From Promethearchaeota archaeon (GTDB lineage Archaea > Asgardarchaeota > Heimdallarchaeia > Hodarchaeales > Hodarchaeaceae), in contig JBHLMN010000014.1 in the NCBI GenBank assembly GCA_048938105.1, forward strand, positions 99,062 to 163,061: a DNA stretch of 64,000 bases, written 5' to 3'. The notes below the pieces were generated by a model that was given only the letters and a program-made list of their open reading frames with translations, made no database searches and was not told the origin of the DNA. The position numbers and the translations under genes were made by a program. Of the stretch, positions 1 through 64,000 are shown in pieces (within the stretch, counting starts at the first letter, position 1; every line of letters begins with the position of its first letter).

Positions 1-271
1 TAATCCTGAAACCCACGGCTCCAAGAGCGAGGCCTTCATTATACTCTTTTAAGATTGGATACATCGGAATTACAATACCAGCCCCTGCAGCTGCCATAAT
101 AAAGTAAAATATCACTCCTAGCGCCATTTGCGTTTCATTCGCAGAAACCTCGGCTAGATAATCTGAAGCTCCTATAATTGGTAATATAAAAACACCACTT
201 ACTATAGCTGCACCTGTGCAGCTTATGAATAAGACTCCTACAATTCTTGCGTTCGTTTTGTATGTATTCAT
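1..271 (-). CDS. DUF4386-like membrane protein (partial, runs off window start)
   Basis: Manual translation from ATG at 271: MNTYKTNARIVGVLFISCTGAAIV...IPMYPILKEYNEGLALGAVGFRI; hydrophobic, with the ARIxGxLF start typical of DUF4386. Confidence 0.6.
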   Translation of the reverse strand, partial: MNTYKTNARIVGVLFISCTGAAIVSGVFILPIIGASDYLAEVSANETQMALGVIFYFIMAAAGAGIVIPMYPILKEYNEGLALGAVGFRI

Positions 272-591
272 TTTATTCCCATTTTTTTCTTATTTTTTAT
301 AATTAATAGACTGTTAAGCTATTGTTCTGAAACTGCTCTTTTTTAGAAATAAGCAATTATTGAAAAATATTTGTACTAATTCACATTCATTTTTATATAA
401 GAAATGTAGTTAGCGTTGGATAAGACTAGTTTTTAATATAAAATGAGATATAATTTTACATATAACTTTAGTTAACAGACATTATATCGACTAATGTACT
501 ACATCTAGGAACCAAGTTACCAAAAAAAGTTGATATAGGATCAATTCGATTGGTCATAAATGCTTAAATCGGAGATAGGGAATGATAATCC

Positions 592-1332
592 ATGCCTTAC
601 GCATCTTCTATTGACAATGAGAAAATCTATTATGAAGTATTAGGAGACGGTGATATTTCATTAGTCTTTATAGGAGGATTAGGCGTTCCTACTGGAAGAG
701 ATTTTTGGACAAATCAATTAGAATTTGCTTCTAAATATAAATTAATCTTAATTGATCTTGCAGGCTACGGAAAATTGGATAACGGTAGAAAGATTCACAC
801 CATGCAATTATACGGACAGGATGTAAAAGCAGTAGTAGAGGAGTTAGATTTAAAGGATGTCATTCTTATCGGGATATCAATGGGTGGAGTGGTAATTCTA
901 GAAGCTGAAAAATTAATACCTGAACGAACTATTGGATTAATTCCTATAGATTCATTATTATTAGATTCCCCCTCATTCTATACTTCTCACGATGAAGAAC
1001 AAACTGAGATTTTCTGGAAATCTTATGAGGAGGATCTGAATAATTATGAGAATGATATTTTACCTTTTGATAAAAGAGTAGTTAAGAGTGGTTCTAGGGA
1101 ATTATATAAGTGGGATTTTCGTGATATCTTACCAGAGATTGAGAAGCCTATAAAGTGTATAATAGCTGAGAGAACCTTACCAACTAAACAACAACAAGAC
1201 TGATATGCTAAAATTTTTGATGCGGTTTTCATGGAGGATGTCGGACATTTGTTGATCTTCGAAGATCCTCAAAGGTTTAATTTAGTGTTGGATGAACGGA
1301 TTAGAGAATTACTCAAGATAAGCGACATTTAG
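592..1332 (+). pseudogene. Alpha/beta hydrolase interrupted by in-frame TGA at 1201-1203
   Basis: GISMGG nucleophile elbow and DLAGYG motif; after the TGA the same frame continues YAKIFDAVFMEDVGHLLIFEDPQRFN (catalytic His motif) to TAG at 1330-1332. Confidence 0.75.
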
Positions 1333-1446
1333 ACTATATAAAGCGAATGTAAAGCTTTTGAGCTAAACGTTGGTTATTGTACATCGATTATAATACAACC
1401 CCTTTGTATCCCAAGAATTTAGATTTAATGAATAGCCAATTTAAGA

Positions 1447-2466
1447 TCATTTTAATATCAATAGAATACGAGTTGTCCAATCGTGGATACGAGCATTTGG
1501 TTTCCTCCAACTAGATGACAATCTTATAATTCTATTAGTTGATGGAACGTTTCCAAAATCCCAAAGCCCATTCTTAGTTTGGTTGTCCCAAAACCACTCA
1601 AGAAGCTCCTCAACATGAGATTTCCAGCTAGGATACGGTTTTAAAATCTCAAGGGATCTCAACCACCTTGTGAAAGTATTAGTTCCTACTAAATCATTAG
1701 GAGAAGATCTTAGATCCACATTTAAGTAACCAATTCCTTGATTCCATACAAATCTGAAAAATGCTTTTTCTAACTCTGGATTTAACTTATAAATTTGAGA
1801 ACAGATTAGATTTACAGTGTAAACATCATTTATTGTGAGTTCTTTCCCTTCCTTTATTCTTTTTTTAAATCGGGCCGAGAATTCGTCATAGTTAATCTGT
1901 AGTATTTCTAGAAACGCAGAAATCTGTTTTTGTGTATTATATGAATTACTAGGGAAGGATCTTTGTATTATTTTAGACCATAAATCAAAATAATCATTAA
2001 GGATTGGATGATTAGGGTTTATTTCAGCTAAAGAAACCGCAACAATTTTCTTAATAAAACAATCCCAAACATTTTGACCTAGACCTTTTGGAACAATATC
2101 TCGTGGTTTTACTGAATTGTTTAGAATTCCAACGATATAGTCGGTTACTTTTTGAATGATAGGATGAGTATCATCAAGACCTAGATTAATGGATCTACTA
2201 ACACCCACTTCAGTGGTAGGAACTTTCTGTTTAAGGGCAGTGTCTTCAGTGTGAAATCTTCCCCAGCTCCCATCCTCCCATTGGTCATTTCTAAGTATTT
2301 GTACCCATTTATTTTCTTCTAATCTTGATTCTGCTTCAATTAGTTCAGGATCGTTTCTATTCTTTCTTAATATATCGCGTAATAATCTAACTTGAACAGC
2401 TGGATCAGGACTATCTTCAAGGATTCTTTCTGCGATATTTTGAATTTCTCTCTTTCCCTTTGACAT
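1447..2466 (-). CDS. Hypothetical alpha/alpha-barrel protein (prenyltransferase/squalene cyclase-like QW repeats)
   Basis: 339 aa ORF with DQWEDGSWG and NQTKNGLWDF motifs. Confidence 0.55.
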   Translation of the reverse strand: MSKGKREIQNIAERILEDSPDPAVQVRLLRDILRKNRNDPELIEAESRLEENKWVQILRNDQWEDGSWGRFHTEDTALKQKVPTTEVGVSRSINLGLDDTHPIIQKVTDYIVGILNNSVKPRDIVPKGLGQNVWDCFIKKIVAVSLAEINPNHPILNDYFDLWSKIIQRSFPSNSYNTQKQISAFLEILQINYDEFSARFKKRIKEGKELTINDVYTVNLICSQIYKLNPELEKAFFRFVWNQGIGYLNVDLRSSPNDLVGTNTFTRWLRSLEILKPYPSWKSHVEELLEWFWDNQTKNGLWDFGNVPSTNRIIRLSSSWRKPNARIHDWTTRILLILK

Positions 2467-2784
2467 AAATCCATCTCCGAATTAGAATACCTGAATAGTA
2501 AATATAGTTACAATTCTTTTAGTGAGTAATAAATAGAAATAAGATTGTTCCTATATCAACTTATCTTCGGAAGAAGTCGTTGGTTAGGTTATGAAAAGTA
2601 AACACCAAGATTTTTATCTATGATTTTCCCAATTGTTTGATTACGACATTCTTTTCATTATTATCAGTATCATAAAGTTGATGATATTATGAGAGTTCTA
2701 CAAATCGCGTTATAGAAATGAGTTTCCTCATTTTTGCCATTAAATTAAAGTTTAAAACCTTCAAATCTGACTGATGGCCTCATT

Positions 2785-3729
2785 ATGATTCTTTTAACTC
2801 CTGAAACTTTAGATGACGTGTCTAATCTTTTAGATGAGTATGGTCAATTTATACAGGAACAGCTTGGTATTCCATCATTTCCTGTCAAAGAAAGGTTTAA
2901 GACTTTTCTTAAGGAAAGAAATGACCGAATTTTCGCCTTTTATGATAATAATCACGTTCCTATTGGCATAGCAAGGACATCAACTGAGAAGGGGAATCCT
3001 GATGAAGTCTATATTATGGAATTTTATTGTTCAGAAAAAGGTAAAGACAAGGGAAGCTTAGAGATAAACCTTTTTGATGCAGTTTTCAATCAATTAAAGG
3101 ATAACCATACAATTATAAGAGTGGCTGGAATGCCACTTTCATCCGATTTAAGAAATCATATTACATCACGCAATTTTACAAGATTTGATCGTTGGAAAAT
3201 GTCAATTGACAAATCAACTGTTCAATCATTATCTAAACTTAATTTACCATTAAATTACGCTTTTGCTAGATGGAATGATGAGTATACAGAGCCAATAATC
3301 GAAGTGATTACCAATTATAACGATCAAAATGTTGATAATATACTATTTCCATATTTCAAGACCGTTGACACTGTTAAGGCATTTATTGAAGATTTAACTA
3401 AGAATCGGTGGGGGAAATTTAAAACAAATTTAACCAGTATTCTGACACATAACGGGGAATTAATAGGAGTTTGTTTCCTTACGGTATTAGACAATGGTAA
3501 AGGGTATCTTCCAGATATTGGAATTCTTAAGACTTATCAAGGAAAAGGACTGGGAAAAACATTACTCATCCACAGTTTAAAATATTATATGGAAGTACAG
3601 GATAGTAATGAGATCGAATTAGATGTTACTCTGAAAAATACAGTTGCACTTAACTTATATAAATCCTTAGGATTCCGATTTAAACGAGAATATACAGTTT
3701 TCGTTTGGAACGAGAACGATCCCACTTAA
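2785..3729 (+). CDS. Tandem GNAT-family N-acetyltransferase
   Basis: YQGKGLGKTLL acetyl-CoA motif A and NTVALNLYKSLGF motif B. Confidence 0.85.
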   Translation: MILLTPETLDDVSNLLDEYGQFIQEQLGIPSFPVKERFKTFLKERNDRIFAFYDNNHVPIGIARTSTEKGNPDEVYIMEFYCSEKGKDKGSLEINLFDAVFNQLKDNHTIIRVAGMPLSSDLRNHITSRNFTRFDRWKMSIDKSTVQSLSKLNLPLNYAFARWNDEYTEPIIEVITNYNDQNVDNILFPYFKTVDTVKAFIEDLTKNRWGKFKTNLTSILTHNGELIGVCFLTVLDNGKGYLPDIGILKTYQGKGLGKTLLIHSLKYYMEVQDSNEIELDVTLKNTVALNLYKSLGFRFKREYTVFVWNENDPT

Positions 3730-4224
3730 TCCTTAAAGAATATTATCTCTATCGTAGAATCCTCTGTGTAAATAACCAGAAGCGATGAAATCGTTTTTTC
3801 TGACAAACTTTTTCTTAGCCTTCTTTGTAAATACAGTTCGCCATTGTTTGATATCATCACTAGTTATTCTTTTCTAATCACAAGATCCTGACACAGGTGT
3901 TATCAAAGCGTTACAATGACTTTCTGGCTGATATTTGTAAATAAATAGGTTCTCATCACCTGAATAATAAAATTGTGGAAAAAGAGGTTATCATTTGGAT
4001 TCATTTAGGTTTAACTCTTTGAAAAGAACTTTCTAGCATTAAATAAACGAAAATAAAGACAATCAATTTTTCAAAAAGAAAAGTTTTTCTAAAATTTATT
4101 ATTAAATTTCATCTGCCTAATAGGTTGGATATTGATAGCATTTTGTCTATTTCCAGCTGAATTTTCAAATTAGAATAATTTTGTTGTGAGTACGAATAAA
4201 ACTATCAGGTTGGTGTAATCAGTA

Positions 4225-4500
4225 ATGGAGGATAAGATTGAAAATTCTAAGATGTTGTTACAACAGATCTCTTCGGATCATAGTGTTCCAAAGAACATCC
4301 GAAGAGCTGCAAAGGAGGCCTTCATGGCCATTTCTGGTACGAATACTCAAGATGATGACCCTCCTGAAGTACGCGCCAATTTGGCAATTTCAATTCTAGA
4401 TGAAATTAGTCAGGATCCCAACTGTCCCCTTTTTGCGAGAACCACCATATGGAATGTTCTTTCTCTCCTCGAAACTATTACATCTGAAAATCTAGAATAA
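4225..4500 (+). CDS. UPF0147 family protein
   Basis: D[11 protein letters not shown]...[26 protein letters not shown] signature. Confidence 0.9.
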
Positions 4501-4517
4501 TAATCTCTATCTTTTTA

Positions 4518-4718
4518 TCAGACTTCTTCAACTGGGATATTTAGGTTCTGAACAATCTCATTTGCTTCTTTTGGGTTTGTTTTAAATGTATATAAGCGTT
4601 TTTTCGTTCTAAGCTTCAATTTAACAATGTCTGAATTCTTGAGGCGTTTTACATAGCAGATTGAAGCCAAACCCAGCGTGGTCATGAATTCTTCTTTAGA
4701 TTTTAATTCTTCTGGCAA
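4518..4718 (-). CDS. rpl38e: 50S ribosomal protein L38e (eL38)
   Basis: MP..ELKS.EEF start and VKLKLRTKKRLYTF motif. Confidence 0.85.
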   Translation of the reverse strand: MPEELKSKEEFMTTLGLASICYVKRLKNSDIVKLKLRTKKRLYTFKTNPKEANEIVQNLNIPVEEV

Positions 4719-4778
4719 CTTTGTCTTCCTCGTAATAGGATCTCTTTGTAACTTCGATTTTCGTTTGATTTTTTATTG

Positions 4779-5303
4779 TTATTCCATTAATTCTGATTTA
4801 GGTTTGGCAGGTTCAATTGGTACACGTTTAAGAAACCCACCACAAATTGGACAAATTTGTTGTAAATCTTTTACTATTTTCCCACAGCCAGTACATTTAA
4901 GCTGCCATTCTCGGAGGAAAGTGATTTTTTTTCCACTGATGACTTTAATAGGAATTTTAAAATGAAGAGCAGCGTTTTGTAAGCTTAAATCGTTGGAAAT
5001 CAACGTTCCTTTTATTTGAACAGCTAAAGCAAGGACTTCAATGTCAGTTGAGGAAAGGGTTGTTTGTGGATCAATCGCCTCAATTCGTCTTTTCAGTTTT
5101 TTAAGCAAATTACTTTCAGGGATTCCAAACTGTAATCGCCCAGAATGTTTCAAAATATCCAGATTCATCCGAGAACGGAAATTCTTTAACTCTGAAACAA
5201 CACTTAAGGTTGTAAAGAAATTACTTTCAGGATTCTTTTGTAGTTGTGGAAAATCTAATCCAATGAACGCAGTTGCATCCAACACAAATATATCTGGTTT
5301 CAA
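4779..5303 (-). CDS. nob1: Nob1 endonuclease (PIN domain plus Zn ribbon)
   Basis: VLDATAFI, LSSTDIEVLALA, SNDLSLQN, CTGC...CPICG. Confidence 0.9.
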   Translation of the reverse strand: MKPDIFVLDATAFIGLDFPQLQKNPESNFFTTLSVVSELKNFRSRMNLDILKHSGRLQFGIPESNLLKKLKRRIEAIDPQTTLSSTDIEVLALAVQIKGTLISNDLSLQNAALHFKIPIKVISGKKITFLREWQLKCTGCGKIVKDLQQICPICGGFLKRVPIEPAKPKSELME

Positions 5304-5320
5304 AGAGTTTCCACTCGTTT

Positions 5321-6175
5321 TTAAATCTCTGGATTAAAGTGTTGCCGTAACTTGGCAAGAAAAGAGCGTGATCGGTAAAATTTTACCGTCTTTTCTGAAG
5401 GACGAATAGCGATCTCAATGGGTGGATCATATTCAAGACTAATTTGACCATCAATTACTATTTTAATGGGATTAATTCGAGTTACACACCGTATTTTAAT
5501 ATCTCGAAAAGAACCCAAGATGATGGGTCGAATTGCGAGATTAATAGGATTAATCCAGGAAATTTCAAAATTATCAAGGAGGGGATCAACTACACACCCC
5601 CCACTGGAAAGACAATGTCCAGTAGAACCTATTGCTGTGGCAATAATCACTCCATCTGCTAGCGAACTTGAAATCACTATACCATCGACAAAAACACGAA
5701 AGTCAATAGGCTTCAATAAATCAACAGAAGTAATAACAATCTCGTTGATTGCTGAACCTAGGTTATGGTCACCAATCTGGGCTTCAATGCGTTTATGCTC
5801 TTCTAAGTTGAATTTTCCAGATAAAAATTGTTCAAAACTTGAAGTAACATCTTTTGGTTCGATTTCTGCCATGAATCCCTTTCTACCCTTGTTGATAGAT
5901 AAAATAGGAATATCAGGTATTGTTCGAGCAATTCTTAGAATTGTTCCATCTCCCCCAATAGAAACGATGCAATCTACTGCCATCTGTTCTAAAGATTCTT
6001 GTTGAAATACATGAGAGATTTCTGGGTTCGTTTCTTTCAAAAAATCATATAATTCAGGATTCAGGAAAAAGGAAATGGAAGAAGATCCTTTAACTGAGAG
6101 AATATCGTTAATTATGGCTACAGTTTCTTGAAAGAGTACCTGGGAGACAATACCAATTCGTGATATTCTCACCAA
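5321..6175 (-). CDS. nadK: NAD(+) kinase
   Basis: SIGGDGTIL, AINE and ADGVIIATAIGSTG motifs. Confidence 0.92.
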   Translation of the reverse strand: MVRISRIGIVSQVLFQETVAIINDILSVKGSSSISFFLNPELYDFLKETNPEISHVFQQESLEQMAVDCIVSIGGDGTILRIARTIPDIPILSINKGRKGFMAEIEPKDVTSSFEQFLSGKFNLEEHKRIEAQIGDHNLGSAINEIVITSVDLLKPIDFRVFVDGIVISSSLADGVIIATAIGSTGHCLSSGGCVVDPLLDNFEISWINPINLAIRPIILGSFRDIKIRCVTRINPIKIVIDGQISLEYDPPIEIAIRPSEKTVKFYRSRSFLAKLRQHFNPEI

Positions 6176-6201
6176 AGGAATTACAACCCATTAAATGTTA
6201 G

Positions 6202-6639
6202 CTAAAGAGACATTTCCCGTACTTGCATGATTTTCCTCCTATCCATAACAATCCAGTATTCAATCTCAATAGTTTTCCCATCTGAGAATAAGCTATTGAG
6301 TTTTGCGTTCAATTCTTCATCGGAAGGAGGATCTGCAACAAAAGTATCATATGTCTCAGTGTCCATAACATGTACGAAGCCAGTATTTATTTCAACATTT
6401 GTAATTTGGCCAACACGTTTTTCTATAGTTGGGACATTCACTCTTTTGTCGACTGGCGAAATGAATTGTCTTTTCTGGTTGTCAAATAGGCCTATCATCA
6501 TCATTCTCGCTTTTGCGGCGCCATGTTTTCCGGGTTTGCTTTTATCTATAGAAATAACTTTACAGGGTTCATTGGAATCGGGGTCGATAATATAACGACC
6601 TACTTTTATACTACCGACTTTCTTAGGTTCGTATGACAT
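6202..6639 (-). CDS. eif5a: Translation factor aIF5A
   Basis: SKPGKHGAAKAR hypusine motif. Confidence 0.95.
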   Translation of the reverse strand: MSYEPKKVGSIKVGRYIIDPDSNEPCKVISIDKSKPGKHGAAKARMMMIGLFDNQKRQFISPVDKRVNVPTIEKRVGQITNVEINTGFVHVMDTETYDTFVADPPSDEELNAKLNSLFSDGKTIEIEYWIVMDRRKIMQVREMSL

Positions 6640-6888
6640 TGTTAAAGCACCGTTTTTGCTTTTATTTACATGACCACAGTGTTAGGAGGTAGAATAACAC
6701 ACTAAATAAATATGTATCTTGAATTTTTAAATAAATATTTATCTTATCTTGACAAAATAACTTCTTCTCTCCAAGTATGTAAATGGTAAGAGCTTTTGTT
6801 ACTCTACTAGAACGTTATATATTACATCTAATTTCGGTAGAAATGAAAGCGAAAAAGGAATAGAGTTACTTTTTTTGGTGGAAAAACA

Positions 6889-7611
6889 TTGTTTGCGCCG
6901 AAGGGTTTAGGTTACGATAGGGGGAGCACAATTTTCAGTCCTGATGGCAGATTATTTCAAGTCGAGTACGCCATTGAAGCTGTAAAGCGCGGAACAACTG
7001 CTATTGGGATTAAAACTTCTGAGGGTTGTTGTTTGGCTGTTCAAAAACGGTTGCATACATCTCTCGTGGAGAAAGAAATGGTAAAGAAAATCTTTGAGAT
7101 TGACAATCATATCGCTGCTGCTATTGCAGGACTGACAGCTGACGCCCATGTACTTGTGAATCAAGCGCGTATTCAAGCACAGATTCATAGAATAACTTAC
7201 AATGAAGCAATAACTGTAGAAGCTCTAACTCGACGATTAGCAAATCTTAAACAGATGTATACTCAGCATGCTGGGGTACGGCCATTTGGGGTTTCGCTGT
7301 TAATAGCTGGGTGTGATGAGATGTTAGGACCTCAATTGTATATGACTGAACCTAGCGGTAGTTATTGGGGGTACCGAGCAACTGCGATTGGTTCGAGTGC
7401 GCCAGCAATCATTGAATTTCTAGAGGGTGAATACCAAGAAATAGCTCCAACTATGGAAGAAGGGAATTTACTTGCTTTAAAAGCCCTCAATCAAGTATCT
7501 GAAGAGCCTATTGATGAGGAAATGATTGAAATTGCAGTAATCTCTAAAGAAAACCGAACTATAGAATATTTGGAAAAATCAAGTATTGCCGCACTTACCA
7601 GTCGATTATAG
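6889..7611 (+). CDS. psmA: Proteasome alpha subunit
   Basis: GYDRGSTIFSPDGRLFQVEYA and VRPFGVSLL. Confidence 0.97.
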   Translation: MFAPKGLGYDRGSTIFSPDGRLFQVEYAIEAVKRGTTAIGIKTSEGCCLAVQKRLHTSLVEKEMVKKIFEIDNHIAAAIAGLTADAHVLVNQARIQAQIHRITYNEAITVEALTRRLANLKQMYTQHAGVRPFGVSLLIAGCDEMLGPQLYMTEPSGSYWGYRATAIGSSAPAIIEFLEGEYQEIAPTMEEGNLLALKALNQVSEEPIDEEMIEIAVISKENRTIEYLEKSSIAALTSRL

Positions 7612-7622
7612 GAGATGTATAA

Positions 7623-8357
7623 ATGTTACGAGATGCCCGTAGGGTTGATTTAACTGGTAAGTCAGTTGTTCGTGCCAAATTTCAAGGAAACAGATTTGAA
7701 ATCATCGTAAATCCTGAATTGGCTCTTAAATATAAGATGGGATTACTGGATGATACAACTACTATCAGTGACATCCTTGAGATGGATGAAATTTTTCAAA
7801 ATGCCAGTAAAGGAGAAAAAGCCCCTGACGAGATTCTCATACATTGCTTCGAGACTACTGACATCCTTAAAATTGCAGAAAAAGTCCTCCTTAAAGGAGA
7901 GCTTAATTTAACGTCAGAACAACGCCAAGAGTTCTTTGAAAAGAAACGTAGACAAATTGTCACACTATTAGCGAAAACTTGCATTAATCCTAAGACACGG
8001 ACACCTCATCCTCCTTTACGTATTGAGAATGCCATAAAAGAAGCAAAGGTGATAATTGATCCATCCTTACCTGCAGAAAGTCAATTAAAGGATATTATCA
8101 AAGAACTGCGGCGAGTTCTACCCATCAGTATGGAAACAGTCAAACTTGCAGTTAAAATACCACCTGAATTCACAGGGAAAGCGTATGGTGAAATAAAGCG
8201 TAATGCTCAAATTGAGAAAGACGAATGGCAGAATGATGGGCATTGGATTGCAGTAGTGACTGTAGCATCTGGAATACAGGGGGAATTCATGGAAAGAGTA
8301 CAAAGTATGACAAAAGGTCGTGCTGAAATAAAAATTATGGAAAGAATTCGATTATAA
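7623..8357 (+). CDS. sdo1: Ribosome maturation factor SBDS/Sdo1
   Basis: RFEIIV, ASKGEKA, INPKTRTPHPPLRIENA; superoperon position. Confidence 0.95.
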   Translation: MLRDARRVDLTGKSVVRAKFQGNRFEIIVNPELALKYKMGLLDDTTTISDILEMDEIFQNASKGEKAPDEILIHCFETTDILKIAEKVLLKGELNLTSEQRQEFFEKKRRQIVTLLAKTCINPKTRTPHPPLRIENAIKEAKVIIDPSLPAESQLKDIIKELRRVLPISMETVKLAVKIPPEFTGKAYGEIKRNAQIEKDEWQNDGHWIAVVTVASGIQGEFMERVQSMTKGRAEIKIMERIRL

Positions 8358-8405
8358 CAATTAATATTCTGTAATGATACTTTGTTTATAGATTTTTTAT
8401 AAAGA

Positions 8406-9146
8406 GTGAATAAAATGACGATTTTAGTTACAAAAAATCAGCTCGTTATTCCTGGTGAAATCTTGGCCCGAGGATCTGGGATAAAGGCTGGTGGAGGAGT
8501 TTTTCGTAAAAAGGTGAACAACGAAACCGAAATCTACGCGTCTATGATTGGACTAGCTCAGATAAGAAAAAATAGAGTTGGAGTAGTTCCATTAGAAGGA
8601 TGTTATATCCCATTGGAAGGAGATATTGTTATTGGTAAAATTACTAGGGTTGGAATCACTTCTTGGAACGTAGATATTCGAGGGCCTTATGTTGGGACAC
8701 TTAGAGTTGGTAATGTCATCGAAAGAGATTTCGATGCCCTTCATGAGAATCTTGATCGCATTCTACAGGTTGGAGACATTATAAAAGCTCAGATTACTTA
8801 TTTTGATAGAATGCGTGACCCTGTTCTCACCTTACAAGGGCGTGGTCTACGTAAAATCAATAACGGTAGATTGATTGAAGTGGATCCCGTAAAAATCCCC
8901 AGAATTATTGGAAAAAAAGGGAGTATGATTCAACTATTGAAAAATATGACCAATTCTCAAATTGTCGTTGGTCAAAATGGTAGAATAATCATTGCAGCTA
9001 ATAATCTCAAGACTGAAAACTTAGTAGAGCGCGCAATACGAAAAATCGAAGCTGAGGCTCACACTAGTGGGCTAACAGACAGAGTTCGGGAATTTTTGGA
9101 AAAAGAAAAGAGTATATTATCTGGAAGAAGTGATGAAGATGAATGA
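8406..9146 (+). CDS. rrp4: Exosome RNA-binding protein Rrp4
   Basis: YIPLEGDIVIGKI S1 domain; KIPRIIGKKGSMI and GQNGRI KH domain. Confidence 0.95.
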   Translation: MNKMTILVTKNQLVIPGEILARGSGIKAGGGVFRKKVNNETEIYASMIGLAQIRKNRVGVVPLEGCYIPLEGDIVIGKITRVGITSWNVDIRGPYVGTLRVGNVIERDFDALHENLDRILQVGDIIKAQITYFDRMRDPVLTLQGRGLRKINNGRLIEVDPVKIPRIIGKKGSMIQLLKNMTNSQIVVGQNGRIIIAANNLKTENLVERAIRKIEAEAHTSGLTDRVREFLEKEKSILSGRSDEDE

Positions 9147-9894
9147 AGAAAAAACCTCTCTTATACGTGAAGATGGACTCCGATTGGATGGCCGTGGACT
9201 CCATGAATTAAGGCCTATAAGTATGGAGACTGGGGTTCTAGATAGAGCTGATGGAAGTTGTTATCTTACCTGGGGTAATAATAAAATTATCTGTGCCGTT
9301 TACGGACCGAGAGAATTGCATCCTAAACATCTTGCTCAACCAGACAAGGCAATAGTACGAGTTGAATATCGGTTAGCTACTTTCTCTGTTGGTGAACGTA
9401 AAAGCCCTGCTCCTCGCCGAAGAGAGTATGAACTAAGTAAAATTATATCTGAATCGATTGATAATGTTTTATTTTTAGAAAAGTTTCCTAATGGGACAAT
9501 AGACCTTTTTATCACCGTTTTAGATGCAGATGGAGGAACTCGATGCGCTGCATTGACAGCTGCTTCATTAGGACTGGCAGATGCTGGCATTCCAATGAGG
9601 GGTATAATTACTGGTTGTGCTGTCGGGAAAATTGATGGAAAAATTGTGGTTGATCTCGCTGATATTGAAGATAAGGAAGGTGAGGGGGATATGCCAGTTG
9701 CAATGTTATTCAACACTGGGGAACTGACACTTCTCCAGTGTGACGGGACTTTCACTCCCGAAGAGATTGAAGAAGGACTTAAGCTGTCAAAAACAGCCAT
9801 TGGTGAAATTTATCAGATGCAACGAAAGGCTTTGATAGCTAAGTATTCTCAAATCGAAGAACATTTGGATGTATTAGAAGAGGAAGAAGAATAG
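9130..9894 (+). CDS. rrp41: Exosome exonuclease Rrp41
   Basis: RLDGRGLHELRP, VYGPRE, DADGGTRCA, EDKEGEGDMP. Confidence 0.96.
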   Translation: MMKMNEEKTSLIREDGLRLDGRGLHELRPISMETGVLDRADGSCYLTWGNNKIICAVYGPRELHPKHLAQPDKAIVRVEYRLATFSVGERKSPAPRRREYELSKIISESIDNVLFLEKFPNGTIDLFITVLDADGGTRCAALTAASLGLADAGIPMRGIITGCAVGKIDGKIVVDLADIEDKEGEGDMPVAMLFNTGELTLLQCDGTFTPEEIEEGLKLSKTAIGEIYQMQRKALIAKYSQIEEHLDVLEEEEE

Positions 9895-9905
9895 GAGAGA
9901 TACAT

Positions 9906-10760
9906 ATGCGGTCAGAAGATATAATTGGTAGCTTAGAAAGAAAATATTTAACAGACTTGCTTACGAAGGGCGAACGAATGGATAATAGAGGTTTTTGGGA
10001 AGGTCGTCCAATTCAAATCATACCTAATGTTATTAAAAAGGCTGAAGGGTCAGCCATGGTTAAATGGGGAGATACAGTAGTCTTAGCTGGAGTAAAAGCC
10101 CAGTTAGGTTCTCCTTTTCCTGACACACCAAATAATGGTGTTATTACGGTTAACCTTGAATTATCTCCTATTTCATCACCATCTTTTGAAAGTGGTCCAC
10201 CAGGCCCAGAAGCTATCGAAATGGCTCGAATTGTAGATCGTGGGATTCGTGAAAGCAAGGTAATTCCAATGGATGATCCAAAATTATGTGTTATTCCTGG
10301 TAAGACAGTGTGGATTCTTTTTGTTGATATATACATACTCGATGATGGAGGTAATTTGATAGATGCCTCAGCTCTCGCTGCAATGGCGGCACTCGCTAAT
10401 ACGCGGATAAACAAAGTTTCAATTGATGAGGAGACCGAGGAAGTCACTTTATTGGAAGAAACAGAACCATTACCCAAAAAAGGCTGTGTAGCAAGTTTAA
10501 CCTATGCAAAAATTAATGATATTATCATATATGACCCAAACTTAATTGAGGATCGAGGTAAAACAGCACGATTTTCTATAGCTATCACAGATGAAAATTT
10601 AATATGTTCAATGCAAAAAGGAGAATCAGGAGTATTCCTAGAAGAAGAAATTTTAACTATTATAGAGAATGCATCGAGTCGAGTTAAAGAGCTAATCACA
10701 CTTATTGAAGAAAATTCTCAAGTGACAGAGCTACAGGAAATGTTTAAGTTCGATTTTTGA
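9906..10760 (+). CDS. rrp42: Exosome subunit Rrp42
   Basis: KAEGSA, PFPDTPN.G, FESGPPG, ARIVDRGIRES, DDGGNLIDA. Confidence 0.96.
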   Translation: MRSEDIIGSLERKYLTDLLTKGERMDNRGFWEGRPIQIIPNVIKKAEGSAMVKWGDTVVLAGVKAQLGSPFPDTPNNGVITVNLELSPISSPSFESGPPGPEAIEMARIVDRGIRESKVIPMDDPKLCVIPGKTVWILFVDIYILDDGGNLIDASALAAMAALANTRINKVSIDEETEEVTLLEETEPLPKKGCVASLTYAKINDIIIYDPNLIEDRGKTARFSIAITDENLICSMQKGESGVFLEEEILTIIENASSRVKELITLIEENSQVTELQEMFKFDF

Positions 10761-10813
10761 TTTAAAAATCAAAAAATAAAAAACCCACAATTAAAGACGG
10801 AAGTGTGATATTA

Positions 10814-11089
10814 ATGGGACGAACTAAGAAAGTAGGATCAACTGGTAGATTTGGTACTCGGTATGGTGCCAGTGTACGAAAAAGGATTCGAAAAATTGAA
10901 AGTACTTTAAAAATCAAACATACATGTCCTTCCTGTAACACAGTAAAAGTACGTCGAGTTTCAATTGGGATTTGGGAATGCTCATTCTGTGGTTTCCGCT
11001 TCACTGGTGGTTCATGGACTCCCGAGACTCCTGGAGGAAAAATCGCCAATCGAACTGCAAAACGCCTAGCAGGTCAATCAGAAGTATAA
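10814..11089 (+). CDS. rpl37ae: 50S ribosomal protein L37Ae (eL43)
   Basis: MGRTKKVGSTGRFGTRYG, CPSC...IWECSFCG. Confidence 0.96.
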   Translation: MGRTKKVGSTGRFGTRYGASVRKRIRKIESTLKIKHTCPSCNTVKVRRVSIGIWECSFCGFRFTGGSWTPETPGGKIANRTAKRLAGQSEV

Positions 11090-11162
11090 TTTGCTTCTCA
11101 GCTATTTTCTAAATCTAAAGCATAACTTGAAAAAAAATGGACAATGAGAGGTCAGGGAAAAC

Positions 11163-11714
11163 ATGTTAATAACTACCTCTCGGGATCCCACCCAATATTT
11201 ACGTCGTGTAAGTAAAATCATTACTCTCTCGTTTCCCAATTCCCAAAGGATGAACCGTGGTTCATTAAGTCTGAATAAACTCTTCACTTATTGTTGGAAT
11301 AAACAGATTTCTAGGCTTCTCATCCTTCAAGGGACTACAGAGGAGGGTCTAGTCTCAGTTAAGGCTTATAAAATAGGAAAAATACCCCAATTAGTAGAAG
11401 CTACAGTTGAATTGAGTAAGATTATATCTTTACAAAAACACAGGAAGAAACAACGTATCAATATTGAGAAAGTTTGCTTCGACTTTTCCGAGGAGGTAGA
11501 TAAAATGATCAAAGAAAGAATTACAGACTTTTTTCAACATGTGTTTAAGGATTCAAAACATATAAGTACAAAGAACTTGCTAACAATTAGTTTTAGAAAA
11601 GAAACTAAAAATTCTCTCATTGGGCAAGCTGTTCTACAAAACTTATTACAATCACTCCTTCTTTATAAGATTCAAATCACTTCAGAATGCGTTAACAATG
11701 AGTACCAAACTTGA
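11163..11714 (+). CDS. Brix/Imp4-domain ribosome biogenesis protein
   Basis: MLITTSRDPT...RMNRGSLSL; superoperon position after L37Ae. Confidence 0.8.
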   Translation: MLITTSRDPTQYLRRVSKIITLSFPNSQRMNRGSLSLNKLFTYCWNKQISRLLILQGTTEEGLVSVKAYKIGKIPQLVEATVELSKIISLQKHRKKQRINIEKVCFDFSEEVDKMIKERITDFFQHVFKDSKHISTKNLLTISFRKETKNSLIGQAVLQNLLQSLLLYKIQITSECVNNEYQT

Positions 11715-11964
11715 AATTCATTTTTCTATTCAATACGATTGTGAGGATCAAGCTCAAATTATCTTTACATCTTTGTCACCAGAGATTCAAGAACAACGTT
11801 TTGAACGTTCTAAGGCATCAATCAAATTGAAAGGTCAAAAAATCGTCATTAATATCACTGCTCAAGATATTAATGCAGCAAAGGCAACCATTAGTTCAGT
11901 TTTGCGCTGGATCTCTACAACATCTAAAGCAGTTATGACTTTGTCAAAACAAACTTTTAATTAA
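11698..11964 (+). CDS. pcc1: KEOPS complex subunit Pcc1
   Basis: IIFTSLSPE...ITAQDINAAKATISSVLRWI; ATG at 11698 preferred over the track start. Confidence 0.85.
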   Translation: MSTKLEIHFSIQYDCEDQAQIIFTSLSPEIQEQRFERSKASIKLKGQKIVINITAQDINAAKATISSVLRWISTTSKAVMTLSKQTFN

Positions 11965-12029
11965 TAAGCAGACTTCAACGATTAAACCTGAATTATCTAA
12001 CAAATGACTTATAAGTTGTGATAACAAAA

Positions 12030-12392
12030 ATGGCCTTTCGTGAACTCTCCCCAGCTAAACAAGAACAACTCCTGAGATTTCGACAGCTGGAACAAACTGT
12101 TCAGAACCTACGAATTCAACAAGCCGAAATTTCACGAACTCTCTCTGAAATCGAGATGACTAAAAAGGAGCTACAAAAGTTAGATTCAGAAAGTGAAGTT
12201 TGGAAAACTGTAGGATCAGTGATGTTCCCTAAAAAGGTTAGTGATGTCCTTAAAGAATTAACAGAGCGAGCAGAGTTACTAGAGCTTAAACAAAAGAGTT
12301 TTTCTTCACAAGAAGCACAGAATATGAAACGTTTAGAGGAATTACAAGCTCGCTTAAGCGAAGAATTGGGTAATCTACAATCATCGAATTGA
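12030..12392 (+). CDS. pfdB: Prefoldin beta subunit
   Basis: Coiled coils flanking the EVWKTVGSVMF hairpin; superoperon position. Confidence 0.9.
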   Translation: MAFRELSPAKQEQLLRFRQLEQTVQNLRIQQAEISRTLSEIEMTKKELQKLDSESEVWKTVGSVMFPKKVSDVLKELTERAELLELKQKSFSSQEAQNMKRLEELQARLSEELGNLQSSN

Positions 12393-12425
12393 ATGACTGA
12401 ATTCAGGAATAGTAATGTGGAATAA

Positions 12426-12698
12426 TTGGTAGTCAAAGACCTAGATGAGGTACTTGATCAATTATACATCAAAATTCGACAATTTATTATTACAGAAGTT
12501 GGTGAGGATTTAGATCAAGACCTGATTGATATTAATCTTGAAACAACAGAGAATGGAGAATTGATTGTAAGCATTGATCTATATTTGGAATTGTCCCCAT
12601 TTTCTAGCTATGATGTACAAAGAATTGCAGAAGAAGCTATCAAATACGGTATTAAAGAAGCTGATCAAATTCTTCCTTCATACAAAATTAGTATATAA
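12426..12698 (+). CDS. DUF3194-like small acidic protein
   Basis: Acidic 90 aa ORF, IDLYLELSP...IAEEAI; conserved position after pfdB. Confidence 0.65.
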   Translation: MVVKDLDEVLDQLYIKIRQFIITEVGEDLDQDLIDINLETTENGELIVSIDLYLELSPFSSYDVQRIAEEAIKYGIKEADQILPSYKISI

Positions 12699-12717
12699 TA
12701 TTCTTTGATGTCTCAAT

Positions 12718-13722
12718 ATGTCACAAATAAACTGTTGTAAAAACATTCCTTTCACACGGGATCTACAATCTAAAAAAACATATTGTAAAAAGCATTTCAC
12801 AGACTTAATTGAGGATCGAGTAAGAAAGACCATTAATCAATATAATATGTTGAATAGAGATGATCACATTGGTTTGGGGTATTCGGGGGGGAAAGACAGC
12901 ACAGTTCTCCTTAATATACTCTTTAAGTTTAAAAAACGATTTTCTCAGTGTAATTTGACCGCATTGACTATTGATGAAGGCATTAAAGGATATCGAGATG
13001 AATGTTTAGAACTTACTCGGAAAATTACTGAGAAATATCATATTCCTCATGTTATAATATCCTTCAAGGATATTTATGGTGTAACACTAGATCAAATAGT
13101 GGAAAAAAGCCTTTCTAAGAAACATGCATTATCTGCTTGTTCAATTTGTGGTATCCTACGTCGTAGGGCTTTAAATTATGCAGCTCGACGGATTAATGCC
13201 ACAAAAATTGCCACTGCACATAATTTAGATGACGAAGCACAATCAATTCTGCTGAACCTGTTACGAGGAGATTCAAATAAATTCATTCGTTTTTCTCGTT
13301 TTCCTATTCAAAAGTTTCAGACCTTAATCCCTCGTATACGACCGTTTGTACGAATATCTGAACCAGAAATCGTCCTCTATGCATATGCAAAAGATTTGGA
13401 GTATCATTCATACCCTTGTCCTTATGCTTTTTCTGCTATGCGAAACAACATCAGGACATTTCTTTCCGAAATGGAGGAAAAACGCCCTAGTACTTTACGA
13501 AATATAGTGAATCTTCATGATTCCGTCTCTCAATATTTCCCTCAAGTACATAAGCTTGAAGCCCCATTTTTATGTCAGAACTGTGGTGAAGTTTCCACAC
13601 ATGAAATTTGTCCGATATGTAAGCTCTTAGATGATCTTGGGTTTGAAAATAGACTGAAATCTGAGGAATCTCTCAATCCTCACCCACAGTCAGATATTTT
13701 TGATCACTCTCGATCCTTTTAA
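12718..13722 (+). CDS. ttuA: tRNA 2-thiolation protein TtuA/Ncs6 (TIGR00269-type)
   Basis: SGGKDS PP-loop, CSICGILRR, ATAHNLDDEAQ, CPY, C-terminal Zn finger. Confidence 0.9.
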   Translation: MSQINCCKNIPFTRDLQSKKTYCKKHFTDLIEDRVRKTINQYNMLNRDDHIGLGYSGGKDSTVLLNILFKFKKRFSQCNLTALTIDEGIKGYRDECLELTRKITEKYHIPHVIISFKDIYGVTLDQIVEKSLSKKHALSACSICGILRRRALNYAARRINATKIATAHNLDDEAQSILLNLLRGDSNKFIRFSRFPIQKFQTLIPRIRPFVRISEPEIVLYAYAKDLEYHSYPCPYAFSAMRNNIRTFLSEMEEKRPSTLRNIVNLHDSVSQYFPQVHKLEAPFLCQNCGEVSTHEICPICKLLDDLGFENRLKSEESLNPHPQSDIFDHSRSF

Positions 13723-13954
13723 TCATCCGTTGATTCTTTTTAATAGATTGAATGTGGATTAAACCTTTTATTTCTAATTTCATTAAAGCTCGGTTCAATT
13801 CTCGTTCAGAGAATTCTCCAACATCGTTTTTAAGCAAACGAATCAAATCATCTTCTAATAGTACGCCTTCACGTCGTTCTACAATATTCATGATTGAAAA
13901 TGTCAATGGGAATGGTCTCCAATAAGGATCTTTATTTACCACGATCTTTGTCAC
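13673..13954 (-). CDS. Small winged-helix hypothetical protein
   Basis: FSERELNRALMKLEIKGLIHI wHTH-like pattern; downstream of cdc48. Confidence 0.6.
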   Translation of the reverse strand: MTKIVVNKDPYWRPFPLTFSIMNIVERREGVLLEDDLIRLLKNDVGEFSERELNRALMKLEIKGLIHIQSIKKNQRMIKRIESDQKYLTVGED

Positions 13955-14204
13955 CTTTTATTTTTTGTCAGAGATAACAATATTGAAATAGGAGCGATAT
14001 TAGGGGTATATCCATTTGGTAGAGAATTGATTCGATTGAGGTGAACACCTTGATGAGAAAAATATAATTGAGTTCAAGATTATTCATCTAATGAATTTTT
14101 TGGTAGATTCAATTATTCTCTCTTGAAAATATACTTAAGATCATCTTCTAAGCAATAGTAATTGGAAGTCCTCGTAACTAGTCATAAAAGCATTAACGAG
14201 CATA

Positions 14205-17200
14205 TTATCCAAATAGGGGAACAGTTGGTTGAGAACCAAGAGCTATTCTTCGTCTGAATTGAGATTCTTGATTTTCATACCATTTCATCATTTCTGGAGT
14301 GCAGGAGGAATGAACTCTCGACAGAGAGGACTCAAAATGCCGCCATTCAACAATATTGGTATCTAAACCTTCACGAAGAGCTATCATACCAGCTTCGCGG
14401 CATATAGCTTCAAGATCAGCTCCTACATAATATTCTGTTTCCTTTGCCAGCCGATCTAGATTTACATCTTCAGCTAGTGGCATATTCTTTGTATGGATGT
14501 CTAATATTAACTTGCGACTTTCTTCATCAGGAGGAGGGATGTAAACAACACGATCAAATCTTCCAGGTCTGAGAAGAGCGGGGTCAATCATATCTGGACG
14601 ATTTGTAGCTGCTAGCACCACAACATCTCTTAAAGGTTCTATTCCAGCTAATTCAGTTAGAAGTTGGCTGATGACTCGTTCATTTACCCCAGAAGAGTCA
14701 CCAGTTCCTCTTCGGGTAGCAACAGCGTCAATTTCATCGAAAAATACAAGGGCTGGCGAGGCAGTTCGTGCTTTACGAAAAACTTCTCGAACTGCTTTTT
14801 CACTTTCCCCAACCCATTTTGATAAGAGTTCGGGACCTTTTACACTGATAAAGTTCACTTGGCTTTCTGTTGCTAAGGCTTTAGCTAAAAGAGTTTTTCC
14901 AGTTCCAGGTGCTCCAAATAAAAGAACAGCTCGAGGAGGATTTATCCCTAATCGTTGGAAACTACTTTTTTGCCTTAGGGGCCATTCGACAATTTCAATG
15001 AGTTCCTGTTTGATGGAGTCCATCCCACCAATATTCTCCCATTTCACGTTAGGAACCTCAATAAATACCTCTCTAATTGCAGAAGGATGGATCTCCTTTA
15101 GAGCATCCTCAAAATGGCGATCCTCCACCTTTAGATTATCAAGAACAGTCGGTGGGATGGTATCCTCGCTTAGATTGATCTCAGGTAAGATTTCTCGCAG
15201 CTTTTTCATTGCAGCTTCACGTCCTAATGCTGCAAGATCCGCACCAACAAACCCATGTGTTATAACTGCAAGTTTTTCTGTATCCACATCTTCTATTCCT
15301 GGCATCCTTCTCGTGTGAATCTGAAGGATTTCTAAGCGTTCATTTTTGTCGGGAACCCCAATTTCAATTTCACGATCAAAACGTCCAGGTCGACGTAAAG
15401 CAGGATCGACTGCATTGGGCCGATTGGTCGCTCCAATAACAATTGTTTCTCCACGGCTTTCCAATCCATCCATCAGGGCTAAAATTTGTGCAACAACACG
15501 TCGTTCGACTTCACCAGTGACTTCCTCTCGTTTAGGAGCAATAGCGTCGATTTCATCAATAAATACTATACTTGGCGCGTTATCTTCAGCTTCTTTGAAT
15601 ATCTCGCGTAGTCTGGCTTCGCTATTATGCACTAATAATCCGTTTGCAATAAAATTATGGTGTTTTGGTACTTCAAAATCATATACATGCGCTTGACTTC
15701 GTTCAATTCGTCGAATTGGTGTCCATATTACTTTCAAATCTAGTAAGTAGTTGATTTTGTCAAGTAAGATACTATCTAAGCCTTTTTCTTTGAATATAAT
15801 ATATGCTTTACGCAGTTGTTCAATAGTTAACCCTTTAACAGCAGGATTAATCCCATTTCGTAATAATTCTCTATGTCCAATATTCGCTTTTTTAGCATTC
15901 TTGTATATCCACTTAGCTATAGGGATTCTATCATAAGTAGGACGAGAATATTCTCTTTCGATTTTACTCATCATTTTTTCTCGTTTCCTCTGATGGATAA
16001 ATGAAATATACTTCTTAAAATTCTCTATTGATGAATTATTTGATATAAACAATCTCCAAGTTCCATCTCTCTTTCTGTGAGAAATAGTCGAGAGAATATC
16101 AAACCTAAGAAGACAGAGCTTGATACCTTGGATTAGCTTTCTGCTTTTTGAAGTATATGTGATTTGAATACTCCTTTTTTCAGGATTCTTCTCCGAAATA
16201 AATTGTACTCCACCATCAGAATCAAATAATCCCCGCAAATAGGACTTTAATAATTTTATAGGTGTATTTATTACGTAATGAGGAACAGTTACGGTTTCTG
16301 ACTTTTTAGAAACAGGCAATCCTAAGTTATGTAGGAGATCACCAATAGGTCGTGAATTAAAGTAATACGAATAATCAGCTTTAGAATATTCGTGAGGAGT
16401 AATATTGAAAGTATTTTTTATCGCTTTAATATACTGATTTTTAACAGCTTCATCTTTTGATGTTAAAATTATTTGAGTAACAGTTCCGTATGAATGTGAA
16501 TATCTAAGATGACCGTCTCCAGTAAGTAAGCCAAGTATATACATAAAATCTTCAGTCATATAAAGAGGGACTTTTCTATTATGTTCCAAATATAAATCGT
16601 ATTGATCATCAACGGGATATAATGAAAAAAGCTTTTTTACATATAAAGCAGGAATTTTCCCTTTAGAATACTTTAGGGTTTCAAATTTCCTCTTATTAAT
16701 CCCTAATTCTTTTGCATACTCTCCACTTTTTCCGTATTCTGACATATTTGAAAATAGATTTTTAACAAGTTCGCCACAAATGAGAGTATTGTCCTTCAGA
16801 CTATTGAGAACTAGTGGTGTTTTCGTATCTATAATCCTTAACGTTCTAGGACTAGCAATTTGATCTCCAACCTTTAATTCATCTGCGTAGATCCAATTTA
16901 ATTCTCCATCATACAGAGTCAGAAACCTTGAAGAAGGTGTAACCTCAAGTTGTCCATGTGGAGTTGTTATCTTTAATGTGATTTGGGTTCCTTTGTCAAA
17001 TAATTCTTTCACAGGTAGAAGGTTTATCTCTCCGGTATCAAAATTCAATCCTGCAATCGAATGGACTTTCCCATTTTGGATTGTCTTTCCAATGGATTTC
17101 AATCCGTTTCCATTTGTAAAAACCAAAGAATCTTTAGCGACACATTCACCGTAGAACTTAGACATGATTTCAGGCCCTTGAATAGGAATGAAATGGGCCT

Positions 17201-17921
17201 CTGATTCATTAGCAACTGCTTTAGCAATGAGTGTTTTACCTGTTCCTGGGGGTCCGTGTAATAAAACTCCTTTAGGTGGATCAATTCCCAATTTTTTAAA
17301 GAGTTCAGGATGTTTCAAAGGTAATTCAACCATTTCACGAATTCGTTGAATTGCATCTGATAAACCACCAATATCCTCATAGCTTACCCCTGGCATTCCA
17401 GTTTCAATTTCAGAAACTGGTTTTTCTGAAACATTAAGTTTTGTTGTATCAGTGATTAATACAATATCTGTTGGAGTTGTTGAATTCACAACAAATGGTA
17501 TAGATCTACCTAGAATAGGGATGAGAACCGTATCATTCTTGGAAACAGGATATCCTAACAATTTTCGTTTTACAAAGGCTTCAAAACCATAATCGAGGGA
17601 AATTTGGCGAGTTGGTGCAATATTGACCGTTTTGGCTACTTTTATCTGGGCTTTTTGGATCCGAACATTCTCTTCTAACGATACCTTGGCATTCCTACGA
17701 ATTATTCCATCCATTCGTACAATACCAGCTCCCTGATCTTCAATGTAAGCAGGCCAAGCGATAGCTCCTGTTTTTTGCCTTCCTTTAATCTCGACAACGT
17801 CACCAGTTGTGATACCAATTTCTCGCATATTGATATCATCCATACGGATTTTTCCCCGTCCCACATCACGTTGTCTCGCCTCGGCAACCTTTAATACAAC
17901 TTCCTTTGCCAATATCCTCAA
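14205..17921 (-). CDS. cdc48: Cdc48/VCP (VAT) AAA+ ATPase containing a 507-aa intein
   Basis: N domain, two AAA modules ([23 protein letters not shown]); the extein is 731 aa once the intein is removed. Confidence 0.96.
15624..17144 (-). mobile_element. Intein with LAGLIDADG homing endonuclease in the Cdc48 D1 domain
   Basis: SKFYGE|CVAKDSLV...[21 protein letters not shown]|SEARLRE; endonuclease blocks LGLLTGDG and LRGLFDSDG. Confidence 0.95.
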
Positions 17922-18084
17922 CTTTATACATTAATTAACAAAGTATTGAACTCTTGTCTAGTTGTCCTGATTCTTGTTTAAAATTAGTTTCTATTTAATC
18001 CTATTAATATTACCTCTAGATGTCAGGAAAATTCTAATGCTTCATCACCCAGAAAATTTTTTAATACCTAAAAACATTGTGAAA

Positions 18085-18372
18085 TTAATAATCAATGATT
18101 GTTTGAAGTTCAATTTCGCAATTGTCCACTTCTTCCAGAGCTATAAGACGATCCTCAAATTTTTGAAGTGTTTCAGTTCCTTCATCAGAGTCAGCTGTTT
18201 TTACGAAGAGTTTAATGGCATATAAGCCGAAAAAAAGGGGCTCCTCTTCGTTCTTAAGTATTTCTAAATTTAAGTCACTTATTAAGTTGGTTTGGACGTG
18301 AGAAAGCACCTCATTGCGATTTACTTCTGGGGAAGTGGGAATTATCTTCAATATCGATAGAACATTAGACAT
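18085..18372 (-). CDS. ef1b: Elongation factor 1-beta
   Basis: LKIIPTSPEV and EEPLFFGLYAIKL. Confidence 0.9.
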   Translation of the reverse strand: MSNVLSILKIIPTSPEVNRNEVLSHVQTNLISDLNLEILKNEEEPLFFGLYAIKLFVKTADSDEGTETLQKFEDRLIALEEVDNCEIELQTIIDY

Positions 18373-18442
18373 AATTGAGCCTCAATTAGTTACATTTAAG
18401 ACTAGCAGTTGAATAAACCGCATTATATTAAACAAAATGACA

Positions 18443-18625
18443 TTAAGGTCCTGAGAATCCACAATTAGGACAAGTATATCGGTTCCCCAATTTTCGACAT
18501 CGTTCACAACGAATTATGGGGATCATTCCACAGGAAGGACAAGGAAATCGTGTTGTTCCATGTTGACTAGGCATAACAGCAACTTGACAGGGATTACATC
18601 TTTGCATTCGGATGATTTCGCTCAT
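18443..18625 (-). CDS. Zn-ribbon protein (DUF1610/HVO_2753-like)
   Basis: FPCPSCG..IIRCERCRKLGNRYTCPNCGFSGP; conserved neighbour of EF-1beta. Confidence 0.9.
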   Translation of the reverse strand: MSEIIRMQRCNPCQVAVMPSQHGTTRFPCPSCGMIPIIRCERCRKLGNRYTCPNCGFSGP

Positions 18626-18965
18626 TACAAGTACCTCAGTGTCTATTTGCCTCGCCTAAAGAAAGCATAATAAATTCTTCTCTTTGTTTCAATCCTTCCT
18701 CTAGTTTTCCTATCATTTTCTAGCTATAGATGAAAAGAGTATTCTCACAATTAAACCAGATGAATGAATTTAGTAATGATGTAAACAAAAGCAATGGATG
18801 AATACGATTTATCAGTTGGATGTTCACGATCTAGCAAGATAGATTTATTTTAATAGAAAAAAACAAGAAAATGTTCTTCAAACAACATTCGAATTTAGGG
18901 ATATTTTGGAGCTTAAAAATGACAGAGAGACATAAATTTTGTGAAAGTATAGACCTTTAATTTAA

Positions 18966-19394
18966 GTGATTAAATTGGCAACATATGAACATATCACCAT
19001 TGATAGAGATGAAGAATCTTCATCTACAGAAAAGATTCAAAAGATATTAGATAGTCTAGGTGCAGTTCAAGGAGTGGAACAAGCACTTTTAGTAAGCGAA
19101 GAAGGATTTCCTATAATGTGTGCACGAACTACACCAATTTCCGAAGAAGTTGAAACATTGGTGTCTGCCATGGTCGCTGGAATTGTCAGTACTTTTGCTG
19201 GGGCTTGTGTTCAACTTAATTTGGGAAAGGAAATAAATTTCATCCATGTTCAGACCCCCCTTGGTTTAGGCTTAATCTCTAGTGTAGGGAGTACCATTCT
19301 CGTATTGATAACAAAACCCAAAGTCAAGCTTGGATTAATGCATTATCTTATTACTTCAACTAGGACTAAAATGTTAAAAGTGCGGGAATTTTAA
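18966..19394 (+). CDS. Roadblock/LC7 domain protein
   Basis: GVEQALLVSEEGFPI, VSAMVAGI, LVLITKPKVKLGL. Confidence 0.85.
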   Translation: MIKLATYEHITIDRDEESSSTEKIQKILDSLGAVQGVEQALLVSEEGFPIMCARTTPISEEVETLVSAMVAGIVSTFAGACVQLNLGKEINFIHVQTPLGLGLISSVGSTILVLITKPKVKLGLMHYLITSTRTKMLKVREF

Positions 19395-19543
19395 TTTAAT
19401 CCCGACAAAACTTTCTCTTTGCCCTATTTTAATTTATTAGTTACTACAAAGACAAATCTTTTATTTTTCACTAGATGCCATTGATTATAAAGGAGAGAGT
19501 AAATGCAATCAATTGCAAAAATTCTGATTAGGATGAATCTTAT

Positions 19544-20005
19544 TTGCCATTATTAGAATCTAATTTAGTGTTACAATCCGTTAAATGTGATAAAACAGGA
19601 GTCGAACCGATATGCGTTCTTTGTCCTGACTGTGAGGGCTGTGAAACGGCTCTTCGCGAGATTATTAATTTTAAAAATGGTCAGTTAATTAGACAAGGCA
19701 ATTCAGCTATTGCTTCCCTCAAACTTCGCTTCAATGATCCTGTTGAACAGTTTATTTTCGAACGAATTCGAAATGAGCTATGGCGAGATGCTGGATCGAG
19801 ATTAAAAGTTATACGAGAACCAGAAGAAGGATACCAAATTTCATTTTTTCTCAATACAGAAATGGTAAAAACTGTAGAACAACGAGAAACTTTAATTGAC
19901 TATTGGGAGAAATTCAGTATAAATATGCGGCGAATCTTAACAGATGGAAAAATGGTTATCAATAAATACGTTCGTAGTCGTGCTGAAGCTTCCCGTTTAT
20001 CTTAA
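19544..20005 (+). CDS. ARP2/3 complex subunit 4 (ARPC4)-like protein with N-terminal Cys cluster
   Basis: NSAIASLKLRFNDPVEQFI...REPEEGYQISFFL...KMVINKYVRSRAE parallels eukaryotic ARPC4 NSVRVSIAVKQADEIEKIL...RKPVEGYDISFLI...KLSVNARARIVAE (alignment from memory). Confidence 0.75.
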   Translation: MPLLESNLVLQSVKCDKTGVEPICVLCPDCEGCETALREIINFKNGQLIRQGNSAIASLKLRFNDPVEQFIFERIRNELWRDAGSRLKVIREPEEGYQISFFLNTEMVKTVEQRETLIDYWEKFSINMRRILTDGKMVINKYVRSRAEASRLS

Positions 20006-20122
20006 TTTATGTAAAAACATCCAATTATGATATTTTTCATACTTAAGTATATTTTAACGACAAAATCTAATTTAAAAAGTCAAAATTTGATTTTAAAAAA
20101 AGGAAATGAAAAAGGAATTATT

Positions 20123-20563
20123 TTATGGGTTAAATTCTCTGGTTAAAGTCGAAGGTGTTGCTTTAGCATCATCAGTGGGTCTAAATGAGACTGTGACTCT
20201 CCACTTAGTTATTGTACCAGCGATTTCTTCATCAAAAGTATATTTTAATATGTCTCCCTGTCCAGCTTCAATTGAAATTTCGGTAAAATCAAATTGTGCT
20301 TCTACCCATGTACCGTTATTTGCCTCAAGCTTAATATCTGTTATTGTCGCACTTTTGGTACCTGTACTCTTAATCTCAATTTTTGCTGTGCCATTAGTAA
20401 AAACAGGAGTTCCTTGAAATTCTATCTTCGTGCTTGTGGAGATCATTGGTATTATTACGAAAAATAACGCTGCACCTGCAGCGACTGCAAGTCCAATTAA
20501 TAGAATTGCAGCTATAACGGGACTGACTGCACGCTTTTTATGATATAATCTTAGGATTTTCAT
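20123..20563 (-). CDS. Archaeal type IV pilin-like protein
   Basis: Class III signal peptide KKRA|VSPVIAAILLIGLAVAAG followed by a beta-rich domain. Confidence 0.88.
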   Translation of the reverse strand: MKILRLYHKKRAVSPVIAAILLIGLAVAAGAALFFVIIPMISTSTKIEFQGTPVFTNGTAKIEIKSTGTKSATITDIKLEANNGTWVEAQFDFTEISIEAGQGDILKYTFDEEIAGTITKWRVTVSFRPTDDAKATPSTLTREFNP

Positions 20564-20770
20564 TATGATTCATTCTCCGCTTTTTTTTTTTGATTTCAAA
20601 ATGTCAGAAATTGACTTGTTGAAACATGTATTACATATTACTTAAACTTTTCATTATACTAATTTCTCAATATAGAAATATATTACTTTAAAATTTGAAA
20701 AATTTTCAGGCATATCAGTTCTTACTAATAATAATGTGAATATTAAATTTGAATAAAAAAAACAGAATAT

Positions 20771-21280
20771 TTACAATGTTGAGAGTAAAATACCAATATT
20801 TTGTCTTAATTTGGCCATTGTCTGTTCAAGGGTTTCAACCAAGACTCTTGTTTTTAATATCTCCATAAAGTTTAAATCACCAAAATAGCGAGGTACAATG
20901 TGCCAATGTAAATGTTTTACACTTCCTCCTGCTGCATTTCCAATATTTAATCCAATATTAAAAGCTCTTGGTTGATGAGTGATTTTTAGTAATTTAATTC
21001 CTCGCTGTAATAATAAAGCAAGATGAGTGACTAAATCTGTCGGTACCTCTTCATAATGTTCATAATGTTCCAAAGGTGAAACCAAGAGATGTCCTGGATT
21101 ATAAGGAAAACGATTGAGTAAAATCATGCTCTGATCATCACGAAAAAGTTCCCATGCTTCTATTCCTGCTGTTTTATGGGTGATAGCGCAAAAAAAACAC
21201 TGATTTGGATCTTTCTTTTGTTTAACATATTCAACTTTCCACGGGGCTGTAAGATAGGTACGAAACAATGGTTTTGGCAC
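20771..21280 (-). CDS. HIT-family hydrolase (Ap4A phosphorylase-like)
   Basis: APW..Y, CFFC, LNRFPYNPGHLLV, HLHWHIVPR. Confidence 0.92.
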   Translation of the reverse strand: MPKPLFRTYLTAPWKVEYVKQKKDPNQCFFCAITHKTAGIEAWELFRDDQSMILLNRFPYNPGHLLVSPLEHYEHYEEVPTDLVTHLALLLQRGIKLLKITHQPRAFNIGLNIGNAAGGSVKHLHWHIVPRYFGDLNFMEILKTRVLVETLEQTMAKLRQNIGILLSTL

Positions 21281-21400
21281 AGAAATTCTCCTCTTTAGTG
21301 AGCTTTTGGCAATTAAAATATCTAATCTGTCTTCTCTGAACTTCTTTATTTACAGATTGCGGGATATTGGTTCGGAAAGATTTTTTTTATCTGAAGAGGA

Positions 21401-22918
21401 ATGTTGAAATGTCGGTGTAAGCAGAACATGGATTGCCAAAAACGAAAGTTTCACAGGCGAATAGCGATAAGAATATTTATTATAGTAGGATTTTTATTAA
21501 TAAGTAATTTTATGCCAATTATGGAAGCAATAGGGAACGGAGAAACAGAAGAAGGTATAATAGCTGTTTTTTATGGTTCAGCTATGGATAAAAAGTTAAG
21601 TCAGGAGATGGTGAGGTTATCAGGGAGAGTAGCTAAGTATTACAACCTCTCTGTTGTCCAAGCTGATTCATCATTTGCATTTGACAATGAAAGTGTTACA
21701 GCCATATGGTGGGTCAACGAATTAGCTTTACCTATAGATTTGACATTTGTGGGCGACATTAGTGAATGGAAACTGAATGGGAGAGGCATGTTTGTATTGA
21801 ATCGTTATTTTAATGAGACTCCCCTCCAAGATTTATCACATCTAGGTATCGCTGCTTATGCCCCAGTTGTATATCCACTTAATGGTTCATTCGCAAAACA
21901 AGAATTAAGCATAGTGGAGAATCAGTTGCCAATGCTTAATTTGAGTAAAACCATCTTTGATTTTAATGGTAGTACAGCATGGGTGGAGATGAATAGCCAA
22001 TCTCAACTGCTAGCAGAGGTTACAACGCCCAAGGTAGACCCTATCTTGGAAGATCTAAAGTCAGGAATTTGGAAGGTAGACAATCGTGTGATTGTTTGCA
22101 GTTTCTCAATTGAAATGAATTTAGAAGTGGAAGAATCCAAGTTTAGGTTACTTGGGGTCGGATTAGAGGCACCAGAAAATGTGATTGAACTTTTAGGGCA
22201 ACTTGCACAATTGACAATAGGAACCTTACCTTCAGGCCAAGAAGGAATTTATCCACAACTAGGAGGAGTAGACGAGATAGCAGCAATTGGTATCGCTGTG
22301 ATTGCAACCATTTTATCTGTTATCATATTGATTAAAATAGGAGTCTTTTCTAAAGTCCGCGAAATCGTGGTAGGAGTTTTTATGAGCCTGGTTTTATTTA
22401 TAGCTCATATTACATACTCACCACAAAGACGACGAATCAATGAAACTGAACTTCTGGAAAATGAGTTGAGAAATCAAATTGTAGAATATCTAGAGCTGAA
22501 AGGGGAACAGGGAGCTCATTTACGTGAGATTCAGCGGGAAGTTAAGTGTGGTATTTCTTCCTTGTTATGGCATTTACAAGCATTAGATGACTTTAATTTA
22601 ATAACCCATGAGAAAATTGGGAAGTATCATATTTTCTATTTAGTTGGTGCAAAATCTGTGCAAATATCAGAAATTGCCTTGGCATTAAAAAGTGATGTAG
22701 CGAAAGAACTCTGTCGTGTATTGATAAGGAAAGGAAAACCGTTACCACTGTCAAAAATTTCACAAGAAATCGATGTACATCATTCTAGTGTACAACATCA
22801 TATCAAGAAATTAGTTGAGTTAGGAATCATAATTACACTAAAAGAAAAAAAGCGATCAAAGTATATCATAGGCCCAAAGCGATTAACATGGTTGAAAAGC
22901 CATTTGGAGGCAGCCTAA
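21401..22918 (+). CDS. Membrane-anchored transcriptional regulator (extracellular domain, TM, tandem wHTH)
   Basis: N-terminal signal/TM, second TM region, then GAHLREIQRE...SSLLWHLQAL and LSKISQEIDVHHSSVQHHIKKL. Confidence 0.75.
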   Translation: MLKCRCKQNMDCQKRKFHRRIAIRIFIIVGFLLISNFMPIMEAIGNGETEEGIIAVFYGSAMDKKLSQEMVRLSGRVAKYYNLSVVQADSSFAFDNESVTAIWWVNELALPIDLTFVGDISEWKLNGRGMFVLNRYFNETPLQDLSHLGIAAYAPVVYPLNGSFAKQELSIVENQLPMLNLSKTIFDFNGSTAWVEMNSQSQLLAEVTTPKVDPILEDLKSGIWKVDNRVIVCSFSIEMNLEVEESKFRLLGVGLEAPENVIELLGQLAQLTIGTLPSGQEGIYPQLGGVDEIAAIGIAVIATILSVIILIKIGVFSKVREIVVGVFMSLVLFIAHITYSPQRRRINETELLENELRNQIVEYLELKGEQGAHLREIQREVKCGISSLLWHLQALDDFNLITHEKIGKYHIFYLVGAKSVQISEIALALKSDVAKELCRVLIRKGKPLPLSKISQEIDVHHSSVQHHIKKLVELGIIITLKEKKRSKYIIGPKRLTWLKSHLEAA

Positions 22919-24544
22919 ACGAAAGCATACAACTATTCATTTAGGAAATCATGGCTCCTAGGTTTGTGTTTAGTATTAGTTACCTCAGGAAATACTGTAT
23001 CAGGTATTGGGAGAAGTGAATATCATTTTATACAATTAGATTCATTTTTTGAAAAAAACCTGTTTGGAGTAAGGTTTGATTATAATCCTAGAGTTTCTAG
23101 TGGTCAACCATTACGAATAATCAATGATTTGCTAGATCAATCATGGGATCCAAATACTACTGACCCAGACCTCAAAGAAGATAATATTCTATCATTAGTA
23201 GGATACGAAGCTCAAGACATCAGTTCAGCATTTCTGGCTTTAGAACAGGTGAAACGGACACAAGACATTCTAATTGATTCGATAGAATGGCAATCTGCAG
23301 CCCCCTTTGTTAAGTATTTACATCATTTCTCTCTTCCAACAGGAGAGGATGTCCTATTAGCTCAGGATTTTCTTGGGATGGCATTAACGGTAAATGGAAG
23401 CGGATTTAATCCTATTGATTATCAGCTTGGATATGCTAATGTACCATTAGAATTTTTAGAGTTTTTAATTCCAAATGATAAGGGATATTCCTTTAATTTG
23501 TCAGTAGAAACTTCCATAATGATCCAAGAATCTGTTAACGAGCTACAAATCGATTTAACATTTTCTAATCTGACCTTTCTATTCCAAACTAGTGGTGTTG
23601 CTTTAGATAATTTTGGATTGGAGATTGCAGAACATTTTATGATTGTTCAGTTTGATTACATATCTTTCTCCCTGACTTTGAGAAAATACTCACATTATGG
23701 GACTTCTGGAGTAGAGACTCTGTCAGAGATTTCAATAGGAAATGTAATGAATTTGATCATTAATGAGGAATTACCACGCGAGCAAAATTGGTTAAATGCC
23801 CTTAATTACACGATACAAGAGGATTTCAAGGATTTAATCCCAATTAACGAAACATTCTCCTGGTATCAGGGCCCAGATATATCAGAACGGTTACAAATGT
23901 TTTCTAATCTTTCTTTCTCCCTCATCACAGCTCAAAACATTGGTGTATTAAACGGAACCCAAGTGGTAAATGATCTTCAGGTAGTTATAGATGATCAGAA
24001 CAGAACAAAAGCAGAATTATCTCAGTTGGAGTTTACTGTAAAAGATGGAATTTCAGTTATTCATGATGAACGAATATTATTCTCAACCCAAGTTAAAGGC
24101 CGGAATTTTGCAATAATTCAGGAAGATGGTATAAATGAAATCTCCCTGGTTCCAATGGAAGCGCGAGTAATTGCTTTGAACCAACAAACTGGGTTTGCAG
24201 ACAATCTTTTATTCCTACAAGAAACATCATTACTAAAAGAACTGATTGTTGAATGTATTAAACGCTTCATTGCAAATCCAGAGATTTCTACATTAGGGAT
24301 CAGTGAAGTATTAAATAAAGTAGGTTTAGATCTGACTTCAGCACAATATATACAAGATTTTCAACTAGTAGAATGGTCAGGGATGAGTTTCAAAATTAAC
24401 TTAATACAATATGCAGTTAAAACCGCTCCATCTTCTACCATTAAATCAAAAATGAGTCAAGTCACACTCATTCCAACCGTATCAGTATTATTGGGGCTTC
24501 TAATTCTGGTAGTCATTGTTAAACGAGGAAATAGGGGAAAATGA
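22919..24544 (+). CDS. Cell-surface protein, paralogue of 24875-26566 (start uncertain: ACG 22919 or TTG 22964)
   Basis: Signal-peptide-like N terminus, many N-x-S/T sites, C-terminal TM plus basic tail; shares motifs with the next gene. Confidence 0.7.
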   Translation, partial: TKAYNYSFRKSWLLGLCLVLVTSGNTVSGIGRSEYHFIQLDSFFEKNLFGVRFDYNPRVSSGQPLRIINDLLDQSWDPNTTDPDLKEDNILSLVGYEAQDISSAFLALEQVKRTQDILIDSIEWQSAAPFVKYLHHFSLPTGEDVLLAQDFLGMALTVNGSGFNPIDYQLGYANVPLEFLEFLIPNDKGYSFNLSVETSIMIQESVNELQIDLTFSNLTFLFQTSGVALDNFGLEIAEHFMIVQFDYISFSLTLRKYSHYGTSGVETLSEISIGNVMNLIINEELPREQNWLNALNYTIQEDFKDLIPINETFSWYQGPDISERLQMFSNLSFSLITAQNIGVLNGTQVVNDLQVVIDDQNRTKAELSQLEFTVKDGISVIHDERILFSTQVKGRNFAIIQEDGINEISLVPMEARVIALNQQTGFADNLLFLQETSLLKELIVECIKRFIANPEISTLGISEVLNKVGLDLTSAQYIQDFQLVEWSGMSFKINLIQYAVKTAPSSTIKSKMSQVTLIPTVSVLLGLLILVVIVKRGNRGK

Positions 24545-24778
24545 ATACCTAAAAAGCTCTAAGAAAGGAATAATCCACATCCACTAATCAAAAATGAAGC
24601 TAAGAAGGTTATTCCAATCCAATAAGATTGGAACCTATAATATATTATTGAACATAAAGTAATTCTTTTAAAAGCAAGGTTTTAAGGGATTTAAAAAACA
24701 TTATAAACTTTTTTTGGCGGATTTTTGTTTCGCACATTTTTTTAAAGGATGATAAATGCATAGTTCTTAGACCAATTA

Positions 24779-24829
24779 CTCGACTTCAGATGTGACTCAA
24801 AACTTTAAATTATGAGTTTCATAGTCGAG
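24779..24829 (+). promoter_or_regulatory. TATA box (TTTAAA 24804-24809) inside nested inverted repeats
   Basis: CTCGACT/AGTCGAG (24779-24785, 24823-24829) and ACTCA/TGAGT (24795-24799, 24813-24817). Confidence 0.4.
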
Positions 24830-24874
24830 AGTTCAATTAAAGTAATTTAAAAGTTATTTAGGTGAAATCTAATA

Positions 24875-26566
24875 ATGAAAAAACAAAAAGTATTGATTCT
24901 ACAGCTGGCATTGTCTACAATTGCTATCTTAGCTAGTTCGATAATTTTTTCAGCTGCTAATACAACGGCTCCTACTGAATTCGTTCTCTCTCATGACTTT
25001 AGTGAAGATTACTTCCATGAAACAATCGATGTTCCACTTAAACCATATTTCCCTGATGATAACGCCTCGGTCTTTCTATCCTATATTAATGCATCAGGTA
25101 TTGAAGTTGGTTACACTGGCTTAGAAAAAGTTGAGATGGATCTTAAACTCAGTGATATTTTTAGATCTTCAGCCATGGCTGTACTAGAGGATCTTGGTTT
25201 TCCAGATGAACCGATCGCAACTGTAAATGCAACAACACCATTTCAATTCCTGCTCGAACATTGGACAACAACAGAAGATGGTTCCACTTCAGAGATGTTT
25301 GCTGCAAATGATTTTGTAGCGCTTCTCGCATACTCTACTACTCCATCTGAAAAAACCTTGACTCCTGATGACACAATCTACGTTGGATACACATTAGCTC
25401 TAGATCAACTAACTAATGGTATAAACGCACTAATAACCGATCCTTCTCATGGTTACGATGCTATTCCGAAATATGACGTTGAAACCTCATTTGAAGTTGT
25501 AGACAAAAACGAAATTCATTTTGGTATTAATTACACCAATATGGTGACATTTTGGCAAAAAGCAGACGAGAGCGCTTATGACCCAGTTAAAGACATTCCA
25601 AAAGCATTATTAAAAGATAAAATAGATAAATTAAAAGCAATGATTGCAGGGTTTCAGGCAGCAACAGTATTTGACTATCTAGCTTTTAACTACAACGTAA
25701 CATGGTCCACGTCAACTGAAGGTGAAGTTACAGAAGTTAAAACTGACATTGTTACCCATTACAATATTGGGGAAGTCAGCTGGTTATTCACATTAGACTC
25801 TGGATCTCCGATTGACTCAAAATATACTGATTCATTCAAGGACTCAATAACTTATGAAATTGATTTACCTGGTGCTGGTTTGAACATTCTAGGAACACCT
25901 ATTCCTGACAAACTTTCTCATGAGTTTATAGTTGAAGCTTATCCATTTGATGATGCACAAGCCCGTATAAATGATGCAAACGGATTTGGTTTCGCTGTAA
26001 TGACACAGACTAATTCTTATGGATTGAATTTCAAGGATGCCATCTGGGATGATGGAATGCTGACTATCTCGGCTGAAGATGACTTTGAAACTTCTTTTGT
26101 TGATAAAAACACCTACAAATTAAAGGGTGTTGAAGAGCTTGGCTTCGATGCTGATCTTGACCGCAATGTTACTTTTCTTGCTAAATACCATTCAGATATG
26201 ACTCATGTAACAACTCCCCTAGTCAAAGGATATTTGGATATTTCTCACGAACTCTATCACGACTTTATCAAGTGGATACTCGAAAATGGATTTGGTTATC
26301 ACAAAACCTATGGCTACAGAGCTGAGGAGGCAAATTACTTGACCCTCACTCAGTTTGGTGATTGGGTTGGTGGAGAAATCGTCCACGATCCCGCGTATTC
26401 CGCCGTTGCAGCGATGGCTGCTGTTGAGTCAAGTGCTTCATCATCATCAAAGACCAGTGGGCCTCCACCAACTAGTACCACTGGTGGTGTTCCTGGATTC
26501 GAGATTCTCATTGTGTTATTTACCCTTCCTCCTCTGTATACAATGCACCGTAAGCGACATCATTAA
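24875..26566 (+). CDS. Cell-surface (S-layer-like) glycoprotein with PGF-CTERM-type anchor
   Basis: Signal peptide, Ser/Thr linker, VPGFEILIVLFTL...RKRHH C terminus. Confidence 0.8.
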   Translation: MKKQKVLILQLALSTIAILASSIIFSAANTTAPTEFVLSHDFSEDYFHETIDVPLKPYFPDDNASVFLSYINASGIEVGYTGLEKVEMDLKLSDIFRSSAMAVLEDLGFPDEPIATVNATTPFQFLLEHWTTTEDGSTSEMFAANDFVALLAYSTTPSEKTLTPDDTIYVGYTLALDQLTNGINALITDPSHGYDAIPKYDVETSFEVVDKNEIHFGINYTNMVTFWQKADESAYDPVKDIPKALLKDKIDKLKAMIAGFQAATVFDYLAFNYNVTWSTSTEGEVTEVKTDIVTHYNIGEVSWLFTLDSGSPIDSKYTDSFKDSITYEIDLPGAGLNILGTPIPDKLSHEFIVEAYPFDDAQARINDANGFGFAVMTQTNSYGLNFKDAIWDDGMLTISAEDDFETSFVDKNTYKLKGVEELGFDADLDRNVTFLAKYHSDMTHVTTPLVKGYLDISHELYHDFIKWILENGFGYHKTYGYRAEEANYLTLTQFGDWVGGEIVHDPAYSAVAAMAAVESSASSSSKTSGPPPTSTTGGVPGFEILIVLFTLPPLYTMHRKRHH

Positions 26567-26568
26567 TC

Positions 26569-26610
26569 TTTTTTTTTCTTTTTTTTCTTTTTTTTCCCTC
26601 TTTTCTTTGT
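26569..26610 (+). terminator. Oligo-T archaeal terminator
   Basis: Several T runs immediately after the stop codon. Confidence 0.6.
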
Positions 26611-26853
26611 ATTCTGATTAATTTTATTAAAATTAGCCTCAATACATTATGAGATTCTTTATTAAGATGAACTTAAAGGCAAATATCTATTACCCAATAA
26701 GCTCAAACTTCAAACTTGGTAAATAGTCTAGCTATGACCATTATAACAAATTTAGAATAATCTTTTAAATAAAGTTGAAATCTTTTATCTCACAAAGAGC
26801 TAAAAAACTAAAGATCTTTTTAATCAGAGTTAATTGCAATAGGATGAGAAATA

Positions 26854-29439
26854 ATGGTATCAATTGCCTTATTAATGGATCCAATTAACCTTTTTGCCTC
26901 GTTACTTCTCACGTTCTCCCCCATAATAATTTTATTCTTTCCTTATCTTATTACACGGCGAAAAGATGAAAATATTTTTGCAGTCATCTTTAATCGTGCT
27001 TATATTGGCTTTATTGTTTTTTATTTGGCATATTTCATCTTTCCCAGTATCTTAAACGCTTTTGTGCCACACCCGACTCAATATATGGATCAGGAGTATT
27101 ATCCTGTTTCAGGTACAGGTGTGTGGGAAGGAGACTATACTACTATATGGGATTCAGCTGCGAGTCCTGTACAAGCTACAATTCCAGGAATGCCCATGTT
27201 AGTTCGCTATCTGTTTCAGCATTTTGTAAATTCAATTGTTAATTATTTATATTATCCAATCATTATTCTAGCGTTTGTTTTCGGTATTTCCCCAATTGTT
27301 TCAATGATAATACTGTTATACCAGACTTGGAGCGATAAACGTAACGAAAAGAAACCTCTCAGACGGCTAATCAAGCAAAATAATGAGGAACTTAAAATTC
27401 TTTTGAACAGGCAAAGAGCTGCCAGCGAAGACGAGCTTCAAGAGATTGGCCGAGAAATTAATGAGTTAGAAAAAGATATTCTTAGTTTAAAGCAGCAAAC
27501 AGAAGAAGTCCGAAGTGTTACTCAACGATTAAAAGAGATTCAGTTTGAAATGGAAGTTTCACCGTTTCAAGAAATCAGAAAACGGGTGAAAGAAAAAGAG
27601 TGGGCAAATGAAAGGGAGTTATTAAAAGTACTCATTGCCATCCTTCCCATTACACTATTTTTACTTATGACGATCTTACGTCTCCTAGGAGAAACCGAAA
27701 ATCCCAGCTTACTTCAAGGTACTTCAATGGGTTGGTTTTTAGAGATATTCTTTGCATACATTGCAACACTTGTATTTAGTGTGTACCTGATTAAAGCAAG
27801 TAACTTGTCTCGTAAAGGTAAATTCCTAGGAAATCAACTATACATTGCAATGGTTCAGAGCTTATCGACTGTAGGGGCAGTTACATCAGGATTAGCTGTT
27901 ATTCTCTTCTTATTCGAGTATTTCGATCAGATTTTTGTTATTTCCTATTTCGTGGTTTACTTCATTATGGTTTCGATATTCTTTGTACTTTTTCTGGATA
28001 TTTTTGAACCTTTTTCGATTTATTTGCTAATAAAGCTCATCGAATCATTTAAAAATCTTAAATTGACAGTTAAAAGAATTGATCGTACTAATATCCTAAA
28101 ATCAACCGCTGTGGGAATTGTTATTGGTTTTCTTCTTGCAATTGGGTTTCTCGTTTACCGTGTTATTCTCACAGGTATAGCCCGTAATATTGAAACTGTT
28201 CAATATGATACCTTCTTTTGGATAACTCAAAATTGCATTAGCTTTCTTATCTGTGCTGCGTTGATCTTATTCTTTAGAAGATGGAATTGGAGTGTATTTG
28301 GAACAACACTAGTGATATTTGTGTCAATATCTACTGTTAGTTTCTTGGTCTTTGGCTGGTTTGATCTAAAATGGTACACGCTATTAGGTTTACCCACCTC
28401 GATTTTCCGGATTGGTGGTGTTCCTTTAATTCCTCCATTTATCACTCTCACTTCCATCTTTGCTGGTTTGACTCAGGGGTGGGAACTAAAGTGGCTAACT
28501 TCTGTCTGGAAAGAAGGTGTCTTCAATGAGGTACAATTTATAATCCCTGAATTACGTCAGATTCCTGTGATCTGGCAAGGGCAGGGAGGAACCTTCCTCG
28601 GAATTCTATCTATTCCCTATAACCTTTTACATCCTTTTGCAATAATATTAACCTATGGTGCGATTTTATTCTTAGCTCGGCGAAAATTTCATGTAAAAAC
28701 ACAGAAAAGTGACAAAGAAGGGGAAGAAAAAATCCAATTTAGGTCAATTTTTTCTGAAATGGGAAGATTGCCTAATTTAGGTGAATTACGGAATAAATCG
28801 GATATAATTCTGGTTGGAACGACACCTAGTGATGATCCTGAAGTGAGGCAAAAGGTAGATGAAGCCTGGGTATCAATCGAGAATGGACAACAGCTGCGTG
28901 ATGCTATCACTGGGACACTTAAACCTTTGAATGAAATAGATATGCCTATTACTGAGATCTATCGAATTTTAGATGAATTAACTTTTGATATTGAAGTTCC
29001 TTTTAATCAAATACTTACTCTATTGCATAGAGAATTCTCATACTCCTTTGAAGAAGTAACTATTGATTCGCTCCATATAATGATGCTTGATGGGCGTGCT
29101 GTGTTATCACACACTTTTGCAACGGAGTCACTAGTCGAGCCAGCGTTAGTAGCTGGTCTTTTCTCAGCCATTACCTCTTTCGCGAAAGAAGCAGTGCGGA
29201 GTGAACAGTTATTAAAGACTATAGATCATGGTGACGTGGTTCTAACCATAGAATATGCAAAATGGGTTTTTGCTGCAATTTTTGCAGATAGTACCTCTAC
29301 CGAGTTGAGAAAAAAGCTTAACGAATTTTTAACAAACTTTGAAGAAAGATATGCTAAGACTCTTCCGACTTGGTTAGGAGATCTTGATATTTTTAAACAG
29401 GATATAGAAATTATAGATGAAGTTTTCTCTCCTGGGTAG
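26854..29439 (+). CDS. Polytopic membrane protein with coiled coil and C-terminal longin-like domain
   Basis: Many TM segments; C-terminal HIMMLDGRAVLSHTF...EPALVAGLFSAITSFAKE...LRKKLNEFLTNFEERY...W.GDL..F, the Asgard longin pattern. Confidence 0.8.
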   Translation: MVSIALLMDPINLFASLLLTFSPIIILFFPYLITRRKDENIFAVIFNRAYIGFIVFYLAYFIFPSILNAFVPHPTQYMDQEYYPVSGTGVWEGDYTTIWDSAASPVQATIPGMPMLVRYLFQHFVNSIVNYLYYPIIILAFVFGISPIVSMIILLYQTWSDKRNEKKPLRRLIKQNNEELKILLNRQRAASEDELQEIGREINELEKDILSLKQQTEEVRSVTQRLKEIQFEMEVSPFQEIRKRVKEKEWANERELLKVLIAILPITLFLLMTILRLLGETENPSLLQGTSMGWFLEIFFAYIATLVFSVYLIKASNLSRKGKFLGNQLYIAMVQSLSTVGAVTSGLAVILFLFEYFDQIFVISYFVVYFIMVSIFFVLFLDIFEPFSIYLLIKLIESFKNLKLTVKRIDRTNILKSTAVGIVIGFLLAIGFLVYRVILTGIARNIETVQYDTFFWITQNCISFLICAALILFFRRWNWSVFGTTLVIFVSISTVSFLVFGWFDLKWYTLLGLPTSIFRIGGVPLIPPFITLTSIFAGLTQGWELKWLTSVWKEGVFNEVQFIIPELRQIPVIWQGQGGTFLGILSIPYNLLHPFAIILTYGAILFLARRKFHVKTQKSDKEGEEKIQFRSIFSEMGRLPNLGELRNKSDIILVGTTPSDDPEVRQKVDEAWVSIENGQQLRDAITGTLKPLNEIDMPITEIYRILDELTFDIEVPFNQILTLLHREFSYSFEEVTIDSLHIMMLDGRAVLSHTFATESLVEPALVAGLFSAITSFAKEAVRSEQLLKTIDHGDVVLTIEYAKWVFAAIFADSTSTELRKKLNEFLTNFEERYAKTLPTWLGDLDIFKQDIEIIDEVFSPG

Positions 29440-29519
29440 AGAACATTATTAGTCCTAACATAAGTTTGAGTCCATTGGTTGTATATATTCAATATATTGC
29501 CTAAAATGCGTTTAAAGTT

Positions 29520-32144
29520 TTATTCACCCTCTCCAATGATAAAACAATAATCACCAGTTTTTAATTGGGTAATTGAGCAAATGATTGTTGTAAGATCTGT
29601 CTTTAGGGTTATTTTTAAACCATTTAAAGGATTTTTGGCTTTTGAATGGAATATAAATCCTTTTTGAGTCATTAAAGTGGCCCAATGTAATAAATCTGAT
29701 TTGGAGTAAGCTTTTATACGGATTGAAGTAGTTTTTATTCTTAATTCTGATTCAAATATTAGGTCTCGTTGTAGAATATCTGATATAAGAGATTCGGGGA
29801 GAGAATTTGTTTGAATTTCTGGAATTAGTGTAATAAACCAATCGATATCTAGTTCTCCAATTTCTAAAGGTTCCTCACCAGGAACATATTCTGATACTTC
29901 AGGAAATATTTGTTCATCAGCTACGGCTTCTTCAACCTTTAGTTGTTGCAGATCTGCTGGAGGTAGTGTAGAGATAAGCAGTGGTAGTTTTCGGTTTTGA
30001 TCTACAAGTACAAGAACCTTATCGTGCAAATACGAGATAATTACTTCAGTAATTTCTCGATAATTGTAATCTGAATCCAGAAGACACTGATTAACGATCT
30101 CTAAAGCAAAAAGTCCTTCGTTTATAGCAAGCTGGTCTATTTGTTTATAAATAATCTCGTACAAAACAGGATGAGGAATTTCGCCTTTATATGATCGATT
30201 GATTTGGAGAGGAGTTATTAAGGATAAACCTAGATGAAGATCAAGTATTTGTATTGTTGGAGCAAAATCATCAATAACACCAACGAATTCTTCCAGAGTG
30301 GTTCGGAACTCTGTTTCGAAGGCGTAAGAGAAATTCCTGATTCGCCGTTTTAGGATGTTCAGGTACTTTGGAGTCCGATCGAGGATAACTGCAGCAACAG
30401 AGTTGGTTCCCTCAACCGTGACAATTTTAAAAGCACGATCTCCAATTTCTTCAGTAAATATTCGTAAAATTGTACGTTCTTTAACGAGATCTTCTTTCAG
30501 TTCACTAAAAAGCCCTGAAATAGCGCTCAGAAATCCTGAAACCAGTTGAGGATCTATTTTCAGCATGGTTATTCCAAAATCAAAGATACAAATTCCAGTT
30601 TTTTTGTGTAGAATTAAAATGTGTTTACATGCAAGTAGATTTGTTAAATCTTTGTGACTAAACGCTTCAATCTCTGAAGAATCCCGCGTCATTGTACTAA
30701 ACTCATCTTTAGGAAGACTAGAAACAACTTTTAACTCTATTTTCTCCATTCCTCCTCTATATCGCGGGATAGTATTAGGCATTTCATCTTCCTGAGGATC
30801 GATATGTTTAGATAAACGGGGACGTACACGAATTTTAATAGGTTCTTGGCTCCCTCTTTGTAGTCCTACAATTAATGCTTCTCCCCTAATAAGATGAGGT
30901 AATCTTGAAACAATTTCAGTGCTTATTCCTTCCATCAAGCGAATTTTATTAATGTCCTTATCAGATCTTATCCTTAGCGCAATTAATGTGTTCATGTTTG
31001 CTATAATGTTATCTGGAAAATCTGCAGGTCGTTGAGAAATGAGAATCTCATAAATACCAAATTTCCGTCCCTCTCGAGCAATTTTTGTAATTATCTCATT
31101 TGTAGAGGCAAAACGATGTGCTTCTTCAATGACAAGTATAATTTCATTCTCACGCGCTAGATCCCCATGAATTTTCTTCTCAAATACTAAAGTAAGTATT
31201 TCATTAACTAAAAGATTACTTTTACGTTCATCAAGAAATTGATCTAACCGAACAATCGAGATCTGTCCTGGGCGGATAAAGGTCTCCAAATCTAGTTCTT
31301 CTTCAAAAAGGTTCAGATTTTTCAGGGAAAATATCTTTGAAATTAAAGTTTCTCGTGTAGAACTATGGATATTTGAATTTTGTATCAACGAGATTAAGTC
31401 TTCTAATAAGATTGGTTTTTCGATAATATTTGATAAAGAATTTTCTTGTGCAGCCGTTAAATCGGTTAATCTACGTAGTCGTGGCAAATCGAAGCTTTTT
31501 CCCAGACTTAAGGTATCTTTTTCAAAAAGAAGGATACTGTCTTGAAAGCCACGAGGCGAGTAGTCCTCATAATCTAGTTTTTCGATCTCTGTACCATCAT
31601 TTGGTTGAGCTAATCCCCAGTATTCGTTATGGATATCGAATAACAAGACAGATGCAGTATCAAACTTCATAAGAATTTCTTCTAATAATACACCAACACT
31701 GTACGATTTTCCAGCACCTGTACTAGCCACACAGAGTACATGTCTTTCCAAAAATTTTGGTGATATGAGAAAAGGGTCTGTATTATTATCAAAAGTAATT
31801 ACGTCCCCTAAATAAACCCCTTGGTCACCACGGTACGAGATAATCTTCGATACTAGTCCTTTAGGTGGATGTTGGATTTGTGCTTGGGAAGATATTGGAA
31901 ACTTGCAGGGTGAAAGTGAAAAATCTTCAGAGTTGATTTCTCCAAGAATTGTGGCTGTGCCTTTTATTTCTTCTCCCTTGGTTTGGATTAAATTCGTTAC
32001 TTGGGCCAGATACTGTTTTTGTGGAGTTTTTTTAGATTCAGTAATCAAAATAAAATCCTGTTCATAAATCGATGTTTTTGTCGTGTCTATGTTAAAAGAA
32101 ATTTCAGATGTTGAGGACTTCAATACTTCCATTGTGCGTGGCAA
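29520..32144 (-). CDS. HerA/FtsK-family ATPase fused to longin-like and wHTH domains
   Basis: HAS-barrel-like N terminus, ASTGAGKS, FDIHNEY, VIEEAHRF, REGRKFG, SQRP; then HILILHKKTGICIF...IDPQLVSGFLSAISGL longin pattern. Confidence 0.82.
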   Translation of the reverse strand: MPRTMEVLKSSTSEISFNIDTTKTSIYEQDFILITESKKTPQKQYLAQVTNLIQTKGEEIKGTATILGEINSEDFSLSPCKFPISSQAQIQHPPKGLVSKIISYRGDQGVYLGDVITFDNNTDPFLISPKFLERHVLCVASTGAGKSYSVGVLLEEILMKFDTASVLLFDIHNEYWGLAQPNDGTEIEKLDYEDYSPRGFQDSILLFEKDTLSLGKSFDLPRLRRLTDLTAAQENSLSNIIEKPILLEDLISLIQNSNIHSSTRETLISKIFSLKNLNLFEEELDLETFIRPGQISIVRLDQFLDERKSNLLVNEILTLVFEKKIHGDLARENEIILVIEEAHRFASTNEIITKIAREGRKFGIYEILISQRPADFPDNIIANMNTLIALRIRSDKDINKIRLMEGISTEIVSRLPHLIRGEALIVGLQRGSQEPIKIRVRPRLSKHIDPQEDEMPNTIPRYRGGMEKIELKVVSSLPKDEFSTMTRDSSEIEAFSHKDLTNLLACKHILILHKKTGICIFDFGITMLKIDPQLVSGFLSAISGLFSELKEDLVKERTILRIFTEEIGDRAFKIVTVEGTNSVAAVILDRTPKYLNILKRRIRNFSYAFETEFRTTLEEFVGVIDDFAPTIQILDLHLGLSLITPLQINRSYKGEIPHPVLYEIIYKQIDQLAINEGLFALEIVNQCLLDSDYNYREITEVIISYLHDKVLVLVDQNRKLPLLISTLPPADLQQLKVEEAVADEQIFPEVSEYVPGEEPLEIGELDIDWFITLIPEIQTNSLPESLISDILQRDLIFESELRIKTTSIRIKAYSKSDLLHWATLMTQKGFIFHSKAKNPLNGLKITLKTDLTTIICSITQLKTGDYCFIIGEGE

Positions 32145-32450
32145 CCGTTCTGGGTGGAACTGAATCTTTTACGATATGATAAGTAATCTAAATAATTGTA
32201 CTCCTTGGCTTGATAAATTAGTAGTACTATTACCTGTAAAATCTTGAGCTTCAACTTAAAAATACATTCAATCTCTAAGACAAAAAAATTTGGGGATAAC
32301 TTCTTTTTGGTCTACAAACTCGTTTTCATATTAACATATGAATTTCACACTTAGATTTTCTCAAACCAAGCTTCAAAAAGTTAATATTTGAATATTAACA
32401 CAGGAATTGTTAAATCACCTAATCCATTATTAGGTGGAGAGTACTTTATT

Positions 32451-33407
32451 ATGGGAATGACTTCTGATTTCGACATGATAATAGTCGGTGGTGGGCCAGG
32501 AGGTATGGCTGCTGCTATTTATGGTTCACGCATGGGTTGGAAGACATTAGTACTAGAAAAGGAGGCAATAGGAGGTTTAGCAGCGAAAACTCCCACGATT
32601 GAAAACTACCCTGGTTTTTCTGAGATTAGTGGTATGGATTTTTCAGACAGACTACGAAAACAAGCGGAAAAGTATGGAGCAGAGATTCGAGAGTTAGTCG
32701 AAGTGACAGATATTAAGGCTGATCAAGTTCCCATAGAAGTAATAACTGCAACTGGTAGTTTCAGGTCAAAAGTAGTCATTTTGGCCACTGGTACGTATCA
32801 TCGCCATTTGAATATTCCAGGAGAAAAGGAGTTAGATGCAAAAGGAGTCTCCTATTGCGCAACCTGTGATGGCCCATTATATAAATCTAAAAAAGTGGCA
32901 GTTGTTGGAGGCGGAAACTCTGCAGTCACAGAAGCTTTGTATCTTGATAATGTAGTTCGGGAGGTATATTTAATCCATCGTCGCGATCGGTTACGTGCCG
33001 AGGAATCACTTCAGAATGAAATTCTCAACAATTCTAATGTAAATATAATTTGGGACACCATTGTTCAAGAGATTCATGGGAGTGAAGCTGGTGGAGTCAA
33101 GAAAGTGACCCTACTGAATAAGAAGACTGGAGAAGAAAGCTCTCTTCGTGTTAAAGCTGTTTTCATTGCCATTGGTATCATTCCCAATAACGAATTAGCA
33201 AAGAAAATCGGGATTGAGTTAACGGAAGAAGGTTTAATCAAAGTTGATGAGAAACAGCGTACAAATATTCCTCGAATTTATGCTTGTGGTGATATTACTC
33301 CTGGTCAAGGGCAGATTTCCGTTGCTGTTGGTGAGGGTACGACTGCAGCAATATCTGCTTTCCTTGATATGAAAGGTGGGGATTGGTATGGGGAAGAAAC
33401 TCTTTAA
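32451..33407 (+). CDS. trxB: Thioredoxin reductase
   Basis: GGGPGG, GVSYCATCDG, GGGNSA, HRRD, YACGD. Confidence 0.95.
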   Translation: MGMTSDFDMIIVGGGPGGMAAAIYGSRMGWKTLVLEKEAIGGLAAKTPTIENYPGFSEISGMDFSDRLRKQAEKYGAEIRELVEVTDIKADQVPIEVITATGSFRSKVVILATGTYHRHLNIPGEKELDAKGVSYCATCDGPLYKSKKVAVVGGGNSAVTEALYLDNVVREVYLIHRRDRLRAEESLQNEILNNSNVNIIWDTIVQEIHGSEAGGVKKVTLLNKKTGEESSLRVKAVFIAIGIIPNNELAKKIGIELTEEGLIKVDEKQRTNIPRIYACGDITPGQGQISVAVGEGTTAAISAFLDMKGGDWYGEETL

Positions 33408-33422
33408 TGGCAGAGAACTCTC

Positions 33423-33935
33423 TTGAATCTCAAAGAATCTTCTACTTCGGTTGCTCTTGATAAAGTATCTGCTCATTTTAGTGCCTCCCATGCACTAATT
33501 TCTGATGATTACGAAGAAGGATTTCATGGACATAATTATCAGGTTGAGGTAGAAGTTGAGGGGGAAATAGATGAGAATAACATGATAATTGACTTTGTTT
33601 TTCTAGAGAATCTCATTTGCAGAATCGTTTCATCCTGGGATCATTATGTTCTGCTTCCATCAAATAATAGGTACATAGAATTCAAAGAAAACAACCATAA
33701 TATGGAAATTATGTATGGAGATCGTTACTATTCTATTCCCAAAACAGAAATTAAAATGTTAGATTGCACTAACGTTACCACAGAAGCGTTAGCTAGATTA
33801 TTAGGAGGGAAAATCCGCGATCATTTGAAGAAAGAGGTTTTTTGGAAAAGAATCGAGGCTATTAAAGTTACAATATGGGAAACATCCCGTTATCGCGCAA
33901 GTTATACTATTAAAACCAATTTCTCAGAATATTAA
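33423..33935 (+). CDS. 6-pyruvoyl-tetrahydropterin synthase family protein (PTPS-III-like)
   Basis: HFSASH, EEGFHGHNY (Glu, no Cys), WDH, TTEALA, IWET. Confidence 0.85.
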   Translation: MNLKESSTSVALDKVSAHFSASHALISDDYEEGFHGHNYQVEVEVEGEIDENNMIIDFVFLENLICRIVSSWDHYVLLPSNNRYIEFKENNHNMEIMYGDRYYSIPKTEIKMLDCTNVTTEALARLLGGKIRDHLKKEVFWKRIEAIKVTIWETSRYRASYTIKTNFSEY

Positions 33936-34722
33936 CAATATTAGTTTTTGGAAATCCTGAAATTTGTTGCCCTTGGCAAGTTAAATTGTAACGTAGTCCA
34001 TTATGTTGAGAATAATAAGTGTCTATTAAGTTTAGAGCGATTCGGAATTTTTCAAGTTTTTTTCTTTGTGTTTTCTTGATTGGGGAGTTTAATGTGCTAT
34101 ATTCCCCGATTTGTGTTCCAAAATCAAAACCAATTAATCCAATTAAAGGGGATTGAAAATGAATTGCCATAAAAATCGCACGATCACCATCAGTAAACCC
34201 ACCAAAATTAAAAAGGACTTGCCCTGGATTACACTGAGTAGTTCCCCAAACATCATTCTTGGTAATTAAATCATTATTTTCGTCAAAAAACCAAGAAATA
34301 CATTGTTGATTATCACCATGGGCATGAATTAATGTCAAAGCACCTTTTTCTATGGCCCAACTAATTGCATTTAAATCCCCATCAAGATCGGTGACTACTA
34401 TGGATGGAATAACATTCCTTTGATTGAATAATGTTGTTGCACCATCAACAGCAATCGTATGAAAATTTTTAGTTGTTTTATTTGAATAAGGGCCCAAGAA
34501 AATAGCTGAAAAATCCTTTTTTAAGGAGGGGCCAGCTCCTGCAATAATCACAGGTTTTTGATGAATTATTTTCAATTTTTGAAGGATTTTATCTTTTTTA
34601 GCGAGATTTAACTCTTTTAAATATGTTTCTAGTAATTTCGCTGATTGTTCATCGGCCTCTGTATCGAAACCTAACTGTCCAATTATCTGATAATAGCTTT
34701 TCTTCCATTCTAGCCAATTCAT
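33910..34722 (-). CDS. mptE: 6-hydroxymethyl-7,8-dihydropterin pyrophosphokinase MptE
   Basis: GAGPSL, AVDGA, VVTDLDG, HAHGDN, NFGGFTDGDRA, GFDF. Confidence 0.9.
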   Translation of the reverse strand: MNWLEWKKSYYQIIGQLGFDTEADEQSAKLLETYLKELNLAKKDKILQKLKIIHQKPVIIAGAGPSLKKDFSAIFLGPYSNKTTKNFHTIAVDGATTLFNQRNVIPSIVVTDLDGDLNAISWAIEKGALTLIHAHGDNQQCISWFFDENNDLITKNDVWGTTQCNPGQVLFNFGGFTDGDRAIFMAIHFQSPLIGLIGFDFGTQIGEYSTLNSPIKKTQRKKLEKFRIALNLIDTYYSQHNGLRYNLTCQGQQISGFPKTNIVNILRNWF

Positions 34723-34748
34723 TCTAAAAATCTCTGGTTAACGGTGAA

Positions 34749-34756
34749 TATTTAAA
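34749..34756 (+). promoter_or_regulatory. Candidate TATA box for the 5S precursor
   Basis: TATTTAAA about 25-30 nt upstream of the structured leader. Confidence 0.45.
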
Positions 34757-34806
34757 GACTCTTGAATGCGCTCCTTTTGGTTTGTAGCTGCGACTATAAC
34801 CATTTT

Positions 34807-34981
34807 GCGCCAATAACCTGCGAGACTCTGCCGGAAGTTAAGTTAGGTTCCGTTTCGATCTGTACTGTTGTGCGCGAGCCAACGGGAACATTGGAAAGCT
34901 GAGTATTGCTCGGTCAAAGGGCCTGAGTTACACCCGGTCTCATTCCGAACCCGGAAACAGAGTTTCCTTATCATTAGGCGC
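34807..34981 (+). other. Processing stem with BHB/BHL motif enclosing the permuted 5S
   Basis: GAGACTCTG 34822-34830 pairs with CAGAGTTTC 34958-34966; CCGG 34831-34834 with CCGG 34951-34954; bulges AAA and AA(G); GCGCC 34807-34811 with GGCGC 34977-34981. Confidence 0.8.
34837..34956 (+). rRNA. rrf: 5S rRNA, circularly permuted gene (3' half 34837-34905, 5' half 34907-34956)
   Basis: Loop C/helix III ACACCCGGTCTCATTCCGAACCCGGAA lies downstream of GTTAAG...TGTACTGTTGTGCGCGAGCCAACGGGAAC; helices I-V all pair; length 120 nt. Confidence 0.93.
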
Positions 34982-34989
34982 TATTTCCA

Positions 34990-34996
34990 TTTTTTT
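34990..34996 (+). terminator. T7 terminator of the 5S precursor
   Basis: T run just after the closing stem. Confidence 0.5.
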
Positions 34997-35248
34997 CTTG
35001 TATGTTTCCATCAGAATGTGATTTTATCATTATCAATTCTCTCCTTTCACACCTTGATTTCAGTACATGAAATCATTAATGTTTTATTGTTAGTAGAAAA
35101 GAAGTACTTTTGATCCTCAACACAACAATTGGTATTTCAATATTGCCTTCAGCTCTTGTAGCGATAACAGAAAGGTATTTATTCCCTAAATCTTACGAAG
35201 TTGGCTATACATATTTTGTGTGGGTTTATACCTACATGGAGGTATTGA

Positions 35249-36160
35249 ATGGTATTCTCATCGATCGCTCAAAGTTATTTCGATGAATTTCCATTTCGAC
35301 ATCGAGCTCGTCGGAAACCATCTTCAGGATATTTTTTCCTGTCCCACGCTCACTCTGACCATACATCTGGTCTTAAATCGAGTTTAACTGATCCTGATGC
35401 TATGATAGTTTGTTCTAAGGAGACAGAAGCAGTTATAAGGGTACTTTATGGTATTCCCCAAGAAAAATGTCTTATTATAAACCCCAATCAATCCTTGGAC
35501 TTCGATCATTTTATTGTTCACGCTTTGGATGCCAATCATTGTTTGGGTAGTATAATTTATGTAATTGAATCAAAAGAAGGATTGAAAGAGGTATATACAG
35601 GTGATTTTAGATTAGGATCCCCCATTTTCGATGAACTTAGTTTGATTAAAGGAGCTAATCATCTCTGGGTTGACTATACTTATGGGAAAGACCCGATTTT
35701 TAAATTTCCAACAAGAGAAGAATTAATTTCACAAATTATCTCTTTAATCTTATCAGAAGAGAATTATCCTTCAAGAGATGTATGGATTGCTGCATATCAA
35801 ATCGGTAAAGAACTTCTCCTTAAGACAATTAGCGAAGCGTTGAAAATAAAAATTTGGGCTTCAGATCAGAAAGTCTCAATCTACAAGGAAATTGGAGGAG
35901 AATGGGATATTTTCACTAATGATACAGATTCGAGAGTGTTTGTTGGAAGTCGTCGAATGGTAGAGGGATTATATGGAATTAAAAAACAATATCAAACAAA
36001 AATGTCAGATGCTTTACGAATCTCACCTACCGGTTGGTCAGCACGCTTACAAAAAAAACACTTAGACGTGCATTTTTTCCCTTACTCTGATCATTGTTCA
36101 TATTCAGAGGTTCATAAATTCATTGAGTTAGCCACAGCAGAAAGAATCACAAAAATCTGA
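35249..36160 (+). CDS. SNM1/Pso2/Artemis-like beta-CASP metallo-beta-lactamase nuclease
   Basis: FLSHAHSDH, DANHCLGS, YTGDFR, VDYTY, IGKE, PTGWS, PYSDHCS. Confidence 0.85.
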   Translation: MVFSSIAQSYFDEFPFRHRARRKPSSGYFFLSHAHSDHTSGLKSSLTDPDAMIVCSKETEAVIRVLYGIPQEKCLIINPNQSLDFDHFIVHALDANHCLGSIIYVIESKEGLKEVYTGDFRLGSPIFDELSLIKGANHLWVDYTYGKDPIFKFPTREELISQIISLILSEENYPSRDVWIAAYQIGKELLLKTISEALKIKIWASDQKVSIYKEIGGEWDIFTNDTDSRVFVGSRRMVEGLYGIKKQYQTKMSDALRISPTGWSARLQKKHLDVHFFPYSDHCSYSEVHKFIELATAERITKI

Positions 36161-36221
36161 GGACTCAGAAAAAAGGCATAAAGGTAATTTAAAATTCTCC
36201 CAAATTAATTATTAAATATGA

Positions 36222-38435
36222 ATGGAACCTACATTGAGTGTAATAAATCTTCGAGACATACGCGGAATCGGCCCATCAGTTGAAGAAAAACTGAAAACAT
36301 ATTTTGGGAGCGAAATGGCTGCTCTTACGGCATTACGTGAATCTAGGATAGCAGAAATATCCTCTATTGAGGGAATTGGGGAAAGGTTTGCCTTGAGTCT
36401 GTGCCGTAACCTGCATTTTCAGGAAACTGGAGAACAAATACAGAATTTTCTTAAAACAGAAGATGCTGTTTTGCTTTACAATCGAACAACAGATATAATT
36501 TCAAAATTTGCAAATACTATTTATTCTAGATCAAAATTATTTCTATTTTTTCCATTACCAATTTCAGCTTTGGAAAAAATCAGGAAAAGGCAAGAAATTA
36601 CTCAACGCGCACAAAAATTGGTCACTTTAATAAAAAAATCTCCTTATTCTTTCAAAGATTACAATAGATTACTCAGAAATCTCTCTCCTCTTAAAGATCA
36701 AGTTAACCAGCTAGATACAGCGTCACGAATTATTGCGACTCCTGATAGGCAGATTTATGAAGAGCTAATAACCAATGAAGTTGGATATCATTGTGAAATC
36801 CTCTTGATTGAGGAATCTGAACAGGTTTCAGAAATCATTTCAGGTTATGATGAAGTTATTTGGATTGGTTCGGATATTTTAGTTGAAGAAGGGTTGTCTA
36901 ACACAATTACAATTTCCGAGAGTCAACGTAATGATCTAATTCAGATAATCCCAGAAAAAATGCTTAGCTTCTTCGCACGTAATAAGAAAGCCCTTGAGTC
37001 AATTTCTGGATTATCTCAATTACTTAAGTCAATCCCTCCTGTGGAGCTAAAAACGATTCTTGGGGAGATAAACCTTGAAATGCTTATACAAATGGGCAAT
37101 GAGCTTGTAAATTTAGATGAATCAGGTGAACCAACCCAAAAGTTTAACGAGGAATATTCACGTCTTTTAATGGCAGAGCAAACCTTTGAAAATAAATTAA
37201 GTGAAGTTTTACTTGGATTAAATGAAGAACTGGAGCAGAAGCTTCAGGATACAACTGTTCACTTAGAAGGAGAAAAGATTCTTGCCCTTCTCAAAGGGAT
37301 GACCGAAGAGGATCATAGATATTCAGGAGATAGCGGAAAAGCAGAATTACGTGAATATTTAGATGATGAATTATATTTGGCAATTGAAGAAATAATCACT
37401 AAAGCAGAAGAAAAACTCATTAAAGAATTAGATTTAAGAAGCGATGAAACTGACTATATTGTTGGTATTTTTCCTAGAGAATTGAGATATCCCGTTGACC
37501 CTGTTGATGATGTTGTCAATAGGATTAAAACTTATCTACGGCAAAGAAGAGCAATAAAATCTTTTGAATTGAAGGTTACATTAGCTAAATCTCTCAAACA
37601 ATTTGAGGATGTAGCTAAAACGGCTTTAAATTACATGTTGGAATTGGATTACCATTTAATGATTGGGAGGTTTGCCCTTTCTTATAAATTGGCCTTACCA
37701 CGGCTTGTAGAAGGACACGGTACAGGATTATTAGTAGAAGAAGGTCGAAATCTGTTTCTAATTCAACAAGAAAAGCGAGGAGTTTTGAATGTGGAACCTG
37801 TATCTTATGCAGTGGGAGAAATTGGAAAGATTGCTGGTAATGTCGATGGTGAAAGAATTATTCTTCTATCAGGAGCTAATAGTGGAGGAAAAACGACATT
37901 AATTGTATCAATTGCAGTAATGGTGATTCTTGGACAAATGGGCCTTCCCATTCCATGTAAAAAAGCAATCATAGGAGGTTTCAAGGAATTACACTATTAT
38001 CGTAAGGCCTCTGGACAGATGGATGCTGGTGCGTTTGAAACTACACTCCAGACATTGTCTCAAATGATTATGAGTCCTAATTCGAGATTGGTGTTAGCTG
38101 ACGAAATGGAAAGTATGTCAGAACCAGGTGCGTCAGCTCGGGTAATTGCAGCATTTTTAGATCTATTAGGCCGTTCCCCTGACTCTGTAGGAGTATTTGT
38201 GACTCATCTAGCACAATTGATAGCCAAATATAGTAAAGAAAAATTACGAATTGATGGAATTGAAGCACAAGGGCTTTCATCAGATTTAGAGTTAATTGTG
38301 AACAGAACTCCGATTTATTATAAATATGCAAAATCAACTCCAGAATTAATTGTTCGCAGATTACAACAAGTTTCAAAAGGCAAGGAAAAGGAGATATATT
38401 CCTACATTTTAGAGGCTTTTGATTATCAAGAATGA
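36222..38435 (+). CDS. Archaeal MutS5-type ATPase (HhH plus MutS ATPase; no mismatch-binding or Smr domain)
   Basis: IRGIGP/IEGIGE HhH motifs, SGANSGGKTT, DAGAFE, LADEMESMSEPGA, VFVTH. Confidence 0.85.
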   Translation: MEPTLSVINLRDIRGIGPSVEEKLKTYFGSEMAALTALRESRIAEISSIEGIGERFALSLCRNLHFQETGEQIQNFLKTEDAVLLYNRTTDIISKFANTIYSRSKLFLFFPLPISALEKIRKRQEITQRAQKLVTLIKKSPYSFKDYNRLLRNLSPLKDQVNQLDTASRIIATPDRQIYEELITNEVGYHCEILLIEESEQVSEIISGYDEVIWIGSDILVEEGLSNTITISESQRNDLIQIIPEKMLSFFARNKKALESISGLSQLLKSIPPVELKTILGEINLEMLIQMGNELVNLDESGEPTQKFNEEYSRLLMAEQTFENKLSEVLLGLNEELEQKLQDTTVHLEGEKILALLKGMTEEDHRYSGDSGKAELREYLDDELYLAIEEIITKAEEKLIKELDLRSDETDYIVGIFPRELRYPVDPVDDVVNRIKTYLRQRRAIKSFELKVTLAKSLKQFEDVAKTALNYMLELDYHLMIGRFALSYKLALPRLVEGHGTGLLVEEGRNLFLIQQEKRGVLNVEPVSYAVGEIGKIAGNVDGERIILLSGANSGGKTTLIVSIAVMVILGQMGLPIPCKKAIIGGFKELHYYRKASGQMDAGAFETTLQTLSQMIMSPNSRLVLADEMESMSEPGASARVIAAFLDLLGRSPDSVGVFVTHLAQLIAKYSKEKLRIDGIEAQGLSSDLELIVNRTPIYYKYAKSTPELIVRRLQQVSKGKEKEIYSYILEAFDYQE

Positions 38436-38459
38436 TCTTTATATTACAAACAATGCTAG

Positions 38460-38533
38460 TGGGCCGGGACGGATTTGAACCATCGATTTGCTCCGTGTGA
38501 GGGAGCCGTCATACCGAGCTAGACCACCGGCCC
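38460..38533 (-). tRNA. tRNA-Val(CAC)
   Basis: GGGCCGG acceptor stem, GCTCC-CT CAC AC-GGAGC anticodon arm, TTCAAAT T loop; CCA not encoded. Confidence 0.95.
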
Positions 38534-38641
38534 ATTACGTTTTTATGTTTAATTTTAAATGAATTTGTAGTGTTGTCTGATTTTGTTAAAATTGATAAAA
38601 AAATTGTGTCAAATTCTTCATTAAGAGGTTATTTTAGATAA

Positions 38642-39352
38642 TTATTTTAGCGGTTCCACTTTAAGGATGAGTTGATTTTTAGCGATTCCAACGACTTTAA
38701 CTGCCTCATTCTCATTAATTGGTCTATCAGATTGAGCTTTCCAAATGGTACTCCCTAACTTCACCCGTCCCTCCTGAGTGGGACTGATTACTGAAATTGT
38801 CATTCCATTCATACCAATCAAGTGCGTACGTTCCCCTGCTACAGGAATTCTCTGTTGTGATCCCCGAACCCTTAACCAGATAACCATAATTAAGATACCT
38901 AATAACCCAATACTATAAGCCAATCCACGAATTGCATCATTCCATAGTACCAAACCGCCTGCGACTCCCAGAATCCCTATACCAAGAACAATAGGCAAAA
39001 AAGGTACAATAAAACTCAGATCACCCCCTTGTGTACTAAAAAAAGCAATTATGATGATTAATACAAGTATAATTAAGGGCCAAGTGAATAGTTGTGTTTC
39101 TTCGGATTGTGATACAAAATCACTACTTAATGTTAAGACAATGGCTAGAATCATTATTATAGGAAGCCAATTAAGCAGCTCAACAACCCCTCCACTAATC
39201 AGCCATTGTACAAATACAATTATGATAGAACCTAGAAAGATGAAAAATCCAATGTTATAAATAAATGGTTGGTCCAATAAAGATCCAAGAAACATTAAAA
39301 AAATCCCTATTGGGATTCCTGAAATCGGAACTTGCTGAGGATCGACAGTCAT
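38642..39352 (-). CDS. NfeD-family membrane protein
   Basis: Multiple TM helices plus C-terminal OB fold (EGRVKLGSTIWKAQS..I..NEAVKVVG). Confidence 0.85.
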   Translation of the reverse strand: MTVDPQQVPISGIPIGIFLMFLGSLLDQPFIYNIGFFIFLGSIIIVFVQWLISGGVVELLNWLPIIMILAIVLTLSSDFVSQSEETQLFTWPLIILVLIIIIAFFSTQGGDLSFIVPFLPIVLGIGILGVAGGLVLWNDAIRGLAYSIGLLGILIMVIWLRVRGSQQRIPVAGERTHLIGMNGMTISVISPTQEGRVKLGSTIWKAQSDRPINENEAVKVVGIAKNQLILKVEPLK

Positions 39353-39573
39353 TTTCGCTCGTTTTACTCAGTATGACATGTTCCTTTTTAGACTTTTCCT
39401 TAGAAGAACAGTTTTTCCATTATTATTCGTTGAATTGTTAAATATTATGGAGTTTTATCTTTGAATTCTTTTTTCATAACTTACTGGTATCTGAAGGTAA
39501 AACACAAAATTTCTTTCCCAGAAGGAAACTTGATGTTGTACAGCAAAAAATATCTCTGGAGATCAAGCGAAAT

Positions 39574-40956
39574 ATGTTAGAAATCATGGTATTCGGCGCT
39601 TCTGATTCTGTAGGAAAATCCTGTATTATGATTTCTGATCGTGATCGTCATGTCCTCTTAGATGCTGGCATCCAACTCCACCCTCGGAGGACTGGCTTAC
39701 TTTCAACTCCACCTGAAGGTGTAGATGAATTTTGTGAGGAAATCTTATCTGTACTCCTTTCTCATGCACACATTGATCATTCTGCTTATGTACCAGCTCT
39801 TTACCGGGCTGGGTATAAAGGTCAAGTACATATGACCTCACCTACAAAAGATATCGTTGACATACTCTGGAAAGATCACCTAAAAATTGAGGGTCCACAT
39901 CATTACGGTATTTCTCATATACGTTCAGCCCTCGCGAAAACTGAAACACATGAATATAATCGAAGATTTCGGATTGCACCTGGAATTTCAGCTGAATTTC
40001 TTGATGCTAGCCACATTTTAGGAAGCGCAGCTATCCTGGTTGATTGGGAAGGAACACGAATATTATACACGGGGGATTTCAATGACGCAAAAACTCCTTA
40101 CCATGATCCAATTGTTTATCCTGATCCTGATGACACTATTGATGTATTGATAACTGAAACAACAAATGCAAATCGAAACATTAGCAGTAGTAGGAAAATA
40201 GCTACATCAAATCTCACAAAATCGTTGTTAAAGTGTTATTCTCGCGGTGGAAAAGCAATTATTCCATCATTTGCATTAGGAAGAAGCCAAGAAATTCAAG
40301 CGTACTTAACTAGCGATTTTGATTCTTTTCTTTACAAATTCCCCCTTTATATTGATGGAATGATCTTGGATATGAATTCAATTTATCAAAGATATCTGAA
40401 TGAAAAGTGGGTTTCACCACGTATTCTCATCGAATTAAAAGAAAGAGGGTATAGAACTCCTTTTGAGCATGAGGGGCTTAGAACTGTTGATGAAGTTTCT
40501 TACACAGGAACGAGAGGAAAAAAACGCGAAAAATTGGCTTCTCAAGATAAGGCAAGTATCATTTTGACAACTTCTGGAATGCTTGAGGGAGGACCTGTTT
40601 ATGATTATCTTCGTTTTGGAGGAAGTAATCCTCTTAATGGTCTGTATATCGTTGGATATCAGGTCAAAGGAACCCTTGGATCGGATATTATATCTGGTAA
40701 AAGAGATATATCATTAGATAATGGATTTGGAGAAGTTTTTGAAATACACTTAGAGTTAGAAGTCCAAAAATTCGAGTTTTCAGGCCATTCTTCATTAGAA
40801 GGTCTTGTCCAGATGGTTCGTTATAGTTCACCCTCATTAGTATATGCAATCCATGGAGAACCTGAAGCGCAGCATAAGTATTCACAAGCTCTCGAGACAG
40901 TTGGACACAGAGCCATAATATTATCAGAATATGAAGTTCTTCCTGATTATCCTTAA
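39574..40956 (+). CDS. Beta-CASP MBL ribonuclease (aCPSF2/YSH1-like)
   Basis: LSHAHIDHS, ASHILGS, YTGD, PSFALGRSQE, TSGMLEGG, FSGHS, IHGE. Confidence 0.9.
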   Translation: MLEIMVFGASDSVGKSCIMISDRDRHVLLDAGIQLHPRRTGLLSTPPEGVDEFCEEILSVLLSHAHIDHSAYVPALYRAGYKGQVHMTSPTKDIVDILWKDHLKIEGPHHYGISHIRSALAKTETHEYNRRFRIAPGISAEFLDASHILGSAAILVDWEGTRILYTGDFNDAKTPYHDPIVYPDPDDTIDVLITETTNANRNISSSRKIATSNLTKSLLKCYSRGGKAIIPSFALGRSQEIQAYLTSDFDSFLYKFPLYIDGMILDMNSIYQRYLNEKWVSPRILIELKERGYRTPFEHEGLRTVDEVSYTGTRGKKREKLASQDKASIILTTSGMLEGGPVYDYLRFGGSNPLNGLYIVGYQVKGTLGSDIISGKRDISLDNGFGEVFEIHLELEVQKFEFSGHSSLEGLVQMVRYSSPSLVYAIHGEPEAQHKYSQALETVGHRAIILSEYEVLPDYP

Positions 40957-41057
40957 AGATAAATTAGTGAATGAAGTAATTCTAAAACTCAAATAGTAAT
41001 GTCTTTTATTAGATGGGAGAATATCTTTATTAGATTGCAGAAAAAGAGGAATTTATT

Positions 41058-41501
41058 GTGCAAATACAAACAGTGGTAATATATTCCCCTGTTTTTCGTC
41101 GAATAAAGCAAATTCTCAAAGAAAATCCTATAATTGAAAGTGTTGGTCTTTGTTTTGGAATCTACGAGGAAAGTAGAGGTGTAATTAGAAATTTTGTATC
41201 AATGATAAATTTAGATGATTCAGCCATAAGCTTTTCATTGGATTACGAAGTTTTGTATAAAGAGATACAAAATCATGAAGAAAAAGGAGAAGTATTTGTA
41301 GGTATATTTCATAGTCATCCTGAAGAAGCTAGCCTTTATCCCTCGCGAAAAGATCATCATTTTATGCGTTATTGGCCTTACCCATACTTGTGGTTAATTG
41401 GTAGTATTAGAAAAGATGAATACGATCCTAAGTTAGCCATTTTTTCGCTTTTAAACGAGACAATAATAGAAATTCCCTATTTGATAGTCAATATTACATA
41501 A
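41058..41501 (+). CDS. JAB/MPN+ metalloprotease
   Basis: E...GIFHSHPEEASLYPSRKD JAMM motif. Confidence 0.9.
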   Translation: MQIQTVVIYSPVFRRIKQILKENPIIESVGLCFGIYEESRGVIRNFVSMINLDDSAISFSLDYEVLYKEIQNHEEKGEVFVGIFHSHPEEASLYPSRKDHHFMRYWPYPYLWLIGSIRKDEYDPKLAIFSLLNETIIEIPYLIVNIT

Positions 41502-41517
41502 GAGTTATTGTAGAGTT

Positions 41518-42549
41518 TTAAGAAAAAACACCAGGAATGGGGGTCTGACATTTATTACATTTTCCATCCGTAATATCATGAATCGTTGTGTAGAATCCTG
41601 CTCGTTGAATTAAAAGATGATTACAATGATGACAATAAGTATCATTACCTTTACGACTCCTTACATTTCCTAAATAGACGTAATTTAGACCAATATCCTT
41701 AGCAAGATGATATGCAGCTTCTAATGTTTCTATGGGTGTGAATGGTAAGTTACGAAGCTTATAGTCTGGATGGAATCGAGAAAAATGTAAAGGTATATTG
41801 GAACCTAGGTTGTTCAAAATCCATTCACACATTTCTCGGATCATATCCATAGAGTCATTTTTCGTTGGAATTACTAAATTAGTAATCTCTAAATGAACCC
41901 CTAGTTTGTGAAATATTTCACAGGTTCTTAATACAGGTTTCCAAGAAGGTGAACTGCAAATTTCTTTATAAAAATCAGATGAAAATCCTTTCACATCAAT
42001 ATTTGCTGCATCGATTAATTTTCCCAGTTTTTCAGCTAATCTCTTCGTAATATAACCATTATCAACAACAACCATCTTTAAATTGTGTTTATGTGCAATT
42101 TCGGCAATATCTCGTACATATTCAAAAGCTATCATTGGTTCATTGTACGTTGAGGCAATTGACGGGACATTCTTCGCAAGAGCAGCTCGTACTAATTCTT
42201 CTGGCATCATTTTCCTTAGAGACGAAATATTTCGATTCATTGAAATTGAGTAATTCTGACAATGGAGACAACCCATATTACAACCATGGGAGCCAATTGA
42301 TAGGATACCTGTTCCTGGAAGAAAATGATAAAGTGGTTTCTTTTCAATAGGATCAATCGCAAGTGATGAAATTAAACCATAAGTGCGGGGGATAATTTTT
42401 CCATCTTTATTGATCCGTGCCCCACACCATCCAATTTCATTATCTGAAAGTTGACAATGTCTGGGGCAAGCGAGACATTGCATTTTTCCTGATTTCAGGA
42501 TTCTGTGAAATATCCAATCGTTTTCCTGGGCTGATATTTCTTCTACCAA
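41518..42549 (-). CDS. AmmeMemoRadiSam-type radical SAM enzyme
   Basis: CLACPRHC, DPIEKKPLYHF, GCNMGCLHCQN, LHFSRFHP, YVYLGNV. Confidence 0.9.
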   Translation of the reverse strand: MVEEISAQENDWIFHRILKSGKMQCLACPRHCQLSDNEIGWCGARINKDGKIIPRTYGLISSLAIDPIEKKPLYHFLPGTGILSIGSHGCNMGCLHCQNYSISMNRNISSLRKMMPEELVRAALAKNVPSIASTYNEPMIAFEYVRDIAEIAHKHNLKMVVVDNGYITKRLAEKLGKLIDAANIDVKGFSSDFYKEICSSPSWKPVLRTCEIFHKLGVHLEITNLVIPTKNDSMDMIREMCEWILNNLGSNIPLHFSRFHPDYKLRNLPFTPIETLEAAYHLAKDIGLNYVYLGNVRSRKGNDTYCHHCNHLLIQRAGFYTTIHDITDGKCNKCQTPIPGVFS

Positions 42550-42573
42550 ATGGAATACATCACCTTTGGCCTT

Positions 42574-43308
42574 TTATCGGATGGAAATAACATCATTTGA
42601 TTCATCATAGTTAAGTAAATTCTTCTCAGCCATACGACCAAGAGTACGAGTAATAATTACTGGAGAAATTTGGCCTTCAAGAGCTTTTTTCAATTGATTT
42701 TTCGATGTTCTGCCTAACTTCATCGTTGCTGCAAGTATGTCCACTTCAGGAATATCTTCTGCTGATTCCTCAAGAAGAAACGAGATGACTGCATTATCAG
42801 CTTTCAGAGTTTCGAGTTCATTCCTTAGTTTTACGTTTTCAGTCTCTTTTACCTCAATCTCTGTTTTTAACTTTAATTCAAGGTCTTGATTTGTTTTAGT
42901 AAGTGTTGCGATTTTTTCTCTTTTTTGAGAGATTTCAGATTTTAAGTTGGTAATTTCATCATTAGTAGTTTGAAGAGTATCAATAATTTGATTTTTCTCT
43001 ATTTGGATTTCCTCCAATCGATTTTTTTTCTCTTGTAATTCTCCTACGCTATCAGTTTGTTTCCTAACTAGTTTTTCCTTCAAATTTGCTTGGTTATTAA
43101 TTTCATCTTGAAGAGAAGAAATTTTTGCTTCCTGTTCAGTAATTTGAGTATCTACTGCTTGTTTCTCTTTAATGAGTGTTTCAAGATACTCTCTTGATCC
43201 CCGAAGATCTTGAACTCTAGTAAAAACTAATTGTTTTGTTTCATCCCCCAATCTATTCAGAGATTCTTCACTCCTAATGAATTTTTCTCTTAAAGTATCT
43301 GTATCCAT
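42574..43308 (-). CDS. Coiled-coil protein with C-terminal winged helix
   Basis: About 170 aa of heptad-rich sequence, then IPEVDILA...SKNQLKKAL...IITRTLGRMAEKNLLNYD. Confidence 0.7.
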   Translation of the reverse strand: MDTDTLREKFIRSEESLNRLGDETKQLVFTRVQDLRGSREYLETLIKEKQAVDTQITEQEAKISSLQDEINNQANLKEKLVRKQTDSVGELQEKKNRLEEIQIEKNQIIDTLQTTNDEITNLKSEISQKREKIATLTKTNQDLELKLKTEIEVKETENVKLRNELETLKADNAVISFLLEESAEDIPEVDILAATMKLGRTSKNQLKKALEGQISPVIITRTLGRMAEKNLLNYDESNDVISIR

Positions 43309-43310
43309 GA

Positions 43311-44105
43311 TTAAACCTCCTTGTCAAAGAGATCTATCTTTGTTAATAGCGTGATAGTTTCTGCAGATTCATTGAAATCTAAAACCTTTCTAGCTTTTAG
43401 CAAATTCAATACAGATTTTAGTGTGTTGAAATCCATACCTAGTGCCGATCGAACCTCTGTCAGGGTTGAGTGTGGACTTGGCTTTTTAGCTAAAAATTTA
43501 ATCAATCCCACCTCAGGACTTTGGATATAATCTTTAGAACATAATATTCGAATTGCTTGAAATCTATTTGCAAGCATATCTTTTTCAGTTTTCAATCGAT
43601 CATATTGTTTGTTAATAGTGTTCATGCGTACTTCAAATTTAGGTTTTAATTCATTATGCGTATTTTCTAATGAGGTAAGTTCGACATCCAACGAGCGAAG
43701 ATTAGTTGTAAGATTCGTTTTTTCAGAGTCAAGGATTCCTAATTTATTTTTATTTGCTAACAAATCAGACTGAATTTGAGATGCTTGCGAATTTATTATA
43801 TCAATATTACTCTGAATTGTGGATATCTCATTCTCGATTTGACCAATTTCGCTACGAAAGGTTTGAAGATCATTTGTAAGATCGGAAATCTCACGTGTGT
43901 AATCGTTTGAGATACGTCTTCTTTCATTTATATAATTTCTAAGGGACTCAATGTCATTTACAAGAGATTTTAGATCTTCTCGTATTAACTCAACCCGACT
44001 CTGAAATTTATTTACTAATTCACTTAAGCTGAGTTCTAATTTTCGAATTTCTTCAGCAGATTTGGGGGTACTCATATGCTTATCTCCAAAGAGTTCATTA
44101 AACAT
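43311..44105 (-). CDS. Coiled-coil protein with C-terminal winged helix
   Basis: Heptad-rich N terminus, then SPEVGLIKFL...TLTEVRSALGM...LKSVLNLLKARKVLDFNE. Confidence 0.7.
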   Translation of the reverse strand: MFNELFGDKHMSTPKSAEEIRKLELSLSELVNKFQSRVELIREDLKSLVNDIESLRNYINERRRISNDYTREISDLTNDLQTFRSEIGQIENEISTIQSNIDIINSQASQIQSDLLANKNKLGILDSEKTNLTTNLRSLDVELTSLENTHNELKPKFEVRMNTINKQYDRLKTEKDMLANRFQAIRILCSKDYIQSPEVGLIKFLAKKPSPHSTLTEVRSALGMDFNTLKSVLNLLKARKVLDFNESAETITLLTKIDLFDKEV

Positions 44106-44687
44106 CTAACTGATACCTTAAAATTCTTTTCTAAACTTTTTTGGTAGAATTGCTCTTTCAATAATAACTGAGAATTCGTATATAATAATAATATATATTC
44201 ACTAAAAAAGTGTTATCAAGAAGGTTCAATGATATTCAAATGATTTTGTCAATTAGAACGAGGAGGAAGTAGGACTTTAAGATATCTTCTTAACCAGATA
44301 GAAGGCCTAAATAATGAAGGAATTTCCTTTATAAGCTAGAATTTTTCAATTGTAACAAATGGATTCACTATATTTCCCTCTACCACTTTCTTAAAAATTT
44401 AGAAAAGCTTCCAACTCAAACATCTCAATAAATCTTAAAACTCCTTGATAGTAGCTGAATAAATCTTTAAGATCCTAAACCTAAACACCTAATGGTAAAA
44501 GGGGAAAAATAATTGAAAAATTGGTCTCCCCAAAGAATGGACCAATCAACACAAGAAATCCTCCTCATATTATCTGATAATTTTTAATTTCATGTGATGT
44601 GAATTTAATTTTTATTTTGGTTTTCTCCAATATTCAGCTAAATAACAAAGGTTCATTCCCCCCAAAAACTTCAAAATGTTTTTATTC

Positions 44688-44719
44688 ACACAAAGCGAAA
44701 GGTTTATGTGATTTTGTGT
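44688..44719 (+). promoter_or_regulatory. hsp20 promoter (BRE/TATA-like CGAAAGGTTTAT) flanked by ACACAAA/TTTGTGT inverted repeat
   Basis: 7-bp inverted repeat at 44688-44694 and 44713-44719. Confidence 0.45.
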
Positions 44720-44766
44720 ATAATGCTTTAATTGAAATATTCACTTAATTTATGGAGGTTAATTCA

Positions 44767-45384
44767 ATGTCAGATCCCACTGATGATAATTATGACGATG
44801 AAGATCGTCACCCACGCCGTCGTCCACGAGAAAATCCATTTGATGAATTCTTCACTAATTTTATGAATCAATTTGGAGGATTCAACTTCGAAAACATATT
44901 TGATCAGATGGATTACTTCCTTGAGGATATCTTTCGCCGATTCAATGTTCGTAACCTAATGGATGATAGCTCTAAGTTCCCTGGATTCGTATGGGGTTTT
45001 AGAATGACAAGAGGTCCTGATGGTCGTCCACATATTGAACGATTCGGAAATAATCCACGAAAAGTCGGAACTGGTACGGATATCAAGTCATCGTTTGAAA
45101 GAGAACCTTTAGTAGATATAATTGATGATACAGATGTTTTACGTATTATCGCGGAGATTCCAGGAGTTTCAAAGAAAGAAATAGATTTATCTGCTACTGA
45201 AAGTAGCTTATTGATTCAAGCTGAGTCCGTCGATGGAAAAAGGAAATATTTTAAGGAGCTAGATCTTCCATGTGTTGTTTTCCCTGAATCCGCGTCAGCC
45301 AAATTTAAAAATGGTGTTCTTGAAGTCGAATTAAAGAAAAATGCATCAATAGATCAAACAGGAATGAAGGTGCAAGTTGATTAA
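44767..45384 (+). CDS. hsp20: Archaeal small heat shock protein Hsp20
   Basis: VWGFRMTRGPDGRPHIERFGN, REPLVDI, AEIPGV, AKFKNGVLEV; GGAGGT precedes ATG 44767. Confidence 0.93.
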   Translation: MSDPTDDNYDDEDRHPRRRPRENPFDEFFTNFMNQFGGFNFENIFDQMDYFLEDIFRRFNVRNLMDDSSKFPGFVWGFRMTRGPDGRPHIERFGNNPRKVGTGTDIKSSFEREPLVDIIDDTDVLRIIAEIPGVSKKEIDLSATESSLLIQAESVDGKRKYFKELDLPCVVFPESASAKFKNGVLEVELKKNASIDQTGMKVQVD

Positions 45385-45419
45385 CTTCATTCATAGCATA
45401 CTGGAGACCCATTTTATAA

Positions 45420-47597
45420 ATGAAATCCGTTGAAATCCGTTTAAAAGTGAAAGAAGCTCATTATCGTGATGTTGGTCGTGGTATTGCTAGGATTTCTAAA
45501 GCTCATATGAAAGAATTAAACCTACTATCAGGTGATGTACTTTCAATAGAGGGATCTATGGAAAAACGAACAACTGCAATTGTCTGGCCTGCTTATAGTT
45601 CCGAAGAAAATGATTCGGTAATATCAATTGATGCAACAACCAGATCAAATGCTGGAGTTCGCTTGGATGAGTTAGTTAATGTTCGAAAGGCATCTACAGC
45701 TGCAGCAAAAAAAGTTGTTTTTGCTCCAACAACAGGAAATATCTTGAAGGGCATAGAAGGATATCTACACCGCGAACTTCAAGGGAGAGCTTTCTCTCTC
45801 GATGACAAAATTCGTTTAGAATACATGGGTAATCTTTTTGAGTATAATGTTGTAAAAATCATACCAAAACAAGATTCTGTTTTCATAGATCAAAGTACAG
45901 TCATTGAAATTACTCCTACCTCTATCATTTCTGATGAAGCATCTGCAGACTATAAACTCATACCCAAAATAGCTTATGAAGATATTGGAGGATTGGATGA
46001 TACAATTCAGCGGTTAAGAGAGATGGTCGAGCTCCCCATGCGATATCCTGAATTGTTTGAACGTTTGGGAGTAGAACCGCCAAAAGGCGTTCTTCTTTAT
46101 GGTCCTCCTGGTACTGGTAAAACTCTATTAGCAAAAGCAGTGGCAAGTGAAACTGAATCACATTTTATTGATGTTTCTGGCCCTGAAGTAATGTCAGTAT
46201 ACCACGGAGGGAGCGAAAAAAGAATTCGTGAAATATTCAAAGAAGCAGAGGAAAAATCTCCTAGTATATTGTTCATTGATGAAATTGATAGCATTTCACC
46301 TAAACGTGATGAGAAATCTTCGGGAGAGATGGAACGAAGAGTAGTTGCACAATTGTTGGCCTTAATGGATGGTTTAGAAAGTCGTGGTGAAATAATTGTC
46401 ATTGGCGCTACAAATCGTCCCAATGCAATCGATCCAGCTTTACGTCGTCCTGGTCGTTTTGATCGCGAAATTGAAATCGGTATTCCTAATAAAAATGGTC
46501 GTTTATCCATTTTGGAGATTCATACACGATCTATGCCTCTAACTGACACAGTTAACCTAGAAGACTTAGCAACTCGAACTCATGGCTTTGTAGGAGCAGA
46601 TTTATTATCACTTACAAAGGAAGCTGGAATGCGTGCAATTAGACGTGTCTTCCCTAAAATTATTTGGGGAGAAGAAATTTCTCTGGATATTATTAATCAA
46701 ATATCAGTACAACCAGAGGATTTTGAGTTTGCTCTAACAGAAGTCAAGCCCAGTGCTCTAAGAGAGGTTTTTGTAGAGATTCCCTCTGTTTCATGGGATG
46801 AAGTTGGAGGGTTGGATGAAGTAAAGCACGAATTAAGAGAAATCATCGAATGGCCTTCAAAATACCCAACAATATTTAACTATCTGGATGCTGATATTCC
46901 TAGAGGAATATTATTAACAGGCCCTCCAGGTACTGGAAAGACTCTACTAGTTCGAGCTATAGCTAGTGAATCATCGAAGAATTTCATTTATGTAAAAGGT
47001 TCAGAAATTCACTCAAAATGGGTTGGAGAAAGTGAAAAAGCGATACAGGAGACATTTCGAAAAGCTCGTATGAGTGCACCATGTATTGTGTTTTTTGACG
47101 AAATTGATACATTAGTTCCATCACGAAAGACTGGATTTTCTGATGCAGGGGTTTCAGATCGGATAGTGACAACTTTCCTTACTGAAATGGATGGATTGGA
47201 AGAATTAGCTGAGGTTATTGTCATTGCTGCTTCTAATCGTCCTGATATCCTTGACCCAGCATTATTAAGACCTGGGAGATTTGAAAGGATCATCAAACTA
47301 CCAATGCCAGATGAGAAAGCCCGAGAGGAGATTTTAAAAGTTCATACTAGGAATAAGCCCTTATCATCGAAGATTTCACTATCTGACATTGCTAAACAGG
47401 CCGAAGGTTTCAGCGGAGCAGATCTTAAAGGAGTAATTAGTCGTGCGACTTTCATAGCAATAAATCAATTCCTTGAAACTCATCAGGAAGATCTAGAACA
47501 TATGAATCAATCAGAGAGAAAAGAATTCATTGAGAAAAATCAGCCTGAAATAAAATTGTCTAACATGATTGAAGCCCTGAATTTCTTCATACACTAG
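45420..47597 (+). CDS. cdc48: Second Cdc48/VCP AAA+ ATPase (intein-free)
   Basis: N domain plus two AAA modules with GPPGTGKT and RPGRF. Confidence 0.95.
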
Positions 47598-47602
47598 GAA
47601 GT

Positions 47603-48412
47603 ATGTCATTGGATCTAGAGAATTTGACTGGAGAGATTGAAGAGTGGCTTGAAAAAGCTGATGAGGAAGAAAATCTTAAATTTATAAAACAAAAGGATTC
47701 AGAATCTGGATTTTTCTCCAATACAATCGCAATCGAATTATTGGGTTATTTCGGGTCTGTGGATAGAATGATTGCTAAAGAGATCCAGAAATTCGGTCAA
47801 AAAAAGAAAAAACTTGCTGGTTTCTTTTCTAGCTATTTTAATGAAATGATTCAATTGTATTTTGGTGAAATTTTACTCCCTATCACTCTTACCCATTCAC
47901 AAATTGGGTCTCAACACTTCATTATTACCACGGGGAGTTTTGCCATACCTGATGTGATTAGTTACCGGTTAGCAGAAGAATTATACGAGTTTTATAAAGA
48001 GAACAAGGTTTCAAAGATCCTTTTAATCGATGGGGTATATAATTATCAACGTCAAATTGAAAAAAAGCCTCAGGTTCATAGAATATTTACATCAGAATCA
48101 AAAATCAAAGTGGTTAATGCAAAAAAAGCAAGTTTTACTTTGATGGGCCAAATAGCTAGTTCATTCTTGACTTATTGGAGTTATGAAGGCAGCATTCCTA
48201 TTGAAATTCTAGTAATAGATGCTTTTTCTGAATACGATCCAATATCCTCCCTGGAATTACTGAAGGTTTTAACAGAAGAATGGGGAATAGAGGGTGATTT
48301 CGAAGAATTAAGAAGAAAATCACAAGAATTTATTCAATCACACATGGAATTAAGAAAAGAAATTAAATTTCAAAGACAGAAAGAAGTTGTTGACCCACGA
48401 TTTTTTACTTAG
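47603..48412 (+). CDS. PAC2 (proteasome assembly chaperone)-like protein
   Basis: GYFGSVDRMIA, ILLIDGV, DPISSLELL...W.IEGDFEELRRKS resemble the PAC2/PbaA fold; operon context. Confidence 0.6.
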   Translation: MSLDLENLTGEIEEWLEKADEEENLKFIKQKDSESGFFSNTIAIELLGYFGSVDRMIAKEIQKFGQKKKKLAGFFSSYFNEMIQLYFGEILLPITLTHSQIGSQHFIITTGSFAIPDVISYRLAEELYEFYKENKVSKILLIDGVYNYQRQIEKKPQVHRIFTSESKIKVVNAKKASFTLMGQIASSFLTYWSYEGSIPIEILVIDAFSEYDPISSLELLKVLTEEWGIEGDFEELRRKSQEFIQSHMELRKEIKFQRQKEVVDPRFFT

Positions 48413-48425
48413 GAGGTAGAATAAG

Positions 48426-48989
48426 TTGAGTGGAGACCCACTAAACGAAATTGAATTGATCCTAAAGATCCTGACCTATCAGATTGAGAATAAAAGATTC
48501 ACGGCAATGAAAGAGATAGATGAAGTCCTTCGCTTATTAGCAAATCAGACCCGCAGGCGGATGCTTTTCGAATTGGCATCAGGTGAAGGGTTTGTAAATG
48601 AGCTAGTGAAAAGACTAGATGATCATCCGCAGTCAATCGTCAGACATTTAGAGGTATTAAAAAAGCATAACCTAGTTATTGGCAAACAACGTCCAGGGCG
48701 GGGAAGAGGAAGACCAAGACTCTATTACACATTGTTTCCTGAAGTTGCAGAGTTAATTCAGAGAACAGGAAAAGATAAGTCTGATTCAAATGAATCTAAC
48801 ATTTGCAGTTGTTTTCCCCGTCTAAATACCATTAGAAGGCGTATTAGCGATAGTATTTCCCATTCTGAACAAAGAAAGATTATTTCTGAAGTTAAAAACA
48901 TACAAAAAGAACATGAAATGGCACTTCAAGTATGTAACGAGATTCTCGAGAAAGTAGAGAAAAAAGTTAAAAAAATCGAAGTGAAATGA
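48426..48989 (+). CDS. ArsR-family regulator (Phr/HSR1-like heat-shock repressor candidate)
   Basis: LANQTRRRML..L, VNELV, SIVRHLEVLKKHNLV, GRGRPRLYY. Confidence 0.8.
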   Translation: MSGDPLNEIELILKILTYQIENKRFTAMKEIDEVLRLLANQTRRRMLFELASGEGFVNELVKRLDDHPQSIVRHLEVLKKHNLVIGKQRPGRGRGRPRLYYTLFPEVAELIQRTGKDKSDSNESNICSCFPRLNTIRRRISDSISHSEQRKIISEVKNIQKEHEMALQVCNEILEKVEKKVKKIEVK

Positions 48990-49008
48990 AAGGAAGGGTA
49001 GATAGAAA

Positions 49009-51264
49009 CTGTCCCGGGGCCATATTCAGAGTTATCAAAGAACACTCTTTCTTTTTCAAGATGAAAAAGAGCTTAAATCTGTTTTTGGAGATTTTCTTCA
49101 ACATTGCATTGAATCAGAGTATACTGGTACAGCTGGGTTAATTGTCATTGATAATAAAACACATAAAACATCACTATTTCAGGATTTAAATCAATTAATA
49201 TCCTCATTGAGTAATGTCAAAATTAATACTTTTGATGTAATTTCCTCTGTTTTAGGTCAAACCTTGGACTTTCTTCTTCTAGATCTTCGGGAGAATTTCG
49301 TTCCAAACACGATCAACATTGTATTAGAAACAGTTAGAGGGGGAGGTGTGATTTTTCTTCTTGGTCTCCCTTATTCTGAATGGGTTTATTCAGTAAATAA
49401 AAACCAAATTCTTCTTAAGAATGTGCCATCTACAAAAACAAAACACACAAAATCAATCCTTTTAGACTGGTTTCTGAAAAATATTCTTAATAATCCCCAA
49501 TGTAGAACAAAAGGATCAAGCTCCTCAGAAATAATTGAAAGTTTTAATCCAATGCCATATCAAGTTAATCTAACTACTCAAATCAAGGACATTCATGTGA
49601 CACCTGAACAGAAAAATGTGATAAAGAGTATCGTTGATACATTGCTAGACACCAAACATCCTAATAGCTGTTCCATTTTGGTGGCTAATAGAGGAAGAGG
49701 AAAATCTGCTTCTATAGGGTTATCCATATCTCAAGTTCTCTCCAAACAACGTATGCATTCATATAAAGTTGTGATCTCCTCTCCCCATCTAACAAACGTT
49801 CAAACCTTGTTTGAATTCCTTTCAAAAGGATTAACCTCTGAGGAGGTAATATTTCACGAATTGAAGCAAGATAGTTGGGTATCAGGAATCAAAACTTCTT
49901 CTGGTGCAAAAATAACTTACCTTTGGCCAAGTGAGATAAGTAAAAACTTGAGAACCGATTTATTTGTAGTTGATGAAGCAGCTGCAATTCCTGTAGAAAT
50001 TTTAAAGGAAATTATAAAGGTTAAAGCAAAAAAAATCTTTGTTTCGACAATTCATGGCTATGAAGGAGCAGGAAGAGGTTTTCAACACAAATTTCTTCCA
50101 TATTTGCGAAAACAAAAGGGAATTCAATATTCAGAATTCTCTTTGCATCAACCGATTAGATATCTCTCAGGTGATTCTATAGAGAAATTGTTAAATAATA
50201 CTTTTCTTCTTAATGTTGAGCTAGATCCATCCGAAATGGATTATAAAACCCTTGATAGGGAGTCTTTTGGACTCAAGGTATATAAAAATATAGAATATTT
50301 GTTTTCGGAACAAGGATTGCCCTATCTCAAGCAACTATTTAGCCTCTTAATTTATGCTCATTATCGGAACCAACCAAATGACCTTTTAGTGTTAGCTGAC
50401 TCTGGAAAGCATTTTTTAACTGGTGTTTATGGAAAAGATAGACAACAAAACAAACTATTACTAGTATCCAGCCAACTAGCTAAGGAAGGGGAGATGACTG
50501 AGAAAGAGATTAGTAAAGTGGCATCTGGTAAATTCATTAAGGGGAACCTTATATCTACGATCGCCATACGTCACTTTTCTAAGGAGTTTGCAAAATTATG
50601 TGGTTTAAGGATAGTTAGAATAGCTGCTCATCCAAGTCTGATGAATAAAGGGTTCGGACGATTGACGATAGAGTTGCAACAGAATATATTTTCATCATAT
50701 GATTGGATTGGGGTAAGTTACGGTGCAACAGTTAAATTAATGAAATTTTGGAGGAAGTTCGGTTTTAAATCTGTCCACATTCGACCAATTAAGACACCAG
50801 AAACAGGTGAGTGGAACATTGTTGTTATTCACCCTTTATCACCTCCTGCAGCCACTATTATTAATCAGGTTTCTTCTGATTTTCTTTTACAGTTCTTAGC
50901 TTTACTCAAACAATCATTACATTCAATGATTCCAGAATTAGCTATTCAAATTCTTAAGAGTTGCAGTCCTATTCCTGATTACAAGCCTAAGATTACCTCT
51001 AGTGGAGCATTTCGTTTGAATAATTATTTAGATGGGCACCTCAATTTTCTACTTGCAGTTGATGTTATCTATGAATTAACGGTAAAATATTTTGTCTCAC
51101 CTAATACAATCAAACTTAGCCCAATTCAAGAAGTATTAATGATTACACGAATTTTACAGGGAAGAACATGGGGTCAGACCTTGAGTAGGACAGGTTTGAA
51201 CTGGAAAACAGCAAACACTATGTTAAAGAAAGCTGTTGTTAAAATTGCCCGTGATTATGTATGA
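49009..51264 (+). CDS. tmcA: tRNA(Met) cytidine acetyltransferase TmcA/Nat10
   Basis: VLGQTLD, ETVRGGG, ANRGRGKSA, VDEAA, STIHGYEGAGRGF, AHYRNQPNDL, RIVRIA; the frame is open from 49006, probable CTG start at 49009. Confidence 0.9.
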   Translation: MSRGHIQSYQRTLFLFQDEKELKSVFGDFLQHCIESEYTGTAGLIVIDNKTHKTSLFQDLNQLISSLSNVKINTFDVISSVLGQTLDFLLLDLRENFVPNTINIVLETVRGGGVIFLLGLPYSEWVYSVNKNQILLKNVPSTKTKHTKSILLDWFLKNILNNPQCRTKGSSSSEIIESFNPMPYQVNLTTQIKDIHVTPEQKNVIKSIVDTLLDTKHPNSCSILVANRGRGKSASIGLSISQVLSKQRMHSYKVVISSPHLTNVQTLFEFLSKGLTSEEVIFHELKQDSWVSGIKTSSGAKITYLWPSEISKNLRTDLFVVDEAAAIPVEILKEIIKVKAKKIFVSTIHGYEGAGRGFQHKFLPYLRKQKGIQYSEFSLHQPIRYLSGDSIEKLLNNTFLLNVELDPSEMDYKTLDRESFGLKVYKNIEYLFSEQGLPYLKQLFSLLIYAHYRNQPNDLLVLADSGKHFLTGVYGKDRQQNKLLLVSSQLAKEGEMTEKEISKVASGKFIKGNLISTIAIRHFSKEFAKLCGLRIVRIAAHPSLMNKGFGRLTIELQQNIFSSYDWIGVSYGATVKLMKFWRKFGFKSVHIRPIKTPETGEWNIVVIHPLSPPAATIINQVSSDFLLQFLALLKQSLHSMIPELAIQILKSCSPIPDYKPKITSSGAFRLNNYLDGHLNFLLAVDVIYELTVKYFVSPNTIKLSPIQEVLMITRILQGRTWGQTLSRTGLNWKTANTMLKKAVVKIARDYV

Positions 51265-51298
51265 TGAGATATAGCTGCTGAAATCAGAGAAAAGAAAA

Positions 51299-51598
51299 TT
51301 ACAATCTATCAAGAAATGTATCTAGAGGGAATAGTTTGGAGCTTGATTTCTCTGATAGGGGAATTTCTGGCTTTTTTGAAACAGTGTAATTATTATTGAA
51401 GGTGTAAGCACGGTGTTTATCAATCTGGATGGCACAACAAACTAAGCTCAAAGAGCAATCTCCTTGAGGATGATAATTATTTTTATAAAAAGCTAAACTA
51501 CCTTCCTCACAATTACAAATATTGCTTGAAATCGATAATGTGTCATTACGATTAATAGGTTTAGACAGCTGATTGAAGAATGATTGCCATATGGACAT
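51299..51598 (-). CDS. Hypothetical Cys-containing protein
   Basis: 99 aa ORF with ATG and GGAG upstream; no recognisable family. Confidence 0.45.
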   Translation of the reverse strand: MSIWQSFFNQLSKPINRNDTLSISSNICNCEEGSLAFYKNNYHPQGDCSLSLVCCAIQIDKHRAYTFNNNYTVSKKPEIPLSEKSSSKLFPLDTFLDRL

Positions 51599-52008
51599 TA
51601 AGATCTCCTCTTTTAATTTTTTGGTAAGAGATAATAATTAATAAACAAAAAAAAAGAAATCATGTAAGTTTTAATAAAAAGATATTATGCCTGACGTATC
51701 GTCCGATAAAAAATCGAATTTGGAAAGGGTGGATTTTTGTCGGTTTCTAAAAAGTCTACCGTTTCTTAAAGCTTTTTATTAAGAGAAATATCCCAAATGA
51801 TATATATGAGTGGAACTCTAATAAGATGCGATTTTCATAAAACTGTGATTGAAATTGAGACCTAAAAAACATTTATACCTCAGAGCAGATTTTATATATT
51901 CCTAAAACAAAATATATTTACAGGGGATCTCTGTCGAATATGTGATTAACAAGACTCAGTCTTGATGTACTCCCAAAAAAACTTCTAATCTCGATTACAC
52001 CCCTTTAG

Positions 52009-53331
52009 ATGATAGTTATGAACGGAGAAAGCATTTTTTTAATAGTTATTGTCTTAATAATTATATTCATAATTATTATCGCTTCGCGGAAAGGGTCTGA
52101 GAAGAATTTAAAAAAAGCATATGAATTAGAACAACAGGGGAGGCACCTTGACGCCCTTGATTATTATGCACGTAATTCATTAGAACAAGCAGCCAACCTG
52201 GTGTTACGAACACCTGAAGCATCACAAATTCTGGTTTTACGAAGGTTAGAAAAGAAATTTCCTCCTCAACAGATAGAAAGGGCCTTTCTCCGTTTAGCTC
52301 GTTCAAATATGAATAGAAATGAAGCTCACGCTGCTGCCTCTGCTTTTGTTTTAGCAAAAAAGCCATTTGCAGCTGCAAAAGTCTTCATTGATATTGGTGG
52401 TTTAGAGTATATTCCCGCCGCGATACAGATTATTGATAGGAATATTTCAATTATTCATAATCGTGATCAAGCTATTCGCAACTTAGCAAGACATGCTTAC
52501 AATAACAAGAAGTACATGGAAGCAGCTGAACTTTTACGAACTATTGGGGCAGATGAGGAAGCTAATACAGTTTTAATTGCAGCTGCAACAGAAATGCGCA
52601 AACAAGGGTTCGTTGAAGAAGCTAAACGCTATTTGACAACAATTGATAAGCCAATTATTGCAATAAAGCATTACTTGAAAGAGGTTCATGAAAATTTACA
52701 AGAGGGGAATATCGAAAAAATGCGAAGAGCTCTTACGATTACTAAGGATATTACCGAAAAACTCCCATCAGAGGAAAAACAACATCTTAAAGAAGAATTT
52801 GATCCTCTAACAAAAACAATAACAGAATATGACCGTCTTCTTAAGATTCTAGATTCAGCTCGCGATATATTACGGAAAAAAAATACAAATCAAGCAATAG
52901 CACTATATGATGAACTATTGGAAAGCCTTGGAGAAGAGGCGCCAACTCCCATCTTAGCTGAAGCTGCTTTAGCAAATGAAGAAAGCAATCCTCAGTATGC
53001 TTCTGAGTTATTTCAGAGGGCAGCCCAGAGAGCAAAATCCCCTCGTGCTGCAGAATCATTCAAAATGCGAGCTAAAAAGCTGGAAATCATGACTAAAGGA
53101 AGTTTTCCGTTTGCGAAAAAAACAGCAGTAGAAATTCTTGAAACAGAAGTAGAAGAGTTTTGTAGTGTTTGTCGTATGAAAATCTCTGATCCTTCGACTC
53201 TAATCCGATGTCCCAATTGTGGGTCTCCAGCTCACTATTCTCATCTTGCTGAATGGTTAAAGATACGTGGTGTTTGTCCTATTTGTAAAAAGAAAGTGAA
53301 GATCCAAAGACCAACAAAGGTAGCTTTTTAA
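52009..53331 (+). CDS. Membrane-anchored alpha-solenoid protein with C-terminal RING finger (E3 ligase-like)
   Basis: N-terminal TM, Ala-rich helical repeats, CSVC...CPNCGSPAHYSHLAEWL...CPICKK. Confidence 0.8.
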   Translation: MIVMNGESIFLIVIVLIIIFIIIIASRKGSEKNLKKAYELEQQGRHLDALDYYARNSLEQAANLVLRTPEASQILVLRRLEKKFPPQQIERAFLRLARSNMNRNEAHAAASAFVLAKKPFAAAKVFIDIGGLEYIPAAIQIIDRNISIIHNRDQAIRNLARHAYNNKKYMEAAELLRTIGADEEANTVLIAAATEMRKQGFVEEAKRYLTTIDKPIIAIKHYLKEVHENLQEGNIEKMRRALTITKDITEKLPSEEKQHLKEEFDPLTKTITEYDRLLKILDSARDILRKKNTNQAIALYDELLESLGEEAPTPILAEAALANEESNPQYASELFQRAAQRAKSPRAAESFKMRAKKLEIMTKGSFPFAKKTAVEILETEVEEFCSVCRMKISDPSTLIRCPNCGSPAHYSHLAEWLKIRGVCPICKKKVKIQRPTKVAF

Positions 53332-53386
53332 GAAAATTATCAGTAAAACAGGTTTTAAAGGATTAAAAAGGAGATTTATGAAGTAT

Positions 53387-54073
53387 TTAAGTCTTTCTCT
53401 CCTCTGATGAAGCATGGAATTTTCGAGCATATTGTAATCGCTGAAATGCTGATATATTCGACAGTACTCCAATAATTAATACTACAAGGGCTAAAATCCC
53501 AAAGTCTAGAGGCCAAACAGCTCCCACTTCCAAAATATTTTCATAAATCATAATCTCGGCCAGACAACCAATTGATAACAATGTCAATTTTTCTTTACGT
53601 TCAAAGATTCCAGTGGTGGAATCCATGCTTAAACCCCCACGTTTTTCAGCGGTTGATCTGATATAACTGGCAAGTATCATACCTTCAAAACAGAAAAAAA
53701 CCCATTCTGGATATACATATCCCCCAGCCATGATTCCAAACAAAAAGAAAAACTCAGAAACACGGTCTAATGTTCGATCCAGTAATGCACCAAAATGACC
53801 TGCTATCCCTTTTGCTCGGGCTAAACTACCATCCAACATATCCAATAATGACGAACATCCAAGAAGGAGTGTTCCAAGGAGCAATCCTAAACTTTTATTA
53901 GCATTGGGATAGGAACCTGAAGCATATGCAAGGCAGCTGAGTACACTTACACTTACACTCATAATGGAAATTGTATTTGGAGAAATCCCTGTTTTCGCAA
54001 GAAATCTTCCGAATGGGGCAAAAAATGCTTCATAACGTTTTCTTAATTTTTTAGAAGGCTGTGACTTCTCCAA
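53387..54073 (-). CDS. CDP-alcohol phosphatidyltransferase (archaetidylinositol phosphate synthase-like)
   Basis: ISPNTIS and DMLDGSLARAKG...FGALLDRTLDR. Confidence 0.9.
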   Translation of the reverse strand: MEKSQPSKKLRKRYEAFFAPFGRFLAKTGISPNTISIMSVSVSVLSCLAYASGSYPNANKSLGLLLGTLLLGCSSLLDMLDGSLARAKGIAGHFGALLDRTLDRVSEFFFLFGIMAGGYVYPEWVFFCFEGMILASYIRSTAEKRGGLSMDSTTGIFERKEKLTLLSIGCLAEIMIYENILEVGAVWPLDFGILALVVLIIGVLSNISAFQRLQYARKFHASSEERKT

Positions 54074-54231
54074 CCTTTTAACACATTCCAGATTTATACT
54101 TTAAAAGCGGTTAAAGCGTAATAGGTCCACATGATAAATTTTTTGAAGAAAAATTTGAGATTTTTTTTTTTTTACGTTTTATGTTATGGACAAAGCGTAT
54201 TAATCAAATATCCCAATCAAGTTATTAACTA

Positions 54232-55143
54232 GTGAGTTTTCCTCTTTATTTTATTAAATATTTTTTTCTCGAAATAATTGATATAGGAAGAAACTATGTG
54301 GAAATCATTGAGAAACGATTAAAAAAGATCATTGGAGCACATCGTAATTCTGTTGGTCTCCTTTACAGTGGAGGACTCGATTCATCTATTATTGCTAAGA
54401 TAATGACAATATTGATACCCCCATCTTCTATCATCGTTGTTAGTGTTGGTTTACGAGACAGTATTGATCTGAATAACGCAATTCTTGGTGCTGAAATTTT
54501 AGGTATTGATTTGAACATCTGTTTTCTTACAGAAGAGCGAGTACTGGAAACAACGGAAATTTTAAAGCAGATAAATATAATAAATCATCCAGTTGCTCTT
54601 TCAATTGCGATTCCAATATTCTTAGGAATGCAAACATTAGCTAATAAGCTAAATGTTAAAACTGTATTGTTAGGTCAGGGAGCTGATGAACTATTCGGAG
54701 GTTACCAGAGATATGTACAGCTTTATGAGAAAAAAGGTCTTGATGCAATAAAAAAGGCAATGACTGGTGACCTACGTGCATTGCAAGAAGATCAAATTAT
54801 CAGGGAACAAAAAATGGCTCAATTTTTCGGATTGAATCTGATTTATCCATTTTTAGATCCTAAAATTATAAAACGAGCGAATTCTTATCCTATATCAAAT
54901 CACATCTCTTATACACCCCAAGAAAAAGTCATCCGAAAGGTTTTATTACGCAATTTGGGAAAGAAATTAGATTTACCAGAAATAATAGTTGAAAGGCCGA
55001 AAAAAGCTATCCAATATGGATCAGGAACCATAAAATTACTCAAAAAAATAGCTAAATCTAATAACTATAGGAATATTGCAGATTGGTTTCAAGCATATTT
55101 TCAACAAAATAATACTTCTTTGAATCAAATTGAGAAGATTTAA
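54232..55143 (+). CDS. Asparagine synthase C-terminal domain protein (no glutaminase domain)
   Basis: YSGGLDSS, GQGADELFGGY, PFLD, RPKKAIQYGSG. Confidence 0.85.
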   Translation: MSFPLYFIKYFFLEIIDIGRNYVEIIEKRLKKIIGAHRNSVGLLYSGGLDSSIIAKIMTILIPPSSIIVVSVGLRDSIDLNNAILGAEILGIDLNICFLTEERVLETTEILKQINIINHPVALSIAIPIFLGMQTLANKLNVKTVLLGQGADELFGGYQRYVQLYEKKGLDAIKKAMTGDLRALQEDQIIREQKMAQFFGLNLIYPFLDPKIIKRANSYPISNHISYTPQEKVIRKVLLRNLGKKLDLPEIIVERPKKAIQYGSGTIKLLKKIAKSNNYRNIADWFQAYFQQNNTSLNQIEKI

Positions 55144-55165
55144 TCCACCAATTTACAGTAGAAGA

Positions 55166-56239
55166 TTAATCTTTTCTCTTCAGGACAGTAACAGATTTAT
55201 CTGGATCTATTTGTACAATTAAATCGCGTATTGGATTTATCAAAATGTATGATCTTTTTGGAAGGGCCTCCAAACAGTCAGAAATCTCCTTTTCAGTATA
55301 ACGGATCGAAAAGTGGATTGGAATCAAAGCTTTTAAATTTGATAATTTATTCGCCTCCTCTATTAATGATTTGATATCTGAATGAGAATCAAGGTGATAT
55401 CCTTCCTCTTTGCTAAGATAAGTTGATTCGTGTATTAATACTTGACTATCGTCAAAGAATGGGAAAAGCCCTGAATCCACATGAGTGTCGCCAGAATAAC
55501 ATAGAATGGTGCTTATTTCGAAAAAAATGTCAGAACGGGATATCTCCTGAGTTCCAATTTGAATAGGGTTATAGCTTTTTTCGATTTGTTTTAGAGTTTT
55601 ATTGAATGGAATACCCAATTTTTTAGCTTTCTCAACATTTAATTTTGTTGTTTTGAATTCCAGTTTATAAGAATGAGAACCGAAGGTAAAATGGCTATTT
55701 TTTTTAGTCGATAAGAAATATCCAGAATCTAATGAAATTGTTTCGCCATCATCAATGGCTATGATTCGTAAAACAGTTCTAACAGATTCTCCCACTTCTA
55801 TTGTGAGTAAACGATAAAAAAATTCGTCATCTGGGAGTACAATATCCATATGTGTGTTGTTGAACACTTTTTTCATACGCTGTTGAAAAGGAATTGTTGA
55901 ATATTTGGGGATAATAATGATTAAGGGTTCTGCTATCCTTTTTTCACTTTCCAATAACATTATACGATGAATAATGTGTGCTACTCCTCCCCAATGATCA
56001 AAATGGAGATGTGATAGGATTATATGAGAAATTTTTCCGAAAGTCGGTTTTCCTAGTGCCGTAAGTCGAGTATTGGAGGACAAATTTGGTAGCGTTAACC
56101 AAGATTCTTGGAATCTGTGAAACGCCTGTACTATTTCAGAAGGACATTCGAATAAGAATCGGTTGTCAACAAGGAACGAGACCGTTGCAACCTCGGCTGT
56201 TGGTACTGTACCTCTTGAGCCAATCAGTCCGAGAATCAT
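55166..56239 (-). CDS. rnz: Ribonuclease Z-like MBL nuclease
   Basis: GSRGTVPT, LSHLHFDHWGG, exosite KLGIP, YSGDT, IHEST, HS, IHFSIRY. Confidence 0.85.
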   Translation of the reverse strand: MILGLIGSRGTVPTAEVATVSFLVDNRFLFECPSEIVQAFHRFQESWLTLPNLSSNTRLTALGKPTFGKISHIILSHLHFDHWGGVAHIIHRIMLLESEKRIAEPLIIIIPKYSTIPFQQRMKKVFNNTHMDIVLPDDEFFYRLLTIEVGESVRTVLRIIAIDDGETISLDSGYFLSTKKNSHFTFGSHSYKLEFKTTKLNVEKAKKLGIPFNKTLKQIEKSYNPIQIGTQEISRSDIFFEISTILCYSGDTHVDSGLFPFFDDSQVLIHESTYLSKEEGYHLDSHSDIKSLIEEANKLSNLKALIPIHFSIRYTEKEISDCLEALPKRSYILINPIRDLIVQIDPDKSVTVLKRKD

Positions 56240-56572
56240 TTAGTATTTCTCCATATATGTTTATTAAATAGCCTAGGGTTTCTATTTTATACTATGATTA
56301 GTTAAATCTCGATTATCCGATTAATCAGGTTGATAAACCGTTTAGTTGAATTTTGATATTCTCATTCCAGATATTAAAAGATAGAATTTCTTTGATACTT
56401 TAATATATTAGAAAATTCTTAATTATTTAAGCAAAGGAGAATTAAATTAGTAAAAATTACTGTTTACAATTAAAGATCTTTGACATATTAATGCTTTCAG
56501 AATGTTGTTGAGATCTCCCTCAAAGATAAAAAATAAGGTAAAATGATTAATCTAATTTAATTATCTGAAAAT

Positions 56573-56641
56573 TTACCGTGTTCTCCGGCGTTCTTTTCGT
56601 TTCCTTTTCCTTAAGCGCTTCTTTTTCCATTTATTACGCAT
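56573..56641 (-). CDS. rpl41e: Ribosomal protein eL41 (eS32), 22 aa, absent from the ORF track
   Basis: MRNKWKKKRLRKRKRKERRRTR, compared with eukaryotic MRAKWRKKRMRRLKRKRR; ATG 7 nt after the trx stop. Confidence 0.85.
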   Translation of the reverse strand: MRNKWKKKRLRKRKRKERRRTR

Positions 56642-56647
56642 AATTAC

Positions 56648-57085
56648 TCACTCTGCATTTTGGATCCTATAAAGAATTTCCTCAATCCAAGCTTTGAATT
56701 TTACTCTTGGAATTACCCCGGTACGTTGATTTATTCTCCTTCCAGTATTGAATACCATAAATGTAGGTACAGAAAAGATTCTGTATTTCGCAGCAGCTTG
56801 TGGATTGTGATCAGTGTTGATTTTTACAAAAAGAACACGATTTATAAATTCATGGCTCAATTGCTCATAAACGGGACCCATGACTTGACAAGGTTTACAC
56901 CAGGCATCAGCGGAAAAGTCTACTAGGACAGGTAGAGGAGATGATCGAATGATTTCATCAATATTATCATCAGTTATAATCGTGACACCATTACGATTGA
57001 CCTTATCAAAAAATGCTGCTTTTTCATGTAAAGAGGCCGCTTTTTTTCTAAGAATCGCTTGAAGTTCAGGATCAGGATCAGTCAT
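56648..57085 (-). CDS. trxA: Thioredoxin
   Basis: VLVDFSADAWCKPCQ and SVPTF. Confidence 0.92.
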   Translation of the reverse strand: MTDPDPELQAILRKKAASLHEKAAFFDKVNRNGVTIITDDNIDEIIRSSPLPVLVDFSADAWCKPCQVMGPVYEQLSHEFINRVLFVKINTDHNPQAAAKYRIFSVPTFMVFNTGRRINQRTGVIPRVKFKAWIEEILYRIQNAE

Positions 57086-57542
57086 TTATTGAATTCATTC
57101 TCCTAATGTGCCGCGAATGACCCAAATTAGTTAGAACATTCAGTTTTACCCAAGAGGAGGAAGTTTTAAAAAGATTTCATCTCCCTTAAAATGGGGAAGT
57201 AGTGTCTTTACAGACTTCAACTAAAAAATGTTCACTATGAAAGTTTTTAATTGCCAAAGTCAAAGAATTGATAAAGGTGACTTTGCTTAAGTGCTTAAAA
57301 GTCAACAGATAAAAAATTGCTTGATAGTATGTGTTTATTTATAAAAAGATGAAATAACACCTGAAAGGTTCAATTCTTTAATTATTGTCAATCTGATAAC
57401 ATTAGAAGTTTTGAGACAGTAGGAAAAATATCAGTTCTCTTAATAAGTTAAAATCTCACAATAAACTTGAAAGATTCTAAAAAAAACCAAAATATTTGCA
57501 CGAGAGTTTTTTCACACGAATTTACTCAATGGAGGAATCGTT

Positions 57543-58400
57543 ATAACAAAAGTATTAATCGGAATACCACTATATAATGAACAAGCATACCTTTCAAAGT
57601 GTATTAGTTCTCTTTATGAATTCATTAACCGAGAATGTCAAAATTATAATATTTCTGTATTTTTGGTAGATGATGGAAGCACTGATCGTTCGCAAGAAAT
57701 ATATGAAAAACTAACTAAGACTTATCCATTCAGTTATAAACGTCACAGTAGTGGTCCTCTTGGTTATGGCAGAACTATTCTCACCCTATTTCAGGAATCA
57801 AGAAAAAATTTTGATATTCTAATCACGTTCGATGCAGATCTCCAACATGCTCCTTTTAGCATTAAAGAGATAATTATAACTTGTGAAACTTACCCTGAGA
57901 TTGACTTAGTCTCTACAAGCCGCTATCTTTCATATCGTTTTTGTAAGCAAAATACAAAAACACCAGTGGATCGTTATATTACAAATATGTTGGTTACAAG
58001 TACAATCAATAAATGCTTTAAGCTTAATCTTACTGATAGTTTTTGTGGATTAAAGGGTTATAGGACTAATAAACTCCCAACCAATCTAGATGAAACTGGG
58101 TATGCATTTCCTATCGTTTTTTGGCATTATGTATCAAATAACAAACTAACTTTCCAAGAAATTGATACCCCAATAATCTATAGATTAGATCGACGGACAC
58201 GAGGGGAGTGGAAACATAGAATGAGGGAATATTACTTTAGAATAGAATCATTGGTTTCTCTATCAGAACTTAAACAATTAGTTCGTCAAGATTATGAGTA
58301 TGGAATAGAAAGAATGACCGAAATGATTTCTTATTTTAACAATCATCCTATAAAAATTTACCAAGATTTTATCAACATTAATTGGGAAAATAAAATTTAA
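57543..58400 (+). CDS. GT2 glycosyltransferase (dolichol-phosphate hexosyltransferase-like); probable ATA start
   Basis: Frame extends upstream of the track ORF: ITKVLIGIPLYNE...VDDGSTD...GYG...TFDADLQH...TDSFCGLK. Confidence 0.85.
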   Translation: MTKVLIGIPLYNEQAYLSKCISSLYEFINRECQNYNISVFLVDDGSTDRSQEIYEKLTKTYPFSYKRHSSGPLGYGRTILTLFQESRKNFDILITFDADLQHAPFSIKEIIITCETYPEIDLVSTSRYLSYRFCKQNTKTPVDRYITNMLVTSTINKCFKLNLTDSFCGLKGYRTNKLPTNLDETGYAFPIVFWHYVSNNKLTFQEIDTPIIYRLDRRTRGEWKHRMREYYFRIESLVSLSELKQLVRQDYEYGIERMTEMISYFNNHPIKIYQDFININWENKI

Positions 58401-58520
58401 TTCACTCAAAAAACAAGTAAACATTGAGTCCTAAGTGGCTGTATATTGAGGATCAAATCATCTTAGCTGGAAATTATAATTTCTATATTATTTTCGAAAA
58501 TAAATTCAAAGAAAATGTGA

Positions 58521-58626
58521 AGCCGCTGGTGGGACTTGAACCCACGACCAACAGATGTCTTGAGTTTTCTTTTTAATAGAGGATAACTTTACGAGTCTGT
58601 CGCTCTACCAACTAAGCCACAGCGGC
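58521..58626 (-). tRNA. tRNA-Thr(CGT) with 33-nt intron at 37/38 (58557-58589)
   Basis: GCCGCTG/CAGCGGC acceptor stem, ACAGA-CT CGT A^A-TCTGT, BHB at the junction. Confidence 0.92.
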
Positions 58627-58916
58627 TTATTGTAATATTTTTTTAAAAGCTTTTAACTCTAGCGGCTTGGACTCTTAATACGCATAATTAGAGGAGAGTC
58701 TCATTATTAAGTTTTTTTAGAAGTTTTTCTGAGTGGTCTTAATACTTTGACGTTTTTGCGCGAGGGAACTTATTTGAGTTATTATCAAAAGAGGCTAAAA
58801 CCGAATTAAAGCAGAAATAATAGCATTATTCCTTTAATGCACACTTTTCCAAGTGTTTTTTGCTTAATTTTAACAAATTCTTAGCAAAGATGGAGCCCCT
58901 ATAGAAGGAATCAGAG

Positions 58917-59195
58917 ATGGCCGCGATAGAAGTTGGTAGAGTTATTGTGAAGACCGCTGGTCGCGAGGCGCTAATGAAAGCAATTATTGTAGATTTGGTT
59001 GATCAGAACTTTGCTTTGATATCTGGAGCAGGAATTTCTCCAGTCAAAAGGCGTCGGTGTAATATCAAACATCTTCGTCCTTTAGATCTAAGCGTCTCTA
59101 TAAAGCGTGGAGCTAAAGATGAAGACATTGCAAAAGCAATTGATAAAGCTAACATTGTGAACGAGATAAAAACTCCATTGAAAATTGCTCTTTAA
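58917..59195 (+). CDS. rpl14e: 50S ribosomal protein L14e
   Basis: IEVGRVIVKTAGREA...VKRRRCNIKHL. Confidence 0.95.
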   Translation: MAAIEVGRVIVKTAGREALMKAIIVDLVDQNFALISGAGISPVKRRRCNIKHLRPLDLSVSIKRGAKDEDIAKAIDKANIVNEIKTPLKIAL

Positions 59196-59235
59196 TAGAT
59201 CATTCTGATGGTTGTGTATGATAGGTGAGGGTGAA

Positions 59236-60222
59236 ATGGTTAAAAACATCCTCAAAGTTTTTGATAAAGTTTCAAATTATATCACTGACAGTGAAGTTGG
59301 AAAAATCCCTCAACACAGAAGCATAGCAGAACTTTTAGATCTTGGCATAATTAATCTTGACAAACCTGCTAATCCTACCTCACATGAAGTAACAGCATGG
59401 GTTAAACAAATCCTAGGAATTAAAAAAGCTGGACACGGAGGAACGCTAGACCCTGCTGTAACAGGGTGTCTACCAATTGCTTTAGGTCGGGCAACACGCG
59501 CGTTACGTATTTTACTTTCTTCAGGAAAAACATACATTTGTGTTATGAAATCTCACGCTCCTGTATCTAGAGAAGAACTTCTATCTATTCTTGATAATTT
59601 TAAAGGCAAAATATATCAAACACCGCCCTTGAGGAGTAACATCAAACGAAAACTTCGTGTTAGGAAGATCTATGATTTACAGATGCTAGATCATTATCCT
59701 GATTCTCAGTTATCTTTACTTCGGATAAGTTGTGAGGCTGGAACCTATATTCGGAAGCTTATTCATGATATTGGACTTCTTATGGGAATAGGAGCACATA
59801 TGCAGGAATTACGGAGAGTAAGAACAGGCCCATTCTCTGAGGAAACCTGCGTTACGCTTCAAGATTTACGTGATGCTTGGTACTATTATGAAATGGAAGG
59901 GAATGAAACGGTCATTAGAAAAATAATTCAACCGATTGAATCAATTTGTCAAAATATACCCAAGTTATTCATACGTGATTCTGCGGTTGATGCGATATGT
60001 CATGGTGCAGCTTTGACTCTTCCTGGAGTTGTACAAGTAACTGAAGGTATTGAACCAAATTCTCTTGTTGCAATCCTTACAATGAAAAAAGAACTTGTAG
60101 CTTTAGGTCAAAGTATATTATCTACGAAGAGGATTCTAGCAGAATCAAATGGAATCTGCGCACGCACTAGTACTGTCTTTATGGAAAAGAAAACCTATCC
60201 CTCAATGTGGAAGATTTCATAA
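59236..60222 (+). CDS. cbf5: H/ACA pseudouridine synthase Cbf5
   Basis: DKPANPTSHEV, GHGGTLDP, YQTPP, CEAGTYIRKL, PUA domain. Confidence 0.96.
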   Translation: MVKNILKVFDKVSNYITDSEVGKIPQHRSIAELLDLGIINLDKPANPTSHEVTAWVKQILGIKKAGHGGTLDPAVTGCLPIALGRATRALRILLSSGKTYICVMKSHAPVSREELLSILDNFKGKIYQTPPLRSNIKRKLRVRKIYDLQMLDHYPDSQLSLLRISCEAGTYIRKLIHDIGLLMGIGAHMQELRRVRTGPFSEETCVTLQDLRDAWYYYEMEGNETVIRKIIQPIESICQNIPKLFIRDSAVDAICHGAALTLPGVVQVTEGIEPNSLVAILTMKKELVALGQSILSTKRILAESNGICARTSTVFMEKKTYPSMWKIS

Positions 60223-60398
60223 AGGAGCTAGTATGAAATCTAGGAGTCATTCATGGGATAAATTGTTAAGAAAACTGATCATTTACTTTTTAGTGAACAT
60301 ATAATATTGAATGAGATTTTTTGAATTAGAATATGACCAGAAGACCTTAAGTAATTGATATTAATTAATAGTAGGGAAAGAAGTTTGAGAAACAAACA

Positions 60399-60800
60399 TT
60401 AAACACGGCGACCACGTCGCCCTCCACGTGCCCTCGTACTGTCATGAGGAATAGGTGTGACTTCCTCAATCCTTGTAATCTGTAATCCAGAGCGTGCGAT
60501 AGCTCGAATTGCAGCTTGAGCACCTGGACCTGGATTACGTGCGCCAGAACCTCCAGGGGCACGAACCCTGACGACTATTTTTTGAATTCCTCTTTCTTTT
60601 GCAACACGTGCGATTGTGTGTCCAACTTTCATTGCTGCGTAGGGAGATGACTGATTTCTATCAGCTCTGACCACTTGTCCTCCTGATGACTTGGTAATTG
60701 TTTCTGCACCAGTCATATCAGTGAGTGTAATGATGGTATTGTTGTATGAGCTTAAAATATGAGCAACTGCCATAACAGGGCTTTGATTTCGTTTTGACAT
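60399..60800 (-). CDS. rps11: 30S ribosomal protein S11
   Basis: [43 protein letters not shown]. Confidence 0.97.
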
Positions 60801-60810
60801 ATCTTTCACA

Positions 60811-61374
60811 TTATTCTTCCAATGAAGCACGGTTAGAAGTAGCTGGAGAACTAGATGAGGGGACAGTAAGAGCAGGGTGAGTCGGATCGTTGTATGAGGA
60901 ACTGGGTGAGTACTTTACTTCTTCCTCCTCTCCACGGTTTACATGATAACTTGGTGAAGTTACCTTCTTCCCACTAATAGCTATATGTCCATGAGTAATC
61001 ATCTGTCGAGCTTGCCAAGGAGATTTTGCTAGCCCAAGCTCGTGAACAATTGACTGGAGGCGTCTTTTAAGGAACTGTTCAATCGTTAGGGATAAAACTT
61101 CATCAATTAAGCCTTCTTCATTGGGCATTACACCCATACGATAAAGTTTTCTCACTAGAATGAGGCGTTCCTCCTCACGTTGATGCTCAGGAAGAGCTAA
61201 AGAAGCTCGAGCTCTGGCTCGAAAATTCCGAAGGATTGTTTGGGCTTTCCAAATCTCTTTTTTATTTCTAAGGCCAAAATTACCAATATAACTCATCTCC
61301 TCCTCAATTCGGGTCTTGTTGAAAGGATGTCGTGGTCCTACAAGTTTCTTTCTTAATCTACGCGGATCACCCAT
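60811..61374 (-). CDS. rps4: 30S ribosomal protein S4
   Basis: [33 protein letters not shown]; ATG at 61374. Confidence 0.96.
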
Positions 61375-61384
61375 GCTACAATCC

Positions 61385-61837
61385 TCATTTCTTGATGAAC
61401 TTCTTTTTTGATACACCAATGGTCGCTCCACCACGACCCGATGTTTTAGTACGTTGCCCACGGACAGGTAAACCTAGATAATGGCGAATTCCTCTATATG
61501 AACGGGTTTTCTTTTCACGTTCAATATCAATTCGAAGAGTATCAATCAAATCACTACTGATGATGTGAATATCCTCACCAGAAACAAGATCTTTTTGACG
61601 ATTTAACATCCAGGACGGTATCCCAAATGCTAAGCAGTTCATTAAAATATCCTCAATTAGTTGAATTTCTTCATCTGTTAAGAAACCACATCGCATTTCA
61701 GGGTCAAGATCGGCTTTCTCACAGACTTGGGATGCTAATCGGTATCCAACGCCTCTTATTTGGGTGAGGGCATGACTTAACTGCCAATCACCTCGGCAGT
61801 CGGCTCCTGCAATTCTCAATTGATGATTATATTCCAT
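61385..61837 (-). CDS. rps13: 30S ribosomal protein S13
   Basis: ALTQIRGVG, PSWMLNRQKD, YRGIRHYLGLPVRGQRTKT. Confidence 0.97.
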   Translation of the reverse strand: MEYNHQLRIAGADCRGDWQLSHALTQIRGVGYRLASQVCEKADLDPEMRCGFLTDEEIQLIEDILMNCLAFGIPSWMLNRQKDLVSGEDIHIISSDLIDTLRIDIEREKKTRSYRGIRHYLGLPVRGQRTKTSGRGGATIGVSKKKFIKK

Positions 61838-62029
61838 ACTGAGTTCCTACTTGGATTTATCACATGAAATATGCATTAAATATGTAATGATGATTAATGT
61901 TTTGAATATTGATATTCTACTCTTGTCATTAGGGAGTTTCGAGGGGCTATATTATCTTTTGTAGTTGTAATGATATAAAACAATCTTATTCATGGAGGAA
62001 CGAAAGCCAGTATTCAATAAAAAAAAATG

Positions 62030-62146
62030 CGCCGAGGGAGAGATTTGAACTCTCGAGCTCAAAGAGCACATGCTACCTGGAGTAGAGAAAAATTTCTTTC
62101 ATCAGAATTTCCAGGCATGCTTCCTACCGGACTAGAATACCTAAGA
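62030..62146 (-). pseudogene. tRNA-Ser(GGA) copy with 34-nt intron and defective 5' acceptor strand
   Basis: Near-identical to 62198-62315, but the 5' strand TCTTAGG does not fully pair with the 3' strand CCTCGGC. Confidence 0.75.
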
Positions 62147-62197
62147 AACTCTAACTAATTAAAAACTAGTAAATTATCCCTTTAATATTAGAAGAAA

Positions 62198-62315
62198 CGC
62201 CAGCGGAGAGATTTGAACTCTCGAGCTCAGAGAGCACATGCTACCTGGAGAAACGAAAGGCTTTCTTTCATCAGAATTTCCAGGCATGCTTCCTACCGGA
62301 CTAGAATACGCTGGC
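62198..62315 (-). tRNA. tRNA-Ser(GGA) with 35-nt intron at 37/38 (62243-62277)
   Basis: GCCAGCG/CGCTGGC acceptor stem, CATGC-CT GGA A^A-GCATG, long variable arm, discriminator G. Confidence 0.93.
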
Positions 62316-63243
62316 TTTTGAATAACCTAAAGAATTTCCCAAATCATCATCTCTATAGGATTTATCATTTCTATATATCTTTTCTATTTGTGATTATTGG
62401 CTTCTGTAATGGAGAACCCTTTAGTCAAGTACGAGTGCCACTAAACCGTCAAATCAGATGATATTATTTTCTAGAGCGTTTTTCACATTGGAATTCAGAT
62501 TCAGTGGTTGTTTTCATAAGTGATTTTTATGTCTTCACGTAAGTAGTCATCCATAATTTCATAAACCGTATGAAAATTCTACATTGAATTAGCAAACACT
62601 TTTTGAAATACTTTCTTATCAAATAATTCATTTAATTGAGAAAATGATGATTTTGAAGTTCTTACCTTATGTATAGAATGAATGACAAGAAAAAATGATA
62701 TTAAGAATTTGGAATCAAAAAATCATCTGTTTCAACTTATAGCAGTTCATCAGGAAATTACTGACGTATTTTAATGTTAACAGATAAGCTATGTATTTAA
62801 GCCAGCAGCAAACTCCTTCACAGAAGTATCTGCCTTGATTTTGAATCTTATAGAATTCACTCTTTGTGAACATTATCTCGAAATCTCAAAATATAAGTTA
62901 TAATTGATAAAGCTAGCTTTCGTATAATATATACTTATACGATACGTGGTTGGTTTTCCCTGTACTCACTTCTACTCCGTTCTTTTTAAGATTGACCGAT
63001 AACTAGAATGACCTCTAGAGAGTGATTTTTTGATGGAAGACCATTTTCCCCGTTTTGAATTTTTTCTAAATAAGAGTAAGATCTCATTATTTTACGTTAC
63101 TAGGTACGAGTAAAGAGAAAATGGGAGGAAAATTTTCTATAGATACCCTTTTACTTACGATTATGTCTTCAACAACAAGAAAGTTCAGGTTCTTATCAAG
63201 TTTAGCTCCTTGACGTATTAGAACATAATAGGACACATATGTC

Positions 63244-64000
63244 TTAGACAGAGGTCTTTTTATCCTTTCGAAAGACTAAAACTATTAGTGCAGAGATGAT
63301 CAGAAAGGGGATGGGTTCAAAGATAGGTATTGTACTAGAGGAGGTATGTCGAGTGAAATATACCTCGGTATAATTAACATCATTGAGCCAAATATCACCC
63401 CGCATTCTGTTCTCCAAAGTAACACCACTCTCATTCCATGTTTTTTCAAATTTAAAATCAAGATGTGTGAGTAATCCGGTAGTCTTATTATAGCGTAATT
63501 CGAAACCACACTTTCTGCTACTATTCAACATTGTTGTTCTAGCAAGAGCCTTAAACCGTACCGTGTGAGAGGCGGGATTGCTGCCCGAGGAAAAATTGAG
63601 GAGAGGAGTCCAATTTGCTCTCCATGGAGAATACTGGATGAAAGACTCCGAATAGGGTACCAGGAACCACTTCTCGGTTGAGTTGGACGATAACACAGAT
63701 GAATTTAACCATAAAAGGTTGGTGGTTATCCCTTTGGTTGTATTGGCTAGGAAAGTGAGGAATGGAGTACCGTTTGAGGTGTTTCTTGGAACACTTTGCC
63801 AAGTAACCCGTAATTGCCCTTCAGGAACAAAAAGCGGGGTGTGCCAAAGTTCTGTATATTTAATAGTGTAATGAAGCCACTCTGAGTAAGAATGAGAGAC
63901 TAACCTGACACGAGCAGTGTGAAACTGTATAATATCTCCACACCCAAATTGTGTACCATTCTCATATTCTTCTGTAAAAATGGTTCCTGCTTGATACTCT
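63244..64000 (-). CDS. Secreted/surface protein with C-terminal membrane anchor (partial, starts beyond window)
   Basis: Frame open from 63999; N-glycosylation sequons; ends SSSTIPIFEPIPFLIISALIVLVFRKDKK. Confidence 0.7.
   Translation of the reverse strand, partial: EYQAGTIFTEEYENGTQFGCGDIIQFHTARVRLVSHSYSEWLHYTIKYTELWHTPLFVPEGQLRVTWQSVPRNTSNGTPFLTFLANTTKGITTNLLWLNSSVLSSNSTEKWFLVPYSESFIQYSPWRANWTPLLNFSSGSNPASHTVRFKALARTTMLNSSRKCGFELRYNKTTGLLTHLDFKFEKTWNESGVTLENRMRGDIWLNDVNYTEVYFTRHTSSSTIPIFEPIPFLIISALIVLVFRKDKKTSV

What the first reader, a model, noticed from the sequence alone, without database searches (positions are those of the whole stretch)
34807..34981. Circularly permuted 5S rRNA gene predicted to be restored by BHB splicing into a 120-nt circle
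Seen: the 5S 3' half (34837-34905: GUUAAG, helix II strand, loop-E-like UGUA/GAA, GCGA tetraloop) comes before the 5' half (34907-34956: ...ACACCCGGUCUCAUUCCGAACCCGGAA). Helix I (GCUGAGU/GCUCGGU) is closed by a 3-nt AUU loop where the native termini should be. Helix II (34919-34926/34843-34850) and the 34853-34859/34890-34896 helix also pair. CCGGAA occurs at both ends, and a 9-bp stem (34822-34830/34958-34966), an AAA bulge, a 4-bp CCGG/CCGG helix and AA(G) form a bulge-helix-bulge/loop. Established: the archaeal splicing endonuclease EndA cuts after the second bulge nucleotide and RtcB ligates; Thermoproteus SRP RNA is restored this way, and permuted 5S genes are known from some algal mitochondria. 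Inference: cuts after 34836 and 34956 release exactly 120 nt, and ligation recreates the canonical GAACCCGGAA|GUUAAG, so the rRNA is encoded as an intron-like circle. I know of no described archaeal permuted 5S gene, and standard rRNA finders would miss or truncate it.
Basis: partly seen in the sequence, partly recalled or inferred. Interest (0 to 1): 0.97.

Follow-up and report, generated by a model that had tools for sequence, protein, structure and literature searches.

The report
Back-to-front 5S rRNA gene, circularised
This Asgard archaeon (Heimdall/Hod group, close kin of eukaryotes) encodes its only 5S ribosomal RNA with the back half before the front half, between tRNA-splicing-type cut signals. 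Environmental RNA from a close relative contains the predicted re-joined 120-base ring, which explains why 5S genes look missing in these genomes.

Summary

- **The gene.** Window 34837-34956 is a complete 120-nt 5S rRNA in swapped order. Rfam positions 52-120 come first, then 1-51. The native ends are closed by a 3-nt loop.
- **The flanks.** They form a bulge-helix-bulge motif: a 9-bp outer helix, a 4-bp CCGG:CCGG helix and two 3-nt bulges.
- **No colinear copy.** None was found in the 99%-complete genome.
- **Relatives.** They carry the same arrangement, with compensatory changes in the 5S helices and in the outer flank helix.
- **RNA evidence.** A marine-sediment metatranscriptome contig of 150 nt, about 97% identical, equals the 120-nt circle plus a 30-nt (k-1) overlap. 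It holds both the predicted junction and the helix-I cap, with no flank letters.
- **Enzymes.** Two EndA paralogs and RtcB are encoded.
- **Spread.** A model of the permuted form hits 21 of 27 Asgard families sampled at E ≤ 0.001, 19 of them strongly. Six families have a colinear 5S above Rfam's cut-off.

Whether the ribosome keeps the ring or re-opens it is untested.

No paper describing this turned up. Wu et al. 2022 state that 5S could not be predicted in complete Heimdallarchaeum genomes.

This scan has noted the same thing before on other DNA (116 notes, at least 92 genomes).

The parts
34751..34756 (+). TATA-box-like TTTAAA, about 30 nt upstream of the likely transcript start
   Evidence: An A/T hexamer (TTTAAA, ATATAA or TTATAA) followed by G/A-CTCTTGAA sits at the same column in most genus members. 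Its promoter function is inferred.
34783..34798 (+). Small leader hairpin (UGUAG/CUAUA)
   Evidence: It is in the MFE fold. Relatives have different sequences that also pair, such as GTTGTAG/CTACAAC and GTTTGT/ACAAAC. Its role is unknown.
34807..34811 (+). Distal processing stem, 5' arm (GCGCC), pairs with 34977-34981
   Evidence: MFE fold. By eye, relatives keep the pairing with other letters, such as ACGCC/GGCGU, AGGCG/CGCCU and GUUACGC/GCGUAAC.
34822..34830 (+). Outer helix h of the BHB, 5' arm (GAGACUCUG)
   Evidence: It pairs with 34958-34966. In 26 sequences, 9 of 10 pairs have changes on both sides, and 88.5% of cells are paired against 22-54% when slid.
34831..34834 (+). Central 4-bp helix H, leader strand (CCGG)
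   Evidence: It pairs with 34951-34954. Across families the pair set changes together: CCGG:CCGG, CGUG:CACG, CUGG:UCAG, CGGG:CCCG.
34835..34837 (+). 5' bulge AAG; predicted cut after 34836
   Evidence: The geometry is a 3-nt bulge next to H. The RNA contig has 34950 followed by CCGGAA and then 34837, so the leader upstream of CCGGAA is absent.
34837..34906 (+). 5S rRNA 3' part: loop B 3' side, helix II 3' strand, helices IV/V with loop E and the GCGA tetraloop, helix I 3' strand
   Evidence: profile positions 51-114.
34905..34907 (+). AUU cap that joins the native 3' and 5' ends of helix I
   Evidence: Helix I pairs 34898-34904 with 34908-34914 and is 99.4% paired in 51 sequences. In other families the cap is a UNCG-type tetraloop. 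The cap is present in the RNA contig.
34907..34956 (+). 5S rRNA 5' part: helix I 5' strand, loop A, helix II 5' strand, helix III and loop C
   Evidence: model 27-51, 20.8 bits; profile positions 4-50.
34951..34954 (+). Central helix H, 3' strand (CCGG); the same letters are the 3' strand of helix III in the mature RNA
34955..34957 (+). 3' bulge AAA; predicted cut after 34956
   Evidence: The RNA contig ends its match at 34956 and continues at 34837.
34958..34966 (+). Outer helix h, 3' arm (CAGAGUUUC)
34977..34981 (+). Distal processing stem, 3' arm (GGCGC)
34990..34999 (+). T-run (7 T, then CTT), the likely archaeal terminator
   Evidence: A T-run lies in a similar position in many relatives. 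Inferred.

Best explanation
This is the organism's single, functional 5S rRNA gene, encoded circularly permuted as its own small transcription unit of roughly 34780-34999.

The proposed pathway has four steps:
1. In the precursor, leader and trailer pair. The pairing is a distal 5-bp stem, a 9-bp outer helix and a 4-bp CCGG:CCGG helix flanked by two 3-nt bulges, which is a bulge-helix-bulge or bulge-helix-loop motif.
2. The tRNA-splicing endonuclease (EndA, here two paralogous subunits) cuts after the second nucleotide of each bulge, that is after 34836 and after 34956.
3. RtcB joins the 5'-OH and 2',3'-cyclic phosphate ends of the released 120-nt piece.
4. The new bond recreates ...GAACCCGGAA-GUUAAG... 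in loop B. Helix III then re-forms from its own two strands and the RNA takes the normal 5S three-way fold. Helix I is closed by a 3-nt loop where other organisms have free ends.

Shown here:
- the permutation;
- the absence of any colinear copy in the assembly;
- covariation of the 5S helices and of the outer flank helix;
- presence of the joined form, with the cap, in RNA of a close relative;
- presence of the enzyme genes.

Inferred: that EndA and RtcB are the enzymes, and that the ring itself sits in the 50S subunit.

My odds are about 0.6 that the ring sits in the ribosome and about 0.25 that it is re-opened. The confidence below is for 'permuted sole 5S gene, cut out and re-joined at the predicted site'.
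For: 1. **Order and identity.** Rfam halves are swapped. The re-permuted sequence scores 69.7 bits full length against colinear Asgard 5S, while the genomic order gives two swapped half hits.
2. **Sole copy.** RF00001 finds nothing else in the 5.85-Mb, 99%-complete genome. The permuted model R1 finds one copy at 123.1 bits. The joined 16-mer is absent from the genome with up to 1 mismatch.
3. **Conservation.**
 - The same arrangement is in 28 of the loci fetched from class relatives.
 - It is in 61 named genome records, mostly labelled Heimdall- or Hodarchaeota.
 - The only colinear 5S hits in the class sample lie beside bacterial 23S on ~2-kb contigs.
4. **5S structure.** 94.2% of cells are paired against 30-46% when slid, and 24 of 38 pairs show compensatory change.
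5. **BHB.** The outer helix has 9 of 10 pairs compensatory. In 22 genomes of 16 families (by the search tool's family codes) an outer helix of 5-14 bp abuts a 4-bp H with 3-nt bulges, and the predicted joint always restores CGGAAGUUAAG-type loop B. The H pair sets differ between families.
6. **RNA.** Metatranscriptome run X1 holds one contig of 150 nt at depth 15.7. In sense it reads 34930-34950, then 34831-34956, where the aligner placed the CCGGAA on the identical leader copy 34831-34836 rather than 34951-34956. That equals 34930-34956 joined to 34837-34956, plus 3 nt. This is 120 + 30 nt, with both the cap and the junction and no flank letters.
7. **Enzymes.** Two EndA paralogs of 188 and 218 aa, each with N and C domains, and one RtcB at 539.6 bits. 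Intron-bearing tRNAs in the same window show the pathway is in use.
8. **Precedent.** The Thermoproteus permuted SRP RNA is cut by the splicing endonuclease and circularised (PMC4731332).
Against: - The inner helix h' is weak. It is UU/AA only, 78.8% paired, with no covariation, so the motif is closer to bulge-helix-loop on the 5' side.
- In 7 of 26 relatives the leader strand is CCGA, which gives an A-C mismatch in H.
- The unconstrained MFE fold of this precursor pairs the leader CCGG with the 5' strand of helix III (34934-34937) rather than with 34951-34954. CCGG occurs three times, so thermodynamics alone does not choose the BHB. The choice rests on other families, where H fits only the 3' strand.
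- The RNA evidence is one assembled contig from one run, from a relative with 3-4 differences rather than this strain. An assembled unitig cannot prove that single molecules are closed, nor give ends or abundance.
- No evidence bears on which form is in ribosomes.
Confidence: 0.88

Rival explanations
1. The ring is only a processing intermediate. After ligation, a second cut in or beside the AUU cap re-opens helix I, and ribosomes hold a normal linear 5S, as is believed for circular pre-16S and pre-23S in many archaea.
For: Circular pre-rRNA intermediates that are later re-linearised are the textbook archaeal pathway (PMC12918454 background). P. furiosus 23S is re-opened elsewhere (PMC7758197). 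An assembled contig cannot tell a minor intermediate from the main form.
Against: The cap is only 3 nt here, and in other families it is a UNCG-type tetraloop on a 7-8-bp helix, which looks like a permanent structural cap rather than a processing spacer. No second BHB or spacer exists at the cap. The RNA unitig closes without a branch and includes the cap k-mers. Engineered E. coli ribosomes function with circularly permuted 5S rRNA linked into 23S rRNA, so free native 5S ends are not required (PMC7283268).
Confidence: 0.25
2. The RNA works as a linear, permuted 5S with a permanent nick in loop B. It is cut but not ligated, or simply end-trimmed, as in the stramenopile mitochondrial 5S that stays permuted in the final product.
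For: Permuted mitochondrial 5S rRNAs are permuted in the mature RNA too (PMC4267664). The canonical fold is also compatible with the linear permuted form in silico.
Against: The junction CCCGGAA|GUUAAG exists in RNA. The flanks have the exact BHB geometry and covary, which simple trimming would not need. Rfam's mtPerm-type models gave no hit at E up to 10.
Confidence: 0.05
3. Artefact or dead copy: a misassembly, a collapsed tandem repeat, or a pseudogene, with the true colinear 5S unassembled.
For: rRNA genes are often missing from MAGs. This genome has 65 contigs and 7% estimated contamination.
Against: The same arrangement with unique flanks is in closed chromosomes (CP084166, CP084167, CP070695 and others) and in 84 of 150 sampled Asgard genomes. 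All helices covary, which indicates purifying selection. The distribution is nearly complementary to that of colinear 5S. Wu et al. could not find a 5S in complete Heimdallarchaeum genomes (PMC8813620).
Confidence: 0.02

Closest known systems
Permuted, circularised SRP RNA of Thermoproteus tenax (Plagens et al. 2015, eLife, PMC4731332)
   Same: A universal structured RNA is encoded 3' part first. [quoted passage not shown]
   Different: The RNA here is 5S rRNA, not SRP RNA. The arrangement is found across most sampled Asgard families rather than a few Thermoproteus species. Cleavage and protein binding are not tested here.
Circularly permuted tRNA genes (Cyanidioschyzon merolae, Soma et al. 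2007; Thermofilum pendens, Chan et al. 2011, PMC3218864)
   Same: The 3' half precedes the 5' half, with a BHB at the junction of the flanks and a circular RNA formed by the splicing machinery.
   Different: In tRNAs the circle is an intermediate that RNase P and tRNase Z re-open at the joined native ends. Here the native ends are joined by a 3-4-nt cap with no spacer and no known processing site.
Permuted mitochondrial 5S rRNA of brown algae and other stramenopiles (Valach et al. 2014, PMC4267664; Rfam mtPerm-5S)
   Same: A 5S rRNA gene with shuffled domains.
   Different: [quoted passage not shown] Here the normal connectivity is restored. No Rfam hit to that family was found.
Circular pre-16S/23S and circular mature 23S rRNA of archaea (PMC12918454; PMC7758197)
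   Same: BHB in a processing stem, EndA cut, RtcB ligation and a circular rRNA. Some archaea keep circular 23S in ribosomes.
   Different: Those genes are colinear and the BHB joins the native ends. That paper's background states that the process involves 16S and 23S 'but not 5S rRNAs'. Here the gene is permuted and ligation is needed to build the molecule at all.
Low-level end-joined circles of colinear 5S rRNA in Sulfolobus and Halobacterium (Danan et al. 2012, PMC3326292)
   Same: Circular 5S species seen in RNA-seq.
   Different: Those are minor, unvalidated species from a colinear gene, joined at the native ends. They are relevant mainly as a possible evolutionary source of a permuted gene.

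Membership tests
5S rRNA (Rfam RF00001) | Three-way junction with helices I-V and loops A-E, supported by covariation | tested here: met
   38 pairs, 94.2% of cells paired against 30-46% when slid, 24 pairs with compensatory change in 51 sequences.
5S rRNA (Rfam RF00001) | Score above Rfam's gathering cut-off (38 bits) on the genomic sequence | tested here: not met
   two partial hits of 20.8 and 19.2 bits in swapped order. The failure comes from the permutation: the re-permuted sequence gives one 69.7-bit hit to a profile of colinear Asgard 5S. No tool here could run cmsearch on the re-permuted sequence.
5S rRNA (Rfam RF00001) | It is the genome's 5S, with no other candidate | tested here: met
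5S rRNA (Rfam RF00001) | Component of the large ribosomal subunit | not testable with these tools
   Needs purified ribosomes or cryo-EM.
BHB substrates of the archaeal splicing endonuclease | Two 3-nt bulges on opposite strands separated by a 4-bp helix | tested here: met
   CCGG (34831-34834) pairs with CCGG (34951-34954), with bulges AAG and AAA. The same geometry is in 22 genomes of 16 families.
BHB substrates of the archaeal splicing endonuclease | Flanking helices h and h' of at least 2 bp | tested here: inconclusive
   The outer h is 9 bp and covaries. The inner h' is only UU/AA, 78.8% paired, with no covariation. This looks like a relaxed BHB or BHL.
BHB substrates of the archaeal splicing endonuclease | Cleavage by EndA at the second/third bulge nucleotide and ligation by RtcB | not testable with these tools
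   The genes are present. The joined product has the exact predicted junction in RNA. The enzymes themselves are not assayed.
Permuted RNA genes restored through a circle (SRP RNA and tRNA type) | 3' part upstream of 5' part with the native ends adjacent | tested here: met
Permuted RNA genes restored through a circle (SRP RNA and tRNA type) | RNA containing the back-splice junction | tested here: met
   a 150-nt RNA contig equal to a 120-nt circle plus a 30-nt overlap. It comes from a relative about 97% identical, one run, and is an assembled contig only.
Rfam mtPerm-5S (stramenopile mitochondrial permuted 5S) | Match to the family model; the RNA stays permuted | tested here: not met
   No hit at E up to 10 among 4227 families. 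The joined form exists.

The most novel reading that the evidence does not exclude
The mature 5S rRNA in the ribosomes of most Asgard archaea is a covalently closed ring made from a permuted gene. The permutation is old and shared by Heimdall/Hod, Odin-like, probably Loki-like and many other families.

The lineage leading to eukaryotes, if it arose within Heimdallarchaeia, would then have had to revert to a colinear 5S gene. Alternatively it branched before the permutation. Either way, this is a rare genomic change that can be used to test the placement of eukaryotes and the branching order of Asgard classes.
Probability: 0.45. Interest if true: 0.95.

Novelty: new variant of a known kind. Interest (0 to 1): 0.9.

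Why it matters
- **It closes a stated gap.** Wu et al. 2022 wrote that 5S genes 'could not be predicted' in complete Heimdallarchaeum genomes. Standard finders miss these genes, so such MAGs are likely to be scored as lacking a 5S gene in quality checks that ask for one.
- **It extends a known repair route to a universal ribosomal RNA.** The 'permuted gene repaired by the tRNA-splicing machinery' principle moves from tRNA and one SRP RNA to 5S rRNA, across most families of a phylum. Ribosome production there would then depend on EndA and RtcB.
- **It would be the first ring-shaped 5S.** If the ring is the mature form, it joins the recently reported circular 23S.
- **It offers a phylogenetic marker.** The clean split between families with permuted and colinear 5S is a discrete character in the group from which eukaryotes are thought to derive.

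Tried and rejected
- **Rfam at gathering threshold.** On the window and on the whole genome it finds no 5S. This is not evidence of absence of a 5S, because the halves hit separately.
- **Scan of JGI metagenome contigs for the joined form.** A 30-mer gave 0 hits. The control for the cap form gave only 1 contig. The lineage is rare in that collection, so the negative says little.
- **Sequencing-run search.** It returned only one RNA run with a small share of words. No raw-read run was available, so ends, strand, abundance and the ratio of junction to flank reads could not be measured.
- **Unconstrained MFE folding.** It did not select the BHB register in this sequence. I rejected it as an arbiter because CCGG occurs three times.
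- **Automatic BHB search.** It found no adjacent outer helix in f3, f18, one f5 genome and f6. The two rows it printed for G039 and G050 are spurious.
- **G001 insertion.** I considered the 29-nt insertion in G001's loop C as a possible intron. No excision restores the consensus exactly, so it is left open.
- **Naming unnamed families.** 'Odin-like' for f8 (1.4-Mb closed genome) and 'Loki-like' for f14 are guesses.
- **Literature.** Searches found no archaeal permuted or BHB-made circular 5S.

Full report
**What is there.** The window comes from a 5.85-Mb, 99%-complete archaeal genome. Its relatives in public records are labelled Heimdallarchaeota or Hodarchaeota. The finding lies in a 526-bp gap between a divergent MptE-like kinase gene (33910-34722, minus strand) and a metallo-beta-lactamase/DRMBL gene (35249-36160, plus strand).

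**Identity and order.**
- Rfam at its curated thresholds sees only three tRNAs in the window, two of them with long introns. It sees no 5S anywhere in the genome.
- With a permissive threshold, two partial 5S hits appear, and they are in the wrong order. Model positions 27-51 lie at 34932-34956. The second hit lies upstream at 34803-34906 and is real over roughly model positions 52-113.
- I built a profile from 24 colinear 5S genes of other Asgard families. It gives one continuous 69.7-bit hit on the re-permuted sequence (34907-34956 followed by 34837-34906). On the genomic order it gives two half hits, profile 51-114 first and 4-50 second.
- The native ends are joined by AUU (34905-34907) on a 7-bp helix I.

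**It is the only 5S and it is conserved.**
- Forty class relatives show the same paired sub-threshold pattern.
- nhmmer with the locus finds full-length homologues in 28 loci.
- A strict pattern that demands the swapped order finds 61 stretches among 185,579 species' genomes. Almost all are labelled Heimdall- or Hodarchaeota. They include closed chromosomes CP084166 and CP084167 (two copies each), CP070665, CP070695 and CP070760.
- The only two above-threshold colinear 5S hits in the class sample sit next to bacterial 23S rRNA on ~2-kb contigs, so they are bin contamination.
- The joined 16-mer is absent from this genome.
- Wu et al. [quoted passage not shown]

**Structure.**
- I wrote the canonical 5S structure in permuted order on 51 distinct homologues. 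It has 94.2% of cells paired, against 30-46% for partners slid by 1-3 columns. Of 38 pairs, 24 have changes on both sides.
- Helix III switches from CCGG/CCGG to UCAG/CUGA between families.

**The flanks.**
- In 26 sequences of the f1/f2/f4 type, the 10 columns upstream of the leader CCGG pair with the 10 columns after the 3' bulge. Nine of ten pairs show compensatory change, and 88.5% of cells are paired against 22-54% when slid.
- The 4-bp central helix uses the leader CCGG (34831-34834) and the 3' strand of helix III (34951-34954). Its variants are CUGG (a wobble pair) and CCGA (a mismatch, 7 of 26).
- The bulges are AAG and AAA. Under the standard rule, cutting between the second and third bulge nucleotide (my knowledge of BHB substrates, not tested here), the cuts fall after 34836 and after 34956. 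The joint gives ...CCCGGAA-GUUAAG..., exactly the consensus.
- A further distal stem (34807-34811 with 34977-34981), a TATA-like box (34751-34756) and a T-run (34990-34996) frame a transcript of about 200 nt.

**A weakness.**
- The MFE fold pairs the leader CCGG with the other CCGG, the 5' strand of helix III. The inner helix is only two A-U pairs.
- The register is nevertheless fixed by comparison. In other families H is CGUG:CACG, CUGG:UCAG, CGGG:CCCG or CAGG:CCUG, and the leader can pair only with the 3' strand.
My fold agrees that the alternatives compete.

**RNA.**
- One marine-sediment metatranscriptome run holds a single contig of 150 nt at depth 15.7.
- In sense it covers 34930-34950, then 34831-34956 (the CCGGAA was placed on the identical leader copy), then 3 more letters. 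This is equivalent to 34930-34956 joined to 34837-34956.
- That is a 120-nt circle written with a 30-nt overlap, which I take to be k-1 for these contigs.
- It contains both the helix-I cap and the predicted junction, with no leader or trailer letters. It has 3-4 differences, so it comes from a close relative.
- A colinear gene could not give the cap, and the genomic locus could not give the junction. A spacer-less tandem array could, but every genomic copy seen has unique flanks.
- This shows that ligation at the predicted bond occurs. It does not show that single molecules are closed, nor which form is in ribosomes.

**Enzymes.** The genome has two EndA paralogs of 188 and 218 aa, each with N- and C-terminal domains and 29% identical to each other. 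This suggests a two-subunit enzyme of the kind known for broad substrate range, which is an inference. It also has one RtcB.

**Scope.**
- I built a covariance model of the permuted form (R1) and searched 150 genomes spread over the phylum. Family counts exclude G000.
 - It hits 21 of the 27 families sampled at E ≤ 0.001. Nineteen have strong hits of roughly 59-132 bits, including a 1.4-Mb closed genome family (f8) and f9, f10, f12, f13, f18, f19, f21-f26.
 - f14 is matched more weakly (38-65 bits).
- RF00001 is above its cut-off in six families: f11 26/26, f17 17/19, f20 3/5, and f15, f27, f28.
 - R1 gives only 32-38-bit hits in f11 and f17, which overlap or adjoin their colinear 5S genes.
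 - R1 gives nothing at that threshold in the other four. f16 matched neither model.
 - One in-class exception is a 38.4-bit RF00001 hit in G138 (f7) at the edge of a small contig.
- In 22 genomes of 16 families, the outer helix (5-14 bp), H and the bulges have the canonical geometry, and the predicted products are 120-131 nt.
- Two breakpoint registers occur (GGAA|G and GGA|AG), and both restore the same loop B.
- This scan had already noted the phenomenon in other genomes: 116 notes in at least 92 genomes. I did not use those as evidence.

**Comparison with what is known.**
- The mechanism matches the Thermoproteus permuted SRP RNA and permuted tRNA genes.
- It differs from stramenopile mitochondrial permuted 5S, which stays permuted.
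- It differs from circular pre-16S/23S, whose genes are colinear and for which 5S is explicitly excluded in the recent literature.
- Low-level circles of colinear 5S were seen in Sulfolobus and Halobacterium. They offer a possible origin, through re-integration or a tandem duplication with deletion, which is speculative.
- Five literature searches found no description of an archaeal permuted or BHB-made 5S.

**Verdict.** This is a real, conserved, permuted 5S rRNA gene whose transcript is cut out and re-joined. It is a new RNA class for a known mechanism, of high interest. Whether the ribosome uses the ring remains open.

Noticed in passing
L025, L005, L029 (family f3) and L151, L164 (family f18): In these families a ~20-30-nt hairpin sits between the outer stem and the leader H strand. 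A second H-like copy (UCAG in f3, CGUG-AGA in f18) lies directly next to the outer stem. Two alternative 5' cut sites are therefore possible. One would give a circle about 35 nt longer, which would need a second, intron-like excision.
   Followed up: partly
L021:1535-1683 (= G001, also L082 and L149): One species of the same genus has a 29-nt insertion inside loop C/helix III of the permuted 5S (a 149-nt core), with a small hairpin and a repeat of CAUUCCG. No excision restores the consensus exactly, so whether it is an expansion or an intron is unresolved.
   Followed up: partly
L175 (G128, f14), also G066, G056, G144, G161: Some f14 genomes have ~150-nt matches to the permuted model, with a ~30-nt insertion in the helix IV/V arm.
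   Followed up: no
window 58521-58626 (-) and 62198-62315 (-): Two tRNA genes carry 35-37-nt introns, and the second also has an insertion in the variable region. This shows active BHB splicing in this organism.
   Followed up: no
G000:C38 (L152:1474-2040:-, L153:1408-2064:-, and a third weak hit in L154): Two divergent EndA paralogs lie within 33 kb on one contig. A third fragment matches the catalytic domain with an in-frame TAA.
   Followed up: partly
G138 (f7): C77, C90, C106, C132: Four identical matches to the permuted model lie at the ends of small contigs. One overlaps a 38.4-bit RF00001 hit. This may be a repeated or tandem 5S region in that genome and is worth a look as a possible transitional arrangement.
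   Followed up: no
window 34868-35113 (+): An 81-aa ORF overlaps the 5S gene. It is almost certainly spurious but would be called by gene finders where the rRNA is not annotated.
   Followed up: no
L049, L068, L071, L082: Records labelled Thorarchaeota, Hermodarchaeota or Bathyarchaeia carry 5S loci identical or near-identical to Heimdall/Hod types. The labels or the bins are probably wrong.
   Followed up: no
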